DNA of 64,000 bases from a phage: sequence record PX853108.1; one strand, 5' to 3'. Positions within the stretch are counted from its first letter, which is position 1, and each line of letters opens with the position of its first letter. Below the pieces are notes generated by a model. The model had not been told where the DNA came from and did not search any database. It saw nothing but the letters and a program-made list of their open reading frames with translations. Below are positions 1 through 64,000 of this stretch, piece after piece. The translations under genes were made by a program, and so were the position numbers.

Positions 1-156
1 ATGGTTGAGGTATCTATCCTCTATTCATCATAGCGTTTGATACTTAAAACCTCATACAGCTTACCATTTACAAGTAATGGTCCTCCCACTTCTATGAAAG
101 CCAGACTGTGTACTATCACTGGTTCAGGTAAGCCCTTGACTGTTACATACCACATG

Positions 157-486
157 TTAATCCTTATACGCAGTTAAATAGGAGGGAGCATACACCAAGT
201 GAGGGGTTTGTAATTCATTCGTAATACCAAAGGTTAGAGAGTACTTATCCGTATTCACATGCCAGGGGGAGTACATGTAAGAGGACCATGGTAGTTCCTT
301 TCCTGGTTCAAGAACTTCTACAATAGTTTCCTTATTTAGTAATAAAGCTAATCCTTTAACTTCGTGTAGTGTTTGTTCATCCGGTACTAGGATAATAGGA
401 GTGAGCCTACCTGGTACAAGGTCTTGTAAGGTTGTATGGGTAGTGGGGTTAGAACTACGAGCATAACCTATCTTAGTAAGTTTCAT
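157..486 (-). CDS. Small early-region protein, paralog 1 of a 7-member tandem family
   Basis: 109 aa ORF; shares the motif ILVPDEQ(T/S)LHE..GL..L....E...LEPG...W....SPWH(V/L)NTDKY with ORF 932-1216 (about 50% identity over ~55 aa) and weaker versions with five neighbours. Confidence 0.5.
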   Translation of the reverse strand: MKLTKIGYARSSNPTTHTTLQDLVPGRLTPIILVPDEQTLHEVKGLALLLNKETIVEVLEPGKELPWSSYMYSPWHVNTDKYSLTFGITNELQTPHLVYAPSYLTAYKD

Positions 487-520
487 TTAATATCCTAAGT
501 GCTTGGGTTAGTAGCATATG

Positions 521-892
521 TTAACTTTTTGTGATTACATCCCAATGAGGTGGCATATTAATATCCCAAGGAAGCATCTTTCCAGATTCAAGTATTCTTA
601 CAGACCTGAAGGAGTTACCTTCTTTTACCATACTGGTTCTTACTGTTACTGGTAAGAAGATATGAAAGTAGTCACCTTCTGGTGCAAGGTAAGTATCCCC
701 TTCATTGAGAATAACTATCTTTGCATTGCTGTTAGTAAGAAGTTTATGCCCCTGTGCAAAGTCTGCTAACTCTCCTGGTTCCATTATTAGCGTTGGAGTT
801 CCATAGGTCATAATGTGGATGATTGCTTTCTCCGGTTCTGAGGAATAGTGCAGTAAGTCTGTACCATTCATACCTAAGAGCTTAACGTTCAT
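521..892 (-). CDS. Small early-region protein, paralog 2 (divergent)
   Basis: 123 aa ORF; carries IVILNEGDTY and LESGKMLPWDINMPPHW, matching the family motifs (hxhxxE.D..HE then LEPG..W..PW). Confidence 0.45.
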   Translation of the reverse strand: MNVKLLGMNGTDLLHYSSEPEKAIIHIMTYGTPTLIMEPGELADFAQGHKLLTNSNAKIVILNEGDTYLAPEGDYFHIFLPVTVRTSMVKEGNSFRSVRILESGKMLPWDINMPPHWDVITKS

Positions 893-931
893 GTTTTAGT
901 ACCTGTATCTGATAAGGAGATGTGTTTAGTT

Positions 932-1216
932 TCATTGCCTTTCCTTGTAGATTGGGGTGTTACCCTCGAAGGATAGGATGTACTTGTCTGTATTGAGATG
1001 CCAAGGACTAAAGCTACCCTGCCAGGACATAGGTGTTCCTGGTTCAAGTAGATGTACTTCTGCCTTCTTACTGTATAAGAAAAGTAATCCTTGTAATTCA
1101 TGCAGAGACTGCTCATCTGGAACCAAGATAAGTACATCAGCGTCTAGATTCGCTATATCTTTATGACGGTAGTAGTCATCCTCATGTACTGCTGAATAAA
1201 TTTTACTGATAACCAT
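932..1216 (-). CDS. Small early-region protein, paralog 3
   Basis: 94 aa ORF; LILVPDEQSLHELQGLLFL...LEPGTPMSWQGSFSPWHLNTDKY; start ATG overlaps the stop of the upstream gene (TAATG). Confidence 0.5.
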   Translation of the reverse strand: MVISKIYSAVHEDDYYRHKDIANLDADVLILVPDEQSLHELQGLLFLYSKKAEVHLLEPGTPMSWQGSFSPWHLNTDKYILSFEGNTPIYKERQ

Positions 1217-1536
1217 TAGAGGCTCTCGTCGCTAGATAAATATGAGGTAGAAGGATAGAGGGTAATAAGTCTACCTGTTAGGGTAGTAACTACCATAGGC
1301 TCAGCAGTAGATAGTACGAATACCTGTGCAAACTCAGATATCTCAACTGATGTATCTATCTTAATGAAAGTGATGGGTATGCCTAACATTAGACATGTAC
1401 CTATGAACTCATCAGCCTCTTCATTTGGTTCATATAGGATAGTAGTTCCATCCAGCTCACCATTTAAACAATCCCGTTTAGTTGCTTTACTGCGATAGCA
1501 ACTTGTACTTAGTGCAACTAATGAGTAGAAGTGCAT
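1216..1536 (-). CDS. Small early-region protein, paralog 4 (divergent)
   Basis: 106 aa ORF; ILYEPNEEADEFIGTCLML resembles the ILVPDEQ.LHE..GL core; same strand and tandem context. Confidence 0.4.
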   Translation of the reverse strand: MHFYSLVALSTSCYRSKATKRDCLNGELDGTTILYEPNEEADEFIGTCLMLGIPITFIKIDTSVEISEFAQVFVLSTAEPMVVTTLTGRLITLYPSTSYLSSDESL

Positions 1537-1539
1537 AAC

Positions 1540-1854
1540 TTACTTCCTTACATAGTAGTAACGGTATTCACCCTTCTTATAACGACTCTCCCATTGGTAG
1601 TCATCAGATACCATCATGTATGGGATAGGGTCATTGGCGTTATAGTTGGTATAGACAGAAGGAGGGATAATACATACAACCTTACGGTCATTACCTGCTA
1701 GAAAGAGTTGTCCCCTTACTTCATGGTAGTCCTCTAAGGTAGGAACCAGGATTACTTGATGGGGGTTGCTGTTCATGACTTCTTCTAAAGTGAAGTCAGT
1801 TGTGTACATAGGCTCCCTTTCAGCAAAACTGGGGATGGTCATTATGAATTTCAT
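1540..1854 (-). CDS. Small early-region protein, paralog 5
   Basis: ORF 1540-1929 trimmed to internal ATG (MKFIMT) because the longer form overlaps the 3' end of gene 1820-2218; contains VILVPTLEDYHEVRGQLFL. Start uncertain (alternatives 1842, 1809). Confidence 0.4.
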   Translation of the reverse strand: MKFIMTIPSFAEREPMYTTDFTLEEVMNSNPHQVILVPTLEDYHEVRGQLFLAGNDRKVVCIIPPSVYTNYNANDPIPYMMVSDDYQWESRYKKGEYRYYYVRK

Positions 1855-2218
1855 GATGGATTTTCCTTCCTTTAGGAATGGGTCTGAAGTAAATGGATAG
1901 TGTTTTATTAAAGACGTTATGGTCAACAATCATTTCCCAGCCAGGTACTTTATAGAATCTGATTCCTGGAAAGAATGTTTCGAAGTTCGAGTACTCAGTA
2001 AGATCATACACCTTTGGTTCAGTAAGTATCTCAGTGTTAAGTTGCAGGTTGGATAAGAAAAAAGAACCAATAATCTCGTGTGATTCCTCGCAATCAGGAA
2101 AGAATACTGATTGCCTCGGGGATAGCATCTTACTTACTACCTCTGGTTCCTCTAGGTAATATGGTTCTTGCTTGCGTAGTACACCGGTAATATCAATATC
2201 AAAAGCGTAGATGCTCAT
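1820..2218 (-). CDS. Small early-region protein, paralog 6
   Basis: 132 aa ORF; VFFPDCEESHEIIGSFFLSNLQLNTEILTEP matches the family core. Confidence 0.45.
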   Translation of the reverse strand: MSIYAFDIDITGVLRKQEPYYLEEPEVVSKMLSPRQSVFFPDCEESHEIIGSFFLSNLQLNTEILTEPKVYDLTEYSNFETFFPGIRFYKVPGWEMIVDHNVFNKTLSIYFRPIPKGRKIHHEIHNDHPQFC

Positions 2219-2231
2219 AATTGCATTCCTC

Positions 2232-2270
2232 CAGAAAAAGAAATGGGGTAGAGCCTCTCGACTCTACCCC
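2232..2270 (-). terminator. Intergenic hairpin with T-tract on the minus strand (putative intrinsic terminator/attenuator inside the paralog array)
   Basis: Perfect 9-bp stem GGGGTAGAG/CTCTACCCC (2245-2253 / 2262-2270) with 8-nt loop; minus-strand 3' flank reads TTTCTTTTTCT. Confidence 0.4.
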
Positions 2271-2418
2271 TTACCGTTTTCTATCACGGGTCAGTTCATC
2301 ACCCTAGATACATGTGTATCGTTAGCCTACTAGGTAGGAAAGGAGCCGGGCAACCCTGACTGTAGAAGTTATTAACTCTTTACGAGTACCGCCACTGTCT
2401 ACTAGGCGGCATGACTAA

Positions 2419-2709
2419 TCACATCGTCACCGTCATCCGAACACTGTCTTTGCTTCGCCTGACGGAGACACTATGAGGTAATTTTGTGAAGAACACAAGA
2501 GAGGAATGACGTTTTTCTAAAGAGTAAGTTTCTCTTGGTTCTAAGATTTTAATGCCGGGTCGATTCTCTAAAAGCATCATCCCAGCTAATTCATGATAGG
2601 TATCTTCATCGTGAGTAATGATAATATCATTTGAAAGAATACCAGCTTTGGTGTGGTCTAGTTCTTTGTATTCATCTTTAGAGTCGTGGACTCTCATATA
2701 GATTCTCAA
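2419..2709 (-). CDS. Small early-region protein, paralog 7 (first gene of the array)
   Basis: 96 aa ORF with TTG start at 2709 preceded by AAGGAG at 6 nt spacing; IIITHDEDTYHELAGMMLLENRPGIKILEP matches the core; C-terminus lacks the W..PWH motif. Confidence 0.45.
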   Translation of the reverse strand: MRIYMRVHDSKDEYKELDHTKAGILSNDIIITHDEDTYHELAGMMLLENRPGIKILEPRETYSLEKRHSSLVFFTKLPHSVSVRRSKDSVRMTVTM

Positions 2710-2880
2710 AGGTTACTCCTTTTGGGAATAGGGTCATCGGAACATTACATACTATTTAGTATCATGAACTTTTTCTATATCATGACTAAAGTGTAACTGT
2801 ATGGTATCGTTTCTTCAAGGGGTAACTCATCCCAAGAAAAGAATCTTCTTTAATAGACATAACTTTGTAGCGAGATAAGT

Positions 2881-3570
2881 ATGAGTGAACTAACTAAGCA
2901 GCAGATTATTAATGCCTTACCTGCTAACTTCAAAAACAGTGTGACCCAGGAGTTGGTAGACACAATCAACAACATAACCCAAGACCAACTGGTTGCTGAG
3001 TCCTTCCGTGAAAACTTTATCTCCTACTCTGGTGTAATGAAGGAAGGTAAGTTTAAGACACAGGACTACATGAATGCAGTTCAGTATGTGACTTACAAAC
3101 ACATGGGTTACTCAAATAAGGAAGCCTACTTCAAGACATTCCCTAACCGACAAGCAGAACTTGTTGCACGAGGAACCAGTGAGAAAGACATTAGTGCTTA
3201 TGTATCCGCTTACCACAGAGGTAAGCTAGTTAACCTCATCATGGAACAAAGTTTGGTTCCAGTGTGGATTGTGAACCAGGACAACTATCAGAAGGCAATC
3301 AACGTTCAGGTTGAACTGATGACTACAGCAGCAAGTGAAAAAGTAAGATGTGATGCAGCTAACTCTATCCTTACTCACTTAGCTAAACCGAAAGACCAGG
3401 TAACGAATATCAATCTGGACTTGAGAGAGAACTCTGGATTAACTGACCTCAAGGCAACACTTGCTGCATTAGCTGAACAGCAAATTAACGCAATCAATAG
3501 TGGTGTACCTACCAAAGAGGTTGCTGGTTCTAAACTAGTACGTGCAGATGAGGACATTACAGATGTCTGA
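2881..3570 (+). CDS. Putative terminase small subunit / packaging protein
   Basis: 229 aa ORF immediately upstream of and overlapping the terminase large subunit (ATGTCTGA overlap); first gene of the plus-strand late block. Call rests on position only. Confidence 0.3.
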   Translation: MSELTKQQIINALPANFKNSVTQELVDTINNITQDQLVAESFRENFISYSGVMKEGKFKTQDYMNAVQYVTYKHMGYSNKEAYFKTFPNRQAELVARGTSEKDISAYVSAYHRGKLVNLIMEQSLVPVWIVNQDNYQKAINVQVELMTTAASEKVRCDAANSILTHLAKPKDQVTNINLDLRENSGLTDLKATLAALAEQQINAINSGVPTKEVAGSKLVRADEDITDV

Positions 3571-5152
3571 GTTAATTAAACAGGAACTAGATGAATGGCT
3601 AGACCAGGTGGATTACTCCCACCTTAATTCGTCTAACTATGTTCCTAGTCAGTTTGCTCTTACCTTTGCCAACTTTATTAAGTTGGTTAATGGTAAAGAG
3701 GGTGAATCCAACAAAACACCTCCAGTTCACCTGAAGATGCTGGATAAGATGATTAGTCCTAACCAGTATGTAGTTAACCTGTGCTTCCGTGGTGCAGGTA
3801 AGACTGCTGTGTTTATGGAATACTTTACTTTGTTCCTGGCAGTGTTTGGACACTTACCAAGTCTGGGTAAAGTAGAAGGGATGATTTACGTATCTGACTC
3901 AATGGATAACGGTGCTAAGTCTGCACGTAAGAACATTGAGTTTCGTTATAAGAATAGTGAGTTCCTACAGCAATGGATACCTGAAGCTACCTTTACGGAT
4001 AACCTATTAGAGTTTCGTAATGTAGAAGGACATCGACTTGGTGTTAAGCTGTTCGGTGCTAAGACAGGTCTTCGTGGTACGAAGATATATGGTAAACGCC
4101 CAACACTCTGTGTACTGGATGACTTGATTAGTGATGGTGATGCTAACTCCAAGACTAGCATGGAAGCTATTAAGGATACTGTTTATAAAGGTGTGAACCA
4201 TGCTCTTGACCCAACCCGTCGTAAAGTAATCTTCAACGGTACTCCCTTTAATAAGGAAGACATTATCATTGAAGCGGTAGAGTCTGGTGCATGGGATGTC
4301 AACGTATGGCCTGTGTGTGAGAAGTTCCCTTGTAGTAGGGAAGAATTTCAGGGTGCATGGGATGACCGTTTCTCTTACGACTATATTAAAGCCCAATATG
4401 ACATGGCAGTTAAGACGGGTAAGCTGGCAGGCTTCTATCAGGAACTTATGCTCCGTATTAGCTCTGAAGATGAGAGACTGGTTCAGGATAGTGAAATTAG
4501 ATGGTATAGCAGACAGCAACTATTAAGGATGAAGTCCTGCTACAACTATTACATTACAACTGACTTTGCTACTTCGGAGAAACAGACCAGTGACTACAGT
4601 GTCATATCAGTTTGGGCTTATAGTTCTAATGGAGATTGGTTCTGGGTTGATGGTGTGGCTAATCGTCAGCTTATGGATAAAAACTTTGATGATCTGTTCC
4701 GTCTGGTTCAAGAATACCAACCACAAAACGTTGGAGTCGAAATCACAGGACAACAGGGTGGATTCATCTCTCTCCTTCAGAAAGAAATGATTAACCGTAA
4801 TGTCTTCTTTAACTTTGCATCCTCCGAGGGTGGTAAGCCTGGCATACGTCCTGTAACCTCTAAGCTGTCACGTTTTAACCTGGTAGTTCCTTGGTTCAAA
4901 GCTGGTAAGATGTACTTCCCAGAAGAGTTGAGAGATTCAACTATCATGGGTCTGTTCATGGGGCAGATTAAACTAGCTACCATTAATGGAATCAAAGGTA
5001 AGGATGACTGTATTGATACTATCTCTATGCTGGGTTATCTCAATCCTTGGAAACCACAAGCAGGTATGACTATGGTGGATAACAAGGGTGACCCAATGTG
5101 GGATGACGAAGAAGAAGATAGTGTTAACCCACTACGTTCATACATTGTGTGA
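3563..5152 (+). CDS. Terminase large subunit
   Basis: ORF 3542-5152 begins at GTG; first ATG with an RBS (GAGGA) is 3563. Deviant Walker A (CFRGAGKT), Walker B-like LCVLDDLISD, size ~530 aa, position at head of structural block. Confidence 0.8.
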   Translation: MSELIKQELDEWLDQVDYSHLNSSNYVPSQFALTFANFIKLVNGKEGESNKTPPVHLKMLDKMISPNQYVVNLCFRGAGKTAVFMEYFTLFLAVFGHLPSLGKVEGMIYVSDSMDNGAKSARKNIEFRYKNSEFLQQWIPEATFTDNLLEFRNVEGHRLGVKLFGAKTGLRGTKIYGKRPTLCVLDDLISDGDANSKTSMEAIKDTVYKGVNHALDPTRRKVIFNGTPFNKEDIIIEAVESGAWDVNVWPVCEKFPCSREEFQGAWDDRFSYDYIKAQYDMAVKTGKLAGFYQELMLRISSEDERLVQDSEIRWYSRQQLLRMKSCYNYYITTDFATSEKQTSDYSVISVWAYSSNGDWFWVDGVANRQLMDKNFDDLFRLVQEYQPQNVGVEITGQQGGFISLLQKEMINRNVFFNFASSEGGKPGIRPVTSKLSRFNLVVPWFKAGKMYFPEELRDSTIMGLFMGQIKLATINGIKGKDDCIDTISMLGYLNPWKPQAGMTMVDNKGDPMWDDEEEDSVNPLRSYIV

Positions 5153-5158
5153 GGAACC

Positions 5159-5869
5159 ATGCAGAAATTATCGGAAGTATATCGTGGCTTGGCACTAAGT
5201 ACCTTGAAGGGTACTGGTGCAGTCACTGATGACAGATTAGGCATTGAACCAGATAGCAAGCCTGAAATATTGGCAGCTATTAATGAAGGGCTGGTACGAC
5301 TACATAGTCGTTTCCCTTTAAGGACTAATAGCTGCATTGTGGAGATGAAGGAAGGTCGTACTGATTATCCCCTTCAATCCAGATATGCTTACTCCAAATT
5401 TATTAAGCCTACTCTTGAGATTCAATACCCATATATCATGGATGGGTTCATGAAACCTTTCCAGGATGATGTCATTAAAATCTTAAATGTGTTTGATAAC
5501 TCAGGGAATCGACGTAGACTGAACGACGATTCAGACCCTCATGCAATCTTTACTCCTCGGCCTGATACTATTCAGTGTATGCGACCTCGACACTTCGAGG
5601 CACTTAACGTAACTTATCAAGCTAAGCACCCTGTACTTACGGGTGATGAAGAACAGGAAGTTGATTTAGCTGATACGCTAATGACGGCACTTCATAACTG
5701 GGTGGGTTATCGTTACCACACTGGTTTGAATACTCCGGAAGCTAATGCTAAGGCAGCAGAGTATCTGCAAACATATGAAAGCATCTGTGGTGAGGTTGTT
5801 GATTACGACCTGGCTAATGGAAGTATTTCAATTACCGAAACTAAATTTGAACAACGAGGATGGCGATGA
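5159..5869 (+). CDS. Virion structural protein (tail-associated by position)
   Basis: 236 aa ORF with RBS GAGGAA; lies between terminase and the tailspike-like genes. Confidence 0.3.
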   Translation: MQKLSEVYRGLALSTLKGTGAVTDDRLGIEPDSKPEILAAINEGLVRLHSRFPLRTNSCIVEMKEGRTDYPLQSRYAYSKFIKPTLEIQYPYIMDGFMKPFQDDVIKILNVFDNSGNRRRLNDDSDPHAIFTPRPDTIQCMRPRHFEALNVTYQAKHPVLTGDEEQEVDLADTLMTALHNWVGYRYHTGLNTPEANAKAAEYLQTYESICGEVVDYDLANGSISITETKFEQRGWR

Positions 5870-8547
5870 ACGCACATACCCCCTTTGATGCAAAACAGGA
5901 TTGGACCAATCCTTACTGCCAAAACAGTTCCAATGACCCAATGGTAGATGCATTACTTGGTAATGCTTACCATGTGGTTCGTACTGTTTACTGTAACTTG
6001 GGTAACCTTAAACTTTTGTATGATTTCCTGAACCAGTATGGAATGGTTCTTGGTGTACAGTCAGAGGCAGAACTTAAAGCATTAACTACTAAAGCTAAGT
6101 ATGCACGTATCTATGGCTTTTCTCGTACAGGTGACCGGCAGGTAACTGACTACCTGTATGTGGAAGGTGATCGTACAGGCATTATCCCTGATGACCCAAA
6201 GGCAACAGGTTCATGGATTACTGTTGCTACTTCTGGTTCCACCGGTGGTGGTACTTCTTCCAGCGAAGGTGCTTACATTCCTTGGGTATACAGCAATGGT
6301 TCCGCTACTGGTGGGGAAACCACAATCAACGTACCAGATGGTACGGTAGGTGTGCCTTTCATTATTGTTAATGGCGACATGCAGTATGTAGGCCGTGGCT
6401 TTGAGTTTAATATTGACAGTCTGTCTGTAACTCTGGCTCAACCTTTAGAAGAAGGGGATGAAGTAGTATTCCTTCTGACAGGAGTGCCTGCTGTACCAGA
6501 TAATCCTAACGTTAATGACTGGGTTCAGATTAACTGGTTATACAACAATGGTGCTGCTGTAGGTGGTGAACAGGTTATTACTATTCCTTACACCTTCCAG
6601 TCTATTCCGGCTGTGTATAAGAATGGACTACGTTTGTATAAAGGATTAACTACTGAGTCCTATACTGCTGACCCAGATAACCAACGTATTTTTCTTACCG
6701 AACCACTGACAACCAATGACCGTCTGATTGTACAGATTGGAGGGGAAACACAGGTACTGGAAACATCAGACCATACTATTCAGGAAGTTGCTCGTGCAGC
6801 TAACGTTAAGGATAGTGAGGTAATTCTTAGTACTGACGTTACTCAATTCTTAAATGGTAAGAAGATTGTTTATTCTGTTAGTGAGCAGAAGGCTTATGGG
6901 TTACCTTCTTTGCCTACCAATGTGTACATTCAATCCGTAGAGAACGGTAAGCTTACATACTCCCCTGGAGCCGTGGAAGTAGATTTAGTTCCTATCCCTG
7001 GTTCCTCTGAAGAATTAAAAAATAGTTTAATATCTGATACTGGGGCTGCCATAGTGAGCACTAGTTCTGGTGCAACTGTACAAGCAGAACTTGATAATAT
7101 TACAGAGAAATTGGGGGACTCTTACCCAAATATAAGAGGTAATATTAATACACCTGCAACTGGGTATGTATTCCAACCATATACCCGCTATTACGGCGAC
7201 CATGACATTCGATACATTGGGGGCGGTAATCCTAAGTCAACTAAGCGATTTAAAAAAGATGGGCATGAAACAATAACTCTTACTGGGATTTCTACGACGG
7301 CATCTAATCCTCCAACCATATCGGTGGATACAGTTGCATATGTAAACCCTGCTAGTGCTGACCCTGATGATAGAACCTTCCCTGCAAGTATTACCTTTAA
7401 CGGCCTAGCCTTTGTAGGTGATGATGATGAGACGGGGGAAGTTGGATTAACCATCCTTCAGGGTCAGAATTTCCAGATTCAAGATTGTGGTTTTAGTAAG
7501 ACTAAACTGGCAACTTGGTTTGTAGATGTATGGATGACCAGTGTGAGTAATTCCACCTTCTTTGGGCAGGTTCGCCATGATGGAGGTACTAGCTGTTTCT
7601 ACACTAACTGTTATGCCACTGTACATGATGCCTCAGTACCACTAGGTGCATACAGAATTTCTAATATTCAGTATGGTAATATGACCTCTTGTGCCTCGGA
7701 TGGGACGATAAATGGTGCTTACTGGTTTAACGGTAATAATGGATTAACAGTTAATAACTGTGGGTCAGAAGTTCCTACCACAATGGACAGGAACTATGGT
7801 ACTGCTGCGCACTTTGAAAAAAGTAATGAGATGGTACTTACCAATTTTTATACTTTACCCGCAGAAGGTACTAACATGCTCATATCAGTAAAAGATGATA
7901 ATGAGTTAGTATTCAATAACATGATGGTATACGGTAGCCCTGATAGATACAGCCGGGATTTCTGGTTTACAGGCACGAACAATAACTTGATTATTAATGG
8001 GGGCATCTTTGGTAATCGAGGAGACTTCCCACGTATTGCCACAGACCATGCAGGAAACACTGTAATTTACAATGCTGTTAATGGTAACTCATACATATGG
8101 AAAACTAAAACAGCGGCCATCACTGCTGTATGGGAACCAAAGTACCTTTCACAGACATTGGATACTACATCTGATGTCGTATTTACGAACAGCGGTCCTG
8201 TAACAGGAGGAACACGAGATATTAAATTCACTAAGAATGGTAATACTGCTACTGTTGAATTTGATATTACTATTCCAAGTGTTTCTGGTGCAGTGGGACA
8301 ACTTCGTATAAATGGTTTGCCTTATGCTGCTGCTCAACAAGCTAGTGGTAGTGTAGCTATAGCCATTGGTTTAGGTACGGGTGTTGGTAATATTTCTTGT
8401 GCCGTTATCAGAAATGGGACTGAGATACTGTTCTATAAATCTACAACAGCAGGCGGTGTATCATCCGCACTTGTGCCATCAGACCTAACCGATGGATGCA
8501 GCCTTCGCGGTAGTATTACCTACTCCTGTGTATCCGATTGGGATTAA
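5860..8547 (+). CDS. Tail fibre / tailspike-like protein with beta-helix-type C-terminal region
   Basis: 895 aa; Gly/Thr/Asn-rich repetitive C-terminal half typical of parallel beta-helix receptor-binding proteins; internal ~70 aa module (nt ~6781-7015) homologous to the N-terminus of the next gene. Alternative start ATG 5866. Confidence 0.45.
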   Translation: MAMNAHTPFDAKQDWTNPYCQNSSNDPMVDALLGNAYHVVRTVYCNLGNLKLLYDFLNQYGMVLGVQSEAELKALTTKAKYARIYGFSRTGDRQVTDYLYVEGDRTGIIPDDPKATGSWITVATSGSTGGGTSSSEGAYIPWVYSNGSATGGETTINVPDGTVGVPFIIVNGDMQYVGRGFEFNIDSLSVTLAQPLEEGDEVVFLLTGVPAVPDNPNVNDWVQINWLYNNGAAVGGEQVITIPYTFQSIPAVYKNGLRLYKGLTTESYTADPDNQRIFLTEPLTTNDRLIVQIGGETQVLETSDHTIQEVARAANVKDSEVILSTDVTQFLNGKKIVYSVSEQKAYGLPSLPTNVYIQSVENGKLTYSPGAVEVDLVPIPGSSEELKNSLISDTGAAIVSTSSGATVQAELDNITEKLGDSYPNIRGNINTPATGYVFQPYTRYYGDHDIRYIGGGNPKSTKRFKKDGHETITLTGISTTASNPPTISVDTVAYVNPASADPDDRTFPASITFNGLAFVGDDDETGEVGLTILQGQNFQIQDCGFSKTKLATWFVDVWMTSVSNSTFFGQVRHDGGTSCFYTNCYATVHDASVPLGAYRISNIQYGNMTSCASDGTINGAYWFNGNNGLTVNNCGSEVPTTMDRNYGTAAHFEKSNEMVLTNFYTLPAEGTNMLISVKDDNELVFNNMMVYGSPDRYSRDFWFTGTNNNLIINGGIFGNRGDFPRIATDHAGNTVIYNAVNGNSYIWKTKTAAITAVWEPKYLSQTLDTTSDVVFTNSGPVTGGTRDIKFTKNGNTATVEFDITIPSVSGAVGQLRINGLPYAAAQQASGSVAIAIGLGTGVGNISCAVIRNGTEILFYKSTTAGGVSSALVPSDLTDGCSLRGSITYSCVSDWD

Positions 8548-8601
8548 TATTTATATAGCCTCCGTAACTGGAGGCTTACTTAGAAAAACAAAGAGGTTGT
8601 T

Positions 8602-10485
8602 ATGAACGAAATGTTCTCACAAGGTGGTAAAGGTTCAACTGGTATTCTTACCAATAAGCAAGCCATTGCCCGTAAGTTTGGTGTTAAGCAGAATGAAGTA
8701 GTCTACTTTTCTGTAGGTGTAGACTTAGGTGGATACAAAGTCATTTATGATAAGACTACTCAACGTGCTTACTCATTGCCCGTACTTCCAGTAGGAACCA
8801 CTGCTGTAAGTCTCAGTGAGCAGGCAGTCCTGGTTCATTCAGCAGGTACAGTTGATTTGGGTGAACTGGCTGCTACACGTAGGGAATTCGTAAGCCTGTC
8901 TGATACGTTTGCTACTGGTTTGGTAGTGAATACTCGAAATGAGATTCTGATGCATGATGGTATAGGTTATACCTATTTAGGTGCTCTACCTGTAACTATT
9001 GCCGCAGGAACTAACCCTGTCGGTAATTCTGACTGGAAGGCTCAGACAGACCCATATTTACGCACAGACTTGGCTAGTTCTGATGTAAACAAAGGCGCAT
9101 CGATTATCAACACTACTTCTGGTTTAAACGTTCAGGAGTCGCTAAACACCCTGAGGTTATCGGCTACCGCGAGTTCTATTTCGGCCAATCTGGCTTTAGG
9201 CTCCGCAAAAGTTATTGACTCCGTATCCAGTGCCGATTCTTTTATCCTCCCATCCTTCGCTACGTTAGAAGGGGGAGATAATTTCTTAACCGGCTTCATA
9301 GGAACCTCATACCAGAAAAACAAAACTATTCGTAAATCAAGTAATACAACTGTTACGTTAACAAACCAAGACCCCAGCGCTGGGAGTCAATCCGTGGACG
9401 CGGTTGTATACCAAGACCCGGCATGGCCAGGTGGCGCTGTATTTCCTCAAAAATCGGCATTAAAGCATATTACTATTGAGGGTAACTCTGCTGCTAACCC
9501 TAGTCAGGCCGGTTTTTTTGTATTACAAGGCGGAGTAGTTGACATTGAGAATGTGGATTTCATCAACTGCACCTATGCGATATGGGCTAAAGATATCTGG
9601 CAAAGCCGCATCTCCAGAGTATTCTCCAACAACGGAAAGATTCGCCTTGATAACGGTACGTCTGTTGTACTAACAGGATGTGGGTTGGCTTCTGCCGATA
9701 CTACAAGAACAGGCGCATTTGATCTTACGGGCATGAAGTATTCAACGCTTATTGGTTGTACATCAGACCATACTACCAATACTGCCTATTCATTCGATGC
9801 TTGTGAAGGAATTGTGCTGGACGCTTGCGGATGTGAGGGGGCCAACACCACAACAGCTAATTCTGGAACGGCTCTGGCTTTTAAAGATAACAATCATAAT
9901 ATAGTGGTCAACGCTTTCACATGTTTCCCGGTAGCTGACCAAGGCCCCGCTTTGATATCATTCGGTAGTAACAACCAGGTAACCCTAAACTCGTTCGAGG
10001 TTATACCAGGAATTACATATAATGGGGACATATACCTTTATGGGGCTAATTCTCATATCACTATAAACGGGGGACGCTTTGGTTCAGACGGCAATGCTAT
10101 GCCTATTGTAACGGCTTCGGCTAATGCCATTGGCTCCACTATAACATATCATCACCGCAGGGGTATTACGTATACATACACAGTAACAGCCGCAGGAATT
10201 GTAACTCCGGTACAACATTTCCGCCCTATTGTGTCTGCTGTTATTAACTCTGATGGTACTGTTAGAAGCGGTTTCGGCGTTAATAATGTAACTAAAAATA
10301 GCACAGGTTCTTACACTATTAATTTCACTAGTGAGATTGCCACGGGATATGCGATCCAACATTTATCCTCATTTGGATTTGTGCAGGTGAGCGTTTTCGA
10401 CTCAACAACACTAACGGTATTATTCCTTGACCCAAGCAAAACACCAACTGATACGGACTTCTCGGTTAATATAGCTGGCTGGTAA
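8602..10485 (+). CDS. Tailspike-like protein, pectate-lyase-like beta-helix (putative depolymerase)
   Basis: 627 aa; RBS AAGAGG; N-terminal module (nt ~8665-8866) shared with gene 5860-8547; Asn/Cys-rich repeats (ITIEGNSAA...VDIENVDFINCTYAIWAK...) suggest a right-handed beta-helix. Confidence 0.45.
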   Translation: MNEMFSQGGKGSTGILTNKQAIARKFGVKQNEVVYFSVGVDLGGYKVIYDKTTQRAYSLPVLPVGTTAVSLSEQAVLVHSAGTVDLGELAATRREFVSLSDTFATGLVVNTRNEILMHDGIGYTYLGALPVTIAAGTNPVGNSDWKAQTDPYLRTDLASSDVNKGASIINTTSGLNVQESLNTLRLSATASSISANLALGSAKVIDSVSSADSFILPSFATLEGGDNFLTGFIGTSYQKNKTIRKSSNTTVTLTNQDPSAGSQSVDAVVYQDPAWPGGAVFPQKSALKHITIEGNSAANPSQAGFFVLQGGVVDIENVDFINCTYAIWAKDIWQSRISRVFSNNGKIRLDNGTSVVLTGCGLASADTTRTGAFDLTGMKYSTLIGCTSDHTTNTAYSFDACEGIVLDACGCEGANTTTANSGTALAFKDNNHNIVVNAFTCFPVADQGPALISFGSNNQVTLNSFEVIPGITYNGDIYLYGANSHITINGGRFGSDGNAMPIVTASANAIGSTITYHHRRGITYTYTVTAAGIVTPVQHFRPIVSAVINSDGTVRSGFGVNNVTKNSTGSYTINFTSEIATGYAIQHLSSFGFVQVSVFDSTTLTVLFLDPSKTPTDTDFSVNIAGW

Positions 10486-10490
10486 AACTA

Positions 10491-10515
10491 AGGCCCCAAA
10501 GGGGGCCTTTCTTGT
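10491..10515 (+). terminator. Intrinsic terminator after the tailspike gene
   Basis: Stem AGGCCCC/GGGGCCT with AAAG loop followed by TTTCTTGT, 6 nt after the stop codon. Confidence 0.6.
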
Positions 10516-10741
10516 ATAGAGTTTACTGTTTGCATTACCCTAATAGATACTGCTGTTAGGGTGATTACTTGTCCGGATATGTTAAACATATCTAGCTGAA
10601 TACCATCCACCATGAATGGGTCTGTTGAACCAAGTGTGTATGTAGCTAATACATTGTCTCTGTTAGCAATGTCCGTACCTTGTACCTTAACACTAACATC
10701 TGAACATACTACTGTAGTTCCATTGGTTCATCTTGTTTGTG

Positions 10742-10777
10742 TTGCCATTCCCTTACCGTGCCAGCACTTCTTATAAT
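10742..10777 (+). promoter_or_regulatory. Candidate late promoter (perfect -10 TATAAT, no convincing -35)
   Basis: TATAAT at 10772-10777 in a ~380 bp ORF-free gap about 115 nt upstream of the lysis cassette; a missing -35 fits N4-type late promoters, which depend on the phage SSB. Confidence 0.2.
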
Positions 10778-10892
10778 AGTTCCTAGGGCAGACACTATGT
10801 CTGGATGTACCTCATCATACTAAGTATTATCTAATGGTCATCTTATGATATGACCCTATTGGGGTTCCTAACTACACAACTACGGTAATATT

Positions 10893-11222
10893 ATGAATGA
10901 ATCGGGTGAACTGCTTCTAGTCAGACTGGAGGAACGATTGAAGACTCTGTTTGATAACCAGGCAAGAGACAGACAGGACCGTGAGAAACTGGAGGAAACT
11001 CTGGTAGAACTACGGGATTCAATCAATGACATAGGTAATAGATTAAAGAATGTGGAGGATAGCTTAGCTAAGAATGAACCTACTATTGAAGAGTTCATCA
11101 CCATTAAGCATAAAGTTGTTGGTGCTGGAATTTTTGGTAAGTGGGTATGGGCTGGGGCAGGTGCAATTATCGGTGTATTAGCTGCTGCAAGACGGGAGAT
11201 ATTCGCATGGTTCGCAGGCTGA
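10893..11222 (+). CDS. Membrane-anchored coiled-coil protein (lysis-associated; antiholin/holin-like)
   Basis: 109 aa; charged coiled-coil N-terminus and one C-terminal hydrophobic Gly/Ala-rich segment (VVGAGIFGKWVWAGAGAIIGVLAAA); first gene of the lysis cluster. Confidence 0.35.
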   Translation: MNESGELLLVRLEERLKTLFDNQARDRQDREKLEETLVELRDSINDIGNRLKNVEDSLAKNEPTIEEFITIKHKVVGAGIFGKWVWAGAGAIIGVLAAARREIFAWFAG

Positions 11223-11467
11223 GAAGAAAAGTAGAGTTAGTACCCAACTGGAAAAGGTGCTGGAAGTGGGCATCCATTCAGATTAGTACCGTTGGCTTAA
11301 TTTTATTTTCTGCCATAGATATTATCCAACCAATGATGACAGGATTACCTCGTCACATCCTGGAAGATATTCCCCATGGTTCCAATATTGCAATTGCACT
11401 GTTTGCCTTGAACATCATAGGCAGATTAATACGATTCCGACCAAAGGAAGATTCTCATGAAAGCTAA
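11207..11467 (+). CDS. Holin candidate (two predicted TM segments)
   Basis: ORF 11141-11467 trimmed to ATG 11207, which overlaps the upstream stop; two hydrophobic segments; stop overlaps the endolysin start (ATGA). Confidence 0.4.
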   Translation: MVRRLRRKVELVPNWKRCWKWASIQISTVGLILFSAIDIIQPMMTGLPRHILEDIPHGSNIAIALFALNIIGRLIRFRPKEDSHES

Positions 11468-12092
11468 ACAGAAACTTGCTGCGAAAGGTGGTGCAGTGGG
11501 AGGAGTTGTCGCTGCTATCCTGGGGGCAGTGTTTTATATGGAAGGGGGATATGTAAACAATCCTCGTGACCCAGGTGGTGAAACTAATCATGGTATTACC
11601 CAAGCAGTAGCTAAGACCCACAAAGAAGTTCTGGCTACTGAATACGGTTGGGATGGTTCTATGAAAGGTTTATCTAAAGAGATGGCTGCTGAGATATACA
11701 TTGATGACTACGTACTTAAGCCTAACTTCGTAGCCTTCGCTGATATATCTCCTGCTGTAACACATAAGCTGGTAGATGCTGGTGTTAACACTGGTGTAAC
11801 CCGTCCTGCTAAGTGGTTGCAATTATCTCTTAATGAGATGTCCCGTAATGGCAAAGACTACCCTAAAATACAGGTTGATGGTAAAGTCGGTACAAGTACT
11901 GTTAATGCATATAAAGCATTACAGAAAAAACGAGGCAAAGTTGAAGCATGTAAAGTAATGATTAAGTTACTTGATGCTAAACAACTGAACCACTACACCT
12001 CATTAAACATGCCAGACTTTACGTATGGTTGGGTAGCTAACCGAATAGGCAATGTGCCACTGGAGGCATGTAATGAAGATGCTAATCTCTAA
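11457..12092 (+). CDS. SAR-type endolysin, N-acetylmuramidase (GH108-like)
   Basis: 211 aa; N-terminal weak Gly/Ala-rich hydrophobic segment (signal-anchor-release-like) followed by EGGYVNNPRDPGGETNHGIT, the EGGY catalytic motif of GH108 muramidases; RBS AAAGGAAG. Confidence 0.75.
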   Translation: MKAKQKLAAKGGAVGGVVAAILGAVFYMEGGYVNNPRDPGGETNHGITQAVAKTHKEVLATEYGWDGSMKGLSKEMAAEIYIDDYVLKPNFVAFADISPAVTHKLVDAGVNTGVTRPAKWLQLSLNEMSRNGKDYPKIQVDGKVGTSTVNAYKALQKKRGKVEACKVMIKLLDAKQLNHYTSLNMPDFTYGWVANRIGNVPLEACNEDANL

Positions 12093-12579
12093 AGGTTGGC
12101 CTTATCTTCTGGTGGTGGTCCTAGGGGCCACCATTTACTTTTGGGGTAATTCCAATGGACAGTCTACTGTTCAAAAGAAGTGGGATGACCAAAAGGTTGA
12201 AGATCAGAAGGCAATGCAAAAACTACAGGACAAATACAATGCTCTCCAAAGAAACCATAGTTATGAAGTCGGGTTACTCACTTCCCGGTTGCAGACGGCT
12301 GAGAGTAATTACGCAAGCGAGCTTGCTCGCGTTAGCAATGATTACGACAGCCGGATGCAACAGTCTGAAAGACGAGCATCGGTATATAAACGTCAAGCCG
12401 AAGCCGGAACCTTTGAGTGCAGAAGTCTTGCAAGCCATGCAGCCAGACTCGACAACAGTCTTGAAGAAGGCAGACGTTTGGTTGAAGAACTCCGGGCAAC
12501 TGTTAGACTCCGTGACAGCCAACTAATTGAGTTGGGTAAACAGATTCAGGCTGACCGTAAACTTTTTGAACAGGAATAA
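12073..12579 (+). CDS. i-spanin (Rz-like)
   Basis: ORF 12052-12579 trimmed to ATG 12073 (GGAGG at 6 nt); N-terminal TM helix then long charged coiled-coil; directly follows the endolysin. Confidence 0.55.
12263..12526 (+). CDS. o-spanin (Rz1-like), embedded in the +1 frame of the i-spanin gene
   Basis: Within ORF 12155-12526: hydrophobic leader ending in lipobox-like TTAGC, then proline-rich mature region ([11 protein letters not shown]); start codon uncertain (12239 or 12263). Confidence 0.45.
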   Translation: MKSGYSLPGCRRLRVITQASLLALAMITTAGCNSLKDEHRYINVKPKPEPLSAEVLQAMQPDSTTVLKKADVWLKNSGQLLDSVTAN

Positions 12580-12581
12580 CT

Positions 12582-14852
12582 ATGGAACACCAAGACACTT
12601 TTAAGCCTTTACCAGACCCGGCTCAATCAGAGAAGTTAACGGACTGGAAGAAGGAACCAAGTATCCAATTGCTGAAAGGTGATTTGGAATCGGCTAAACC
12701 TGCTCACGATGCAATCATGGCTCAGATTCGTGAGTGGAATGATTTAATGGAAGTTAAGGGTAAGGCTAAACCCCCAAAGGTTAAAGGACGTTCGCAAGTC
12801 CAACCTAGACTGGTTCGCCGTCAGGCAGAATGGCGTTATGCACCATTGTCTGAACCATTCCTCTCATCCAATAAACTCTTTAAGGTAACTCCTGTTACTT
12901 TTGAAGATGAGTTAGCTGCACGTCAGAATGAATTAGTTCTTAACTACCAATTCCGTACCCAGCTTAATAAAGTAAAACTAGTGGATGATTACGTACACAG
13001 TGTCGTAGATGACGGTACTGGTATTGCTCGTATTGGTTGGGAACGTAAGACTGTTAAGATTAAAACAGAAACCCCAGTCTTCCAGTTGTATCCAATTGAG
13101 AACCAGGAACAAGCAGATATTCTTCAGCAGGCTTTACAGCTTCAGGCAGAGAATCCTCGTGAGTATGATGAAACAATGCCGGAAGATATTAAGGAAGCTG
13201 TTAACTACTTCAATGAAACTGGAGAAGCTACCTATGCAATCCAGACAGGTGTTACTGAAGTAGAAGTTGAAAAAGCATTGGTTAACAGACCTACTGTTGA
13301 AATGCTTAATCCTAATAACGTAGTCATTGACCCAAGCTGTAATGGTGATTTGGATAAAGCTCTGTATGCAGTTATCTCATTTGAGACTTGCAAAGCAGAC
13401 CTCATGAAGAACAAGGACCGTTATCACAACCTGGATAAGATTGACTGGGAAAGTTCTAGTCCTATGACTGACCCAGACCATGAAAGTAAAACTCCTGGTG
13501 ACTTCCAGTTTAAGGATGCACTTCGTAAGAAAGTCATTGCTTATGAATACTGGGGATTCTACGACATTAATGATGATGGTTCACTGGAACCAATTGTTGC
13601 TACCTGGATTGGTTCTACCCTTATTCGTATGGAGAAGAACCCATTCCCTGACGGTAAGTTACCGTTGGTAGTTGTTCCTTACATGCCCCGTAAACGCGAA
13701 CTCTACGGTGAAGCTGATGCTGAACTGTTAGGAGATAACCAAGCAATTCTTGGTGCAACTATGCGTGGGATGATTGACCTATTAGGTAGAAGTGCAAACG
13801 GTCAACGTGGTTATCCTAAAGGGATGTTAGATACCCTGAACCGACGTCGATATGATGATGGACAAGACTATGAGTACAACCCAATGCAGGGCAATCCTAG
13901 TCAGGCCATTATGGAGCACAAGTTCCCGGAATTACCTCAGTCAGCAATAGTAATGACTCAGATGCAGAACCAGGAAGCAGAAGCACTAACTGGTGTTAAA
14001 GCATTCTCTGGTGGTGTAACTGGTGCAGCTTACGGAGATGTGGCTGCTGGTATTCGTGGTGCACTTGATGCAGCATCCAAACGTGAGATGGCAATTCTTC
14101 GCCGATTAGCTAAAGGTATGGCAGACATTGGTACTAAGATTTGTGCAATGAATGCTGTGTTCTTATCTGAGAAAGAAGTAGTACGTATTACTAATGAACA
14201 GTATGTAGAAATTAACCGAGAAGACCTTAAAGGTAATTTCGATATTGAGGTTGATATTAATACTGCTGAAATTGATAACCAGAAATCCCAGGACTTGAGC
14301 TTCATGGTTCAAACATTAGGTAATACAGTTGACCAGACTATTACGTTATCTCTTGTAGCTAAGATTGCAGAACTTAAACGTATGCCAGACCTTGCACATG
14401 AATTACGTACCTGGAAACCACAACCAGACCCTATGGAAGAACAGCTTAAGCAATTAGCAATTCAGAAAGCACAGCTTGAGAATGAAGAGTTGAAAAGTAA
14501 GATTGCACTTAATAATGCTAAGGCTAAAGAAACTATTTCTAGTGGTGACCTTAAAGACCTGGATTATCTGGAACAAGAATCTGGTACTAAACATGCTCGT
14601 GATATGGAAAAACAAAAAGCACAATCTCAAGGAAACCAGAACCTTCAAATAACTAAGGCGTTGACAACACCTACTAAAGAAGGTGAAACTACCCCCAACA
14701 TATCTGCTGCTGTCGGATATAACGCTTTGACTAACGGGAACTCTTTACAGGAACGTGACTTAGCTGCACAGCAAGACCCGACTTATTCACTAAGTTCCCA
14801 GTATTATGACCCTAGCCAAGACCCAGCATCGGCTCTTGGTATGAACTTATAA
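12582..14852 (+). CDS. Portal protein
   Basis: 756 aa; RBS AGGAA; size and position (lysis cassette upstream, scaffold and capsid downstream) match N4-type portal. Confidence 0.65.
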
Positions 14853-14865
14853 GGCAGACCTTCAC

Positions 14866-15210
14866 ATGAGTAAAGAATCAACAATCGCAGGACTGGAACA
14901 TCGACTGGAAGCTGCTAAAGGTGCAGTTGCACATGCAGAAGATGTACGTAAACTTCTGGAGAATCCACTGTTCCGTAAAGTAATCCTTCGTCAGTTCTGT
15001 GTAGAAGATTGTGCACGTTACGTGCAGGAGTCTGGTGACCCACTGCTTGAACCTAATAACCGTGCAGATGCACTCAACATGGCTCAAGCTGCTGGTCACT
15101 TACGTCGTTGGCTCGACCTCGCCATTCGTATGGGTGAGAATGAAGCTGACGTTATTCTACAGGTAGAAGAAGAACTCGACGCAGTTCGTGCTGAACCTGA
15201 AGACGAATAA
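14866..15210 (+). CDS. Hypothetical head-assembly-region protein
   Basis: 114 aa ORF between portal and scaffold-like gene; no recognised motif. Confidence 0.35.
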   Translation: MSKESTIAGLEHRLEAAKGAVAHAEDVRKLLENPLFRKVILRQFCVEDCARYVQESGDPLLEPNNRADALNMAQAAGHLRRWLDLAIRMGENEADVILQVEEELDAVRAEPEDE

Positions 15211-15229
15211 TTAACCGGAGATATTTCTT

Positions 15230-16450
15230 ATGACTACGGAAGCTGCAACCACAGCTTCCGACATTCTCGCAATGTCGGATGATGAGATTCTGAATATGGA
15301 AGCCCCAGCTATTATTGCTGAGGAAGATACTTCCACTCAGAACAACCCAGAAACCAACGGCGTACAGACTCCTGATGAAGAAGTTGACACCTCTGCTGTT
15401 GAAGACCTACCAACCGAAGAAACCTCCCCTGAAACTGATCCAGATGAAGATGATTCAGCAAATTCTTTAACTTCTGATAAAGTTGATGATAAAGTTGTTG
15501 ACACAGAAGTTGATAGTAACGGTAAGCCGATTACTGAAGCTGAACCTTCTACTACTGAACCAGGCCAGGAACAGAAAGAAGAAGGCAAACAGTCTGAAGG
15601 TCTGCCTGCTGACTTCAACTATAAGGAAGGTTATGAGAAGTTGATGGCTCCTTTTAAAGCTAACGGCAAAATGATTACTCCCCGTTCTCCGGAGGAGGCC
15701 ATTAGCCTGATGCAGATGGGTGCTAACTATACTCGTAAGATGCAAGAACTTCAGCCGTACCGTAAGGTAATGCTGATGTTACAGAACAACGGTTTAATGG
15801 ATGAGGAAAAACTTTCTTTCCTGATTGACCTGGATAAGAAGAATCCTGAAGCCATTAAAAAGTTGTTGAAAGACTCTGGTACAGATCCTCTGGACTTTAA
15901 TCCTGATGAGGAAATTAACTACCAGGGTGGCAATTACCGTGTTACAGACACCGAAGCAGATTTTGCAACCGAAATTGACGACTTAAAGTCTACTCAAGAA
16001 GGACAAGCTACATTAGGTGTTATTAGCTCGACATGGGATGCTGCCAGTAAAGATGCTCTTTATCAGAATCGTGGCTTACTCCACACCATTCACGAACAAC
16101 GTGAGAATGGTATTTATGACACCATTGCTAACGAAGTGAATCGTCTTCAGGTGTTGGGTCAGATTCCGGTAGGTACTCCGTTTATTCAGGCTTATAACTA
16201 CGTTGGTAACCTCCTTGCACAACAGGGAGCATTTAACCAAGTGGCTAAGCCTGAGCCAGTACAAGCAGTTAAACCAGCTGTTCAGCCGGTAGTGCGTGTA
16301 GCACGACCTAAGCAGACTCTGGCTAATAACGAGCAAGCTAAAGCAGCTTCCCTTAATCGGGCTGCTACACGTAAAGCAACACCTATTGTAAACCCACTCG
16401 CTATGAGTGATGAAGATTTCGCTAAACTCCCAGTACCGGGTAGTCTTTAA
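15230..16450 (+). CDS. Scaffolding-like protein (highly acidic N-terminus)
   Basis: 406 aa; RBS GGAG; Asp/Glu/Thr-rich low-complexity N-terminal ~130 aa, then helical region; immediately upstream of the capsid gene. Confidence 0.45.
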   Translation: MTTEAATTASDILAMSDDEILNMEAPAIIAEEDTSTQNNPETNGVQTPDEEVDTSAVEDLPTEETSPETDPDEDDSANSLTSDKVDDKVVDTEVDSNGKPITEAEPSTTEPGQEQKEEGKQSEGLPADFNYKEGYEKLMAPFKANGKMITPRSPEEAISLMQMGANYTRKMQELQPYRKVMLMLQNNGLMDEEKLSFLIDLDKKNPEAIKKLLKDSGTDPLDFNPDEEINYQGGNYRVTDTEADFATEIDDLKSTQEGQATLGVISSTWDAASKDALYQNRGLLHTIHEQRENGIYDTIANEVNRLQVLGQIPVGTPFIQAYNYVGNLLAQQGAFNQVAKPEPVQAVKPAVQPVVRVARPKQTLANNEQAKAASLNRAATRKATPIVNPLAMSDEDFAKLPVPGSL

Positions 16451-16466
16451 ACAGGAATGAGATGAT

Positions 16467-17669
16467 ATGTTAAACTATAACGCTCCAATTGACGGTCAGA
16501 AATCTAGCATTGATGGTGCTGGTTCCGACCAGATGAATACCTATTACTGGCTGAAGAAAGCTATTATTCAGTCCCGTAAAGACCAGTATTTTATGCCTCT
16601 GGCTAACACCGTTAACATGCCGAAGAACTACGGTAAGACTGTTAAGGTGTATGAGTACGTTCCTCTGCTCGATGATAAGAACATTAACGACCAGGGCATT
16701 GATGCTAATGGTGCTACCATCGTTAACGGTAACCTGTACGGTTCTTCTAAAGACGTTGGTAACATCACTTCTAAACTGCCCCTGCTGTCAGAGAATGGTG
16801 GTCGAGTTAACCGCGTAGGTTTTACTCGTCTGGCTCGTGAAGGCTCTATTCATAAGTTCGGTTTCTTCTACGAATTTACCCAAGAGTCTCTGGACTTCGA
16901 TTCTGATGACCAACTGAAAGAACATCTGTCCCGTGAACTGATGAACGGTGCCGTACAGTTGACTGAAGCTGTTCTCCAGAAAGACCTGCTGGCTGCTGCC
17001 GGTACTGTACTGTATGCAGGTGCTGCTGTCTCTGATGCTACCATCACCGGTGAAGGTTCTACCCCGTCTGTAGTTTCTTATAAGAACCTAATGCGTCTTG
17101 ACCAGATTCTTACTGAGAACCGTACTCCGACCCAGACTACTATCATCACTGGTTCTAAACTGACAGATACCAAAGTACTTGGTGGTACTCGTGTAATGTA
17201 CGTTGGTTCTGAACTGGTTCCAGAACTGAAAGCGATGAAAGACCTGTTCGGTAACAAAGCATTCATCGAAGTTCAGCACTATGCTGATGCTGGTACTCTG
17301 ATGAATGGTGAAATCGGTTGTATTGATAAGTTCCGTATTATCCAGGTTCCTGAGATGCTGCATTGGGCAGGTGCTGGTGCACAGGTTGGCACTAACCCTG
17401 GCTACCGTTCTTCCATGGTTGGTGGTCAGGAACACTACGACGTATTCCCGATGCTGGTAGTTGGTGATGACTCCTTCTCTACCATTGGCTTCCAGACTGA
17501 TGGTAAGTCTGTTAAGTTCACCATCATGACTAAGATGCCGGGTAAAGAAACTGCTGACCGTAATGACCCGTATGGTGAAACTGGCTTCAGTTCTATCAAG
17601 TGGTACTATGGTATCCTGGTTAAACGTCCAGAACGTCTGGCTCTGATTAAGACTGTTGCTCCTCTGTAA
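16467..17669 (+). CDS. Major capsid protein
   Basis: 400 aa; follows the scaffold-like gene and is followed by a strong hairpin; codon usage looks highly expressed. Size and position match N4-type MCP. Confidence 0.65.
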
Positions 17670-17686
17670 TAGTCCGAAATAAAACA

Positions 17687-17706
17687 AGGGGGACATAAGT
17701 CCCCCT
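17687..17706. terminator. GC-rich hairpin after the capsid gene (terminator or RNA-stability element)
   Basis: Stem AGGGGGAC/GTCCCCCT with ATAA loop; the U-tract is on the minus-strand side (TGTTTTATTT), so the plus-strand terminator role is uncertain. Confidence 0.4.
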
Positions 17707-17736
17707 CTTAATAAAACTAAATGAACCACAGGAAAT

Positions 17737-18375
17737 ATGAACATGAGCATTAACGATAAACCGACCACTGACGTAGAAGTAAACGTACAGGGCAACGAAG
17801 ATACCGTTAACGATATTGCAATGCCTAGCGAACTTGAAGTTCTTAAGCAACGTGCAACGTTGATGAATATCAAGTTCTCTAACAACATTTCCGTTGAAAA
17901 GCTTCGTGAGAAGATTGAAGCTGCACAGGTAAAAGATGAACCAGTAGTAGAAGCTGCTGTTAATCCACTGGGTGCTAACCAAGAAGCTGGTGTTAAGAAG
18001 ATGACTCTGGGTCAGAAGATTCGTGCAGAACAGACTCGACTGATTCGTGTACGTATCCAGAACCTTGACCCTAAGAAGAAAGACCTGCCTGGTGAGATTA
18101 TCACCGTAGCTAACGAATACATGGGTACTGTACGTAAGTTTGTTCCGTTCGGTGAAGTAACCGACAATGGTTATCATATTCCGTACTGTATCTACGAGTT
18201 CCTTAAAGAGCGTAAGTTTATCAACATTACGACCCGTAAAGGTAAGAATGGCTTACCGGATATCCGTGCAACAGAAGCACGCGAGTTCTCCATTGAAGTA
18301 CTGCCTCCGTTGACTGAAGCTGAATTAGCTCAACTGGCTCAAGCACAGATTGCTGCTGGTAGCCTTAACGATTAA
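17737..18375 (+). CDS. Virion structural protein
   Basis: 212 aa; RBS AGGAAAT; located between capsid gene and a terminator. Confidence 0.4.
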   Translation: MNMSINDKPTTDVEVNVQGNEDTVNDIAMPSELEVLKQRATLMNIKFSNNISVEKLREKIEAAQVKDEPVVEAAVNPLGANQEAGVKKMTLGQKIRAEQTRLIRVRIQNLDPKKKDLPGEIITVANEYMGTVRKFVPFGEVTDNGYHIPYCIYEFLKERKFINITTRKGKNGLPDIRATEAREFSIEVLPPLTEAELAQLAQAQIAAGSLND

Positions 18376-18396
18376 CGTATAAGCTACAGTTCAACA

Positions 18397-18433
18397 CGGC
18401 TCACTGGGGTAACTCCGTGGGCCGTTTCTTTTT
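18397..18433 (+). terminator. Intrinsic terminator
   Basis: Stem CGGCTCAC/GTGGGCCG (one G-U pair) followed by TTTCTTTTT. Confidence 0.6.
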
Positions 18434-18445
18434 GAACCAAGAGGA

Positions 18446-19288
18446 ATGATTATGTCTTGTTCTGCTGAGGTAGAAGCTAACCGACTCTTAGAAGAGTTAA
18501 CTAAGGGTGATGACTTTACCCTTCCTGATATTGATATGTCCGGTCCTGAATGGGATATACCTGGTGGAGATGCTTCTCCAATCTTTGGTGCTATTTCTAA
18601 AGTAACTAATGAATCCCTTACTACCCGTGAAGTAGGTGGCAGTGGTACGTTTGATGCATTAATGGAATCTGCACACAATCACCTTAAGGCTGAGTTTAAG
18701 GCTAACCGTATTACTGGTGGTGAATATACCAAAGCATACATTGCTATGATGGAATCCTGCATGAGTAATGCTGTTCAGTTCTTACTTGGCCGTGACCAGG
18801 CATACTGGGCTGCTGCACTGGCACAGATTCAGGCAGTTACTGCTCGTGTTACATTGGCAACTTCTAAAGCACAGTTTGTACTGGCTAAGATTCAGGCACT
18901 GTCTGCTAAGAGTGAATATGCTCTTACTAAGATGAAGATTGCTACTGAGTCTGAGACATACTGTGCTGCATTGTTTAACGCCAGTCAGATGTTACCTCAA
19001 CAGCTTAAGCTGGTTACTGAGCAAACCGAATCACAACGTGCACAGACACTAGATACACGTAGTGATGGTGCTACTGTTACTGGTTCTGTAGGTAAACAGA
19101 AAGAACTGTACTCCCAACAGATTACTTCTTACCAACGTGATGCAGAGGTTAAGGCATCTAAGCTGTTTACTGATGCATGGATTACTCAGAAGACTATTGA
19201 TGAAGGCTTGAACCCACCAAATGGTTTCACTAACGCAAGTATTGATACCATTCTGGCCAAGCTGAAGTCTAACAACGGGCTGAACTAA
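18446..19288 (+). CDS. Virion structural protein
   Basis: 280 aa; RBS AAGAGGAA; Ala/Gln-rich helical sequence; structural block context. Confidence 0.4.
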
Positions 19289-19289
19289 T

Positions 19290-21944
19290 ATGGGCTTATT
19301 CAGTGGGAAGACCAAAGTATACGTAGCATCCTCTGTCTATAACATGGCAGGGGATATACATAAACGTCCTAACTATATGAAGACTGTAGTCATTGGTAAC
19401 ATTGTTTCCAATACAGGATTCACTATGGCAGATACTATCTCTGATAGTTATCTGAATGGACCAGGTATTCGTATGCGACTGTTCTCCAGCTGGAGTAAGA
19501 ACCACTATGATTCAGAAGTTGGTATGGCAGGTTCTTCATTGGGTGTACTGGCTAAGATTGATCCTACTGTAATAGAGGGTCAAATTACACCTCCTGCTGG
19601 GGAATCTGTTTATGTTCAGGCAGCAGAGATTGGCTTTGCTGACTTTGAGCAATGGTGTGACCAGTATCTTTATGAGAATGCACCCAGTCGAATCATGGAA
19701 CGATTCGACGTAGACATTGATGAAGATACTAATGAAATTACTATGACCTCCCTGGATGGAGGTTCTACTATTAAATTCACGCCTACTAACTTTGAACCAG
19801 GTGCTTTGTATCTCTATGCTGATTACTCTTTCTATAAATCTCCTGTTACTAATCCGCCAGTAGTAGGACCAACTACTGTCTATGATAGTGAGGATGACTT
19901 ACCATCTACTTTGTTATGGACTACCATCTCAAGTGACACAACAGCTAATACAACTAATCTTACCAAGACAATACATACCCATTCTGTTTACTCTGATGGT
20001 AGACCAGATGAAGACAGTACTGTTACTGAACCAAGTGTGGATAACTGGAACTCTTACGTTAAGGTCTACCGTAGAGGATTTACCGAGAAACCTGATGACG
20101 TAACTGTAGTTGTATCTGACAGGGTAATGACTCATAAAAAGTTCGGTGAGATTCAATCAAGTACTACTGTAACTACTAATGTAGTTGATATAGGTGGTGG
20201 TGTTACTCGTACTGACACAATTACTACAACCACAGAGACACTGGTTCGTAAGTATTCATCTCAGACTACTCGTACTGATACTGAGATGACTGCTGTTGGC
20301 ACACCTAAGATGCTTATTTATAAACAGAATTCCGGTAACGTTGTACTGGATTCACTGTTTGAAACCGAGGCTACTGACAACCGATTCTACCCATTCATTC
20401 CAATCAGGAATGATAAACAATGGGTAGAGAATGACCCAATCTACCCACACTGTAAGAAAGCTCTTTATAAAGCTACTGGTGGAAAAATTGATAAGGTAGT
20501 GACAGAACTTAAGAAGAATAAGGATATAGGTGATATTCAGTACATTTACGGTACATTCGGTGTATCTCTTAATACCCCAGAGGATACTGCTAAGGAATAC
20601 ATCTACCGTTTCTTTCAGATGGCTACTGAAGCATTCCCACCTGACCCAACCTACCCGACTTTGGAAGCAGTAATTGCAGGTTATCAGGCAGCTAATGATG
20701 CAGTTGATGCATATGTAGAATGGTGGAACAGGACGGAAGGGCACACTATTGGAACTCCCCCACCACTGCCAGAATACCCTGTCATACCTAAGCGAGAGTT
20801 TAGGGTACACAGTAATAAACACTACAAGTACGATATGACCATTGGTTGGAATTACGTGTCTGAAACTACCCACTCAGGACAAGCATGGTCTGGTGCTAAG
20901 CAGGGTCAACTTCGATCCAGGTATGCAGGAGATATAACTCTTACTCGCAAGAATATACGTACTGCTAGTAACTCAGGTTCAACTAAGAAGCTGGAGGTAA
21001 CTACTACGTTCTATTCAATGCAGGAGTATGAGTTGCTTTGGCAGGATGGTAATGACACTTACCGTAAACTCAGAGTACTGGGCCTAAATCACAATAACAG
21101 AGTATATAAGAATAAGTCAGTACATATTGATGTTGCCGGGGCAATGGGTGATGCAGAGGAGAGTGGATTCATTATTCCATTACACACTAACATCTACCGT
21201 TCCATGTCACTGGTTCGAAGTACTCAGCTATCTACTGCCTGTTCCTACTTAGTGATGAACTCATATAAGAAGGTTAAGAAGAAATGGTATCAGACTGGGG
21301 CATTTAAGATTGTTGTTGTTGTGGTCGCTGTGGTTATCTCTGTATTTACAGCTGGTGCTGGTGGTGCAGGTATACTTGGAGCGTATGGTGCAGTTGGTGC
21401 ATCTCTGGGTTTTGTTGGATTAGCTGCTGTAATAGTCGGTGCTGTAGCAAACGCCATTGCTGGAATGATTCTGGTATCTATTATCACTAAAGTATCCGCC
21501 TCACTGTTCGGTGATAAACTCGGTTTTATTATTGCAGCTATTGCTTCAATGGTAGCTATGAATGTTGGTACTGCATTGTCTACTGGTACATCATTATCTA
21601 CCTTAGCTAGTGAAATGATGAATGCCCAAAACATTATGCAGCTTACCAGTTCAGTAGGTAATGGTATTAGTCAGTATATTAATGCATCTACGGCTGCTAC
21701 TATTCAGAAAGCAGAGAAAGTAATGCAGCAGTACAATACTGATATGATGGCAATCAATAAGCAGTATGAAGAGATGTTTGGTACTGCTGGGCAGGGTGTA
21801 ATTGACCCAATGCAATTCGTGTCAATGGAGTCACTGGATTCATTCTTATCCCGTACTCTCATGACTGGTTCAGATATAGCTGACTTGTCTCTAGACATGA
21901 TTGGCAACTACTCTGACATGACCCTTAATACAGACCTTGTTTAA
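19290..21944 (+). CDS. Large internal virion protein with C-terminal Gly/Ala-rich multi-TM region (putative ejection/channel protein)
   Basis: 884 aa; residues ~670-780 (nt ~21300-21600) form consecutive hydrophobic glycine-zipper-like segments (FKIVVVVVAVVISVFTAGAGGAGILGAYGAVGASLGFVGLAAVIVGAV...). Confidence 0.4.
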   Translation: MGLFSGKTKVYVASSVYNMAGDIHKRPNYMKTVVIGNIVSNTGFTMADTISDSYLNGPGIRMRLFSSWSKNHYDSEVGMAGSSLGVLAKIDPTVIEGQITPPAGESVYVQAAEIGFADFEQWCDQYLYENAPSRIMERFDVDIDEDTNEITMTSLDGGSTIKFTPTNFEPGALYLYADYSFYKSPVTNPPVVGPTTVYDSEDDLPSTLLWTTISSDTTANTTNLTKTIHTHSVYSDGRPDEDSTVTEPSVDNWNSYVKVYRRGFTEKPDDVTVVVSDRVMTHKKFGEIQSSTTVTTNVVDIGGGVTRTDTITTTTETLVRKYSSQTTRTDTEMTAVGTPKMLIYKQNSGNVVLDSLFETEATDNRFYPFIPIRNDKQWVENDPIYPHCKKALYKATGGKIDKVVTELKKNKDIGDIQYIYGTFGVSLNTPEDTAKEYIYRFFQMATEAFPPDPTYPTLEAVIAGYQAANDAVDAYVEWWNRTEGHTIGTPPPLPEYPVIPKREFRVHSNKHYKYDMTIGWNYVSETTHSGQAWSGAKQGQLRSRYAGDITLTRKNIRTASNSGSTKKLEVTTTFYSMQEYELLWQDGNDTYRKLRVLGLNHNNRVYKNKSVHIDVAGAMGDAEESGFIIPLHTNIYRSMSLVRSTQLSTACSYLVMNSYKKVKKKWYQTGAFKIVVVVVAVVISVFTAGAGGAGILGAYGAVGASLGFVGLAAVIVGAVANAIAGMILVSIITKVSASLFGDKLGFIIAAIASMVAMNVGTALSTGTSLSTLASEMMNAQNIMQLTSSVGNGISQYINASTAATIQKAEKVMQQYNTDMMAINKQYEEMFGTAGQGVIDPMQFVSMESLDSFLSRTLMTGSDIADLSLDMIGNYSDMTLNTDLV

Positions 21945-21957
21945 CAGGAGAATCCCC

Positions 21958-22401
21958 ATGGATTTGTCATTCTTAACAGGCAACCAAACCCCACAGCCAG
22001 CTGCTATGTCTTGGATGTCTAATAACAATCAGAACTTTAATACCCCGGCTATGAACTATAACCCTGGTGCAACTATTGGCATGGGTACGAATTTGGGTAC
22101 ATCTGCTTCTACTCCTTTCATGTCTGGCTCAGCTGGTCAATTGGGCATGAACGTACCTACCTTCCAACTAGGACTGGGTGCTCTTGGCTCATTAGCTAAT
22201 ATCTATAGTGGTTTCCAGGCTAATAAATTAGCTAAAGACCAGTTGAACTTTGCTAAGAGTGTTACTAACACTAACCTGAATAACCAGATTAAGTCTTATA
22301 ACACTGCACTGGAAGACCGTGCTCGTAGCCGTGCTGTTGCAGAGAACCGTGACCAATCCACTGCTGATGCTTATATTGCAGCTAATAAATTAACCCGTTA
22401 A
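21958..22401 (+). CDS. Small virion protein
   Basis: ORF 21937-22401 trimmed to ATG 21958 (AGGAGAA at 6 nt); Gly/Ser/Asn-rich. Confidence 0.4.
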   Translation: MDLSFLTGNQTPQPAAMSWMSNNNQNFNTPAMNYNPGATIGMGTNLGTSASTPFMSGSAGQLGMNVPTFQLGLGALGSLANIYSGFQANKLAKDQLNFAKSVTNTNLNNQIKSYNTALEDRARSRAVAENRDQSTADAYIAANKLTR

Positions 22402-22413
22402 TAGGAAACCATC

Positions 22414-24369
22414 ATGGCTCAAATTACATGGCGTAATGTTGATGCACCTAACTTCTCTGGAGTTGGTGACAGCATTCGTACATTTGGCAACATGATTGGT
22501 AACGCTACCTCCGGCTTAAGTGATGCACTGGGTAATTTCCAGAACGCTGCCAAGCAGGAGGCTGGCAATGCCGTCATGATGAATGCTATGCGATACCAAG
22601 ACCCTACTGAGTATCGTAATGCTTTGGCATCTGGTGCATTGTTTCAGGGGGTTGACCCTTCATTGGTAAGCCAGCGTACTCTTCAGAATCTGGATGAGCG
22701 AGCAGGTACTCTTCTGACTCAGCAAGGTCAGCAGGGAACCAATGACTACAATGCTTATAATTTTGGTCGCTTAAAGGATGTTAACTCTGCATTAGATAAT
22801 GCATCTCCAGCTATTCGTTTACTGTCTGAGGCTTATCAGTCTGGTGACCAGAACCGTATTAATGCTGCATTGGGTCAGACTCGTGATGCATTATCTGCAC
22901 TTCCTGCTGACCAACAACTGGATTTGTTGAGTCGTCTGCAAGGTCAAGGCGGTCAGGCTATTAACCAAGCACAGAACCGTTTTGATTTGGGAGTGGCTCA
23001 ACGTAATGATGCTGATAGTCAGGCAGCTATGGGTGTAATGTCACAGATTACTCGTGGTGCTGAGAATGCTGACGATGCCCGTATTCTGGCAGAGTCTTAT
23101 AGTAAGCATCTGTCTCCGGTTGCCCAGGCACGTTTACAGGAAATGCTTGCACGAGCATATCCGGGTGTTTACGGTAACAATGTTGGCGCTACATCTGCTC
23201 CTGGTACTGCTGGTACTCGTCAAGGTTCTCCTTACGATGTTACTTACCAATTTGCTGGTACATCTACTCCTATTACTCAGATGAGTATTGGTGATGTAAT
23301 TAAGCACCAGGATAGTATGAAGACGAACCAGGGTGCTTCACCTGTTGGTGCATTCCAGATTAACCAAGCTACTCTACTAGACTTCGCTCCCAAAGTTCTC
23401 GGTTCAGATTGGCAAAGCCAGCCTCTTTCTCCAGAGAACCAGGATAAGATTGGTAAGGCTATCTTCGAGGCTCGTAAGAATGGTAACCTTAAAGATACCT
23501 GGGCTGCTTTACCTAACTCTACCCCAGGTGCTTATAAGGATATGACTTGGGAACAGATTAAGCCTGTTATTGCTCAAGCTGAGGTAGGGGCTGACCCACT
23601 GGCTATGATTCAGAATAATCAAGGTAATCAGGCAGTATCTACTCTGGCTACCGGTATGATTGGTACTCGTTCTATGGAGGACAATGCTGGAAGTATTGCT
23701 CCTGATTATTTACCTGCCTTAAATGACACCTCTACTGTTGGGGAGGTTGCTAATAGATTACTGGAGGGTGATTTTAAGGGGGCAGATAAAAAATGGGTTG
23801 TGGCTCGTATTAGTGATATCGCTCAACGTGCTAATGTATCCCCTGCTATGGCAGGTGTTGTTGTTCAACGTGCAATGACTAATGCACCAGAAAGTTATAC
23901 AGGGCGTCTTATTGATTATCTAACCATAGGACAAACCCCAGAAGCCGGTAATGGCTTGCGTCTTAATGATGCTGCTGTAGACCAAATGGTTGAGGGGTTA
24001 AAACGTGGTGAACCCCTTGAAGCAAGTGTTCGTAACCTTGGTCGTGCTCAGGCTATGCAGAACATTCAGGCAGCACAGACTGCATATGATGCTGCTGTAG
24101 CTGCACTGACAAATACCCAGAATAAGATTGCTACTGGGCAGACAGCACTCACTGCGTTACTTCCGTCACGACAGGAACAAGTGCGTAGAGCTGCTGAAAT
24201 GCTTAAAAATGCACAAGGCCAAGTCCAGGCTGACCCACAAAACCTGGCTCCACGTAACTTTCGGTCACAGGCTTCCGTAGATCGAGAGGCTGAGAAAGAA
24301 AACCAGGAGCGTGCTATACGGTATATACGCCAAGCCCAGGGCATACCTGGGTATGTGAAAATGCCTTAA
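22414..24369 (+). CDS. Internal virion protein with lytic-transglycosylase-like (SLT-type) motif
   Basis: 651 aa; RBS AGGAAA; contains DSMKTNQGASPVGAFQINQAT, resembling the SLT signature ES-x7-SPVGA-(GLMQ) but with Asp in place of the catalytic Glu. Confidence 0.4.
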   Translation: MAQITWRNVDAPNFSGVGDSIRTFGNMIGNATSGLSDALGNFQNAAKQEAGNAVMMNAMRYQDPTEYRNALASGALFQGVDPSLVSQRTLQNLDERAGTLLTQQGQQGTNDYNAYNFGRLKDVNSALDNASPAIRLLSEAYQSGDQNRINAALGQTRDALSALPADQQLDLLSRLQGQGGQAINQAQNRFDLGVAQRNDADSQAAMGVMSQITRGAENADDARILAESYSKHLSPVAQARLQEMLARAYPGVYGNNVGATSAPGTAGTRQGSPYDVTYQFAGTSTPITQMSIGDVIKHQDSMKTNQGASPVGAFQINQATLLDFAPKVLGSDWQSQPLSPENQDKIGKAIFEARKNGNLKDTWAALPNSTPGAYKDMTWEQIKPVIAQAEVGADPLAMIQNNQGNQAVSTLATGMIGTRSMEDNAGSIAPDYLPALNDTSTVGEVANRLLEGDFKGADKKWVVARISDIAQRANVSPAMAGVVVQRAMTNAPESYTGRLIDYLTIGQTPEAGNGLRLNDAAVDQMVEGLKRGEPLEASVRNLGRAQAMQNIQAAQTAYDAAVAALTNTQNKIATGQTALTALLPSRQEQVRRAAEMLKNAQGQVQADPQNLAPRNFRSQASVDREAEKENQERAIRYIRQAQGIPGYVKMP

Positions 24370-24385
24370 AATACTTCATACTAAT

Positions 24386-24410
24386 AAAAGCCCTACGGGG
24401 CTTTTTTCTT
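24386..24410 (+). terminator. Intrinsic terminator upstream of the vRNAP gene
   Basis: Stem AAAAGCCC/GGGCTTTT with TACG loop, followed by TTCTTT. Confidence 0.7.
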
Positions 24411-24472
24411 TAACTGGCTTACTGTAGAGTAAGTTACCTATATACGATATAAGTTTGAATAGGAAACATGCT

Positions 24473-27400
24473 ATGTCAACATTTGACCGTCTGGCAGGTT
24501 TCGCAGACAGCATCACTAATGCTAAGCAAGTCGATGTCTCTACTGCAACCTCCCGGAAGCAAGCTGCACAGGGGCAAAGCCCTTTCCAATTAACCCCAGA
24601 TAATGCTTACAATCTACAGACTGGACGAGTAGGTAATCTTGGAATCGGTGCATACGAACCAGGTTCACTTCAGGCAGATTTCACTCAAGCCTCCCCCTTA
24701 GAAATCATTAATAAATATGGTAATGAGCAAGGTCTACAGATTCTTAATAGTCGAGCTAATGCTGCTGATGCTGTACGTCAGGACTTATCTAAACAACGTA
24801 CTAACGCAGAAGCATTTGGCGATATCCTTTCTGGTGTTGGTCTTGGTGTTGCTAATACCCTTGGGGGCATTGCTGCTCTTGGCACAGGCTTGGTCAATGA
24901 TAATGCCGGGGCATCCATTGCTTCCGGTCTTGACTGGTTGAATAAAGGTGTACACAACCTACAGTCCGATGCACTGAATGCTCGCCGTAATGTAGTACAG
25001 AACCAGAACGTAATATCTGCACAGGAAAATGAGAAACTCTATAAGCAAGATATTGCTAAAGGAGAAAGCGAACTCGTTGCTTCCCTGTCTCGCATTGGTC
25101 GTGATGCTTACGATTCTGTTGCTAATACCCTGTCTAACGGCATGGCTGCTACTGATGGTATTGCTGAAGGTGTAGGTTCTCTGTTTACTGGTGGCCCATT
25201 AATCCGTGGTGTATCTGCACTCGGTAAGGTAATGGTAGGTGGAGATAAAGCTGTTAAGGGTATTACCTTAGCTGCTGAGTTAGGTTCACGTCCTGCACGG
25301 ATTGCACAGTCTGCTGGTCGTGTTGCTGCACCTGCTATAGCAATTGGTGGTATGGAAGCTGGTGGTGCATACCAACAGACTGCTAATGAAATTATGGAAA
25401 TGCCATTCAGTGAACTGGCTGCTAAATCTCCAGTATACCAACAGCATATTAAAGATGGTTTATCTCCTGAAGAAGCACGTCGTCAGACTGCATCTGAAAC
25501 AGGTATTACTGCTGCTGGCTTAACTGCTCCAGTTGCTGCTCTTACTGGTCCACTGGTATCCAAGTTTGAACTTAACCCACTCAAGGTAGGTTCACTGGCT
25601 GGTGCTGGTTCTAACATGCTGCGTGAGACTGTAGAAGAAGGTATCCAGTCTGGTACAAGTCAGTTCGCACAAAACACTGCAATCAAGGAAAATGTTGATG
25701 CATCTCGTGACATCCTCAAAGGTGTAGGCGAACAAACTGGTCTTGGTGCATTGTATGGCTTTGGTTCTGCTGGGGTTGCTCAAGCTCCTGGTGCAACTGT
25801 TAAGGCTGCTGGTGCTGCCGTTGGTCCTGCTGTACGTACTACCCTGGCTGGTGCTTCTTTGGCTGGTAAGGCACTAGCAAAAGTAGCCTCCCCTATTACT
25901 AACATCCTGGTTCAGCGTGGTGAAGAAGTAGCTAAACGTAACGAACAGGCATCTCCTGTATCTGATGCTACGGTTAATGCTGCTGCACAGGAAGCTACTG
26001 CTCAGGCAGAACAGGCCCAGGCAACCGTACAGGAAGCAGTAGATGCAATGGATATTTCTCCAGAAGAGAAAGCTGCTGCTACCCAGTATGCTGCTGACTT
26101 AACTCAGGTAATGAAGTTTGATCCAGTAGAACTGGAACAAGCTAGCCCTACAGTCCGTGAAGCTGTTTCTGGTTCCACTAACCGTGTTGAAGCTATTCAG
26201 AAGATGGCTGACCTGGTTAATACTGCCGAAGACCCTAACGTTCAAATGGAAGCTGCAATCCAGATGTACGACAACATCATGTCTATGGATAGCTTCATTA
26301 ACCGTGACCCAGGTGCTCTGGCTAATCTGGAACAAGGCTCTCCTGCTGCTAATATCGTTGACCAATTCTCTGGCCTGATGGCTAACGTTCAGAATACACC
26401 GAAAGTACTTCGTGCATTCCGTGCTATTCATTCCATGATTCAGGAACAGGCAGAAGCAGGTAAACTGAAAGCTACTGAAGAAGCTAACCAAGCCCAGGCA
26501 AACAATATTGCCATGGCTGCTGATATGTCTCCAGAAGTACTGGATGCAGATTCAGTAAACATGGTTCTGAAACATGCAAGTGAAGGTAAGATTACACTGG
26601 GGAATCGTCAGCGTGCTGCCCTGCAATCTGCTGCTGCCTTGTTACAGGGTGCACGAGAATTTGACGCTAAAGCAGAAGAACTAGGCTTACGTCCTCAAGA
26701 CATTGTTAGTAAACAGATTAAAACCGACGAGTCTCGTTCTAATGAAGGCCAGTACTCTGCGTTGCAACATGCTAAACGCATTCGTTCTGCGTACAACTCT
26801 GGTAACTTCGATTTGGCTTCCGCTTATCTCGACGACTTTATGAAGTTCGCCCAGCACATGCAGAATAAGGTCGGAGCGTTGAATGAGCATCTGATTTCTG
26901 GGAATGCGGATAAGAATAAGTCTGTCCATTATCAGGCTCTTACTCCCTCCCGTGAATGGGTACGTAGTCGTACTGGCCTCGGTGTCAATCCGTATGATAC
27001 CAAGTCTGTTAAGTTTGCCCAGCAAGTAGGACTGGAAGCCAAGACCGTAGCTGATATTGCTAACGCACTTGCTACGGCTTACCCGGAGCTTAATGTTTCT
27101 CATGTTAAGGTTACCCCATTGGATTCCCGTTTGGACAAGCCTGCTGCCCAAGTAGTTAAAGAGTTCCGTCAGGGCAATCTTGATGCTGCTCAATCCCAAC
27201 AGACCAATGAACCAGTGAATCAGGTTGATGAATCTCCTGTTACAAAACAGGAACCAGTTACCCCTACTGTACAGACTAAACCCTCTGTTAGTGAAGCTGT
27301 TAAAACAGAACCTACTATTAAAGAGTCTAAACCACAGACTGCAAAAGAACCTGAGAACCAGTCTGAAAAACAGGATGCTGTTGAACAGCCTACTGAATCT

Positions 27401-30400
27401 GAAAGGGATGCTTATGTAAAAGAGAATACTATTTCTCAAGAAACTCTTAATAAGTATGGTGACCGTAGGGAGAGTCCTTGGCTATTTGCTGATGGTACTG
27501 TTGTTGGTTCCAATGGTGACCATATCAGCCTGTCTGATGTATTTGGTCATGATGGTTATCGTGACATGTCTTTGGATACTGGTGCTGTACGTTCTACTTT
27601 CTACAAAGGAAGTGAGCAACCGTTCGTATCCCTGCAATTGTTTGATAATCAGAAGCTAACTGCTGAACAATTCAATACTGTTCAATCATTCGTAGAAGCA
27701 AACAATGCACTGATTCAGATTGGTGTAGATACATCTGGGCTTAATACCAATAACGTTGAGAAAGAAGAAGTATCACTGGCTCAACTGAAAGCAGACTATA
27801 CCGTTGGTGGTAAACCCCTATCTCAAATGGAAACAGTGTTCCCTGTCTATAACAATGAAAAGACATCGAACCAGTTCCTTAAAGCATTTTCTCTACCAGA
27901 GGAGCCTAAGTCTCGTACCATTGGTTCTGAATCTCCTTTGACTGATGTTAAGAAAGCACTGTCTTCTGCTGCCCGCTTTGAAGCATTCACTCAAAAAGAA
28001 AATAACGCACTCACGAGTGATGTGATTAAGCGTTACCAGGATTTGTTTGATTTTGGTGAAACTTTGAAGACCACTCTGTCTGACCGTCTGGCTAAGTTCC
28101 TTGCTAACAAGAACGTTGGTAAACGTTTTGCAGAAGGTACTGAGGCTAACCGTTGGGTGGGTGGTAAGTTACTTAACATCGTAGAGAAAGATGGTGATAC
28201 CTTTAAGTTCAACGACCAGTTGTTAGAGACTGCTGTACTTGCAGGTTTGCAATGGCGACTAACTGCTACACAGAATGCTGCTGTTAAAGACATGAAAGAC
28301 GTAGCTGCTATTACTGGTGTGGAAGCATCTCTGCTACCAGAAGGTATCCTCGCAGAGTTTGAGAATGCTCAAACCTTAGTAGAGGCTACTAACTCACTGG
28401 CTCAGAAGATTGAATCCTATTGGGGGCTTAATCGTAATGCTGATGCACCATTGGGTTATACCAAGGGTATCCCAATGGCAATGGCTACAGAGATTCTGTC
28501 TTCTCTCATTGAGATGGGTGAAGTTAAAGAGTCCATGCTGGATGTGTCTGAGATTGACCCAGAATCTAATAAGACCGTTGGTTTGTATACCATTGAGAAG
28601 TTAGATGATAACGATGCCATTAATAAATTCCCTACTGCTATTGAGGAAGCAGTCCTTCTAGAACCAGTAGAGAAATTGTACTTGGGTGATGATATTCCTT
28701 CAGTGGCTCAAACTCAGTTACGTAACCCGGCTGTCAAGAATACCCCGGAACAGAAAGCTGCTCTTAAAGCAGAACAGGCTACTGAGTTCCGTGTACACAT
28801 GCCCATGGTTAACTTCTATGAAGCATTGGGTCGTGACAACATTCTGGAATTGATGGGTGCTGGTGCTCTTAACCCAGAATTGCTGAATGTGAATACTGCT
28901 AAATCTCTGGAAGGTAAAAACCTGTCCGTGTCTATGGCATATGATTCCTTGTTTGGTGTTATCAATCAGATTAAGGAACAGGAGAATGGACTGGATACAC
29001 CTATTCACTATGGTTACAACATGACCCGTGTAGGTCGTATGCAGATGCTTGGTAAAAATAACCCACAATCCAGTAAGCTGGTCCGTGAAGCAATCTTACC
29101 AACCTTCTCTACCATCGACTTGAGCAATGAAAACAGTCAAACGTTCTCCGATTTCCAGTTAGGTCTGGCTCAGGCATTGGGCATCAAAGTTCATAAAATG
29201 TCTCGCGAAGTTATGTCAGATGAACTGACTAAAGCTCTGGAAGGTAAACTGAAACCTGCCGTTGATATGATGGTTGAGTTTGATAAGTCTGGACACTTAC
29301 CTACTGATGCAGTGGATATTCTGAAGACCTCTTTGGGTAATGATAAATCATTTGTAGCTCTCATGGCTCTTATGGAATATGCCCGTTACCTTAACAGTGA
29401 TGACCGTGCCAACTTTAATACCCCACTGTACGTTGAAGCTGATGGTGTAACCAACGGACCAATCAACGCAATGGTATTAATGACTGGTGGTAAGTTCACC
29501 CCAGACTGGATTAAGAATACTGCTAAAGGTGGCTTGTTCTTCGGTAAAGCTGGCAAGACTATGAACGAGCATCATTCGCACGAGGACAGTGTTGACCTGT
29601 ATGAAGCATCCACTAATGGTCTGCAACAAGCACTGAATGAATTACGTAGTACTTACCGTAACAACGTTCCTGTTATGAACCAGATGAACCATCTCCAGAA
29701 ATTAATGGACCTGTTCATTAAAGATTTCAATCTTAAGGAAGATGGTACTCTGGACCTGAAACGTGGTATTGCGAAAAACCCACTGACCATTACCATTTAT
29801 GGTTCTGGTGCTCGTGGTATTGCTGGCAAGATGGTTAGTGCAATTACTGATACCATCTACGAACGCTTCAGTGACGTTCTACAAGCTCGTGCTGCTGACC
29901 CTAGCATTTCACCAGCTATGGCTATGTTTGGTAAGGAGGCTGCGTCTGAGGCTGATGCTCAGGCTATGCTGGATACTTTCCTTACTTCTATGGAAGCATT
30001 GACTGGCAATGTTCCGGTTATGCGTAAAGGTGAGTTGTCTATTCAGCAGGTAGAAGGTGCTCTGACCGGTAAATTAGACCCTCAGAAGTTTACTGTATCA
30101 GGCAATGCTCTGAAGAATTTACAAGAGAACATGCTTCACTTGTTCGTTGAACCAATGCGTACTGGTATCCGAAATACTGTTGGCGAAGGTTTGATGTACT
30201 CTACTGAGAATTTGCAGAAGGCTACCCAGATTCAGTCTCTGGTATTGCAGGATATGTTCCAACAGGCAGTACAGGCTAAGCTGGCAGAAAAAGAAAAAGA
30301 CCCAACATGGAAGAAAGGTGATTTCTTAACACAGAAAGAACTGAATGAAATCCAGAATAGCTTAGCTCCACTGGCTCCAATGATTGAGACTGGTTCACAG

Positions 30401-33400
30401 ACTTTCTACATTGCTGGTAGTGAGAATACTGATGTTGCTAACCAAGTATTGGCTACTAACTTAGATGACCGTATGCGTGTACCAATGAGCATCTATGCTC
30501 CTTCACAGGCAGGCGTTGCAGGTATTCCGTTTATGACCATCGGTACTGGTGATGGCATGATGATGCAGACCCTTTCTACTATGAAAGGTGCTCCGAAGAA
30601 TACCCTGAAAATCTTTGATGGTATGAACATTGGTATCAACGATATCACCGATGCAAGCCGTAAAGCTAATGAGGCTGTATATACTTCCTGGCAGGGTAAC
30701 CCTATCAAGAATGTTTATGATTCCTTTGCTAAGTTCATGAAGAATGTAGACTTCAGTAAACTGTCTGATGAAACCAAACAGGCTATCGCTAAGTCTGCTC
30801 TGGAGTATGACCAGCGTGAGGGTGCTACCGATGACCTGTTACGTGTTGGTGCTGAACAGATTGAACGTAACCTGCGTAACATTGCTTTGGGTGTAGATAT
30901 TCGTCACAAGGTAATGGACCAGGTACAGGTCACCGTTGACCAGATGGCTGCTGTTGGTGCTCCTTACGTGAACAACGGTAAAATCTCTCTGGAAGGTCTG
31001 ACTGTAGACCAGCAAGTAGCTAAGCTGAACGAACTGTTTGATGCTGAATTAAACAAACGTCGTGATGCAGTTCGTGCTGCTAAAGCAGAACCAGTGAAAG
31101 AAGTACCGGCTATGGAGAAGGTTGGTCGTGTACTGAAGTCTGGTGTACGTCTGTTGTCTAATACTGCCATTACTAAGCTGGCTAAAGAGATGTCTCCTGA
31201 ACAGCAAGCAGTATTGAAAGAAATACAGAAATCCCTCGCTGCTAAAGACTATAAGGTTGTTTACGGTACACCTGCTCAACTGGATGCTTATGCTATTGAG
31301 AAGAATATTACTCGCCCAGCACCGGAAGATATTGAAGCTGCTGAAGCTGGTAATGCATATGGCTGGACTAACTTTGAAGATAAGACCATCTACTTAGTTA
31401 CCCCTTCCTTAGAGACTCTGGTTCATGAATTGGTACATGCTACTACTTTTGAATCTGTACTGGCTCATTATGAGGGTACTCCTAATGAAGCAGTACAGAA
31501 TATTGAAGACCTGATGAACCAGTTCCTTACTCTGGATGTTAAGGATGAATCTCCGGCTGTACGTGAAGCGTATGCCGATGCACTGAATACCATTAATGGT
31601 CATTTGTCTAATGGCTTCATTGAACCCGCAATGGCTAAAGCTGCTGCATTGAACGAGTACATGGCTTGGGGTTTAACCAACCGTGAACTGATTAGCAAGC
31701 AGAAGAAAACTACTGCACTTAAAACTATGGTTCAGGCTGTATATGAAGCAATCAAACGTCTGGTATTTGGACGTAAGAAAGCTCCAGCTAATGCAGATGA
31801 TATGTTCTCTGGCTTACTGTTTAACTCTGCTGTAGTAATGCGTGGGCAAGCTCCTACTGCTGCTGTAGCTAAAGACACTACTCTGTTCCATAACAAAGCA
31901 TATGGTGACAATACTCGTCTGGAAGAGTTAGGTAAGACCTTTGATAAACTGATTACTGACTACATTGGTTCAGAACCAGTACAGCAAGTAATTCGTAAAG
32001 GTAAATTCTCTGATGCAGTAGTGAATGCAACTAAAGTAACCCGTGATGTTCAGGCTCATGGCTTCACCATGAATATGCAGGAACAACGCCTCTTCACTAA
32101 CATTGTTGCTGCATTGGCTACTGAGGCTGCTATTAACCCTGCTGCTCTTGCTCGTGCACAGGAATACTACACGCATGTTACTAAAAACCTGACTGTTGAA
32201 GCATTTATGGCTGACCCTGATAGTACTAACCCTGCTGACCGTTATTATGCACAGCAGAAGTTCGATACTATCATGGGTGCTAACAACATTGAGTTTGATG
32301 CACAAGGTCGTTCTTCCTTACTGCCTACCTTTGTTGGTCTGGCTATGGTAAGTGAAGAAGTACGTAAGGTTCTGGCTGATATTCCTGTTATGAAAGCAGA
32401 TAAGAAATCAGGCAATACTGTTGACGCAATGCTGACTAACATTGGTACTGCTGCAATGGCTAGCCTGAATGCTCGTGTAGCAGGTGATACTAAAGCCACT
32501 AACGTACAGGAAGGTATGGATGCACTGGCTCAGACAATCATGCAGACCAGTCTTAATGCAGAATCCTTCTATGATTCCGTTGCTACCCCTACTGGTAATG
32601 CTATCGACCGTGCTAACCAGTATCTGGTGGATTCTATTGATGTACTGTCTACCCGTGCTTTGGAAGGTGCTCGTGAAGTTGCAGCTAATACCAAGAACCC
32701 GTTGGTTAAAGGTGCTGCTCATGCTGCACAATTGGTAGCTGCTATTGCTACAGAGAAGAATGGTGCAATCGTAGCCGAAGGTGTTATGGCTGCAATGAAC
32801 CAGGGTAAAGTATGGCAACCCTTCCATGACCTGGTTAATGACATAATCGGACGTACTAAGAGCAATGCTTCTGTATACGATTTGATTAAAGCAGTTCGTG
32901 CACAGGTACAGGCTGACCGTCAACAGTTCCGTGAACACTTGCCTACCACTATCGCATCCAAGTTCAGCCGTAAGCTGACTAATGATGAGTGGAAAGCAAT
33001 GCATACAGGTATGGGTAAAACTGACTTAGCTGTTCTGCGTGACACTATGTCTCTGGATGAAATCCGTGACCTGCTGTCTGACCAAAAGATTGTTGACCGT
33101 GAGGTTAATAAACTGGAAGCAGATTTGCAGAAACAAGCAGGACGTAACTGGCCTCTGATTAGTCGTAAATCTAAGCAACTGGCTCAGTACATGATTAATG
33201 GTACGGTTGGTAATAACCTGTTGCGTAATGCTACTGCAATTTCTCGTTTACTGGGTGAACGTAAGACTACACGTTCTGTTGTAGATGTAGCTCAACTGGA
33301 TAAACTCATTACCCTGTATGCACTGGAAGCAATGAATAAAACTGACCGTGAGATGTTATCTTCACTGGCTCAGACAGAAATTGAAGGTATGGACTTTGCT

Positions 33401-35227
33401 ACTTCTTACCTGGTTGGTCAGCGTAAAGATGAAATGGCTAAAGCTAAGTCTGATAGTCGTGCAACCCTGAACCAGTACAAAGGGTATATTCCTGGTGAGA
33501 ACAAACAGGGTGTTAACCTGATTGTTGCTGAAGATAGTCAGTTTGCTGATTTGATTGAGAAATCCTATGTACGACTGGGTACTTATCAGGGTAGCTCTGC
33601 TAATCGTGGTCCAGCACGTAGTTACTACTTTGCACCGGTACAGGCACAGGCTCCATTCTCACAAGGTATCCTACAGAACGTTCGCAATACTGCTGGTGGC
33701 GTAGACCTTGGCACAGGCTTTACGATGGGAACCATGGTAGCTGGTCGTATTACTGACAAGCCTTCTGTAGACCGTATCACTAAAGCACTGGCTCGTGGTG
33801 AACGCGGTAATGAACCACTGCTGCCTGTATATGATGCCAATGGTAATGTGGTTGCTTACGAGCAATCCATTGACCCTAACATGCTGAAGCACATCGAAGG
33901 TGAGAACCATCTTGCTCGTGCAATTGGTGTATGGCGTGGTCGTCAGGTGGAAGAAGCTAAGGCTCAGCGTTTCAACGATATGCTGATTGAGAACCTGCAT
34001 AGCATGTACGAGAACGACATTAAGATGTCTGCTTCTAATAAGTCCCAGTACGTTAACCTTCTTGGTTCGAAACTGGACCCAGTAACTGCCGATGCTCTTA
34101 AACTGATGAACAGTGAAACTCGTCAGAAAGCAGAAAGTCTGTTTGGACCGGGTGAGTTGTGGGTACGTCGTGACATGCTCAACGATGCACTGGGTTATCG
34201 TGCAGCTTCTGTTGGTGATGCCTGGTCTGGTAATTCTCGTTGGTCCCCAGAAACACTAGATACCTTCAAGAAAGCTATGCTGGGTGTCTTTGGAAACCGT
34301 GCTTATAAGTACGTAATGGGTGGTGAGAATCTGGTTCAAAACTTAGTTAAAGAAGCCAAGACTCTGATTGTAGTTAAGTCAGTAGTCGTACCTGCTGTTA
34401 ACTTCCTGGCTAACCTTTACCAGATGGTTGCTCGTGGTGTACCTGTTAAGAACATTGCTAAGAGCATCCCACAGAAAACTGCTGAGATTAATCAGTATCT
34501 GAAATCTCGCCTGCGTCAGGTAGATGCAGAAGCAGAATTACGTGCAGCTACTAACCCTAACCAGATTCGTAAGCTGAAGGCTGAGATTCAGTCCATCACG
34601 GATAGCCATAAGCGTTTGAGTATCTGGCCTCTGTTAGAAGCTGGTGAGTTTTCTTCAATTGCAGATGCTGGTATTGGACGTGATGACATCCTGATTACTG
34701 AAGGTAAACTTCACGAATACATGGAAAAGCTGGCTGATAAGTTGCCTAAGTCTGTACGTAATGCTGGTCGTTATGCACTTATCACTAAGGATACTGCTCT
34801 CTTCCAGGGTATCCAGAAGACGGTTGAGTACTCTGACTTTATTGCTAAAGCAATCATCTATGATGAACTGACTCAGCGTAAAGGTAAGACCCGAGAAGAA
34901 GCACTCGGACGTGTAACGGAAGAGTTCATTAACTATGACCGTTTGCCTGGCCGTTTCCGTGGGTATATGGAAAGTGTTGGTCTGATGTGGTTCTACAACT
35001 TTAAGATTCGTTCTGCAAAAGTTGCAGTGTCCATGATTCGTAACAACCCAGTACATGCTGCTATGGCTATGTTGGCTCCAACTCCTACCATGTTTGGTAA
35101 CGTTGGTCTGCCTATTAAGGACAACATCTTTAGTATTGCTGCACAGGGCAACCTCGGTTACTCCTTCGGATTCGGTATGGGCTTACGTGCCCATACCCTG
35201 AACCCGTGGCTCAACCTCACTAACTAA
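24473..35227 (+). CDS. Virion-encapsidated RNA polymerase (N4 gp50-like giant vRNAP)
   Basis: ORF 24455-35227 begins at TTG; first ATG with RBS AGGAAA is 24473 (~3,584 aa). Central region has T7-like motif A (ADGVTNG, nt ~29423), motif B (RGIAKNPLTITIYG, nt ~29762) and motif C (IFDGMNIG, nt ~30611). Confidence 0.85.
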   Translation: MSTFDRLAGFADSITNAKQVDVSTATSRKQAAQGQSPFQLTPDNAYNLQTGRVGNLGIGAYEPGSLQADFTQASPLEIINKYGNEQGLQILNSRANAADAVRQDLSKQRTNAEAFGDILSGVGLGVANTLGGIAALGTGLVNDNAGASIASGLDWLNKGVHNLQSDALNARRNVVQNQNVISAQENEKLYKQDIAKGESELVASLSRIGRDAYDSVANTLSNGMAATDGIAEGVGSLFTGGPLIRGVSALGKVMVGGDKAVKGITLAAELGSRPARIAQSAGRVAAPAIAIGGMEAGGAYQQTANEIMEMPFSELAAKSPVYQQHIKDGLSPEEARRQTASETGITAAGLTAPVAALTGPLVSKFELNPLKVGSLAGAGSNMLRETVEEGIQSGTSQFAQNTAIKENVDASRDILKGVGEQTGLGALYGFGSAGVAQAPGATVKAAGAAVGPAVRTTLAGASLAGKALAKVASPITNILVQRGEEVAKRNEQASPVSDATVNAAAQEATAQAEQAQATVQEAVDAMDISPEEKAAATQYAADLTQVMKFDPVELEQASPTVREAVSGSTNRVEAIQKMADLVNTAEDPNVQMEAAIQMYDNIMSMDSFINRDPGALANLEQGSPAANIVDQFSGLMANVQNTPKVLRAFRAIHSMIQEQAEAGKLKATEEANQAQANNIAMAADMSPEVLDADSVNMVLKHASEGKITLGNRQRAALQSAAALLQGAREFDAKAEELGLRPQDIVSKQIKTDESRSNEGQYSALQHAKRIRSAYNSGNFDLASAYLDDFMKFAQHMQNKVGALNEHLISGNADKNKSVHYQALTPSREWVRSRTGLGVNPYDTKSVKFAQQVGLEAKTVADIANALATAYPELNVSHVKVTPLDSRLDKPAAQVVKEFRQGNLDAAQSQQTNEPVNQVDESPVTKQEPVTPTVQTKPSVSEAVKTEPTIKESKPQTAKEPENQSEKQDAVEQPTESERDAYVKENTISQETLNKYGDRRESPWLFADGTVVGSNGDHISLSDVFGHDGYRDMSLDTGAVRSTFYKGSEQPFVSLQLFDNQKLTAEQFNTVQSFVEANNALIQIGVDTSGLNTNNVEKEEVSLAQLKADYTVGGKPLSQMETVFPVYNNEKTSNQFLKAFSLPEEPKSRTIGSESPLTDVKKALSSAARFEAFTQKENNALTSDVIKRYQDLFDFGETLKTTLSDRLAKFLANKNVGKRFAEGTEANRWVGGKLLNIVEKDGDTFKFNDQLLETAVLAGLQWRLTATQNAAVKDMKDVAAITGVEASLLPEGILAEFENAQTLVEATNSLAQKIESYWGLNRNADAPLGYTKGIPMAMATEILSSLIEMGEVKESMLDVSEIDPESNKTVGLYTIEKLDDNDAINKFPTAIEEAVLLEPVEKLYLGDDIPSVAQTQLRNPAVKNTPEQKAALKAEQATEFRVHMPMVNFYEALGRDNILELMGAGALNPELLNVNTAKSLEGKNLSVSMAYDSLFGVINQIKEQENGLDTPIHYGYNMTRVGRMQMLGKNNPQSSKLVREAILPTFSTIDLSNENSQTFSDFQLGLAQALGIKVHKMSREVMSDELTKALEGKLKPAVDMMVEFDKSGHLPTDAVDILKTSLGNDKSFVALMALMEYARYLNSDDRANFNTPLYVEADGVTNGPINAMVLMTGGKFTPDWIKNTAKGGLFFGKAGKTMNEHHSHEDSVDLYEASTNGLQQALNELRSTYRNNVPVMNQMNHLQKLMDLFIKDFNLKEDGTLDLKRGIAKNPLTITIYGSGARGIAGKMVSAITDTIYERFSDVLQARAADPSISPAMAMFGKEAASEADAQAMLDTFLTSMEALTGNVPVMRKGELSIQQVEGALTGKLDPQKFTVSGNALKNLQENMLHLFVEPMRTGIRNTVGEGLMYSTENLQKATQIQSLVLQDMFQQAVQAKLAEKEKDPTWKKGDFLTQKELNEIQNSLAPLAPMIETGSQTFYIAGSENTDVANQVLATNLDDRMRVPMSIYAPSQAGVAGIPFMTIGTGDGMMMQTLSTMKGAPKNTLKIFDGMNIGINDITDASRKANEAVYTSWQGNPIKNVYDSFAKFMKNVDFSKLSDETKQAIAKSALEYDQREGATDDLLRVGAEQIERNLRNIALGVDIRHKVMDQVQVTVDQMAAVGAPYVNNGKISLEGLTVDQQVAKLNELFDAELNKRRDAVRAAKAEPVKEVPAMEKVGRVLKSGVRLLSNTAITKLAKEMSPEQQAVLKEIQKSLAAKDYKVVYGTPAQLDAYAIEKNITRPAPEDIEAAEAGNAYGWTNFEDKTIYLVTPSLETLVHELVHATTFESVLAHYEGTPNEAVQNIEDLMNQFLTLDVKDESPAVREAYADALNTINGHLSNGFIEPAMAKAAALNEYMAWGLTNRELISKQKKTTALKTMVQAVYEAIKRLVFGRKKAPANADDMFSGLLFNSAVVMRGQAPTAAVAKDTTLFHNKAYGDNTRLEELGKTFDKLITDYIGSEPVQQVIRKGKFSDAVVNATKVTRDVQAHGFTMNMQEQRLFTNIVAALATEAAINPAALARAQEYYTHVTKNLTVEAFMADPDSTNPADRYYAQQKFDTIMGANNIEFDAQGRSSLLPTFVGLAMVSEEVRKVLADIPVMKADKKSGNTVDAMLTNIGTAAMASLNARVAGDTKATNVQEGMDALAQTIMQTSLNAESFYDSVATPTGNAIDRANQYLVDSIDVLSTRALEGAREVAANTKNPLVKGAAHAAQLVAAIATEKNGAIVAEGVMAAMNQGKVWQPFHDLVNDIIGRTKSNASVYDLIKAVRAQVQADRQQFREHLPTTIASKFSRKLTNDEWKAMHTGMGKTDLAVLRDTMSLDEIRDLLSDQKIVDREVNKLEADLQKQAGRNWPLISRKSKQLAQYMINGTVGNNLLRNATAISRLLGERKTTRSVVDVAQLDKLITLYALEAMNKTDREMLSSLAQTEIEGMDFATSYLVGQRKDEMAKAKSDSRATLNQYKGYIPGENKQGVNLIVAEDSQFADLIEKSYVRLGTYQGSSANRGPARSYYFAPVQAQAPFSQGILQNVRNTAGGVDLGTGFTMGTMVAGRITDKPSVDRITKALARGERGNEPLLPVYDANGNVVAYEQSIDPNMLKHIEGENHLARAIGVWRGRQVEEAKAQRFNDMLIENLHSMYENDIKMSASNKSQYVNLLGSKLDPVTADALKLMNSETRQKAESLFGPGELWVRRDMLNDALGYRAASVGDAWSGNSRWSPETLDTFKKAMLGVFGNRAYKYVMGGENLVQNLVKEAKTLIVVKSVVVPAVNFLANLYQMVARGVPVKNIAKSIPQKTAEINQYLKSRLRQVDAEAELRAATNPNQIRKLKAEIQSITDSHKRLSIWPLLEAGEFSSIADAGIGRDDILITEGKLHEYMEKLADKLPKSVRNAGRYALITKDTALFQGIQKTVEYSDFIAKAIIYDELTQRKGKTREEALGRVTEEFINYDRLPGRFRGYMESVGLMWFYNFKIRSAKVAVSMIRNNPVHAAMAMLAPTPTMFGNVGLPIKDNIFSIAAQGNLGYSFGFGMGLRAHTLNPWLNLTN

Positions 35228-35233
35228 ATGAAA

Positions 35234-35255
35234 AAGCCCCTCTAATGAGGGGCTT
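35234..35255. terminator. Bidirectional intrinsic terminator at the plus/minus convergence point
   Basis: Stem AAGCCCCTC/GAGGGGCTT with TAAT loop, 7 nt after the vRNAP stop; the minus-strand side has a TTTTTCATTT tract. Confidence 0.6.
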
Positions 35256-35290
35256 CTGCTAGTACTCATACTTGATGTGCTGTAAAGGAT

Positions 35291-35524
35291 TTAATCACAT
35301 TTTTTCCACATCTTAGGCTTACGCCCTTCACTTGGAAATTTACCAGTCTCTTTAATCTTCCGTAGCATTTCCTCTGATGGGAACCACAGGAATGAGAAGT
35401 AAAGTTTCTTAGCTACGTAACGAGTTACTCCTAGTTTCTCTGCGATTTCATCAAATGAATATGTACGAACAGTATTGTTGAGAATGGCTTCACGAACAAC
35501 AGAGGTAATAGATACTTGTGTCAT
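35291..35524 (-). CDS. Small DNA-binding (HTH-like) protein
   Basis: 77 aa; FDEIAEKLGVTRYVAKK resembles a helix-turn-helix; last gene of the minus-strand block. Confidence 0.4.
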   Translation of the reverse strand: MTQVSITSVVREAILNNTVRTYSFDEIAEKLGVTRYVAKKLYFSFLWFPSEEMLRKIKETGKFPSEGRKPKMWKKCD

Positions 35525-35545
35525 GCTATTTTCCTATAAATGAGA

Positions 35546-35566
35546 AAGCCCTCACTAGGAGGGCTT
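35546..35566. terminator. Second hairpin terminator (plus-strand oriented T-tract) inside the minus-strand block
   Basis: Stem AAGCCCTC/GAGGGCTT with 5-nt loop, followed on the plus strand by GTTTTGTTTTGG. Confidence 0.45.
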
Positions 35567-35647
35567 GTTTTGTTTTGGCTTCATGAGCCTTACTACTTTG
35601 TCGGGTAGTTCAGTACCTTTCGGTAAAAACTACCTTACACCTTTGAA

Positions 35648-36028
35648 TCAGATTGTACAACCACCACCGTCACAGGTATTGTTCTCTGCAAAGGAAGCCA
35701 GAGCCTTAGCAGTCTCTTCTTTCTCATGTAGTGCCTGACGTAGCAGGTAACCCTCTAATTCCCAAATCTTATTGAATGCATTTTCATATGCATACTGACG
35801 GCCCTTTTGCTCATCATAGATAGTCGGGTCTACACAGGCAGATACGCCTTCGACTTTGAATCCATTTTCCAGAATTATTACACAATAGGTTACCAGACCC
35901 AGGTTAGCCAAATCATCTGCCGGTAGTGCAGAGGGGTCAACGAATGCAGACTTCACTGCATCTGCACCATTAAAATAGTAGACGCTCTTAATCTTAGATT
36001 CGATTGCTTCTTTACTTACTGTTGCCAT
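35648..36028 (-). CDS. Hypothetical protein
   Basis: ORF 35648-36040 trimmed to the internal ATG (MATVSKE); C-terminal Cys-rich tail (CDGGGC). Confidence 0.4.
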   Translation of the reverse strand: MATVSKEAIESKIKSVYYFNGADAVKSAFVDPSALPADDLANLGLVTYCVIILENGFKVEGVSACVDPTIYDEQKGRQYAYENAFNKIWELEGYLLRQALHEKEETAKALASFAENNTCDGGGCTI

Positions 36029-36174
36029 TATTAGCCTCATAGAGTGGTTTGAGTTTGTACTTAAACATGACTGCGTTGTTATAGGCTACGCTACCTGCAA
36101 ATACCAAGTATTTATGTCCTCGATTATCCGTTACCTCATAGGCATACGGGGTAGAGATTAGGTCAATCATAACT

Positions 36175-36450
36175 TCAGCTTAGTGTTGTTGATTTAACAT
36201 AGGTTTCCCGGAATATATCCGGTTTACAAGGATATAACTCCCCATGTATGCCCTGGATAATATAGTCATTAGGTGAAGCAGTTAAGATACCCTCCAAGGT
36301 TCTAATACATAATTTACTATCATTCCCAGAGAACCAGACTACCCCATTACGAAGGGCATCTACTATCCAAGCTGGTTCTTTGTTCAGATTAAGACTTCCG
36401 TCCCATTGAAAAGCTTCAATCTCAACAGGTTTTTTACGATATTTAGCCAT
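36175..36450 (-). CDS. Hypothetical protein
   Basis: ORF 36175-36558 trimmed to ATG 36450 (MAKYRKKPVEIEAFQWDG), which has AGGAGA at 7 nt; the longer form would run through a terminator hairpin. Confidence 0.45.
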   Translation of the reverse strand: MAKYRKKPVEIEAFQWDGSLNLNKEPAWIVDALRNGVVWFSGNDSKLCIRTLEGILTASPNDYIIQGIHGELYPCKPDIFRETYVKSTTLS

Positions 36451-36467
36451 AGTATTTCTCCTACTTT

Positions 36468-36497
36468 CAAATAAAAAAGTCCCTCCGAAGAGGGACT
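36468..36497 (-). terminator. Intrinsic terminator (minus strand) downstream of the tRNA region
   Basis: Stem AGTCCCTC/GAGGGACT with CGAA loop; the minus strand reads the hairpin followed by TTTTTTATTT. Confidence 0.6.
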
Positions 36498-36754
36498 TAG
36501 TAGCTTTAACGCAGCTAACGAGGCTTGTATGAGTGCTAGGATTTGTAACTCCCAGCATATCCCCACCGTTTTAGCTGACGGCAAACAGAGATTGATAGTC
36601 TCAGAGGATACTTTACTCAGGCGAGTATTATAGTCTACTCATACTCACACTACCCTAACGGGTAGTATGTTTGCAATACCTAGAGTGCCGGACTGTCTCA
36701 CCGGCATTGTCTTTAGAGTGCAATGCAATCAGGACTATGTTCTCTATTAATGAG

Positions 36755-36828
36755 TACCCACTACTGGATTTGAACCAGTGACCTTCCGATTATTAGTCGG
36801 TTGCTTTCCCCGTCTAAGCTAAGTGGGC
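36755..36828 (-). tRNA. tRNA, hand-folded anticodon AAT (Ile?); no encoded CCA
   Basis: Minus-strand sequence GCCCACT-TA-GCTT-AGACGGGGA-AAGC-A-ACCGA-CTAATAA-TCGGA-AGGTC-ACTGG-TTCAAAT-CCAGT-AGTGGGT-A: 7-bp acceptor (G1-U72), D arm, T arm with TTCAAAT loop, 7-nt anticodon loop with U33 and A37. A34 is unusual. Confidence 0.7.
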
Positions 36829-36833
36829 ATAAA

Positions 36834-36909
36834 TGGTTACCCGGACAGGATTCGAACCTGTGTCCTAGTTGGTTTACTAGTGGGGCTTTACCACTAAGCC
36901 TACCGGGTA
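36834..36909 (-). tRNA. tRNA-like gene with encoded CCA but non-canonical anticodon arm
   Basis: Minus-strand TACCCGG-TA-GGCT-TAGTGGTAA-AGCC ... ACAGG-TTCGAAT-CCTGT-CCGGGTA-A-CCA: perfect acceptor, D and T arms; the anticodon region CCACTAGTAAACCAACTAGG folds only as a 5-bp stem with 6-nt loop or 4-bp stem with 8-nt loop. Confidence 0.6.
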
Positions 36910-37493
36910 TTAATGAGTGAGTCACGCCAGACTTTAACTGGCTCCTTCTTCGCAATCCTTACATACCCCTACATAATTATTGCGTTAAGCTTTTTTGTTT
37001 AAGTTTAAGTGAAGGCGTTCTTGCTGACTCATAATAGGTTGGGCGTTTGACGAATGACTAGTTCGTTACTACCCGTTTGCCATAAGTACCTGGCGACTTT
37101 GGTTTGAGGTGGGAGTCCGAGTCCTGTACAGCCTTACCGTTCACACATTGGCAGCGTATCTAGAATAGCACTTCCGGCAACTGGATTTAACTGTTACACC
37201 TCAAATCTGGTAGGGGCGTCCAGAAGTCTCATCTGGTACTTACGCCGTCGTATGGTTACGACTTACCCCCATAATCTTTCTAATTCAGAGTAGCACTGCT
37301 CCACGTTTGGCCTTTGAACTCCGGGATGGATTAGTGCAATGCTACTTTGAATTAGTTGTCAGGGATTCCACCTGGCTCCATCTGTTTTTATAGTCACTCA
37401 GATATCGTCTGGACTCTTTACTATGGGACTCACCGGCTACTTAGAGTAACTACGGTAAATATTATTCCACAGCTTACATTGATGTCGCATCCC

Positions 37494-37577
37494 ATCAAAG
37501 AGTACACTAGCACTGGGCCACGCATAAGTGGGCATCGGCCTTCCTCCCACAGCTAATCTACTAATGTACTCATTGAT
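37494..37577. repeat. Repeat unit A bounded by 17-bp imperfect terminal inverted repeats
   Basis: 5' end ATCAAAGAGTACACTAG and 3' end CTAATGTACTCATTGAT are reverse complements at 15 of 17 positions; followed by a GC hairpin at 37582-37608. Confidence 0.5.
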
Positions 37578-37749
37578 TGGCCCCCCGTTTCTAATACATG
37601 GACGGGGGAACTCCACGGTCGTTTGATAATCAGGACGACTCACTCCTGACTGACGCTTGGCTTATTAGGCTGCCATCAGAACAACATCATCGTTTGCATT
37701 TATGTTATTGGTTCGTTTCTAAAAAACCGCATAATCGCTTACGAAAACT

Positions 37750-37850
37750 ATCAAAGAGTACACTAAGCACAGGTAGCTATCCTGCCGTCTTCTCCACCTA
37801 CACCGGCTACAGTGTAAACCTCCGCACGTTAGCTTAATGTACTCATTGAT
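37750..37850. repeat. Repeat unit B, second copy of the TIR-bounded element
   Basis: 5' ATCAAAGAGTACACTAAG and 3' CTTAATGTACTCATTGAT (16 of 18 complementary); ends nearly identical to unit A, interior diverged but shares CTTC(C)TCC(C)AC. Confidence 0.5.
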
Positions 37851-38035
37851 AGGATGTCATAATAGGGGAGGGAGGACGAGTCCCTCTTTACCCTATGATT
37901 TAGTTTGCATGTAAGACCTAACAATTCGATGCTGTAGGTAGCTATGCTATCCGACATTTAACCCAGCCCATATAGGGGCTTATGTGATTAAAATGCTCAA
38001 CATTGAGCGGTTAGTTGATAAGGGATCTGAAGCCT

Positions 38036-38063
38036 TATCCCAAAGATACTAACCTTTGGGATA
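38036..38063. other. Perfect 10-bp stem hairpin in the ORF-free region
   Basis: TATCCCAAAG-ATACTAAC-CTTTGGGATA; neighbouring hairpins at 38080-38105 (AATGGCC / CCTATAGGGAGA loop / GGCCATT) and 38164-38194 (CTGACG...GGGG-GGCCA-CCCC...CGTCAG). Confidence 0.4.
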
Positions 38064-38582
38064 TAGCCTAAGATTCAGAAATGGCCCCTATAGGGAGAGG
38101 CCATTGATTAACCCGAATGTTGCTTTACCTTTTATGTGATAACCCATTCTTAAAATAGTCTAGCTGACGGATGGGGGGCCACCCCTAGCGTCAGTGCCAT
38201 ACGGCAAAGATTAAGTTAAGAAAGGTTATGATAGGAGTTCCTATCTCAAAGGATTCTAACAGAACCCTTCACGATATTAACTACTCAACGTGAAATTCTT
38301 TGATTCCCTCGACAGGTTCTACACCCCAGGAAAAAGCTAACTTTTCCATTTAATTTTGATTGAACCAATGGACTGGGGAGAGTATTCCAATCCACTGGTT
38401 CGGTTGTTGTTGTTACTCTGGCGGCTTGTCACCACCGTTTTTATCACTGAGTTTCCAAAGTATAAGCACAGTGATGATAAATGCTATGTATGGAGCCGAC
38501 ACGTCCAGAATCCTGATAAGCAATAGCATCAGAATTACGAACACTACCACAAATAGCAGCAGCTTCTGAGCCACCTACCAGA

Positions 38583-39023
38583 TTAACTACGTTTAAGGCC
38601 AGCGAACAGTGAAGGCTTAGTAGCAGGTTTCTCTGCTGGTTCTTCAGCCTTAACTTCTTCCTGCACAACTTCTTCTTGTGCTTCTGGTTCAGTCACTGCT
38701 TCTTCTTTAGGTTCCGGCGTAGAACTCTCGTTCTGACCACCAGTAGAGGTCTGGGTTTCTTCTACCTTTACCTCTTCAACTACTTCTTCCGGCTCTGATT
38801 CTACTGGACGGTGTTTAGCTTCTTGTGGGTTCTTACGAGAACGACGAGTTTTCTTCTCTACTCCCACGGGTGGGGTATCTTCGTGAACCTCTTCGTTGAT
38901 GCCTACGGAGGCTGTACCATCTGCATTGATGACAATATTAACGTCACCAGCAAGATTGATTTGATCATCGACATAAGCCTGTACAGCAGCTTCTACTTCG
39001 GACTGGTTCAAAATGATTTGCAT
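38583..39023 (-). CDS. Acidic low-complexity protein (hypothetical)
   Basis: 146 aa; C-terminal half extremely Glu/Pro/Val-rich (EEVVEEVKVEETQ...); first gene downstream of the ORF-free region on the minus strand. Confidence 0.45.
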   Translation of the reverse strand: MQIILNQSEVEAAVQAYVDDQINLAGDVNIVINADGTASVGINEEVHEDTPPVGVEKKTRRSRKNPQEAKHRPVESEPEEVVEEVKVEETQTSTGGQNESSTPEPKEEAVTEPEAQEEVVQEEVKAEEPAEKPATKPSLFAGLKRS

Positions 39024-39024
39024 A

Positions 39025-39579
39025 TTACGCCTTTAATAACTTAATAAGGTTCTGGAAAGCTGGGAGATTTACACCAGCATGGATTGCACCGATTGCATCA
39101 GCTAAGTGCTCATTCTTATTCAGAAGTTTGCCCTTCTTATCTGTGAGCCAGTTGGCTTCAGGATAGAAGGCATGAGCAGCACGAATCATCGTGTCTTTGG
39201 ATGCGGTTTTATCACCGACCAGTGCAAGTTTGTTTTCAATTGGGGATACTTCAAAGATTGGACAACCCAATGCACGAAATGCACCTATTAATCCTACGCA
39301 TACTCCATAGGATTTCATACCATTAGCAGACTGGGAGCCTACTGGTACTTCTACGAATACTGCTTTAGCAGACCGTAACCATTCCTCACAACCAAGAAAC
39401 AAATCGTGAGCGGCTTGTATATCTTTGGAGTTGGTTCGAACTTGTTTGTTGTGGTCAACTTCAGTTTGAACCAGTTTAAGTTCGACCTGCTCGAAGACGC
39501 CGGACTCAATGTCCAGCGTCCCACGAGCTAAACCCCAATTGCGGAGACTAATGTCTGCACCAACAATTGGGATTTTCAT
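39025..39579 (-). CDS. RuvC-like Holliday junction resolvase
   Basis: 184 aa; N-terminal IVGADISLRNWG (catalytic Asp), FVEVP, and C-terminal HLADAIGAIHAG resemble RuvC-fold motifs. Confidence 0.5.
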   Translation of the reverse strand: MKIPIVGADISLRNWGLARGTLDIESGVFEQVELKLVQTEVDHNKQVRTNSKDIQAAHDLFLGCEEWLRSAKAVFVEVPVGSQSANGMKSYGVCVGLIGAFRALGCPIFEVSPIENKLALVGDKTASKDTMIRAAHAFYPEANWLTDKKGKLLNKNEHLADAIGAIHAGVNLPAFQNLIKLLKA

Positions 39580-40376
39580 TAACGTTTACCGAACAGTGAT
39601 TTACCACCAGCAGGAGTAGTACTCGTGCCAGCACCTGGTTTAGGAGGTAAGCCACCTTTACCATTACCACCAGCAGAACTCTTAGTCTTGTCGCGAGTTT
39701 TGCCTTTGTTCTTCTCCAGCCATGCTGCGTAGAATACAGCCAGTTCTGGGGTCAGCTCTTTTTCAGCCTTCTCTGCTTCCTGAGCCTCGACGACTGTGAC
39801 CAGCAGTTCCGGGTGAAACACTTTCTGAATCTCGTTTACTTCACGGGTTTCACCGGAGTCAACGTAGCCGTTGTCACCTTTAACCTGCTTGGATTCCAGA
39901 ACTTTTTCCAGAGCGAAGGTAACAGTCTGGTTTACCAGATCAACTGGAACCATGACAGACTTATTAACTTCTGCTTTAGCATCGAAATCGTAGACTTTAA
40001 CAATCTTCTCTTCGAAGTCTGCTTCAGGCAGTTCAGTACCAGTAGCCATTAGCATCATGTCGTTAATGACAGTGTAGCCAGGCAAGAAGTATTCTTTACC
40101 GTTCTTCTCGTAAGTAGGCTTGTTGCCTTTAGCATTACCAGAAGTGAAATATACCTGAGCACGGAACTCACCAGCAGGTACGCCATCTGAGTTTTTCATG
40201 TCATCAATGATTAACTGCATCCAGTCTGCCCCAGAGTCAGCTTTGCCTACGTAAGCTACTTTTACATTACCGGTGTAGATATCGGTTTCTTTTGCACCGA
40301 AGCCACCTCCACCCAGAGAGTCTTTAACAGCTTCAACGTTTTTGGTTTTTTCTTTCAGATTACTGAACAATGACAT
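39579..40376 (-). CDS. Single-stranded DNA-binding protein (N4 SSB-like)
   Basis: 265 aa, the length I recall for N4 SSB; Gly-rich N- and C-terminal tails; sits between the resolvase and the recombination ATPase. Assignment by position and composition only. Confidence 0.45.
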   Translation of the reverse strand: MSLFSNLKEKTKNVEAVKDSLGGGGFGAKETDIYTGNVKVAYVGKADSGADWMQLIIDDMKNSDGVPAGEFRAQVYFTSGNAKGNKPTYEKNGKEYFLPGYTVINDMMLMATGTELPEADFEEKIVKVYDFDAKAEVNKSVMVPVDLVNQTVTFALEKVLESKQVKGDNGYVDSGETREVNEIQKVFHPELLVTVVEAQEAEKAEKELTPELAVFYAAWLEKNKGKTRDKTKSSAGGNGKGGLPPKPGAGTSTTPAGGKSLFGKR

Positions 40377-40415
40377 ATGATTTTCCTAATAAGTGATTAA
40401 CAACCAGGCAAACAC

Positions 40416-41168
40416 TTAAGCGTAGTATTCAGCCAGATGGTCTAAGAGTTTCTGGGCATCGTTATCAATGTAAGTCTCGGACTTATCGAACATACCCATT
40501 GGGGAACGAAGTCGTTTGCCAACAGACTTCTTGGTTGGACGGGTCTGGAATACGTGTTTATAGCCTAAGTCACGTTCTTCTTCCGTAATTTCTAGCATCT
40601 TGTTTCCGTACTTCTCCAGTTCTTTAATGTCTACACGTTCTGCGTAAACCACTGTAGAGAAGTAGGCTTCAAGCCCGTTATTCTTAAGAGAACCTTTCAC
40701 TGGGATGAATGTTTTCATCACACCGGCAGCTTCATCAAGTTCGTCTTTAGCATGTGCAGTAATGATTACTGGCTTACCAAACTTAACGACTTTCTGTTGC
40801 AGCAGTATCTTAAAGAACTGTGCAAAATCCCCCCATGCTTTCTGCGTATTTGCAGAAGGCAATACGTACTGGGATTCCAGCATATCCATCATAAAGGTTG
40901 CTGAGTCAATGATGATACCATCAACATCATCTGCCATTTCTCCACCAGGAGATGCAACATCAAATGCTTCCCAGATTTGGTAAGGGTCTTCAATGTTGTA
41001 AGTATTGAACTTGTTACGGAAAGGCAGACGCTTACCTGCTTCAGTATTCAGATAGAGCCAGCGTTCCTGGTTCCGGATGTTACGCAGTGATGCTGATTTA
41101 CCACTCGCAGAGAATCCTGCAATCAGGATTAGCTGAGTGTTCATATCATTGGGAATTGCTTCGGACAT
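40416..41168 (-). CDS. RecA-fold ATPase (AAA_24 / Sak4-like recombination protein)
   Basis: 250 aa; Walker A GFSASGKSA and Walker B IIIDSA. Confidence 0.5.
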   Translation of the reverse strand: MSEAIPNDMNTQLILIAGFSASGKSASLRNIRNQERWLYLNTEAGKRLPFRNKFNTYNIEDPYQIWEAFDVASPGGEMADDVDGIIIDSATFMMDMLESQYVLPSANTQKAWGDFAQFFKILLQQKVVKFGKPVIITAHAKDELDEAAGVMKTFIPVKGSLKNNGLEAYFSTVVYAERVDIKELEKYGNKMLEITEEERDLGYKHVFQTRPTKKSVGKRLRSPMGMFDKSETYIDNDAQKLLDHLAEYYA

Positions 41169-41224
41169 TATTTTTCCTCATTTAATTTAGGAGTCCTTCA
41201 AACCAAAGAAAGACTCCCGTTTGC

Positions 41225-43378
41225 TTACTTGCCAGCGAAGCGTTTAGCCACGGTGACCATTACGGTTGCATTCAATTCATCATCTGGTAATGGATTAGCC
41301 AGTTTCTTATTGAATGAGTGGACGGCTTGCTGTACTTGGGCAAAATCCCAACCACTGTCAACCAATGCCAGTGCGTACTTAATCATTTGATTATTACGAT
41401 TACCGGTAGCAATACGACTAGCGAACCAACGCTCCAGATTATCCAAGGACTGTACTTCCTTCATCTGGTTCCGGAACTGCTCGTTCTTACTAGTACGAGG
41501 AATAAAGTCACGCACGTCCAACAGATTTGCTTCAAGGTTGTAATGATAAGAACCAGTCTCGCAGGACATCCATTTCTTGGCTCGTTGGTTAGCAGATTCA
41601 TCCGTTTCGAATGGTAGCCAAGACATAACGTTATTCATGAACTCTTTGTATTCCTCGGTGTCGAGGTGTAACTCATAGTTCATTGGAATAATCAGTCGGA
41701 AGCGGTTCTCTTCATCAGAATGACGCTTAGTGGTATAGGTCATGAACTTATATTCCTTCATTAGTTCATGGCACGTATGCAGTGGTACTCCACCATCACA
41801 GTCAATAACAATCATGTTAAATCCTGGAATAACGTTCTCTTCAGAACGGTGTCCATTCTTCATGTGATGGTTTACCCAGTGCATACCGGGAGCTTGGGTT
41901 AATACATGCAACTGGTCGAACGGTACACGTTCACCAATGTAGTCATAAGCAAAGCTATCACTATATGCCACTATCATCTCATTGATGTCAGTCTCTTTCA
42001 GAGTCTCACCACGGAAGAACTCAATACCTTCGTTGAAGGTTTTCTTAATGATGATGTGCTGTTTGTAGCCCCATGCTGTAGCAAGGGTCATCATCTCATT
42101 ACGAGCTGCATTGCCACTCTTATAGAACGGCAATGACTCTAGTAAGTCAGCATGAGTCACTTCTTTACCTACAGAGGCAATGTACTTAGCCAGCTTCACA
42201 TAGGCTTTCTCACGATTGAGAATACCCTGGAATGCTGCTCCAGATTCTTCTACAAGCAAAATTGCTTGTTTAAGATGAGACATCTCAATGAATGAACTCT
42301 GGTCAACAAATGCCAGTGCTCCAGCTAGTTTAAGTGCTTTGAAGTAACGGTGGGAGATTTCAGCCTTACGAATTTCTTCGTGGTCAGCCATAGCTTCTGC
42401 TTGTTTCTCACAATCAATTTTGTAAGTAATCAGAGCAATCCCCACTGCATCTTCTACAACCATCTTAAAGCCAAACAGGTTCGGGTCAGCCAGACTATGG
42501 AAGTGGTTAGCCCACTTACCAAGAGACTGTACGTTATCCTGCTTAATCAGGTTACGGTAGATTTCTTCCGGAGACATTGTTGCATGTGCTCGTTTGTCTA
42601 AATGCCCAATGGCAAACAGACAGCGACGTGCATATCCTGTATCGAGGAAGTCATAGAACTGGTCTTCAGTCTGACCACCATCCAGTAGCTTACTTGGTGT
42701 ACCAAACAACAACAGGTTAGCTGGAGTCTTACCATCCAGTTCTTCACCACGAACACTTTCAGCAGTGTTTTTGGTTAGCTTCTGCTTAACCTTACCCTGG
42801 TCATATAATTCCAGGAACAGGGTTAACACATCTGTGTTAGCCAGCAGGTTCGAACCAATTTCATCAATCTGAAGGTTGATTGAACCACACCCAGCCATTA
42901 ACAGCTTATGACGTAGCTGTTTAACTGCTGGTGGAGTACCAGAGTCAAACGTAAACGGATATGCCCCGGCACGTTTATACTCTGCTTCAACTTTATCAAA
43001 CTCATCATTCTGGTCTGTACCTTGACGAGCAGCACGTTCGTTAGCAATCTTCCATAAACGGTCATTTGCAATGACGGGCATGGTGTCTTCCATAAAGCGT
43101 TTACGGAAGCCAGTCATGAACCCGTCTTCAATAATATTTACCGAGTGACCTTTACCGAAACCAGATGTAGCCAACGCAATGGCGTAGATGTTTACCGGCA
43201 GGTCACCACGGTCTTTAGTTACAATGGTTGCACCCATGCAGGATGCCATTTTAGCCAAGAAGTAGGCTACTTCGACACGGAAAAATCCCCGGTCATTATT
43301 CTGGGTTTTATTGCAGAGCACATCTACGATTTCTTCAATCGCTGGATGGTGACTGATGCCAGTAAGGTCGATACTCAT
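41225..43378 (-). CDS. DNA primase (AEP-type prim-pol domain with PriCT-like C-terminus)
   Basis: 717 aa; N-terminal P-loop-like ATSGFGKGHS; C-terminal half has IVIDCDGG (DxD) and PLHTCHEL (His motif) as in archaeo-eukaryotic primases, then a PriCT-like tail. Confidence 0.5.
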   Translation of the reverse strand: MSIDLTGISHHPAIEEIVDVLCNKTQNNDRGFFRVEVAYFLAKMASCMGATIVTKDRGDLPVNIYAIALATSGFGKGHSVNIIEDGFMTGFRKRFMEDTMPVIANDRLWKIANERAARQGTDQNDEFDKVEAEYKRAGAYPFTFDSGTPPAVKQLRHKLLMAGCGSINLQIDEIGSNLLANTDVLTLFLELYDQGKVKQKLTKNTAESVRGEELDGKTPANLLLFGTPSKLLDGGQTEDQFYDFLDTGYARRCLFAIGHLDKRAHATMSPEEIYRNLIKQDNVQSLGKWANHFHSLADPNLFGFKMVVEDAVGIALITYKIDCEKQAEAMADHEEIRKAEISHRYFKALKLAGALAFVDQSSFIEMSHLKQAILLVEESGAAFQGILNREKAYVKLAKYIASVGKEVTHADLLESLPFYKSGNAARNEMMTLATAWGYKQHIIIKKTFNEGIEFFRGETLKETDINEMIVAYSDSFAYDYIGERVPFDQLHVLTQAPGMHWVNHHMKNGHRSEENVIPGFNMIVIDCDGGVPLHTCHELMKEYKFMTYTTKRHSDEENRFRLIIPMNYELHLDTEEYKEFMNNVMSWLPFETDESANQRAKKWMSCETGSYHYNLEANLLDVRDFIPRTSKNEQFRNQMKEVQSLDNLERWFASRIATGNRNNQMIKYALALVDSGWDFAQVQQAVHSFNKKLANPLPDDELNATVMVTVAKRFAGK

Positions 43379-43890
43379 TTGATTAATCCTACGCTCTTAT
43401 TAGTGACGGCATATTCTCCGAAGTATTTTACGGCAGCTAAGTCATACGCTTTGGCTGCTTCAATTGCTTCCAGGAATACACCTAAATGAATTGATTTACG
43501 GTTTACTTTGATTTTGGCTAAGTAGTTACCCCTGAACTTAGTAACACCCATAAAACCACTGGTGTTGTTTTTATTCAGTCCACGGTTAGCACCATTGGTG
43601 CTTTTATCCGCTTCCCTTAGATTGTCTATCCAGTTGTGGTGACGTATGGTGTCTTTATGGTCTATTAAACCAGTAGGCCACATACCGTACACGTACAACC
43701 AAGCTAACCTATGAGCAGCTTCCCGTTTGGAATCAACTGTTATGTAGAGATAACCGTCACTGTTATTGAGCGACCCAGCAACACTACCGACAGGTGTTCG
43801 GTTACTGAGGGAGATGCGGCGAGTAAATATCCCAGTAAGTGGGTCATAATGCAGCAACTCTTTTAGCCGTTGCTGAGTCAGCTTAATCAT
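43375..43890 (-). CDS. HNH homing endonuclease with C-terminal AP2 DNA-binding domain
   Basis: ORF 43375-43947 trimmed to ATG 43890 (MIKLTQQRLKELL), which overlaps the upstream stop as ATGA; HNH core HRLAWLYVYG...IDHKD...N..NLREA; AP2-like SGFMGVTKFRGNYLAKIKVNRKSIHLGVFLEAIEAAKAYDLAAVKYFGEYA. Confidence 0.75.
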   Translation of the reverse strand: MIKLTQQRLKELLHYDPLTGIFTRRISLSNRTPVGSVAGSLNNSDGYLYITVDSKREAAHRLAWLYVYGMWPTGLIDHKDTIRHHNWIDNLREADKSTNGANRGLNKNNTSGFMGVTKFRGNYLAKIKVNRKSIHLGVFLEAIEAAKAYDLAAVKYFGEYAVTNKSVGLIK

Positions 43891-44867
43891 GATGGAAAAT
43901 ATCTCTCTCTTTGTTTGCAAATGGACGCGACAGGGCAGTATAGACAACGCTTAACCTGCCCCTCCACGACCTTGATAGCACCCTTGCCACCTTTTTCAGC
44001 CATGAAGATACGAGCAGATGCCATATCGTCAAAGTTTTTAGTACTTCTGGCTCCAGGTACATCTACCTTAGAAGCATCAGAGAAGTATTTGAACTGTGGC
44101 TCTGTTCGCCACAACTCCTCGTCAGTACATTCAGGAATTTCCTCTTCAGGTGCATTCCAGTACTTCTCAATGAGGTGAATCTTCTCTTCTACCCAACGTT
44201 CAGTCTTATCGACAGATAGCAACGGAATATCCTTATGCATAATACGATTAGCAGGATAGTTCGGATTGCTATTAGCCATGTGCTTCATGAAGTCAGTGAA
44301 GATGTAGTTAATACGAATTACATCCTCGGTAATGATGTCGTTGTGAATCCAACGATACAAGCTGCCTTGCATCTTGTGTTCATCATCACGGGAACCAGCA
44401 ACCCAGGAATAGGTTGAAGTAGACTTAAAGTCCTGCAACAGACCTTCTGTTACGATGTCGAACTTACCACCGATAGTCCAACCCTTAACTACCCTGGTTC
44501 CACGTTGTTCAATGTAGATTGGGATAAGGTCAGGGTTAGCATCAAAGTCTGCTTCGGTTGGGTTAATGACTACTGCATCAATTACTCGTTGAGGATATCC
44601 CAACTTCTTCAATGCAGTTTTATGGCCTAACTTCCAGGCTTTCTCGATAGAATCATGTAAACCAGTACCCATTGATGTGGAGACAAAATCCATAACATCA
44701 ATCGACTGGTCACTAAGATCTACACGATGTTTCATGACGATTTGCTTAATAGGCTTAAGCAATGTAGTAACAGACAGGTACTTAGGATTGTCTACGTAAT
44801 CATACTCGTCATGTAATAGCCATACAGCCAGAGCCAGTGAAACATCATGGTTGTTGGTTATCTTCAT
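43887..44867 (-). CDS. PD-(D/E)xK nuclease, Cas4/RecB-like
   Basis: 326 aa; FDIVTEG...QDFK motif and C-terminal CLYCPVASIC (Cx2Cx5C) as in Cas4/RecB-family exonucleases. Confidence 0.5.
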   Translation of the reverse strand: MKITNNHDVSLALAVWLLHDEYDYVDNPKYLSVTTLLKPIKQIVMKHRVDLSDQSIDVMDFVSTSMGTGLHDSIEKAWKLGHKTALKKLGYPQRVIDAVVINPTEADFDANPDLIPIYIEQRGTRVVKGWTIGGKFDIVTEGLLQDFKSTSTYSWVAGSRDDEHKMQGSLYRWIHNDIITEDVIRINYIFTDFMKHMANSNPNYPANRIMHKDIPLLSVDKTERWVEEKIHLIEKYWNAPEEEIPECTDEELWRTEPQFKYFSDASKVDVPGARSTKNFDDMASARIFMAEKGGKGAIKVVEGQVKRCLYCPVASICKQRERYFPS

Positions 44868-45129
44868 TATAAGCCTTTTTCAATATGCGATTGGCATAGT
44901 GCACAATCTTCTCTGAGTCGTACACAGAAGAGTTTCCAGGTTTACCATTACCCATACGGGCAGCAGCATTTCGCCACAGAGCTTTAAAGGCACAACCTTC
45001 ATCGAAGGTCATGCCCAGTGCTTGGATAATATCCTCACACTCTGCTTGGTATGGCTCTTGCTCTTCCCGTTGGGGATTCTTAATTAGAACTACATAGTAG
45101 TTATTAAGACCACCGGAGAGCTTAGTCAT
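44845..45129 (-). CDS. Hypothetical protein
   Basis: 94 aa ORF; start overlaps the stop of the upstream gene (ATGA at 45129). Confidence 0.4.
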   Translation of the reverse strand: MTKLSGGLNNYYVVLIKNPQREEQEPYQAECEDIIQALGMTFDEGCAFKALWRNAAARMGNGKPGNSSVYDSEKIVHYANRILKKAYNEDNQQP

Positions 45130-45434
45130 TATTTATCCTTAGGAATCATGTTTGCCTGGAACTCTGGTTCAGACATCAGACCCAGGTTGCTAAGAGACAG
45201 ATAAACAATGTCTTTCAAGTCAACTGAGGTATCGAAACGCTGGTCCAGACTAATCTTCATGGAGTGATTGGCACGGGCCAAATCTTTATAAGTCACATAA
45301 GGTTCATCAGTGAGCAACATTGTGTTCATGGTAAGCAGGGAACCATCATCCACTTTAGGAAGTTGGAAGACTACCTGTGCTGCTACCATCCAATGATATT
45401 TTCTGACTACAGTTTCTTTAGTACTTTTGGTCAT
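45129..45434 (-). CDS. Hypothetical protein
   Basis: 101 aa ORF; translationally coupled to the DNA polymerase gene. Confidence 0.4.
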   Translation of the reverse strand: MTKSTKETVVRKYHWMVAAQVVFQLPKVDDGSLLTMNTMLLTDEPYVTYKDLARANHSMKISLDQRFDTSVDLKDIVYLSLSNLGLMSEPEFQANMIPKDK

Positions 45435-48010
45435 GCGAATGCCTTTTGAATTATTTGATGAACTTCTTCTGGGGTAGCGTGATTTGGAATTTCAATCTCG
45501 TTAGCCCACGTTGGGTAGAACAAGGATAGTTCCCCACCCAAACCAACTTCTGGATGAGCAATATCAGGATGATCTTGCCAGTTAACAGCTTCAACCAAGT
45601 GCTTGTTCGTGAACTGCAAGGTATCCATGTTGTCACGAATCATGAAGTACTGGGCATCATGAATATGAATACTAGGACGAATATCTAACCTGAACTCACT
45701 GGCTCTGACTTTACGCATAAACTCTGAACCAGCACGGTTATTCAGTAGACACCAGCTTTGCCCTAAAGCATTACCAGCAGTTCTGCCTTCTGCTTCTGCT
45801 TCATACGGAGTCTTACATGTCCCACGTAAAACCTGAGCCAGTAAAGGAGTACGCACTCTCAAACCGAATGCGGCAGTAACATAACCAGTTTTGGCAGCTT
45901 CGTCCAGTTTAGCCTGAACCCACATGTCGCTAACTACATAGAGGTCGTGATAACGTTTCTCTGTAGTCTTAGCCTTTTCTTCAGAGAAGCCACAGTTTTT
46001 CATTAAACCCATATACGTACCACCATAAGTAAGCAAGAAGGTTGGAGCCTTCGAGTCACTACGTAATGATTTGTACTTATGCTGGATGGAGTTAATGGAT
46101 TCTACTGTGTCTTCGATATCTGGCATCTGCTCACCGAAGTAAGCATATGCACGGAGACTGTGCCCATCATAACCATCGGTATATACCTTAAGCTTCTGTG
46201 GGTCTTTAGTAGTTAAAGCTGAGATACGGTCTTCAAGGCTTGCAAAGTCCAGTCCACAAAAGATCCAACCTGGTGGGGCTTCGAAGCATTTTTTAATCTT
46301 CTTGGCATATTTGGAGCCAGACGGTATGGTTTGCAAGTTTGGCTCGGAGGCAGATAATCTACCAGAAACCGTTCCCCCCAGATTGAGGTTGCCGAATAGA
46401 TAGTGCCAGCCATCCGGTCCTGGTTGTGCATTCCTGAAAGCCGGGATGAAGCTAGTGATAATCTTATCCACGAGCTTATAGTCGATAAGTGCATTGAGCA
46501 GTTCCTTAACATCTTCACTCTGCGTATGTGTACGCAGTGCTTTAATAGTGTCACCGTCAGTAGCAGGTTGCTTGCTCTTAGTAAGACCAAGAACTGGTAA
46601 GCCAATATAATCAAATAACAGCTTCTGTAGTTGTGGACCAGAGTTTGGATTAAACTCGATGTCACAGTCAGCAAGCGTTACTTGCTTCTTCTTGAGCTTA
46701 GCATTCTTATCATCTACCCATTCCTGACGAAGCATCAGGGTAAAGTTCTTCATGAGCTTAGACTCACGAATAGTTTTCAGAGCTTGGTTCCTGTCAGTTT
46801 CCATCTCCTTAGCTACTTGGTTAACGGTATCCATATTCATAGGCATACCGGTTAATTGCATCTGGATGATGTCTTCACAAGCTGGCTTAAAGATGTTGTT
46901 GTAAACATCTAGCTGGTCATCAGCAATTAGAGTATCCCAGTGCTTCTCGTAGGTGTACCAGGTACACAAACCATCAATGAGGTTGTAGCGTAACAGCTGC
47001 TCATTGGGGATAAGACAAATGTCTTTAATATCATCCTGAGCATAGTTACCAGCATACTCCTGAGCCTGGTCTTTCAGACTAAGGTGATTGCCAGCACAAC
47101 TATTAGTAGCCAGATAGGTGATTAACTTAGTGCAATCCCAGTTACGTAGCATGATTTCCATGCCATGCAGTAAGCCTTCCGTATCAATCAGGTTATCCAT
47201 GAATAACTGATAGATGAGTACGTACACGTCATAGCTAATGTTGTGATACATCTGCCGTTGGGTGTACTTAATAAAGAACTCACGTAGAAGATTTCGAACA
47301 ATATCATTTCTGTTGATACGCCCATAAGGTGCTTCAGTAGCCCCAGGGATTGGCTCGTAGTCCACATTAAAGGCTATGCCTTGTGTCTTACTCCAACAGA
47401 GTGTAATTGTCCCTATACCGGCGTTATAGTGCTTTAAACCAAATGCCTCAATGTCTATAGCTAATGGCTTATTCATCTCAAGCAACTGGTCTAGCCAGGC
47501 TTTAATTTTCTCTGGAGTATCTGGATAGGCTTCAAACTCAATGATTCCCTGACCTGGTTCAGCATACTGTCCACGTATGTGGTTAAGTAATGCATCCATA
47601 CCCTGAGCAATCTTAGATTTCACTACAGGTGGATCATAGAAGACCTGCCTGTAGCTGGGTGCATAGATAACCTTCTGTTTACCCCATACTGAGTCACAAA
47701 CATAGCCGAGGTTAGCCTCTGCTTTAGCCTCTTTAGTCAGTATTTTGAAGTAGTCAGAATCGGTACAGATAATGTATTGAGTCTCTGCATCATCCAGTAC
47801 TTGTTGCAGTTCCTGCTGTATGAACTCTTTAATTTCCCTTGCAGGAGTCTTCTTCTTGCCTGGGGCAGAATGAAGTTCAATGAAGATGAAATCTTCCATG
47901 CTTAGGTCATTAGGCAGCAGGTAGGTTTTAATCATCTCCTCCCTTCGGATTTGATGACCGAGGATAGCAATAGGATACTTACCCGTATCTTGAGAGGTGA
48001 TGTAACGCAT
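45431..48010 (-). CDS. DNA polymerase, family A, with 3'-5' exonuclease domain
   Basis: 859 aa; Exo I-like LAIDIEAFG; motif A GLDFASLEDRI; motif B SDSKAPTFLLTYGG (K...YG); HD motif IHIHDAQ. Confidence 0.85.
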   Translation of the reverse strand: MRYITSQDTGKYPIAILGHQIRREEMIKTYLLPNDLSMEDFIFIELHSAPGKKKTPAREIKEFIQQELQQVLDDAETQYIICTDSDYFKILTKEAKAEANLGYVCDSVWGKQKVIYAPSYRQVFYDPPVVKSKIAQGMDALLNHIRGQYAEPGQGIIEFEAYPDTPEKIKAWLDQLLEMNKPLAIDIEAFGLKHYNAGIGTITLCWSKTQGIAFNVDYEPIPGATEAPYGRINRNDIVRNLLREFFIKYTQRQMYHNISYDVYVLIYQLFMDNLIDTEGLLHGMEIMLRNWDCTKLITYLATNSCAGNHLSLKDQAQEYAGNYAQDDIKDICLIPNEQLLRYNLIDGLCTWYTYEKHWDTLIADDQLDVYNNIFKPACEDIIQMQLTGMPMNMDTVNQVAKEMETDRNQALKTIRESKLMKNFTLMLRQEWVDDKNAKLKKKQVTLADCDIEFNPNSGPQLQKLLFDYIGLPVLGLTKSKQPATDGDTIKALRTHTQSEDVKELLNALIDYKLVDKIITSFIPAFRNAQPGPDGWHYLFGNLNLGGTVSGRLSASEPNLQTIPSGSKYAKKIKKCFEAPPGWIFCGLDFASLEDRISALTTKDPQKLKVYTDGYDGHSLRAYAYFGEQMPDIEDTVESINSIQHKYKSLRSDSKAPTFLLTYGGTYMGLMKNCGFSEEKAKTTEKRYHDLYVVSDMWVQAKLDEAAKTGYVTAAFGLRVRTPLLAQVLRGTCKTPYEAEAEGRTAGNALGQSWCLLNNRAGSEFMRKVRASEFRLDIRPSIHIHDAQYFMIRDNMDTLQFTNKHLVEAVNWQDHPDIAHPEVGLGGELSLFYPTWANEIEIPNHATPEEVHQIIQKAFA

Positions 48011-48019
48011 AGCTTTACC

Positions 48020-48550
48020 TTAGAAAATCAGATGGGAAGCTGCATAGTACTCAATAGAGGGAAGAATCTTCTCATACTGTTTTATTGCCATAGGATCACC
48101 AGCAAGAGTCCAGGCTGCTTCACGAGTACGTGGCAGTTCCTTATACTTACCAGTCTGGTCTTGAGCTACCAGGCATTCAGGTAAAGCATCACGTACATCC
48201 TGATAGGACATACAACCACGCACCAGACGATATACAGTCTGGTTCACAAGGTGTACTTCCATAATCAGACGACTGGAGGCTTTCAGATACTTGTCCATTG
48301 CAGGCCACAGTTCTGGATTAAGAGTTAATCGTTCACCGTAGGTTGGAGGTCTGGAAGCATTAGAACGCTGATAGAACTCCCCTTGATAAAGGAATCCAGC
48401 TGATACATCAATACCATTGATACGGTCATTCTTATCAATGATACCGTTTAACACATTATCAAGACGAACCAGTTCTGCTAAGAACAGGTGTTTGACTATC
48501 TCACTGCTATTGGCAACTTGACCAATAGTCGCTGAACCAATCTGAGGCAT
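48020..48550 (-). CDS. Hypothetical replication-module protein
   Basis: 176 aa ORF between helicase and polymerase; no recognised motif. Confidence 0.45.
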   Translation of the reverse strand: MPQIGSATIGQVANSSEIVKHLFLAELVRLDNVLNGIIDKNDRINGIDVSAGFLYQGEFYQRSNASRPPTYGERLTLNPELWPAMDKYLKASSRLIMEVHLVNQTVYRLVRGCMSYQDVRDALPECLVAQDQTGKYKELPRTREAAWTLAGDPMAIKQYEKILPSIEYYAASHLIF

Positions 48551-48560
48551 ATATCCTCCC

Positions 48561-49871
48561 TTAGAAAGTTAGACCACCATACTTACTGGCAAGATTGCCA
48601 TAGAACACTACTCGCTTACGGGCACGAGATACAGCGACGTAAAGCAGACGGGCAACCATATCTGGTTGGCGACAGCTTGAGAGGTCATTTGCATCAATGA
48701 AGATTGTGTCGTAAGTAGAGCCTTGTGATTTATGGACAGTACATGCGTGAGTAGCACGTAGGTCTGGAATGGTTTCTTTAAGACGGAAGTAAGGTTCCCA
48801 GTTTTTCTCTTTACCTAGCCACTTAACCAAACGGTTGAAGTATTCTGGGTCAGTAGGTACTGGAACTTCACTTACAATACCACCATAACCAAGGTCCAGA
48901 GTACTATCACGAACTTCCAGTTCCAGGTCACCTGTAACCTTAATCATGCGAGTACTGCTATCCTGGTCGATGAGTTTTACGTCTTGCTCGATAGATAAAC
49001 GGTCTTCCCCACCTAAGCGAACAGCAGAGTTAGAAACTAACTGTTCACCGATGGAGTACTCGCCTACATAGCCATTAGCTTCACGAATGTAGTTATTGTA
49101 ATTAATAACTTGGTCATTTGTGTAAGCAACAATACGGCTATTGGTAGGTTGAGTGAAGTGACTGAGAACCAGTTTCTCCATCTCTTCCCCCTGTACCCAG
49201 TCAATAATGCCTGGAATACATTTAATAGGCAGGAAACCCGTCTTACCTTCCACCGTATCACGTAATTGCTGATGCAATGCTTTGAGTTCCGGTGCATCGG
49301 TACGCATCTGTTCAGTCAGATAATGTGTTGGGATATTACCTGCATACACTGGAGACTTATTCTCTTTAACAGGCAGAAGCTGAGAAGCATCGCCTACGAA
49401 TACCAGTTTGCACTGGTGAGTACCTTCACGAGCATACTTAAGTAACTGACGGTCAATCATGGATGCTTCATCTACGAAGATGATTTTGTTCTTCTTAATA
49501 TTGAATGATTTAGACGGTACGACATTAGCCTCACCGGTCTTAAAGTCATTCTTAACAATCAATCCCTGGAAGGAATGATAGGTAGATGTAGGACGTCCAG
49601 TAGCCTGAGCCAGAACTTCGGCAGCTTTGTTCGTGGTCGCAGTCATAACAACTTCGTTATACAGAGGCTTGGTTCCCATAAGGGAGCAAGTTTCCATATA
49701 TGCAGGCATTGTGTCATCAATGAGATGCGACATCAGGAATGTCTTGCCAGTTCCCCCTGGGCCACTAATATTGAATTCGGTAGCATTAGGGTTGAGCAGG
49801 AAGTCGAAGAACTCCTTCGCAACCGCTTCTTGCCCCTTGTTCAGCGGGGCTTTGGTAGGTTTGGAAAACAT
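48561..49871 (-). CDS. SF1 DNA helicase (Dda/RecD-like)
   Basis: 436 aa; Walker A GPGGTGKTF, Walker B IIFVDEASMI, C-terminal TVHKSQGSTYD. Confidence 0.75.
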   Translation of the reverse strand: MFSKPTKAPLNKGQEAVAKEFFDFLLNPNATEFNISGPGGTGKTFLMSHLIDDTMPAYMETCSLMGTKPLYNEVVMTATTNKAAEVLAQATGRPTSTYHSFQGLIVKNDFKTGEANVVPSKSFNIKKNKIIFVDEASMIDRQLLKYAREGTHQCKLVFVGDASQLLPVKENKSPVYAGNIPTHYLTEQMRTDAPELKALHQQLRDTVEGKTGFLPIKCIPGIIDWVQGEEMEKLVLSHFTQPTNSRIVAYTNDQVINYNNYIREANGYVGEYSIGEQLVSNSAVRLGGEDRLSIEQDVKLIDQDSSTRMIKVTGDLELEVRDSTLDLGYGGIVSEVPVPTDPEYFNRLVKWLGKEKNWEPYFRLKETIPDLRATHACTVHKSQGSTYDTIFIDANDLSSCRQPDMVARLLYVAVSRARKRVVFYGNLASKYGGLTF

Positions 49872-49904
49872 TAAAATCTCCAGTAAAAAACCCTCCGTAG
49901 AGGG

Positions 49905-50360
49905 TTAGATGTAAGGGGTTAAATCCGGGGGAGTGTAGTCTTTCCCTTTCATAACTTTCATATTCTCATTGAAGACAGGTTCACCATCTTCAAACTTAGA
50001 ATAGTTTGAGCGATTGACCTCAGCCAATGCTCCAGGGACATTCATCCCAAGGAAAGTACCGACGCCAGTTGCTGTAACAATCTGATCTGCCAGTGAATCC
50101 AGTAGGTTGGTACTAGCGTCAATGCGATAAGCATCGTCATTACGTTTCATACGGTTTGCCAGATTTGTAAGAGCATCCTGTGCACGTTGCAGTAATTCTG
50201 CATCGTAACTACCATTTGGATGAATGGTCTGAAGCATTTCTTCTACTTCTTCCAGATGGCAACCAATCTGGGTACTAATGTTCTTACTTGTTGGATTTGC
50301 TACTGCTTTCCGGAACCAGGCTTCCGTATTTGCCAGCGTACAAACGGATGAACTTGTCAT
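49905..50360 (-). CDS. All-alpha nucleotide pyrophosphohydrolase-like (MazG-like?) protein
   Basis: 151 aa; acidic clusters HLEEVEEM and LLDSLADQ; first 77 nt overlap the upstream HTH gene in another frame, so the real start may be ATG 50237. Confidence 0.3.
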   Translation of the reverse strand: MTSSSVCTLANTEAWFRKAVANPTSKNISTQIGCHLEEVEEMLQTIHPNGSYDAELLQRAQDALTNLANRMKRNDDAYRIDASTNLLDSLADQIVTATGVGTFLGMNVPGALAEVNRSNYSKFEDGEPVFNENMKVMKGKDYTPPDLTPYI

Positions 50361-50679
50361 GCTCAGTCTCTTGGTTAAGGTGGCGATTGTTATATGCCTC
50401 CAGAATCAAGTCTCTTACGTATGAGCGAATCTCATAAGCAGGACCAACTTGCTCTGACAGCCAATCAACCACATGGGTTGGTAAAGGTTTTAATACGTTT
50501 TCCATGAACGTCCGACGTGTGTCGGCTGGTTCAATGTTTAGAGAACGCAATCGCAAAGTAACCGTAGTGGGGTGAACCCCCAACGTCTTAGCGATAGTTG
50601 CGAGGGACAGACCAACAGCATTCATACGAATGATGTCTTCATCAGTTGCTTTGCGATTACTTCTGAATACTTTAGACAT
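50284..50679 (-). CDS. HTH DNA-binding protein
   Basis: 131 aa; helix-turn-helix-like LSLATIAKTLGVHPTTVTLRL near the N-terminus. Confidence 0.45.
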   Translation of the reverse strand: MSKVFRSNRKATDEDIIRMNAVGLSLATIAKTLGVHPTTVTLRLRSLNIEPADTRRTFMENVLKPLPTHVVDWLSEQVGPAYEIRSYVRDLILEAYNNRHLNQETEHDKFIRLYAGKYGSLVPESSSKSNK

Positions 50680-50741
50680 AGCTTATTTCCTCTTCAAATA
50701 TAGCCTCACTTTATTATAAGTGAGGCTATTTGAACAGGCTA

Positions 50742-52790
50742 TTACTTAGCAGCTTTGACCAGATTGGTAGCTAATTTAGCTTCTTCTTCAGTCAGACCCA
50801 TTGCAGTGAATGACTTCTTAGCATGACGCTTATAGTCTTGCAGAGCATGGCCTTTCTGATAGTCGGAGTACGTCGTATCGTTCAGGATGCTACGCAGATT
50901 ATCAGCATGTTTACCAGACGGAGCTACTTTAGTGGCAGCAGCAGAACGCGTAGGTTTAACTGTCTTATCCTGCTTAACAGCTTTAGGTGCAGGAATGCGA
51001 GTACTACGGATAGTAGCAATAGCGTCTACTACATCGCTACCTACATCGAATGCACCCCAGGGCTTACGAGCTTTACCACGCAGTTCTACCAGAAGGTCAG
51101 CAGCAGCTAACTTATCTTCTGGGGTTGTTGCATTGAGGAACTCTTTGACCAGTTCCTGGATTTGTTCTTTCACAGTAGGAGCCTTCTTATTAACTGGTTT
51201 AAGGTCGGTAGCTTTCACTGGTTCAGCAGCTACAGCTTCATTCAGTGACTCTTCCATGTTCAGTGCTTCTTTACTAGCAACTGTACGGAATTGTTCTACA
51301 GAACCAGATGTGAGATTAGTGTATTTGAGGTTAGTACCACGATGACCACCAACCATAATAAGTGTGGTGGGTGAACTATGGTTCCCAACAATGGCATCAT
51401 TAAGTAACTTCTTACCTACTTCTGTTTTAGACAGGTAGATACCATTGTTAACGTTATTACGTTCCTCTTCAGGCAGTTCAGCAATAATATGATACGCAGA
51501 TACACGCATCTTATTGGTGCTGTACTCAGGAACAGCAAATACATCTTCTGGTGCTACTTTACCAAGGATTGTTACGTTACCACCGAAGCTACGGATATAG
51601 CTCATGGATGCTACGTGCAGACCGTTAGAGCAGTCCTGACGACGGTCAGGGTCTACCAGGTCTTCACGTACCTGCACTTTACAGCCTACCCACTGACGGA
51701 TGTTACCTGAGTGACAGTCAACGAATACACGTTTACCATCTTCTGTTCCTTTATACTGAAGGCGTTTCAGAAACAGGATAGAACCATCATCAGCAATAGG
51801 TAGCTCAGCAGTCTCCATGAATTTCATCAGGTCTTCTACTGAGTGCAGGCGGTCTTTAATAACCGGAGCCAGACGCTCAAGGAACTTAGTAAAGCCCTTG
51901 TAGTCTTTCAGCTTGGCTGACTGACGTAAGTGTCGATGCAGGTTTTCAACTCCAGGGATAACCCCATTGTTGGTAACAGCAACAACCACTTCATCTTCCT
52001 TCACTTCAGTGTGGAAGTTAGCATCATCAGTACTAATAGCACCCAATGCAGCTAACTTCTCAGAAGCAGCAGCCAGCTTGTCCTGGTTCGCAGTTTTAGC
52101 TACTTCAATGTAAGGTGGTGGGGTATGTTTACGGCTGGTGAATACAATGTGTACTCCTTTGATGTGTTTGGCTTGTTTGGCAAACTCGCTCATTTCATCA
52201 TCAGATACTGCACGAATTGCAATAGGCCATTCCTGTGCAAGGGTACGGTTGGTATGGTCATAACCATAACGCAGTACGTCATTGATAAAACGAACCAGTG
52301 CAGGATGGTTATGGTCCTTATCCCAGCCAGTAACCCACATCAGGTTATCACGTCTGTCATAACAACCATCTGTTACAGTTACTTCTGGTTCATTAGCCTG
52401 TACAGCCAGGAAGGTATCTATAGCTTTAGACACCAGTGTCTTAGTAGGATTGCCCAGCTTAATATCTGAGACGATACGTGCAGGTGGAATACCTGTACCA
52501 TCCTGGAAGAACTCTTTCAGTTTAGCTTTGGCTACCTTGAAGAAACGGACAAATCCGTTAGTGTTCTTCTCTGCTTCCAGATACTCAGTACGCAGGCTTA
52601 CTTCTGGTGCAATGTTTACTTCTATCAAGTCTTTGGTAGTTCCCAGACCTTTGGTTTGTGCTTCAGATACAATGCGAGCAACCCGTGGGTCGCTCTGTGG
52701 GTATACAATTGTGGAGCCATCAGGCTTCCACAGTGTGAGGTTACGACTGTCAACTGCCAGTGCGATGATAGAAATCAGTTCGATTTTCAT
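50742..52790 (-). CDS. rIIB: rIIB-like protein
   Basis: 682 aa ORF immediately downstream of the rIIA-like gene; assignment by size and synteny. Confidence 0.45.
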   Translation of the reverse strand: MKIELISIIALAVDSRNLTLWKPDGSTIVYPQSDPRVARIVSEAQTKGLGTTKDLIEVNIAPEVSLRTEYLEAEKNTNGFVRFFKVAKAKLKEFFQDGTGIPPARIVSDIKLGNPTKTLVSKAIDTFLAVQANEPEVTVTDGCYDRRDNLMWVTGWDKDHNHPALVRFINDVLRYGYDHTNRTLAQEWPIAIRAVSDDEMSEFAKQAKHIKGVHIVFTSRKHTPPPYIEVAKTANQDKLAAASEKLAALGAISTDDANFHTEVKEDEVVVAVTNNGVIPGVENLHRHLRQSAKLKDYKGFTKFLERLAPVIKDRLHSVEDLMKFMETAELPIADDGSILFLKRLQYKGTEDGKRVFVDCHSGNIRQWVGCKVQVREDLVDPDRRQDCSNGLHVASMSYIRSFGGNVTILGKVAPEDVFAVPEYSTNKMRVSAYHIIAELPEEERNNVNNGIYLSKTEVGKKLLNDAIVGNHSSPTTLIMVGGHRGTNLKYTNLTSGSVEQFRTVASKEALNMEESLNEAVAAEPVKATDLKPVNKKAPTVKEQIQELVKEFLNATTPEDKLAAADLLVELRGKARKPWGAFDVGSDVVDAIATIRSTRIPAPKAVKQDKTVKPTRSAAATKVAPSGKHADNLRSILNDTTYSDYQKGHALQDYKRHAKKSFTAMGLTEEEAKLATNLVKAAK

Positions 52791-52794
52791 CAGA

Positions 52795-55362
52795 TTAGTT
52801 ACCTTTCAGTTTATTTAGACGATTACGGTAGAGGGACTTAAACCCAGGAATATCCTCTGGATTCTTCTTGAGGTGTTTTACCAAACTACCTAAGTCCAGC
52901 GTCTGTAGGATGTCATTTTTATTCCAGCTGTAGCTGAATAAACCTTTGTAACCATTAAGTATTTCAAAGTACTTATGGTTACGTGGATTAGTCATCACTA
53001 TATATGGCTCTAGGTCATCTACTGATTTAATACAATCCATTTCAACAAGTTTTTCTTTGTTGTTATGTGGTCGATTTCGTAAAAAGTCATATGCCCATTC
53101 ATATTCTGGTTTAAAAATCAGATTCTGTAATGGTTTGAAGGTTAAACCTAGTATGTCGAGGATTTCCCAGTATTCTCTGTCGTCCAATCCTACATATTCC
53201 AGAATACCAATACGGTGTTCAGTAACATATTTCTTGAAGCCTTTACTGGTAATAACTGACATCAATTTACTGTAGCGAACATCATCAATGTGGATAGCAC
53301 CACGCCGTTTGGCCTTGTTAGCCTCGATTTGATTGCGACAGACAACTGTCTCTGCTTTCATCTCATCGGATAACTCATACCATTTCCACATGGTTCCAAT
53401 TCGAGCAGTTACAGGACTACCAGAACTAATCTGATTAGCCAGTACATAGTACTTAGGCTGTTCTATCTCAACGAAACCATACTTCTCATGGAAGCTAGGA
53501 TCAGTAAAATCCTTGTCAATGTACGGTTTAGAATCCCAATCCCCACTTTTATTCCGTACAGGGGTAGTGCCGAGAACTGCATTCAATGAAATCAGAGCAT
53601 TAGTTTTACCTCCTGCTTTGGTTTTATTAGCAGCTATTGTCTTAGCTCGCTTCTCAGCAGCTAACTTAGCCTGTTCCCTGCGGTAGTTAGTCGGTTTGTC
53701 CCACTCATTATATTGAGTAAGGTCAATTACCCGATAACCCATAGCAGTGAACTTAGCTACAGCTTCCTCTGCTGCACCCTTCTTAGGACCAACAACGTGA
53801 ACAAAAGCTGTACGCTCCAGATCACCTCGGTTGTACTCAGGGAAGTATGAGAAAGAGTCTGCACAATCAGATAAACGTCGGGTAACTACAACGTTTTTGG
53901 TAGTGAATATGCCAATACTTTGGTGGGAGTTATTGTATATCCTAAAGTAGTCAGTAAGTTTACCTTTTACCAAGTCAACACGGTTACCTTGATTCATTAT
54001 GTAACCATACCACTTAATACCAGAGGTTTTCAAAGCAGCCAGCTGAGGTAAGTGCAGATGGCGATATACTAATTCCGAGAATGGGGAGTATGTACTTTCT
54101 TCACGAGTATCCTTAAGAGCACGCATAGCCTTACCATATAGTTTCTTAAGACCTGCATACTCAGGACGAGCTAATAATGCCTTATTGGATAAATTACGCC
54201 AGTGCTTGATGCGATGCTTACGTTGCTTAGCCCATAAACTAGAGGACATATAACGTTGAACAATAGGGTCTGTAACAGCAAGTAGGAAAGAAGGATATTC
54301 CCAGAAGCGAGTAGAGGATTTAGAGGCGTATTCTTCAACTTGCTTAATAGCTTCAGGAATCTTAGCCTTAATCTCTTTCTCCATACGGTCTACTAAATCT
54401 ATACACAGAGTAGTAATACCATCGTCGGTTAACTTCTGATTGGACAGCGTTTCTCGACTAGGAGCAATAGCTAGAGTATCCGGTGCAGCCTGAACTACTA
54501 AATTAGATGCTCCAATAATATTCATGAAGTTGAGAATAAGACCTACTGCCTCTTCACTAGCAGGGCTGGATACAATTGGGTACATTACGTTACCGTAACG
54601 AACGAAAATGTTACTGTTACCCATATAACCCTTATACCATCTATCAGACATATCATATGAACCAGGTTCAAATGACATACCCAGCGTATCCAGCAGAGTG
54701 TAGTCGCCTTGCTGAATGTTAATGCCTTCTTCTGTTTTAACGAGTTTAGTGGTACTTAGCTCAGCTTTAATCTCACCGTTAAACACGATTGATCTGATGT
54801 AATGCACGAAGGTATTTACGTCATGCTTACCTAACTGGAACTTAACTTCCAGACCAGATTCCTCAGTGGGAATATTGGTAACAATGGGGACAATACCAGG
54901 CTTACCATCATTCTCAATCGCAGCCTTAGCTACGTTGTATACAGACATCTTCCCTTGGTTCCATGAAGTAACCTGGAAGCTATCTGTATAAGCGAATGGG
55001 GATTTACATCCCAGACCAAAGCCACCAGTAACACTACTGTTGGCTTTCTTAGTAGATGCACCATAGACACCATAAATGGAGCCAATGAGTTCATCCGGGA
55101 TTCCGTTACCGTAGTCACGGAAGGTAATAAAGTTGTCTTTATCAATGGTAATACGAATAGGGGTATCAGTCTTACCTGCTTCAATATGAGCATCCCAACT
55201 GTTACAGATAGTCTCACGAACTACTGCCAAAGTAGGATTGTTATACAAGGAAGTACTTAATACATGGAAGAATGCCGGGTCATCAGAGATGCCAAAGGCA
55301 ATTGTTTCTTTGCCACCCAGTGTCGCTGAGGTAGCTACTTCATTGGTATCTGCAACTAACAT
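52795..55362 (-). CDS. rIIA: rIIA-like protein with N-terminal GHKL (histidine-kinase-type) ATPase domain
   Basis: 855 aa; N-box-like ETICNSWDA, G1-box RDYGNGIP, G2-box GGFGLGCKS within the first ~120 aa, as in T4 rIIA. Confidence 0.65.
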   Translation of the reverse strand: MLVADTNEVATSATLGGKETIAFGISDDPAFFHVLSTSLYNNPTLAVVRETICNSWDAHIEAGKTDTPIRITIDKDNFITFRDYGNGIPDELIGSIYGVYGASTKKANSSVTGGFGLGCKSPFAYTDSFQVTSWNQGKMSVYNVAKAAIENDGKPGIVPIVTNIPTEESGLEVKFQLGKHDVNTFVHYIRSIVFNGEIKAELSTTKLVKTEEGINIQQGDYTLLDTLGMSFEPGSYDMSDRWYKGYMGNSNIFVRYGNVMYPIVSSPASEEAVGLILNFMNIIGASNLVVQAAPDTLAIAPSRETLSNQKLTDDGITTLCIDLVDRMEKEIKAKIPEAIKQVEEYASKSSTRFWEYPSFLLAVTDPIVQRYMSSSLWAKQRKHRIKHWRNLSNKALLARPEYAGLKKLYGKAMRALKDTREESTYSPFSELVYRHLHLPQLAALKTSGIKWYGYIMNQGNRVDLVKGKLTDYFRIYNNSHQSIGIFTTKNVVVTRRLSDCADSFSYFPEYNRGDLERTAFVHVVGPKKGAAEEAVAKFTAMGYRVIDLTQYNEWDKPTNYRREQAKLAAEKRAKTIAANKTKAGGKTNALISLNAVLGTTPVRNKSGDWDSKPYIDKDFTDPSFHEKYGFVEIEQPKYYVLANQISSGSPVTARIGTMWKWYELSDEMKAETVVCRNQIEANKAKRRGAIHIDDVRYSKLMSVITSKGFKKYVTEHRIGILEYVGLDDREYWEILDILGLTFKPLQNLIFKPEYEWAYDFLRNRPHNNKEKLVEMDCIKSVDDLEPYIVMTNPRNHKYFEILNGYKGLFSYSWNKNDILQTLDLGSLVKHLKKNPEDIPGFKSLYRNRLNKLKGN

Positions 55363-55405
55363 TTATTTACTCTCCAGATTAAATGTTGCTTCTTGGTTAT
55401 GACTA

Positions 55406-55600
55406 TTAAGAATCTAATGCTGATTTACAGGCTTCAAAGATTACTTTACGTAATTCCCGTTCTTTTTCCGGTTCCTCATGGGGACTGTAACCAAAAGGAC
55501 TGTTTTGCATAAAACCAGCCAGAATTAGTAAATCTTCTTCAGATAGACCATCAATAGTTATGGAGTATTGGTTTTTGCTTTTTACTGTAGCGTTAGCCAT
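55406..55600 (-). CDS. Hypothetical small protein
   Basis: ORF 55406-55630 trimmed to ATG 55600 (GGAG at 8 nt). Confidence 0.35.
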   Translation of the reverse strand: MANATVKSKNQYSITIDGLSEEDLLILAGFMQNSPFGYSPHEEPEKERELRKVIFEACKSALDS

Positions 55601-55909
55601 TTCGTTTCTCCGCCATTGCTTGTAATACAAATACTACAGTGTCTGAAATTTGGTCATCAGTTGGTTCAACTAATTGACCGTTCTCGTCATACATTTCTTT
55701 CAGAAGTGCATTTAGTTCAGCCATACCAGCCAGTATCATTTCTTTACTTGGTTCCAGCCATAATTTTCGTTCCTCTGCTAGTGCAGCGATGCACATACAT
55801 AGAGAGGCAATGTTAGCTGGGCAAGCAGCAATATCACCAGTTACTGCAATCTCACTAAGTGGGACAGCTTTACCGGTTTTACTATGAATAACTTCAGGAT
55901 TAATCATGG
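55593..55909 (-). CDS. Hypothetical protein
   Basis: ORF 55593-55955 trimmed to ATG 55909, which overlaps the upstream stop (ATGA) and has GGAG at 8 nt. Confidence 0.4.
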
Positions 55910-56112
55910 ATTTGCTCCAGGTTATGGGCAGGAATAGGGAAGCATGGATAGTCACCTGTAGGGTCCAGTGTTACTGACACATGCAGTGTATTGGTCATTT
56001 GGGTTAGCATTTGAGCAGCATTGAAATCATCCTGAATACAGGCATATACAATGTCACCTTTCTCACCTTCACACATTACTGGTGTGTCTTTGATGCGGTA
56101 TTTAGCAGGCAT
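55900..56112 (-). CDS. Hypothetical small protein
   Basis: 70 aa ORF; gene-dense minus-strand context. Confidence 0.35.
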   Translation of the reverse strand: MPAKYRIKDTPVMCEGEKGDIVYACIQDDFNAAQMLTQMTNTLHVSVTLDPTGDYPCFPIPAHNLEQIHD

Positions 56113-56121
56113 ATCATTTCC

Positions 56122-56346
56122 TTATTTTTTAATAACAATGGGATTTCTGTAATTCCAGGCTCTATTAAGCTTTTCCAGCCTAAATCCTGCATATCCTGAT
56201 TCTTTAGACAGGATTTCTTCCGCAGTATCTATTGCATTAATTTTGCATAAACGCCCATCTATACAGATGTTTTTAAAACTGCCCGTAGATTCTCTGTATA
56301 TTCCATTGGAGTCTTTCTCCAACATAGTTGCATACCAACTTGCCAT
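56122..56346 (-). CDS. Hypothetical small protein
   Basis: ORF 56122-56376 trimmed to ATG 56346 (AGGAGG upstream); the longer form would start inside the A-tract of a terminator. Confidence 0.35.
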   Translation of the reverse strand: MASWYATMLEKDSNGIYRESTGSFKNICIDGRLCKINAIDTAEEILSKESGYAGFRLEKLNRAWNYRNPIVIKK

Positions 56347-56373
56347 AAGTCCTCCTGGGACAGTAATTGAAAC

Positions 56374-56401
56374 CAAAAAAAGACCTCCCGGAGGAGGTCT
56401 T
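56374..56401 (-). terminator. Intrinsic terminator (minus strand)
   Basis: Stem AGACCTCC/GGAGGTCT with CGGA loop; minus strand reads hairpin then TTTTTTT; 5 nt after the stop of gene 56406-56642. Confidence 0.6.
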
Positions 56402-56405
56402 AGGT

Positions 56406-56642
56406 TTACTTACTATTCTCTTCAATGAAGCGTCTCATACGTTTCTTTGCTTCATCATGTTCCTTAATGGCTACATAGTCTCGTGCATAATAATATACAC
56501 ACCATAGGCCAAGAACACATGCAGAGAAGCGAGCCACCACGAAGAACATCTCTTCTAGGCTCTGAGCATTATGTAATGAAAATACAAATTCCAGAACCAG
56601 GATGATACTTACAATCATTGCTTGAATAGCTAAGCGTTTCAT
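56406..56642 (-). CDS. Small membrane protein (2 predicted TM segments)
   Basis: 78 aa; two hydrophobic segments and a basic C-terminus. Confidence 0.4.
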   Translation of the reverse strand: MKRLAIQAMIVSIILVLEFVFSLHNAQSLEEMFFVVARFSACVLGLWCVYYYARDYVAIKEHDEAKKRMRRFIEENSK

Positions 56643-57583
56643 TCAGTAATAGTCTCACCAGGGATTAATTTACGGAACTGGATAAAGTGGAGTAGGTTGC
56701 CTGAGTACAGATTCCCCTCTTTATCCATGGAAGTAACACCTTGTTCCCATGTAACTGGGTTCATGTTATTCACGTACTTCTCACTAAGGTTCATGGGCGT
56801 AGCTTGATGTTCCGTTGGGGAAGCATGAATAGGTTGGTTTTCAACTAATTTAGCAAATAAACTAAGGTCTTCTTCAATAGTAGATGGACGTCCTTCAAAG
56901 TTGTTATAGGAAGCACGAGCACAGCGTGCAGCACTTACTTTGAGAAGTAGTCCATGCACTTCTGCATCACTTGGTTCATCACGTGTAATTCGATTACGTT
57001 TGCAGAAATTGTAAGCCCCAACACGATCAATATGAGCAATATATGGCAGATGCCATTGCCCATATGGTAATGCCCTTGGCGTACTTTCTTCATGTGCCTT
57101 ACGCATTGCTTGAGCCAGTTCACGAATCTCTGGTTGTGCATCTTTGTGGTCACGCAATCCATAGAAATTAGCCCAGCTAGTTGAAGTTACCACTACACGG
57201 ATATGAGTGAAGGGTTCCAGAATACGGTTAACAATCTGCTTATGCACTTGCCCACGACGCAGCATTTCTGCATAGGTAGCAACACTAGATGCAGCCTGTT
57301 CCCAGATAAAAATTGCATCACTGCGTTGGTCTTCAGATAGCTCTTCAAATGCCTGCATACCTTTCTGGTTCTTACCCCAGTGACTAGGCATCACTGGTTC
57401 ATTACGAACCTGTTCGATGAACTTAGAAGTAGGGATAGCACGACTGCTTGAAGCGTTACGGTTAAATACACGGTGGGTCATAAATTCACTGTGAATGAAT
57501 CGGGGATAAACCAATTCAAAGGTTGTGATACGAGTTCCTGTTTCTGGATGAACGGAATCTGCAATAACTGATGCCTTAATCAT
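56639..57583 (-). CDS. thyX: Flavin-dependent thymidylate synthase (ThyX-like)
   Basis: 314 aa; FMTHRVFNRNASSSR fits the ThyX signature (R/T)HR-x7-S-x-R. Confidence 0.5.
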   Translation of the reverse strand: MIKASVIADSVHPETGTRITTFELVYPRFIHSEFMTHRVFNRNASSSRAIPTSKFIEQVRNEPVMPSHWGKNQKGMQAFEELSEDQRSDAIFIWEQAASSVATYAEMLRRGQVHKQIVNRILEPFTHIRVVVTSTSWANFYGLRDHKDAQPEIRELAQAMRKAHEESTPRALPYGQWHLPYIAHIDRVGAYNFCKRNRITRDEPSDAEVHGLLLKVSAARCARASYNNFEGRPSTIEEDLSLFAKLVENQPIHASPTEHQATPMNLSEKYVNNMNPVTWEQGVTSMDKEGNLYSGNLLHFIQFRKLIPGETITE

Positions 57584-58026
57584 TAGAATGACCTTAGATA
57601 GTTGGTGATACCACTTCTCGTCTCTGTGATTCTCTTAACCTGAACGTATACCAGCTTAAACTCACTACGAGGTAGTTCTTGTAATACTGCCACACCTTCA
57701 GTAAGGGCCACAGAACACGCTACAGCGGTTTCTTCTTTAAAGGAGTACAAGTCTTCATACATGAGGGCTTCATACTCTTTACGGAGCATACAGAGAGCAT
57801 CTCTTGCTTTATCACTTACTTCTTGTGAACCAGCAGACATAGCTAAGCTGTATATGATAAAGACTTGTTCAAAAACAAAGTCCAGTAATTTATCAGGGTT
57901 GCTAGTACCCATAAATAATTTTGTTGTGTAGGAACGAGCTTTACTGTTGAGTTCATACTCATCCTCTATGCCTTTATTGTAAAGAACAGGATTTCGTTCC
58001 CTTTTTCTTAGGAATGGGATACGCAT
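57583..58026 (-). CDS. Hypothetical protein
   Basis: 147 aa ORF; stop overlaps the thyX-like start. Confidence 0.45.
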   Translation of the reverse strand: MRIPFLRKRERNPVLYNKGIEDEYELNSKARSYTTKLFMGTSNPDKLLDFVFEQVFIIYSLAMSAGSQEVSDKARDALCMLRKEYEALMYEDLYSFKEETAVACSVALTEGVAVLQELPRSEFKLVYVQVKRITETRSGITNYLRSF

Positions 58027-58406
58027 TAGTATTTACTACCTCTTCTATACCAGGGGTAGTGGTGAGTAGTGCTTTTACTTTTGAACACATCCTTAGTACG
58101 GGGGTTCTTTTGTATTTGAGCCAGATAAAGTTGTGTATCGTCTTTACACGGGTTAAGCCAGAACTTATCTATGATTCGGTCTACCTTAGATTTCAGATGA
58201 GGTTCTGGGGGAATGTATGAAGGAAATGATCTGCTAGTGGCCCATTTTTTCTGAATAAGAACCTGCATTGTTGCATAAATATCTGCTTCAATTTCATTAT
58301 CCACCCGGTCATGGATAGCTTTACCCAAAGCAAGCATTGCAGTTTGTTCCAGCTTACCGAAGTCCATCCCTTGAAAGATAGACTTACCATTTTGTCTGTT
58401 TGACAT
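58026..58406 (-). CDS. Hypothetical protein
   Basis: 126 aa ORF, preceded by a terminator hairpin. Confidence 0.45.
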   Translation of the reverse strand: MSNRQNGKSIFQGMDFGKLEQTAMLALGKAIHDRVDNEIEADIYATMQVLIQKKWATSRSFPSYIPPEPHLKSKVDRIIDKFWLNPCKDDTQLYLAQIQKNPRTKDVFKSKSTTHHYPWYRRGSKY

Positions 58407-58422
58407 AAGAGTACCTGTAATT

Positions 58423-58448
58423 AAAAAAGCCCACGGGTTAGGTGGGCT
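58423..58448 (-). terminator. Intrinsic terminator (minus strand)
   Basis: Stem AGCCCAC/GTGGGCT with 7-nt loop; minus strand then reads TTTTTT. Confidence 0.55.
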
Positions 58449-58523
58449 TGGGTTAGGAGATGGATAAGCAATGAGCTGGAAGTAACTTCCACAAGCACCA
58501 CTATGTAATGATGCTTAGATTAG

Positions 58524-58766
58524 TTACTCTGCTTTACTGCCACCATTGGTTTGAACAACAGTTACATTTGTAACCTGGTTCTGACCTTTGTTGGACAGTG
58601 ACCAAATCAGTGCTACTACCCAGAATACTAGTGACCAGCCTAATACGATATTAAGCACACCAATACCCCACTTAGAGGCATGGCCTCGTGAAAAAGCAAT
58701 GATAGTAGGGATAAGGTATACAGCTAATACAAATAACAGAACAAGGATTGCTGCTAAAGATTCCAT
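58524..58766 (-). CDS. Superinfection-immunity-like (Imm family) small membrane protein
   Basis: ORF 58524-58802 (GTG) trimmed to ATG 58766 (AGGAA at 5 nt); PTIIAFSRGHASKWGIGVLNIVLGWSLVFWVVALIWSLS matches my recollection of the Imm superinfection-immunity family pattern. Confidence 0.5.
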   Translation of the reverse strand: MESLAAILVLLFVLAVYLIPTIIAFSRGHASKWGIGVLNIVLGWSLVFWVVALIWSLSNKGQNQVTNVTVVQTNGGSKAE

Positions 58767-58839
58767 GATGGTTCCTATGTGGGGTTGAGTTAGTTTCTTC
58801 ACAAATAGCCCAGCATAGTTGGGCTATTTAGGCAGTTAC

Positions 58840-59049
58840 TTACTCAGCATCTTTGCTTGCAGGAGCAAGAGCTTTCTTCAGGTAATTACGTACTGAACGA
58901 TAGGTTTCTTTGGTTTCTATATAGTTATTATCTACAAATATGACGCGTGCATGGTCAGACTGTGGAATCTGTTCTACTGCAATTACATTTGCAGCATTAA
59001 TGGTTAAGCGTACATCTGAGGTTGCATGAGTTACTTGAAATACTGACAT
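58840..59049 (-). CDS. Hypothetical small protein
   Basis: 69 aa ORF between the dCTP-deaminase-like gene and a hairpin at 58804-58828. Confidence 0.35.
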   Translation of the reverse strand: MSVFQVTHATSDVRLTINAANVIAVEQIPQSDHARVIFVDNNYIETKETYRSVRNYLKKALAPASKDAE

Positions 59050-59058
59050 GAGTTTTCC

Positions 59059-59565
59059 TTATTTACTGCTTCTTGCAGCTACTGGTTTGTTTTCCTGGTT
59101 CTGATACTTGCCATTGTAATTAGCAGGTTCCTGAACCAGATGAAATAATACTTGAGCTATCCCAGAACCAGCCGGGATATGCAATTTCTTGCGACCATGA
59201 TAGACCAGTTCAAGAGTCAGATACCCTTTCCATCCTGGTTCTATTACGGTATTGAACACAGATAATGCACGTCTTGCCCATGTAGACTTATCGTGAACGA
59301 TAGCTACACAGGACGGGGACATGTTGAACTTCTCAATTGCTGAAGCTAATGTGAATTTACCGAAATGTCGTGATACTTGATTTCCATCAACAACCTTCAC
59401 CATTGGAATCAACCCAAATAAGCGATAAAAGGTAATATCTTGTTTGATACGAATATCATAACCAGCTTCACCTAATCCATAGCTTACACCATGCTCTGAT
59501 ATCTTATGGTCTGGGACATCCAGCAACTGAGATGAACGATAAAGAGAATTACCATTAACAACCAT
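59059..59565 (-). CDS. dcd: dCTP deaminase / dUTPase-fold protein
   Basis: 168 aa; VIEPGWKGYLTLELVYHG resembles the Dcd/dUTPase beta-barrel motif (D/E-P-G-F/W-x-G ... LE). Confidence 0.45.
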   Translation of the reverse strand: MVVNGNSLYRSSQLLDVPDHKISEHGVSYGLGEAGYDIRIKQDITFYRLFGLIPMVKVVDGNQVSRHFGKFTLASAIEKFNMSPSCVAIVHDKSTWARRALSVFNTVIEPGWKGYLTLELVYHGRKKLHIPAGSGIAQVLFHLVQEPANYNGKYQNQENKPVAARSSK

Positions 59566-60770
59566 TATTTCATTCCTTTAGGGATATGAACTACCTCCCC
59601 AAAAGGTACGGTAGCATTAGGATTATTCAGAACACACCAGATGATAGGAATATCAAATGGCAGTTCTTCCATTGGATGAACATACATATCGGAGAATATG
59701 ATTGCAGCGGTTGGCTTATTCTTAATAATCCACTCGCGTACTGGTTCCAGGTTTGTACCACCACGACCGGTAATCTTAATCTCTTCAAAAGTATCTTCTT
59801 CAGTGATGTCCATCTCTTCTTGAATAATATCGTCGAAGGTAATTAGGGACATCTTCTTAGGATTGAACTGGCTCTTAACGTAGGCAACCTCTGAGTTAAA
59901 ACGCAGAGAATCAGCACTACTAATAGAACCAGATACATCCTCAAAGTAGGCTAGGTGTCGCAGACGTCCTTCGTCATCTTCCAGCGAAGGTAGATAGATG
60001 TCAGTGTAACGACGGTTAGGTCTGGCCCACGTATAGTGTGTATCATCAATGTCGGTAAAGAAGTTCATCAGAACTTCTTGCCATGGAACCACTGGTTTAA
60101 GGAATTGGGTAATGACCTCTTCCATACGACCAGCACCTTTACCGGGCATCTGTCCACCAGCCATCTTCTGGCTCTGCATTGCACGTACTACGTTGTTGAC
60201 GACAGCACCCTGGGACTGCCCCGAAGAGGGGGATTTCATGTCGCCAGCAAGACCTGCTCCAGCACCCCCTGACGGCTTCTGCCTTTTCTGAGGGTTCTTC
60301 ATCAGGTCATCGTAGATGTCTTCTTCGACCCATCCTTTATATTGAGGATCTTTGCAAATGCCTTCATTAATACCAGTGAACTTGTAACCATCCTCTTCTA
60401 ACTGAAGGTTAATGAAGTGGTCACATGCCTGGTTCCAGACTTCTGGGTCACGGCTTCCACGACGAATGTCATGTAGATATGCTACATGCCATAGTTCATG
60501 CATAAGCACCGTTTCTCTTGCATCTGGACACATCCAGATAAAGAAGTCTGGGTTGAAATGGAGTTCTATCCCATCAGTACATGCAGTGGGACAATTCTCA
60601 CGTTTCCATGAGAACTTAAGACTACACAGTAATGAACCAAAGAACGCAGCAGACTTGCCTAGGAAAGCCTGAGCCTGAATACGGTCATACTCACGCATGA
60701 GTTGTTCATCACTAAGTGTGTGCTGAGGAAATTGGTTCATTATTTTATCCGTGAATGTAACGAGAGACAT
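59565..60770 (-). CDS. VWA-domain protein with N-terminal HExxH metallopeptidase-like motif (MoxR partner)
   Basis: 401 aa; HELWH near the N-terminus; MIDAS-like DVSGSIS in the C-terminal half; overlaps the upstream AAA ATPase gene. Confidence 0.6.
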   Translation of the reverse strand: MSLVTFTDKIMNQFPQHTLSDEQLMREYDRIQAQAFLGKSAAFFGSLLCSLKFSWKRENCPTACTDGIELHFNPDFFIWMCPDARETVLMHELWHVAYLHDIRRGSRDPEVWNQACDHFINLQLEEDGYKFTGINEGICKDPQYKGWVEEDIYDDLMKNPQKRQKPSGGAGAGLAGDMKSPSSGQSQGAVVNNVVRAMQSQKMAGGQMPGKGAGRMEEVITQFLKPVVPWQEVLMNFFTDIDDTHYTWARPNRRYTDIYLPSLEDDEGRLRHLAYFEDVSGSISSADSLRFNSEVAYVKSQFNPKKMSLITFDDIIQEEMDITEEDTFEEIKITGRGGTNLEPVREWIIKNKPTAAIIFSDMYVHPMEELPFDIPIIWCVLNNPNATVPFGEVVHIPKGMK

Positions 60771-61797
60771 TAGCAGCAGCCTTACGCCATTCAGGTGTAG
60801 CCTGAATTTCTGGTAATGCTTTGCCTACTGTACGGAAGTACAGAATTTTATGAGTGAACGTTTTAAAGCGTTCAATGTACTGAAGAACATCAACAAAGTT
60901 CTCTTCAGTAGTTTTGTTAGCCAGATGGTTAACGGTAGCCCAGCACAGATTGTTATCTTCCGGTAGTGCACAGCCCAGTGGGTCTTTGACTACCTTCTCA
61001 ATCGTAATGATACGATTATATACCTGAGTAAACTGAATAAATTCTGTAGCCTTACCAGCAGTAACGTGACCTGCATAGTAGATAGAATCTTCGTCAGGCA
61101 GAGCACCTTCTGGCTGATTCTTGAGGTCTTTGTTAACAAAGTCCCAGGTACGTGGGCAACAGAATGTTTTGTTCTTATGAGCTGGGTCGAAGTCATGCAG
61201 GTAACCTGGGTTAGCATGTAAGAATGCAACCAGACGTTCATCCCATTGCTGAGGAATCATTACGTCTTCAACAAAGATGTCGAAGTTAAGTTCCATTTCA
61301 AAGTGAACCACACGAGACTGCATTGCAGTACCTAGTGGGTTAACAATGGCACGGTCAGTAGCTTTGTTACCTGCACAGACAATCATCACATTAGGATGAA
61401 GTTTTTTCTGACCAGTCATACGGTCTAGAATCAGTTTATATGCAGCAGCTACTACTTCTTTCTTAGCGGAGTTGAACTCATCTAGGAATAATAGCCAGCC
61501 ATTATAACCTTCGGGTACTTCATCCCCCTCAATCGGGAATAGGTCAGCGAATGGAATAAACTCTGCACGGTCACCATTACGGAATGGTAGACCAGAAAGA
61601 TCTTCTGGGGCAGAAGTAGACAGACGGTGGTCAATTAACTTCATACCAAATTCTTCTGCAATAGAACGAATGATTGCAGATTTACCCATACCTGGGGATG
61701 AAGTCAGGAACGGTACGTTACCTGCTTTTAAGGCACGAATAATAAAGTTACGAGCTTGACGTGAATTACATACAGTCAAGGAGTCAATGCTTGTCAT
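60745..61797 (-). CDS. MoxR-like AAA+ ATPase
   Basis: 350 aa; Walker A SSPGMGKSA and Walker B LLFLDEFNSA. Confidence 0.7.
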   Translation of the reverse strand: MTSIDSLTVCNSRQARNFIIRALKAGNVPFLTSSPGMGKSAIIRSIAEEFGMKLIDHRLSTSAPEDLSGLPFRNGDRAEFIPFADLFPIEGDEVPEGYNGWLLFLDEFNSAKKEVVAAAYKLILDRMTGQKKLHPNVMIVCAGNKATDRAIVNPLGTAMQSRVVHFEMELNFDIFVEDVMIPQQWDERLVAFLHANPGYLHDFDPAHKNKTFCCPRTWDFVNKDLKNQPEGALPDEDSIYYAGHVTAGKATEFIQFTQVYNRIITIEKVVKDPLGCALPEDNNLCWATVNHLANKTTEENFVDVLQYIERFKTFTHKILYFRTVGKALPEIQATPEWRKAAANVSRYIHG

Positions 61798-61831
61798 TTA
61801 CTTACTCTCCTAAAGCTAATGGGATTACTGA

Positions 61832-62161
61832 TTAAGATTTGGTGCAGGGATATGCCTTATGTACTGAGTACACAATAATTTGGGATGTATTCTTCAATTT
61901 AAGGATTGCAGAGTCATAAATAACTACTTTGGCAATCTTAGGCAAAATGACTGAGTATTTGATACCTTCTGGAACACAGTTATCTGTGCTCTCTATGTAA
62001 GAGATCATACTGCCCATGAAGAACCCTTGCCCGAACGCATCACGGGTGTCGTCCAGGTAAGCCTGAGCACCTTCCAGAATTGGTTCTGGTTCAATTGCTT
62101 GTGCATTTGGGGCCAAAGCTATCAGTGCAGCTACTGCAACACCTTTAAGTAAAGTTTTCAT
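61832..62161 (-). CDS. Secreted/periplasmic protein (signal peptide)
   Basis: 109 aa; N-terminal MKTLLKGVAVAALIALAPNAQA looks like a Sec signal peptide with an AQA cleavage site. Confidence 0.45.
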   Translation of the reverse strand: MKTLLKGVAVAALIALAPNAQAIEPEPILEGAQAYLDDTRDAFGQGFFMGSMISYIESTDNCVPEGIKYSVILPKIAKVVIYDSAILKLKNTSQIIVYSVHKAYPCTKS

Positions 62162-62347
62162 TTAGTTACCTTTCATTTCATTGAGTTGAAGTACACCGAT
62201 AGGGGTTAATGACCACCCAAGACCAGCATTGAACTGTACTAAGCCCAGCTTCTTAAGAGACTGTGCGGTTTTGTTATTACGGTTGCTGGTGGCAGAGCCA
62301 CCTTGAACCATACGAAGGAAGATTGCCTGGGACTGGGTAAGTTTCAT
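62162..62347 (-). CDS. Hypothetical small protein
   Basis: 61 aa ORF, tightly packed with neighbours. Confidence 0.3.
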   Translation of the reverse strand: MKLTQSQAIFLRMVQGGSATSNRNNKTAQSLKKLGLVQFNAGLGWSLTPIGVLQLNEMKGN

Positions 62348-62532
62348 TTCTTCTCCGGTATGAACTGCATTACACAGTTTTGATTACGAGGGATATTAAG
62401 TTCACATTCATGCTTGAGGGTTTGAGTTACGGAGTTTGGAGTAGAACCAAAGTAGGTATTAGAAATAGCTACAAATCCTGCACCTATTAAACCACCCAGC
62501 AAGAATGAGAAGAATGCAATTTCTTTATACAT
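62344..62532 (-). CDS. Small membrane protein
   Basis: 62 aa; hydrophobic N-terminus FFSFLLGGLIGAGFVAI; preceded by a terminator. Confidence 0.35.
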   Translation of the reverse strand: MYKEIAFFSFLLGGLIGAGFVAISNTYFGSTPNSVTQTLKHECELNIPRNQNCVMQFIPEKK

Positions 62533-62557
62533 TTCCTGTCTCCAGAATGTTTAAGTC

Positions 62558-62587
62558 AAAAAAAGACCTCCCTTCAATAGGGAGGTC
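62558..62587 (-). terminator. Intrinsic terminator (minus strand)
   Basis: Stem GACCTCCC/GGGAGGTC with 7-nt loop; minus strand then reads TTTTTTT. Confidence 0.6.
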
Positions 62588-62637
62588 AAACTTGAGGGTT
62601 TCATTTCAGGGTTTATAACCCCAAACAAAGGATACTC

Positions 62638-63471
62638 TTATTCTGCAACAGTAACAGCGATGGTTACATCGACCGTACCGTTGGTAACTACTACAGAAGT
62701 AGCTTCACCAGCAGCCACTGGTTTAACTGTCAGTACGTTGCCAGCAATGGTAGCTGTAGCACGGGCAGAATCTGGAGCAGTCTTGATAGACAAAGCACCA
62801 GCAGAAGAGCCAACAGGCATAGCAACAATTGTTACAGTCTTACCAGCAGCAAGATCGGCAGCAACAGACAGAGCCAGTGAAGCAGGAGTAGCTACCAGTG
62901 AGCTTGCTTCGTAGTAGCCTATAGCTAACAGCGACTCATCTTCTACCGTGGTTCCATTAGCATCGGTAACAATCACTTTATAAGTACCAGCAGAAGCAGC
63001 TGTTACATCATTAAGAGTCAATGTTGCAGTAGCAGCAGATGGGTTAGTACTGGAGCTAATATCAGCGAATACTGCACCAGCGGTATCAGCTTTGAATTGC
63101 CATTTATAAGTAAAGGGTGCTTTACCACCTGCTACATCAACATGCCAGTTGATGTTTTCACCTTCAATAGCGGAGACTACACGAGGCAGTTTGGTAGCAA
63201 TAGTCAGTCGTGGAGTAGCTTTCATATCAATAGAAATAGACTGCATATCCACGATGTTGTTAGGCCAGAAGCCTTCTTCAGCTGGGTTTTTAGCAGAACG
63301 TTTATATAACAAATCACGAACACCATGAAAGATAACTAAGCTATCTGGGTAAGTGGCATCCGGGTGTACAAAAGTACCCACTTCTACGGAATCCTCTGGG
63401 ATAGAACCACTGGCATCTAGTACAGTTGCAACGTTAGTGGTTTTGTTAAAACCTACTTTCAAAGTTGGCAT
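62638..63471 (-). CDS. Ig-like domain protein (capsid-decoration-type)
   Basis: ORF 62638-63630 trimmed to ATG 63471 (GAGGA at 8 nt); Thr/Ala/Val-rich beta-strand repeats (TYKVIVTDANGTTV, VTIVAMPVGSSAG) typical of Ig-like folds; follows the RNA polymerase gene as the decoration protein does in N4. Confidence 0.45.
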   Translation of the reverse strand: MPTLKVGFNKTTNVATVLDASGSIPEDSVEVGTFVHPDATYPDSLVIFHGVRDLLYKRSAKNPAEEGFWPNNIVDMQSISIDMKATPRLTIATKLPRVVSAIEGENINWHVDVAGGKAPFTYKWQFKADTAGAVFADISSSTNPSAATATLTLNDVTAASAGTYKVIVTDANGTTVEDESLLAIGYYEASSLVATPASLALSVAADLAAGKTVTIVAMPVGSSAGALSIKTAPDSARATATIAGNVLTVKPVAAGEATSVVVTNGTVDVTIAVTVAE

Positions 63472-63545
63472 ATCAATTTCCTCATAAGTAAATAGCAGGA
63501 TTAGTATACATGATGAATAAAAATAAAAACCCTCCAAAAGGAGGG

Positions 63546-63761
63546 TTAGTTGTTTACACAGTAGATAGCAAAAGCTATCCATCCTGCCATTACAAAGCAA
63601 CCAAGTGAGTATGCTCCATAATAGTAGCAAGCAAACTTAGACTTGTGGGCATGAACTATTGTAGACAGAGCCAGTACAGATAAAACTATCAGTATTAGCT
63701 GAAAGATTACTTCAAAAGGGATTAGCATAGTTGTTACCTCCAAGCAAAAAATAAGCCTCAC
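63546..63761 (-). CDS. Small membrane protein
   Basis: 71 aa with two hydrophobic segments; start uncertain. Confidence 0.3.
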   Translation of the reverse strand: MRLIFCLEVTTMLIPFEVIFQLILIVLSVLALSTIVHAHKSKFACYYYGAYSLGCFVMAGWIAFAIYCVNN

Positions 63762-63785
63762 TCCCGAAGGAATGAGGCTAGTTTA

Positions 63786-64000
63786 TTAACTTAATGCATA
63801 ATCTGTTTCAAGAATGTCCTGCCAGAGGCTGTCATCCAGTTTACCAGCAGAGAACTCTTGCCCCAGTACCTGAGACAGGATGAAGCCCAGTAAGTCACTC
63901 TTAGCAATGTCAGACAGAATCTGATTGTACTGACGACGCAAGTCATTACCGTAGTTAGGATGGCAACGGAAGCAGTCATGTACAGTCATTACAGGGAATG
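63786..64000 (-). CDS. T7-like single-subunit RNA polymerase, C-terminal fragment (gene continues beyond the window end)
   Basis: C-terminus ...SAGKLDDSLWQDILETDYALS parallels the T7 RNAP C-terminus (...KGNLNLRDILESDFAFA); VHDCF resembles motif C (HD). The ORF is open to the window edge. Confidence 0.55.
   Translation of the reverse strand, partial: FPVMTVHDCFRCHPNYGNDLRRQYNQILSDIAKSDLLGFILSQVLGQEFSAGKLDDSLWQDILETDYALS

Follow-up and report, generated by a model that had tools for sequence, protein, structure and literature searches.

A pair of adjacent minus-strand genes in phage DNA (sequence record PX853108.1; the whole stretch of 64,000 nucleotides that was analyzed is termed the window) encodes an AAA ATPase and a partner with a HExxH motif and a VWA domain. 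What does such a pair do for a phage, and on which protein would it act? The window was found to be from a Gamaleyavirus (a G7C/N4-like coliphage) with ~94-95% nucleotide identity to known isolates. The longest ORFs, 60745..61797 (350 aa) and 59565..60770 (401 aa), are both located on the minus strand, exactly where the first-pass annotation placed them. Both genes are real and are orthologues of N4 gp24 and gp25. The pair is already published, both as a core middle-expressed module of the Schitoviridae and as the MoxR-vWA-metallopeptidase pair of jumbo phages, and nothing in the window is new in this respect. The first-pass annotation did not recognize the known N4 module, and it called the function unresolved, in agreement with papers that count N4 gp24 and gp25 as core genes whose function is unknown (PMC4193335, PMC7650795). 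Our preferred reading, to which we assign a probability of roughly 45%, is that gp24 and gp25 form a two-component machine, an ATP-powered and MIDAS-targeted protease, for which a non-virion target is likelier.

The pair occupies the same syntenic slot as in N4, with the RNAPII genes on one side and those for dCTP deaminase, ThyX and rIIA on the other. The order gp24-gp25-dCTP deaminase and the middle-gene surroundings match those of N4, and the gp25 proteins of N4 and the window are 61% identical over 96% of the length. N4 gp24 is an AAA+ ATPase and N4 gp25 a vWFA-domain protein, and both are Schitoviridae core genes, as are the window orthologues. In N4 they are middle transcripts and among the 14 core genes of N4-like phages (PMC4193335; the core also in PMC7650795). 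The dCTP deaminase gene (59059..59565, minus strand; Pfam DCD 9e-16, PHROG 1663) follows directly, with the gp25 stop codon and the dCTP deaminase ATG sharing one base (TAATG). It belongs to the same operon as gp24 and gp25, which does not imply membership in the machine. The operon is bracketed by terminator-like hairpins on both sides. The upstream hairpin (62565..62587, minus strand) has a 9-bp stem with six GC pairs and a T-run and is located just downstream of a Hoc-like gene, while a hairpin search placed the closing one at 58427..58449 (minus strand). G7C has an annotated stem-loop at the place equivalent to the upstream hairpin, and another after gp27, one gene upstream of the equivalent of the closing hairpin.

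The two genes had been read as overlapping. The longest ORF for gp25 in the ORF listing carries an in-frame upstream extension of 10 codons (60741..60770, minus strand) that overlaps the 3' end of gp24. Most relatives, as well as the closest cluster at 90% identity (799 member sequences), have a gp25 of 390-391 aa, and the start is therefore placed at the second ATG, at window position 60740 and 4 nt beyond the stop codon of gp24. Phage G7C has an HNH gene between the gp24 stop and the second ATG of gp25, and the first ten codons of the long ORF can therefore not belong to gp25 there. Judged from these sequences, the extension is probably not translated as part of gp25, and the overlap of 26 nt is probably an artefact of choosing the longest ORF rather than a real feature. 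The junction is likely TAA-aata-ATG, a spacer of 4 nt compared to 167 nt in N4. The probable gp25-like gene thus defined spans 59565..60740 (minus strand) and encodes 391 aa plus the stop, as supported by PF13203, PF09967, homologue lengths and the G7C insertion. Residue numbers below refer to the 391-aa protein unless stated otherwise.

The gp24-like gene (60745..61797, minus strand, 350 aa, stop codon included) was identified from Pfam AAA, PHROG 1297, an AF2 model and synteny with N4 gp24. The protein scored above the cut-off for Pfam AAA (PF00004, E 6.5e-6) and matched PHROG 1297, 'ATPase', at 2e-133. The MoxR-type label given by the first-pass annotation fared less evenly. The window ATPase reached 17.5 bits for Pfam AAA_5, below the cut-off of 22, and did not match AAA_3 (MoxR), while its bacterial homologues pass AAA_5 (30 bits) and come near the AAA_3 cut-off (22-26 vs 27 bits). 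By sequence, the closest PDB match is the AAA ring of midasin. The AF2 model has a pLDDT of 91.2, and in a Foldseek search against the PDB four of the top five matches were NorQ (9qh4, 9qhg, 9qhd) and CbbQ2 (6l1q), with TM-scores of 0.62-0.66 normalized to the target. Dynein, MCM and midasin, of the same superclade, were interleaved with these and then followed below them. The similarity of the modelled structure to NorQ and CbbQ2, together with the VWA partner gene, points to a MoxR-like AAA+ protein, and it is on these two features that the MoxR-type label stands.

None of the five AAA+ motifs varies among 64 N4-like homologues or among more than 50 bacterial ones. Coordinates of gp24 features are on the minus strand throughout. 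The Walker A motif or P-loop, SSPGMGKS (residues 33-40, 61678..61701), was verified in the sequence; G38, K39 and S40 are invariant in the 64 N4-like homologues, and almost every aligned bacterial homologue retains G36, G38, K39 and S40. Walker B, LLFLDE (residues 102-107, 61477..61494), has invariant D106 and E107. The invariant N144 (61366..61368), at the end of model strand 137-144, is named sensor-1 asparagine by its position. Position likewise suggests that the invariant R162 (61312..61314) may be the arginine finger, by analogy to MoxR proteins, and that R216 (61150..61152) of the CPRTW motif, in which R216 and W218 are invariant or nearly so, may be the sensor-2 arginine. In the model secondary structure the region between beta2 and beta3 (residues 56-99, 61501..61632) is a candidate helix-2 insert, with D56, R58, S60, P64, D66, G69, P71, A78, F80, F83, P88 and P95 invariant. 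Read from model secondary structure alone, a beta-hairpin is predicted at residues 70-81 (strands 70-74 and 77-81), as is a short strand at 131-133 ahead of beta4. By comparison with NorQ-NorD (PMC13036017) the beta2-beta3 region may be the contact surface for the VWA partner.

The gp25-like protein has a HExxH domain at its N-terminus and a VWA domain at its C-terminus, joined by a Gly-rich linker. It matched PF13203 (DUF2201_N, 'putative metallopeptidase') at 4.4e-57 and 194 bits (cut-off 23.2) and PF09967 (DUF2201, 'VWA-like') at 2e-34 and 119 bits (cut-off 26.4); these scores are far beyond chance. DUF2201_N is followed by DUF2201 in one protein, and all 67 of 67 aligned homologues matched both models. 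The motif HELWHVAYLH (residues 81-90, 60471..60500, minus strand), verified in the sequence, conforms to HExxHxxxxH and lies on a predicted helix spanning residues 72-87; HELWH corresponds to residues 91-95 of the 401-aa ORF. Of 150 diverse representatives, 143 retain H81, 138 E82, 142 H85 and 139 H90. In bacterial homologues (68 distant loci, 27-30% identity) the three histidines are present in 67 of 67 and E82 in 61. An ACD motif (A105-C106-D107, 60420..60428, minus strand) is also conserved, with D107 found in 66 of 67 bacterial homologues and in 145 of the 147 representatives in which this position is occupied; D107 is a candidate extra metal ligand or catalytic residue. Both H90 and D107, being near-invariant, are candidates for the third zinc ligand.

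Conserved sites of the pair are interrupted in some relatives. Inteins are inserted exactly between A105 and C106 in the gp25 homologues P0253 and P0079. In gp24 of one relative a conserved codon is interrupted by a probable group I intron, which was missed by the Rfam gathering search and gave a sub-threshold match in a permissive one. Selfish elements commonly sit at conserved sites of important genes.

The pattern of conservation in the N-terminal domain bears on whether gp25 is a peptidase at all. Pfam describes the family as a putative metallopeptidase, and cross-matches at E up to 10 were only insignificant ones, to other HExxH peptidase families. Two fold searches with gp25 matched VWA proteins alone and no solved zincin peptidase, and no relative with a solved structure was found by PDB sequence and profile searches. 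The six of 67 bacterial homologues that have lost the glutamate keep all histidines, so a metal-binding role fits as well as a peptidase. The pair could then be a metal-insertion chaperone that opens a target enzyme and delivers a metal, with HExxHxxxxH...D as the metal-holding site. The metal ligands being under stricter conservation than the catalytic glutamate agrees with this, as do NorQ and CbbQ being the closest structural matches of the ATPase, the VWA domain being closest to the CoxE type, and the precedents of NorQ-NorD (mechanism in PMC13036017), CoxD-CoxE and the chelatases. However, the catalytic glutamate is retained in ~91-95% of homologues, the Pfam affinities are those of a putative peptidase, and no constant metalloenzyme neighbour accompanies the pair across phages, plasmids and islands. 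We consider metal insertion quite improbable, and gp25 may have peptidase activity.

The linker, rich in Gly, Ser and Gln (residues 150-215, 60096..60293, minus strand), was modelled with low confidence. Its pLDDT was 54-85 in 10-residue blocks and lowest at residues 157-161 (<50) and after 200, and homologues differ in the length of the linker through inserts of 25-53 aa at position 170. The VWA domain is directly preceded by a conserved loop, WARPNRRYTDIYLP (59988..60029, minus strand), whose W238, P241, R244, Y249 and P251 do not vary across the N4-like set; the pLDDT falls below 50 at residues 235-242. The authors of the NorQD study propose that its 'finger-in-pore' mode is general for AAA+/VWA pairs (PMC13036017), and by that analogy the WARPNRRYTDIYLP loop is a candidate 'finger' that may engage the ATPase ring.

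The C-terminal domain (residues 263-386, 59583..59954, minus strand) has the Rossmann-like fold of a VWA domain, of which the nearest type is CoxE. Its MIDAS, DxSxS...T...D, is complete. The DVSGS motif (D268-x-S270-x-S272, 59925..59939, minus strand; residues 278-282 of the 401-aa ORF) is kept in 150/150 representatives and 68/68 bacterial homologues, T329 (59754..59756, minus strand) in 148/150 and 67/68, and D351 (59688..59690, minus strand) in 149/150 and 65/68. Pfam, Foldseek and the MIDAS motif thus bear out the first-pass reading of an AAA ATPase with a HExxH/VWA partner, and the domain searches that could have spoken against it confirmed both the AAA and the VWA fold.

Database labels for the pair are in part misleading. 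The gp25 family carries the label 'HNH endonuclease' in PHROG 1314 and several RefSeq records. Pfam found no HNH or His-Me finger domain in gp25, and DUF2201_N and DUF2201 together account for the whole of residues 27-396 of the 401-aa ORF. From these matches, the label is best regarded as an annotation error that has been propagated. No NCBIfam family matches the gp24-like or the gp25-like protein. A functional study of DUF2201, PF13203 or COG3864 was not found in the searchable literature. N4 gp24 and gp25 do not figure in the CRISPRi-ART paper, nor does the pair in the PA5oct transcriptome preprint.

The family was found to extend well beyond N4-like phages, with 754 phage records carrying a gp25-like gene and 829 a gp24-like gene. 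In 77 of 85 loci the gp25 homologue has a gp24 homologue upstream of it, and most of the remaining 8 end early at a contig end. In all six other phage lineages examined the two homologues lie within ~4 kb of each other. The family is present in rV5-like phages, jumbo phages, plasmids and genomic islands; 114 plasmids carry it, 30 of them conjugative, and one plasmid example adjoins a type IV secretion operon. In rV5-like phages the 'anti-sigma factor' gene upstream of gp25 was considered as the ATPase partner and rejected, the gp24 homologue being the 'MoxR ATPase' gene ~3.6 kb away. A link to the virion RNA polymerase, a hallmark of N4-like phages, was rejected because the pair is also found in rV5-like, RaK2-like and PA5oct-like phages and on plasmids, which are not known to have this polymerase.

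A census of neighbouring genes, based on crude ORF calls, showed that the commonest families among the two genes that follow the gp25 homologue in bacterial loci are Gp157 (25 matches) and RNase H (17). A conserved gene of 312 aa, present in 48 loci, joins these in the island order ATPase-X-DUF2201-RNase H-Gp157 (e.g. locus L026). In phage phiFa the neighbours of the pair are also RNase H and Gp157. The flanks of the bacterial islands are heterogeneous, and phage structural genes were not found within ~6 kb; the idea that the bacterial homologues are parts of complete prophages is therefore unsupported.

These surroundings bear directly on a role in virion assembly, in which the pair would be a chaperone and protease that folds or assembles tail or head parts and trims structural proteins. 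Iyer et al. 2021 (PMC7824862) put forward such a role for group 2.2 jumbo phages with this architecture, drawing on the analogy to Acidianus p618/p892. The three domains of that MoxR-vWA-metallopeptidase pair are those of the window pair, and tblastn and HMM searches tie the window proteins to GAP32, RaK2, PBECO4 and the PA5oct-like Callisto, although the identity to the jumbo phage proteins is only 23-31%. The pair of GAP32 has virion structural genes on its flanks and an Hsp70-like gene beside it, the roseophages RPP1 and RLP1 encode virion proteins near gp24/gp25 in a mid-infection 'second structural module' (PMC4193335), and in the window a Hoc-like decoration gene is located just upstream of the operon. 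In N4-like phages, however, gp24 and gp25 are middle genes amid nucleotide metabolism, while the late structural genes lie on the other side of the genome programme, and RNase H and Gp157 are the neighbours in phiFa and the bacterial islands. The module is also common on plasmids and small bacterial islands without virion genes nearby, so virion assembly does not fit as a general role. We regard it as unlikely.

The same distribution could point to a weapon of mobile elements, a counter-defence or host-takeover protease that would capture a protein of host immunity or housekeeping and destroy it shortly after the DNA has entered, a reading that narrows the explanation that we prefer. The module is present in phages, conjugative plasmids and islands, and the island neighbours include RES toxins (8), SMODS/CBASS-type genes (3), AAA_21, DruA and an N6 DNA methylase. 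These conflict genes are, however, a minority of a heterogeneous set. PADLOC gave no convincing match but two weak ones at E ~0.006: DolB (0.0063) was the only match for the window proteins, and nothing significant was found for the bacterial five-gene module. Moreover, genes for counter-defence are usually variable, whereas the pair belongs to only 14 core genes that N4-like phages keep across very different hosts. A counter-defence role in this strict sense is rather improbable. We hold it similarly doubtful that the pair is the phage form of a widespread mobile-element module, an AAA+-powered and MIDAS-guided protease that would strip or destroy a protein on replicating or incoming DNA.

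Several known machines combine comparable parts. In NorQ-NorD, a MoxR AAA+/VWA pair that is the iron-insertion chaperone of nitric oxide reductase, NorD lacks a HExxH domain and the target is a membrane respiratory enzyme; NorQ is ~255 aa, while gp24 has roughly 90-170 extra C-terminal helical residues, and the identity is 14-18%. In the Rubisco activase CbbQ-CbbO a MoxR hexamer carries a single VWA adaptor, which uses its MIDAS to bind an acidic residue in the target. CbbQ2 is among the top structural matches of the gp24-like protein, but CbbQ-CbbO lacks a peptidase domain and its target, Rubisco, is irrelevant to these phages. Midasin (Rea1/MDN1) joins an AAA ring of six fused AAA modules and a MIDAS domain in one giant eukaryotic polypeptide; it lacks a peptidase and acts in ribosome assembly. 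Cdc48/p97 with Wss1 or SPRTN is an AAA+ motor with a HExxH protease, a third His nearby, that removes proteins from DNA. The likeness is a functional analogy only, and Cdc48 is in a different AAA+ clade; the bacterial modules for their part adjoin RNase H and Gam-like Gp157. A viral MoxR-VWA precedent is p618 (MoxR) and p892 (VWA) of Acidianus two-tailed virus (PMC7824862, PMC7159879), likened here by description only; this pair is archaeal, lacks a peptidase domain and acts in extracellular tail growth.

The analysis directly supports the domain identities, the conservation of the motifs, the linkage of the two genes, their operon and the distribution of the family. From these parallels and the conserved motifs we infer how a MIDAS-targeted protease might work. 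The MoxR-class AAA+ ATPase gp24, most likely as a hexameric ring, would have gp25 docked on it as a dedicated partner, with the conserved loop near the VWA domain probably inserted into a pore lined by the helix-2 inserts, as in NorD/NorQ. The VWA MIDAS site would capture an acidic residue of the substrate protein through its bound metal ion. ATP hydrolysis might then twist or pull on gp25 and the bound substrate, and the HExxHxxxxH...D domain on its flexible Gly-rich linker would cleave the latter. The genes are expressed in the middle (DNA-replication) phase, from one operon with the dCTP deaminase. As the module is found in unrelated phages, conjugative plasmids and islands without virion genes, a non-virion substrate is likelier than a capsid or tail protein; the substrate may come from the host, or may be a protein on DNA that is undergoing replication or recombination. 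The pair may remodel a host target in the manner of a chaperone or cleave it, as the first-pass annotation considered plausible, the identity of the target being the most conjectural element.

The useful yield of the analysis is that the start of gp25 was corrected, that 'HNH endonuclease' was flagged as a mislabel and that the genomic context was found to speak against a role purely in virion assembly. If the pair does act as a mobile-element protease, this would explain why every N4-like phage keeps it, and the pair would be a bacterial-virus analogue of Cdc48-Wss1/SPRTN or a universal host-takeover protease. Finding its target would add a protease-bearing variant to the MoxR-VWA machines, the mechanism of which is only now being resolved. 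With gp24 and gp25 being two of only ~14 genes common to all N4-like phages, it would also fill a gap in the biology of a phage family used in phage therapy.

The two minus-strand reading frames reported by the first-pass annotation were recovered at exactly the same coordinates: an ATPase frame of 350 aa at 60745..61797 and, for the VWA protein, a longest frame of 401 aa at 59565..60770, here named gp24 and gp25 after the orthologues in phage N4. Nucleotide comparison of the 3.2-kb stretch around the pair gave 92-95% identity with over 50 phages of Escherichia and Shigella that belong to the genus Gamaleyavirus (G7C-like, N4-like; Schitoviridae), e.g., vB_EcoP-ZQ2, ECBP1, IME11, and Bp4. The region is transcribed from the minus strand, and the gene order in the window was identical to that of these phages and of N4: RNAPII subunit genes and a Hoc-like decoration gene are followed by small genes, the ATPase (N4 gp24) and the VWA protein (N4 gp25), and thereafter by dCTP deaminase (gp26), an Imm-like gene, ThyX, rIIA, and rIIB. 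The pair is an already known and well-catalogued core module of N4-like phages. N4 gp24 was recognized as an AAA ATPase and gp25 as a member of the vWFA superfamily in 2009 (PMC2784036). Both belong to the set of 14 core genes shared by N4-like phages and are carried on middle transcripts in N4 (PMC4193335), and the paper that proposed the family Schitoviridae counts them as core as well (PMC7650795).

The pair is part of an eight-gene middle operon bracketed by two strong terminator-like hairpins on the minus strand, located at 62565-62587 (upstream end) and 58427-58449 (downstream end). In the annotation of phage G7C a stem-loop is found at the position of the upstream hairpin, and a second one, after gp27, falls one gene before the downstream hairpin. 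The stop codon of gp25 and the start codon of the dCTP deaminase gene share one base in a TAATG junction (59563-59567), and this overlap suggests translational coupling of the two genes. The ORF of 109 aa directly 5' of the ATPase gene (61832-62161, minus strand) is co-transcribed with the pair; it has a signal-peptide-like N-terminus (MKTLLKGVAVAALIALAPNAQA) and is labeled 'tai4 protein' in one related record. The nearby minus-strand genes at 52795-55362 and 56639-57583 encode an rIIA-like protein with a GHKL (HATPase_c_3) ATPase domain at the N-terminus and a ThyX-type thymidylate synthase, respectively, both typical for the middle regions of N4-like phages.

The first-pass annotation had the two genes overlapping. 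An overlap of 26 nt arises only with the longest gp25 frame. The 90%-identity cluster closest to gp25, with 799 member sequences and 98% identity, has a length of 391 aa and nearly all relatives have about 380-395 aa, which makes the second ATG, at 60740, the most probable start of gp25. Phage G7C has a free-standing HNH homing-endonuclease gene, gp24.1 (locus L004:2028-2504), which is absent from the window. In G7C this gene is located exactly between the gp24 stop codon and the second ATG, and the ten upstream codons therefore cannot belong to gp25 in that phage. The gap between gp24 and gp25 is 167 nt in N4. The junction in the window is likely to read TAA-aata-ATG, with a spacer of 4 nt.

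The assignment of the upstream gene to the AAA ATPases was borne out by a Pfam AAA match over the cut-off (E 6.5e-6), by PHROG 1297 'ATPase' (2e-133) and by structural comparison. The protein missed the Pfam AAA_5 cut-off of 22 bits (17.5 bits) and gave no match to AAA_3; its bacterial homologues clear AAA_5. The nearest sequence relative in the PDB was the midasin AAA ring (E 3.5e-4), in agreement with the profile search. The AlphaFold2 model, built from an alignment of 64 homologues, had a pLDDT of 91.2 and a pTM of 0.86, and a Foldseek search of the PDB placed the MoxR ATPases NorQ and CbbQ2 in four of the top five positions, with dynein, MCM, and midasin of the same helix-2-insert superclade interspersed among and after them. 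The catalytic motifs (Walker A SSPGMGKS, Walker B LLFLDE, N144, R162, and R216) were invariant in 64 N4-like and more than 50 bacterial homologues. Residues 56-99, between beta2 and beta3, were exceptionally conserved and contain a predicted beta-hairpin. The basis for helix-2 and pre-sensor-1 inserts is the strand pattern of the model, which suggests both. The motifs, the best structural match and the partner gene are those of the MoxR class, and 'divergent MoxR-like ATPase' describes the protein best.

The partner was correctly described as combining an HExxH motif with a VWA domain. Pfam identified DUF2201_N, a 'putative metallopeptidase domain' (PF13203, 4.4e-57), and DUF2201, a 'VWA-like domain' (PF09967, 2e-34), and the motifs HELWH and DVSGS were both found. 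Searching 1.84 billion proteins with a gp25 profile gave 21,960 relatives at E<=1e-3, and conservation was assessed in 150 cluster representatives from this search and in the homologues of 68 bacterial loci, which are 27-30% identical to gp25 (residue numbers refer to the 391-aa form). Among the representatives H81 was kept in 143, E82 in 138, H85 in 142, H90 in 139, and D107 in 145; the residues of the metal-binding MIDAS motif were nearly invariant (D268, S270, and S272 in 150/150, T329 in 148, and D351 in 149). The bacterial homologues kept the three His, R93, and D107 in 66-67 of 67 cases and the MIDAS residues in 65-68 of 68. Because of this conservation in both sets, the motif is read as HExxHxxxxH with an invariant ACD after it. 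We regard the VWA/MIDAS assignment as solid. For the N-terminal domain the assignment to the zincins is putative and based on Pfam and the motif; fold and PDB profile searches with gp25 did not confirm a zincin fold for it. Many RefSeq records, including NC_008720 (N4 gp25) and NC_019401 (GAP32_211), as well as PHROG 1314 carry the label 'HNH endonuclease' for such proteins. We rejected this label since gp25 has no detectable HNH domain, and it looks like a propagated annotation error.

The putative catalytic E82 (codon 60495-60497) was replaced by T, L, or A in 6 of 67 distant bacterial homologues, all of which retain the three His and D107. Some members of the family may thus bind metal without cutting. 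A role in metal insertion, as for NorQD, the MoxR AAA+/VWA chaperone that inserts iron into nitric oxide reductase, or for CoxDE, is possible; the metal ligands are more strictly conserved than the putative catalytic Glu, and the VWA domain of gp25 is nearest to the CoxE type.

Inteins usually reside in critical conserved motifs. Two gp25 homologues, P0253 (residues 112-415) and P0079 (106-410), carry inteins of about 300 aa whose insertion point is exactly the A105/C106 junction of the ACD motif (sequence ...WNFA / C...VVVHN / CDIRINN), with a precomputed Pfam intein-domain match in P0079 as well; this placement points to ACD as a critical site. The ATPase gene is also a target of insertion. 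In Escherichia phage vB_EcoP_PW8 (locus L005:3099-3966, minus strand) it is split by 868 nt with an HNH endonuclease ORF, at a position corresponding to codon 67 (window ~61597-61599). Splicing after the exon-1 U and the intron-final G (...GAAGACCT / TAACTAA...CATAACG / TAGTGG...) restores EDLSGLPFR exactly. The Rfam Intron_gpI match was sub-threshold (25.6 bits, E 3.6e-4, core GAUAUAGUC), and we take the insert to be a probable group I intron that encodes a homing endonuclease. Fragmented ATPases (P0141, P0145, and P0180) suggest additional insertion sites in relatives.

By tblastn, 754 phage records were found to contain a gp25-like gene and 829 a gp24-like gene. The carriers include N4-like phages of all kinds, rV5-like Vequintavirinae, RaK2-, GAP32-, and PBECO4-like jumbo phages, PA5oct-like phages, Thermus phage phiFa, and roseophage CRP-7. 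The two genes are linked: a gp24 homologue was found at most about 4 kb from the gp25 homologue in each of six non-N4 lineages examined, and the ATPase gene was upstream in 77 of 85 loci, most of the other eight ending at a contig edge. In rV5-like phages, e.g., Escherichia phage nom (locus L086:1104-2581, 4861-5901), the ATPase gene and the gp25-like gene are divergently oriented and some 3.6 kb apart. The ATPase is annotated there as two adjoining 'MoxR ATPase' CDSs, possibly reflecting a frameshift or a split. The 'anti-sigma factor' gene directly upstream of the rV5-like gp25 is not a gp24 homologue.

The DUF2201 family was also found on 114 plasmids, of which 30 are conjugative and 37 mobilizable. 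On the conjugative plasmid pBcp895-1 of Burkholderia cenocepacia (locus L092:2571-8158) an IS21 element separates the ATPase and DUF2201 genes, and the pair is directly upstream of VirB-type type IV secretion genes. In 48 bacterial loci, mainly from Acidobacteria, the pair is accompanied by a conserved protein of 312 aa, usually encoded between the two genes, for which no Pfam, PHROG, or PADLOC match was found. When the two ORFs 3' of the gp25 homologue were surveyed (124 ORFs, 68 loci), the commonest families in bacteria were Siphovirus Gp157 (25 matches), labeled 'Mu Gam-like end protection' in PHROGs, and RNase H (17). A conserved five-gene module of gp24-like ATPase, 312-aa protein, DUF2201 protein, RNase H-like protein, and Gp157 (Gam-like) is present in Edaphobacter modestus (locus L026:3990-8350) and in some 48 further bacterial loci (among L017-L082). 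In phiFa an RNase H gene sits between the gp24-like and gp25-like genes. The wider flanks of the islands were mixed, with housekeeping genes, regulators, extra DnaN/DnaB/DnaE copies, and transposases, and in part with conflict-type genes (RES toxins, AAA_21, and SMODS); no phage structural genes were found in the flanks of the bacterial loci.

For the MoxR-vWA pair of group 2.2 jumbo phages, in which the vWA protein likewise has an N-terminal metallopeptidase domain, Iyer et al. proposed a role in virion assembly with proteolytic processing, by analogy with Acidianus two-tailed virus (PMC7824862). This proposal has some support from the neighbors of the pair in GAP32 and roseophages, but it accounts neither for the copies on plasmids and in islands, around which virion genes are missing, nor for the repeated association with genes of replication and nucleotide metabolism (dCTP deaminase, ThyX, RNase H, Gp157, MazG, and DprA). 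Therefore we favor, with low confidence, a substrate outside the virion, which would be a protein of the host or one associated with DNA.

How the pair most likely works is suggested by NorQ-NorD, its closest mechanistic template. In that complex a finger of the VWA protein is inserted in the pore of the MoxR hexamer and touches the helix-2 inserts, and movements of the subunits, driven by ATP, turn the VWA domain and stretch a linker of NorD, whereby the target is remodeled; this mode is presumed by the authors to apply to AAA+/VWA pairs in general (PMC13036017). With the domain identities, motif conservation and gene linkage of the pair observed, we infer ring formation, docking, proteolysis, and a substrate along the same lines. 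A gp24 ring would hold gp25, the MIDAS site would grip an acidic residue on the substrate, and the tethered HExxH domain would cleave what has been captured, its reach supplied by the Gly-rich linker (residues ~150-215), which has low pLDDT and variable length. The conserved loop WxRPNRRYxDxYLP immediately N-terminal to the VWA domain was modeled with very low confidence, as expected for a segment that might become ordered only upon contact with a partner. The first-pass suggestion that the pair may remodel or cleave a host target is reasonable. Our literature search on the DUF2201 family found no experimental work. The copy of this conserved module in the window shows nothing new.

Follow-up and report, generated by a model that had tools for sequence, protein, structure and literature searches.

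The window analyzed here is a 64,000-nucleotide stretch of phage DNA (sequence record PX853108.1), and the gene under study lies in its middle-gene region, which is that of an N4-like Gamaleyavirus. The neighbors are the phage middle genes 17.1 and 17.2, the gp24 ATPase and the VWA protein gp25, and the original prediction of a small protein in a non-structural region of the genome was correct in that respect. The features of the locus are as follows.

62565..62587, minus strand: terminator-like hairpin and T-run, separating the Hoc-like gp17 from the 17.1-17.2-17.3-gp24 block
62344..62532, minus strand: equivalent of G7C gp17.1, 62 aa, the first ORF of the unit
62162..62347, minus strand: equivalent of G7C gp17.2, 61 aa, the 5' neighbor ORF, without a signal peptide
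62169..62173, minus strand: Shine-Dalgarno-like AAAGG, 7 nt 5' of the ATG of the next ORF
61832..62161, minus strand: ATG-to-TAA coding sequence of a Rap1a/Tai4a-like precursor of 109 aa, in the position of G7C gp17.3
62096..62161, minus strand: predicted Sec signal peptide MKTLLKGVAVAALIALAPNAQA, residues 1-22, with cleavage after AQA, from hydropathy and the -3/-1 rule
61835..62095, minus strand: mature domain, 87 aa, a predicted five-helix bundle of the Rap1a fold, from AF2 and Foldseek
61976..61978, minus strand: codon of invariant Cys62 in the alpha2-alpha3 loop, predicted disulfide partner
61844..61846, minus strand: codon of invariant Cys106 in a C-terminal YPC motif after alpha5, predicted disulfide partner
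61860..62145, minus strand: hypervariable cassette core, with nucleotide identity of about 0.4-0.7 to phages G7C, PBM-3, Moonfish, UE-M3 and phi G17

The 17.2 equivalent ends directly against the start codon of the Rap1a-like gene, hence the two are probably co-transcribed, and no terminator-like hairpin with T-run was found at the boundary with gp24. Among the close Gamaleyaviruses compared, 17.2 is 89-97% identical regardless of which allele class of the Rap1a-like gene follows it, and it is 45% identical in the more distant Jgk1. The 17.1 ORF has a hydrophobic N-terminal helix and a C-terminal portion bearing 2 cysteines, and is for that reason probably membrane-anchored; a homolog of it is also found in Klebsiella phage BaqKoxi.

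The ORF at 61832-62161 is a genuine conserved gene. It is found full-length in 57 phage records, its match to PHROG 11132 spans the full length at 1e-60, and inside its own allele class it has a dN/dS of 0.15. The notion that it is a non-functional or mis-called remnant, with an N-terminus resembling a signal by chance, could appeal to the weak Pfam score of the single sequence and to nothing else, and it is effectively refuted by those records, by that ratio at a dS the same as that of the neighboring genes, by a confident AF2 fold, and by a signal peptide and cysteines that are invariant in relatives down to about 25% identity.

The N-terminus has the 3 regions of a Sec signal, with an n-region MKTLLK of charge +2, an unbroken hydrophobic h-region GVAVAALIALA reaching a Kyte-Doolittle mean of 3.08 in a 9-residue window, and a c-region PNAQA that places Ala at both -3 and -1, the predicted cleavage junction falling between MKTLLKGVAVAALIALAPNAQA and IEPEP. 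In a rule-based scan over the 293 six-frame ORFs of at least 45 aa in the window, this ORF had the top signal score, 5.08, followed by an apparently non-coding ORF at 4.66. A Sec signal is retained in all relatives and alleles, down to those with no more than 25-45% identity in the mature part, with the cleavage motifs AQA, AKA, AHA, VEA, THA, APA and VFA. Residues 1-19 have AF2 pLDDT below 50. Sec export with a cut after Ala22 is a rule-based prediction, and the Sec-type signal with an AQA site that had been proposed from the sequence is borne out by the regions, the score and the conservation. The accompanying claim that this is the only clearly secreted non-structural protein in the window is too strong, because other exported or membrane candidates are the 17.1 ORF, the endolysin (11457-12092), whose N-terminal segment is SAR-like, an Rz1-like lipoprotein encoded by an embedded ORF (12155-12526), and an Imm-like membrane protein (58524-58802; PF14373, 61 bits). 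What does hold in the rule-based scan is that the Rap1a-like ORF is the sole carrier in the window of a classical cleavable AXA signal.

The sole Pfam match of the window protein is to Rap1a, PF18602, at 13.7 bits (E = 0.095), which is under the curated cut-off, or gathering score, of 27.7 bits. The cut-off is reached at the level of the family, the window sequence alone falling short of it: the Moonfish allele, 43-45% identical to the window protein, scores 29.6 bits, and the consensus from an HMM of the phage family reaches 34.0 bits (E = 4.3 × 10−8) over profile positions 8-90 of 90. Rap1a is the top match for each relative tested and is matched by 24 of 24 members of the phage family, any other Pfam family being matched by 2 at most. 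The label is already in the databases, as "Rap1a immunity protein domain-containing protein" in UniProt on the orthologs from Bp4 (98% identical) and SP5M, and as Rap1a or Tai4 in a few GenBank phage records, but no relevant paper came up in a literature search on phage-encoded Tai4, Rap1a or T6SS immunity. One nr entry bears the automatic name "RAP1A ... COMPLEX".

Wider searches place the phage family by itself. Against PDB chains, phmmer and hmmsearch with the window protein, the Moonfish allele and 2 family alignments gave no Rap1a or Tai4 match, the relationship being too remote for sequence-to-profile searching against single chains. Word-indexed searching of 5.8 billion proteins, which extended to a profile of the mature domain taken to E = 10, returned phage-type relatives only and no bacterial bridge. 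HMMER run exhaustively over 1.84 billion representatives found 8 matches and no close bacterial relatives, and all 4 of the contigs examined had an N4-like phage context. In IMG/VR, a narrower family alignment found 8 loci, all on contigs of about 70 kb; tblastn with the family consensus found no match in 72,556 plasmids, and an NCBIfam search gave nothing relevant. With no close bacterial relatives, the phage family must long have been on an evolutionary path separate from that of T6SS immunity genes, and its target may have changed over that separation.

The AF2 model of the mature domain has a pLDDT of 91.5 and a pTM of 0.83, with helices at mature residues 5-15, 20-36, 47-60, 62-66 and 70-81. 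Foldseek against the PDB ranks Rap1a (3zfi_A) first with TM-scores of 0.56/0.53 and an E-value of 1.1 that is not significant, and finds AtTai4 (6ije_A) with 0.60/0.53 and a likewise non-significant E-value of 5.6. The only PDB matches with TM above 0.5 are Rap1a 3zfi_A and the Agrobacterium tumefaciens Tai4 entries 6ije_A and 6ijf_A, the remaining matches having query-normalized TM of 0.40 or less. When the signal peptide is left in the model, the pLDDT is 79, alpha1 and alpha2 are fused, and Rap1a comes second, all of which is fixed by removing the signal. In the structural alignment, Rap1a and the window protein are about 10% identical. The 2 cysteines are invariant and spaced by exactly 44 residues in 24 of 24 family members, and from this pattern we predict a Cys62-Cys106 disulfide. 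The most conserved motif, Q45-G46-x-F48-x-G50, sits in modeled alpha2, and a homodimer formed through that helix would be compatible with it. Most of the variability falls on helices 3-5 and their loops, with the alpha2 motif, the cysteines, and V76/A77 buried in helix 3 conserved. Since the single sequence stays under the Pfam cut-off, the PDB sequence and profile searches found nothing and the Foldseek E-values are not significant, the assignment rests on the family-level profiles, the TM-scores and the cysteine pattern, and on these the window protein is very probably a periplasmic protein of the Rap1a family.

Rap1a (SMA2260) of Serratia marcescens, also called Tai4a, is the immunity protein for the T6SS DL-endopeptidase Ssp1 (PDB IDs: 3ZFI and 4BI8). 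Characterized Rap1a/Tai4a proteins act in the periplasm on peptidoglycan endopeptidases by steric blocking, the dimers of Rap1a and AtTai4 occluding the active site of Ssp1/Tae4 (PMC3852654, PMC6277958). Rap1a has a cleaved 26-residue signal and a Cys78-Cys122 disulfide from the alpha2-alpha3 loop to the C-terminus (PMC3852654). Rap1a is the best structural match of the phage protein and, at the level of the family, its Pfam profile is matched over the gathering score; the phage protein shares the N-terminal signal and a periplasmic location, predicted in its case, a five-helix mature domain of about 90 residues, slightly shorter in the phage, and the cysteines 44 apart with what would be the same loop-to-C-terminus disulfide. 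It differs in coming from a lytic phage, outside a T6SS cluster and without an adjacent effector, and in that its alleles, several in number and far diverged, replace one another at a single locus. AtTai4 (Atu4346; PDB IDs: 6IJE and 6IJF) is a homodimer of the Rap1a fold with 5 helices and a Cys80-Cys124 disulfide, spaced by 44 as in the phage protein, but it is cognate to an adjacent Tae4, and it makes longer contacts by alpha2 and the alpha1-alpha2 loop, which may be missing from the phage protein. The Gln84 with which Rap1a blocks the active site is not conserved even in AtTai4, so there is no diagnostic contact residue to look for in the phage protein, and the positions matching the Ssp1 contacts of Rap1a, in a cysteine-anchored rough hand estimate, are variable but not clearly beyond the rest of the surface.

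The name Tai4 in some GenBank phage records is explained by AtTai4 carrying that name despite its Rap1a fold. The classical Tai4 fold (Rap2a, Rap1b, EcTai4, StTai4) has a protruding loop and a disulfide of the Cys42-Cys102 type, and is unrelated to the Rap1a fold (PMC3852654). A classical Tai4 identity was rejected: the S. Typhimurium, E. cloacae and Rap2a structures are absent from the 31 PDB matches, among which the Rap1a-fold entries are present. With those structures unmatched and the folds unrelated, the GenBank product name "tai4 protein" is right only in the loose sense of AtTai4.

In a 30-nt sliding window, nucleotide identity to the 5 phages listed above falls solely inside the Rap1a-like ORF, the flanking 17.2 and gp24 staying at about 0.8 or higher and mostly at 0.87 or more, and within the cassette core there is a conserved island at 62011-62040 that reaches 0.87 and encodes the QGYFMG motif. 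By gene, amino acid identity to G7C is 96.8% for 17.1, 96.7% for 17.2, 36.7% for the Rap1a-like protein, and 96.0% for gp24. Identity to the window protein across the 57 records is bimodal: 23 lie at or above 89.7%, 34 do not exceed 45%, and none fall between. There are at least 5 allele classes in phages infecting the same species, 33-45% identical to one another in amino acids, whereas the flanking genes are 84-99% identical. Because within-class dS equals that of the neighboring genes and dN/dS is 0.15, we read these as old alleles exchanged by recombination and not as decay.

In 6 whole genomes, including the early region, no ORF co-varies with allele class, a result that would fit a target from outside the phage. 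A gp27-like ORF (58840-59049) was considered as a partner and dropped, the link seen in the 6 genomes being broken by SP5M and pSb-1. A phage-encoded Tae4 or NlpC/P60 target was also rejected, as it is absent from the annotations of 4 relatives and from a Pfam scan of 9 structural and lysis-region proteins, 8 of them structural. The endolysin is a GH108 muramidase, not one of the papain-like endopeptidases on which Rap1a proteins act. Nor is the gene adjacent to a Tae4/Ssp1 effector in a T6SS locus, which is a feature of genomic context and separate from the fold of the protein. The sharply bounded cassette and the lack of a co-varying phage gene or a Tae4-like gene appear to be new, and together the family assignment and the cassette-like hypervariability, neither of them in the original prediction, are the most informative features of the gene.

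What the protein does for the phage, including any inhibitor activity and the identity of its target, we infer from these features. The original prediction suggested an enzyme inhibitor among its possible roles, which fits membership in a family that blocks periplasmic peptidoglycan endopeptidases, and we put inhibition of some peptidoglycan hydrolase at slightly better than an even chance. Our tentative preference, which we hold at a little less than even, is that the protein, an orphan, guards the infected cell from within the periplasm by inhibiting cell-wall endopeptidases that come in from outside. The gene would be transcribed along with the middle genes, and the 109-aa precursor exported by Sec and cut after Ala22, leaving an 87-aa mature part to fold in the oxidizing periplasm into a five-helix bundle locked by the Cys62-Cys106 disulfide. 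The mature protein would probably dimerize through the conserved QG-F-G helix, alpha2, and could then act by tight steric inhibition of a papain-like peptidoglycan endopeptidase (NlpC/P60, Tae4/Ssp1-type) entering the periplasm from outside. With that enzyme blocked, the infected cell would not lose its wall before the programmed lysis of the phage itself, and the diverged allele classes swapping at the slot would be distinct inhibitor specificities. The likeliest targets would be type VI secretion amidase effectors from neighboring Enterobacteria, although that the target is a T6SS effector is itself possible at best to the same degree. Against this preferred reading stand the sub-threshold scores of the single sequence and of Foldseek, the long separation of the phage family from T6SS immunity genes, the lack of a diagnostic contact residue, and the absence here of a cognate effector or T6SS context, which defined every characterized member of the family.

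The same features, a small, helical, periplasmic protein of an inhibitor family, would also serve for superinfection exclusion, in which the protein inhibits wall-degrading virion enzymes of other phages. T4 Sp (Spackle, gp61.3) carries a signal peptide and inhibits the gp5 tail lysozyme in the periplasm, acting alongside the membrane protein Imm. By functional analogy only, the Rap1a-like protein is likewise a small, helical, signal-bearing, pre-lysis phage protein, and the Imm-like protein (PF14373), which the G7C annotation also calls Imm-like, is encoded 3 kb downstream in the same direction of transcription; the hypervariability of the alleles, and their assortment without regard to the other genes of the phage, would fit an arms race between phages. 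Similarity to Spackle was not found in Pfam, PHROGs, PDB fold or PDB sequence searches, however, and the targets differ, Spackle acting on a lysozyme and the characterized Rap1a-fold proteins on papain-like DL-endopeptidases, which are cysteine enzymes. No Tae4-type enzyme is known to us from coliphage virions, and exclusion of close kin is unlikely given that neither the annotations of relatives nor the 9 scanned proteins contain such a domain. We consider superinfection exclusion quite unlikely. Less likely still, and in our view improbable, is control of lysis, where the protein would restrain a host NlpC/P60 endopeptidase such as MepS or MepH, or the lysis machinery of the phage, and so time lysis or prevent early failure of the wall. 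The NlpC/P60 superfamily includes host enzymes, so a periplasmic protein of a family with targets in that superfamily is suitably placed, and its expression from the middle-gene block, apart from the late lysis cassette, would suit it too. Yet conserved host enzymes leave the 5 or more allele classes, 33-45% identical in phages of the same host species, unexplained, and the holin, endolysin and spanin genes do not track allele class in the 6 genomes, endolysin and spanin being 94-98% identical and the holin-region ORF 53-92%. The GH108 endolysin is of the wrong enzyme class and there is no antiholin similarity, and the suggestion of a lysis regulator, also part of the original prediction, found no support.

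Homology might instead fail to predict the target, the Rap1a fold being re-used for another periplasmic ligand such as a colicin or CDI toxin domain, an envelope protein or a receptor. The isolation of the family in sequence space, with its 8 representatives and about 10% structural-alignment identity to Rap1a, points that way, as do the missing effector context and the contents of the same slot in related N4-like phages, where Klebsiella phage BaqKoxi has a 119-aa ORF with a Sec signal, and BEU5 has an ORF, Band_7-like by neighbor annotation, with a lipoprotein-type signal. As these are unrelated exported proteins, the slot seems to gather diverse accessory genes that act on the envelope. The strict retention of the disulfide cysteines with their 44-residue spacing, the 5 helices and the alpha2 motif, and the resemblance of variable helices 3-5 on a conserved scaffold to a changing binding face, tell against re-use, while staying compatible with another ligand. 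On the whole we find it unlikely, if a little less so than superinfection exclusion.

Returning to the orphan inhibitor of incoming endopeptidases, T6SS immunity proteins are seen either as self-protection encoded next to a toxin or as orphan genes retained by bacteria. Bacterial orphan immunity genes, for example those in the AID clusters of gut Bacteroidales and in Salmonella islets, resemble the phage gene in being mobile, variable and without a cognate effector, and are thought to guard against non-self attackers. The difference is that they persist on chromosomes or integrative elements whereas the phage carrier is virulent, so that, with the host dead within one cycle, any benefit must fall to the phage during its latent period. 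Benefit from T6SS immunity within a short lytic cycle would be plausible, but the literature search turned up no report of one. The full proposal, that virulent N4-like coliphages carry a swappable, hypervariable, orphan T6SS-type immunity cassette that shields the infected cell from the peptidoglycan-cleaving effectors of its neighbors during the latent period, which would make warfare between bacteria a source of selection on the genomes of lytic phages, and phages a reservoir for specificities of immunity, is in our view rather doubtful.

In the present case a gene of an immunity family is under purifying selection in a virulent phage, which swaps deeply diverged alleles of it at one slot and has no partner for it. 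If the proposal is true, attack on the cell wall from outside, by rival bacteria or rival phages, would be frequent enough to affect phage fitness, and this could matter for phage therapy where bacteria are dense and polymicrobial, Gamaleyaviruses being frequent therapy candidates. Should the target turn out to be different, the cassette remains a compact and well-defined arms-race locus with at least 5 specificities to compare.

The window phage, an N4-like podovirus of E. coli in the genus Gamaleyavirus (Schitoviridae), is G7C-like and shares about 94% DNA identity with phages nithesis, ZQ2, ECBP1, and Bp4. The local order is gp17 (a Hoc-like decoration protein), 17.1, 17.2, 17.3, gp24 (an AAA ATPase), gp25 (metallopeptidase-like plus VWA), and dCTP deaminase, all on a single strand within the middle-gene block. 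The ORF at 61832-62161 takes the place of G7C gp17.3. The features around 17.3, which we call the Rap1a-like gene, are:

62587-62565, terminator-like hairpin before 17.1
62344-62532, minus strand, 17.1, 62 aa, probably membrane-anchored, hydrophobic helix at the N-terminal end, Cys-x10-Cys segment in the C-terminal part
62162-62347, minus strand, 17.2, 61 aa, soluble and basic
61832-62161, minus strand, Rap1a-like gene (17.3), exactly one ATG-to-TAA ORF, 109 aa

Because a hairpin precedes 17.1 and no terminator-like hairpin is found between 17.3 and gp24, 17.1-17.2-17.3-gp24 look co-transcribed. The 17.1 and 17.2 proteins match PHROGs 7508 and 7665, both without assigned function. They are 84-98% identical across the close Gamaleyaviruses compared, regardless of which diverged version (allele class) of the Rap1a-like protein is present, and just 45-48% in the more distant Jgk1; conservation of 17.1 extends to Klebsiella phage BaqKoxi.

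The ATG of the Rap1a-like ORF directly adjoins the TAA of the upstream ORF, with an AAAGG Shine-Dalgarno sequence 7 nt upstream. A spurious ORF is effectively excluded by its conservation across phage records, its dN/dS, its confident fold model, and its invariant cysteines. The protein begins MKTLLK-GVAVAALIALA-PNAQA followed by IEPEP, where the n-region has two lysines, the uncharged hydrophobic core of 11 residues reaches a Kyte-Doolittle 9-mer mean of 3.08, and the c-region has a helix-breaking Pro and then Ala at −3 and −1. Cleavage is predicted after AQA. A rule-based signal scan covering all 293 six-frame ORFs of 45 aa or longer put this ORF at the top of the window. The original observation of a small Sec-signal-bearing protein with an AQA site is confirmed. 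Calling it the sole secreted non-structural protein of the window was too strong, since other exported or membrane proteins are encoded, namely 17.1 and, in the following list, the endolysin, the embedded Rz1-like ORF, and the Imm-like protein; the list also includes the i-spanin and 2 proteins from the slot upstream of gp24 in other N4-like genera:

11457-12092, plus strand, endolysin, GH108 plus PG_binding_3, with a SAR-like N-terminal segment
12052-12579, plus strand, Rz-like i-spanin, containing the embedded out-of-frame ORF 12155-12526
12155-12526, plus strand, Rz1-like lipoprotein ORF with a lipobox-like motif, embedded out of frame
58524-58802, minus strand, T4 Imm-like superinfection immunity membrane protein, 92 aa, Pfam Imm_superinfect PF14373, 61.4 bits
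L034 1399-1758 (Klebsiella phage BaqKoxi), ORF of 119 aa with a clear Sec signal, MKKLAIASAILLGSMVGFVEA followed by KP...
L035 819-1655 (Escherichia phage BEU5), ORF of 278 aa with a lipoprotein-type signal

The endolysin N-terminus is charged and continues into a Gly/Ala/Val-rich hydrophobic segment, MKAKQKLAAKGGAVGGVVAAILGAVFY, which resembles a signal-anchor-release (SAR) domain more than it does a cleavable signal. The lipobox-like motif makes ORF 12155-12526 a probable o-spanin, and G7C gp60 and gp60' are annotated likewise as an Rz-like spanin with an embedded ORF. The Imm-like ORF shares its middle-gene block with the Rap1a-like gene, and its G7C counterpart is annotated as Imm-like. 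Other N4-like genera have unrelated envelope-targeted proteins in the slot upstream of the gp24 ATPase; the BEU5 ORF is taken to be a Band_7/SPFH-like candidate because a similar-sized Band_7 (PF01145) gene lies in this region of metagenomic N4-like relatives. Accessory genes that act on the cell envelope may use this region as a general landing site.

The only Pfam match of the window protein is Rap1a (PF18602) at 13.7 bits, below the 27.7-bit cut-off; its PHROG match, 11132, has unknown function, and PDB sequence searches returned nothing. This single sequence is weak evidence of Rap1a membership. The evidence at the family level is strong: Rap1a is the best Pfam match for every relative tested, the Moonfish allele clears the cut-off at 29.6 bits, and the mature-domain HMM consensus matches profile positions 8-90 of 90 with 34.0 bits (E = 4.3e-8), with Rap1a matched by 24/24 family members and any other Pfam family by at most 2. 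A sharp independent marker is the cysteine pattern, in which Cys62 (alpha2-alpha3 loop of the model) and Cys106 (C-terminal YPC motif) are invariant at a spacing of exactly 44 residues in all 24 members. Rap1a itself has a Cys78 (alpha2-alpha3 loop)-Cys122 disulfide, apparently needed for correct folding, and a cleaved 26-residue signal (PMC3852654), and AtTai4 has a Cys80-Cys124 disulfide; the spacing equals that of the predicted phage pair. From the Pfam matches and the cysteines together, the phage protein very probably belongs to the Rap1a ("Tai4a") family. The classical Tai4 fold (Rap2a, EcTai4, StTai4) was rejected, being absent among the fold matches of the modelled protein and described as unrelated to the Rap1a fold (PMC3852654). 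In the alignment of 24 members, conservation falls on alpha2 (Q45, G46, F48, G50, V52), which is the dimer interface in Rap1a and AtTai4, and on Y35, V76, A77, and the 2 cysteines, with high variability in helices 3-5 and their loops.

The Rap1a label is already in databases and is not new. In UniProt the orthologues from Bp4 (98% identical) and SP5M are called "Rap1a immunity protein domain-containing protein", several GenBank records read Rap1a, Tai4, or "tai4 protein", and one nr entry carries the automatic name "RAP1A ... COMPLEX". Literature searches found no paper mentioning or studying the phage protein and, as far as we found, its cassette behaviour and its independence from any phage partner are undescribed. 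By fold and family-level sequence this is a member of a known family in an unusual deployment, as an orphan in a virulent phage and as a hypervariable cassette.

Between the window phage and G7C, amino acid identity is 96.8% for 17.1, 96.7% for 17.2, and 96.0% for gp24, versus 36.7% for the Rap1a-like gene, and the same contrast, low in this gene only, is seen against PBM-3, Moonfish, UE-M3, phi G17, and U1G. Measured over 30 nt, nucleotide identity stays at roughly 0.8 or higher, and for the most part at 0.87 or higher, in 17.2 and gp24 on either side. Between about 62145 and about 61860 it is only about 0.4-0.7, apart from one conserved island at the QGYFMG motif, and it rises again at the conserved last codons. 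The gene is thus a hypervariable cassette with sharp boundaries. Identity of the records to the window protein has a bimodal distribution, with 23/57 records at 89.7% or more, 34/57 at 45% or less, and none between; cultured phages hold at least 5 allele classes (window type, G7C type, Moonfish, phi G17, Jgk1), and metagenomic N4-like contigs add further ones. Within the window's class the gene evolves normally. Its dS of 0.21 equals that of the neighbouring genes, and its dN/dS of 0.15 compares with 0.05-0.08 for the larger neighbours 17.1, gp24, gp25, and dCTP deaminase and with 0.16, from one pair only, for the small 17.2 ORF. On these values the classes are old functional alleles swapped by recombination, with the gene neither decaying nor fast-mutating.

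A gp24 homologue is found in 501 phage records, the 109-aa Rap1a-like protein in only 57. These 57 are almost all named Escherichia/Shigella phages or Gamaleyavirus, all 68-76 kb, and every one whose taxonomy was read is Gamaleyavirus or unclassified Schitoviridae; this confinement makes it an accessory gene of the Gamaleyavirus group. The family is isolated: when 1.84 billion representatives were searched exhaustively with HMMER, 8 matched, with no close bacterial donor, and the 4 whose contigs were examined occupy the same region in N4-like phage surroundings.

In a comparison of six whole genomes, two from class A, two from B, and one each from C and D, allele class was not tracked by any phage gene. 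Only the gp27-like ORF (58840-59049, minus strand, 69 aa) mimicked the pattern in these six, and nothing comparable appeared in the early region. The gp27-like ORF was rejected as a partner because SP5M pairs a 97% gp27 with class B and pSb-1 a 46% gp27 with class A.

The mechanism known for the fold is steric, with a pre-formed disulfide-locked dimer binding two papain-like DL-endopeptidase molecules (Ssp1 or AtTae4) and blocking access to the active site in the periplasm (PMC3852654, PMC6277958). The window phage endolysin is a GH108 muramidase, and no Tae4/NlpC-P60-type gene appears in annotated relatives or in the nine structural and lysis-region proteins scanned (eight structural). From the conserved export signal and scaffold, the variable surface, the allele swapping, and the lack of a phage-encoded partner or target, we infer export, binding, and inhibition; the best-supported reading is that the phage would make a periplasmic inhibitor of an endopeptidase arriving from outside the infected cell. 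The only known targets of the Rap1a family are T6SS amidase effectors, and effectors of the Tae4 family are carried by enteric bacteria that live alongside E. coli, such as Serratia, Salmonella, Enterobacter, and Cronobacter. On these grounds we rank first, tentatively and at somewhat under even chances, that the inhibitor would be an orphan T6SS immunity protein, shielding the infected cell up to the time of programmed lysis.

The isolation of the phage family, and the unrelated exported proteins in the same slot of other N4-like genera, make it plausible that the Rap1a fold was re-used for another periplasmic ligand, to which we would give about one chance in four. A little less probable is superinfection exclusion by analogy with T4, which pairs Imm with Spackle, a periplasmic lysozyme inhibitor; an Imm homologue does lie 3 kb downstream of the Rap1a-like gene, but the phage protein has no fold relation to Spackle and we know of no coliphage virion enzyme of Tae4 type. 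Of the originally proposed lysis regulator or enzyme inhibitor, the periplasmic inhibitor half is supported. Control of host or phage lysis enzymes is improbable, the endolysin being of the wrong enzyme class and conserved targets leaving at least 5 allele classes unexplained. The annotation itself will not surprise a specialist; the suggested T6SS-phage link is easy to test.

Other variable loci were noted in these genomes. The gp27-like ORF ranges from 100% down to 37-49% identity among Gamaleyaviruses, assorts independently of the Rap1a-like alleles, occurs also in Erwinia N4-like phages, and is labelled "flagellar and swarming motility protein" or "methyl-accepting/DNA response regulator" in some records. 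Two large tail-fibre/tailspike ORFs (window 5860-10485, plus strand) share only N-terminal parts with relatives (23-55% of length matched), which is expected host-range mosaicism unrelated to Rap1a-like allele class. HNH homing endonuclease genes (window 43375-43947, minus strand) differ among genomes that are otherwise near-identical, being missing from some or strongly divergent. In relatives, for example, one such insertion separates gp24 from gp25 in G7C, and another lies inside gp24 of U1G and splits the ATPase gene.
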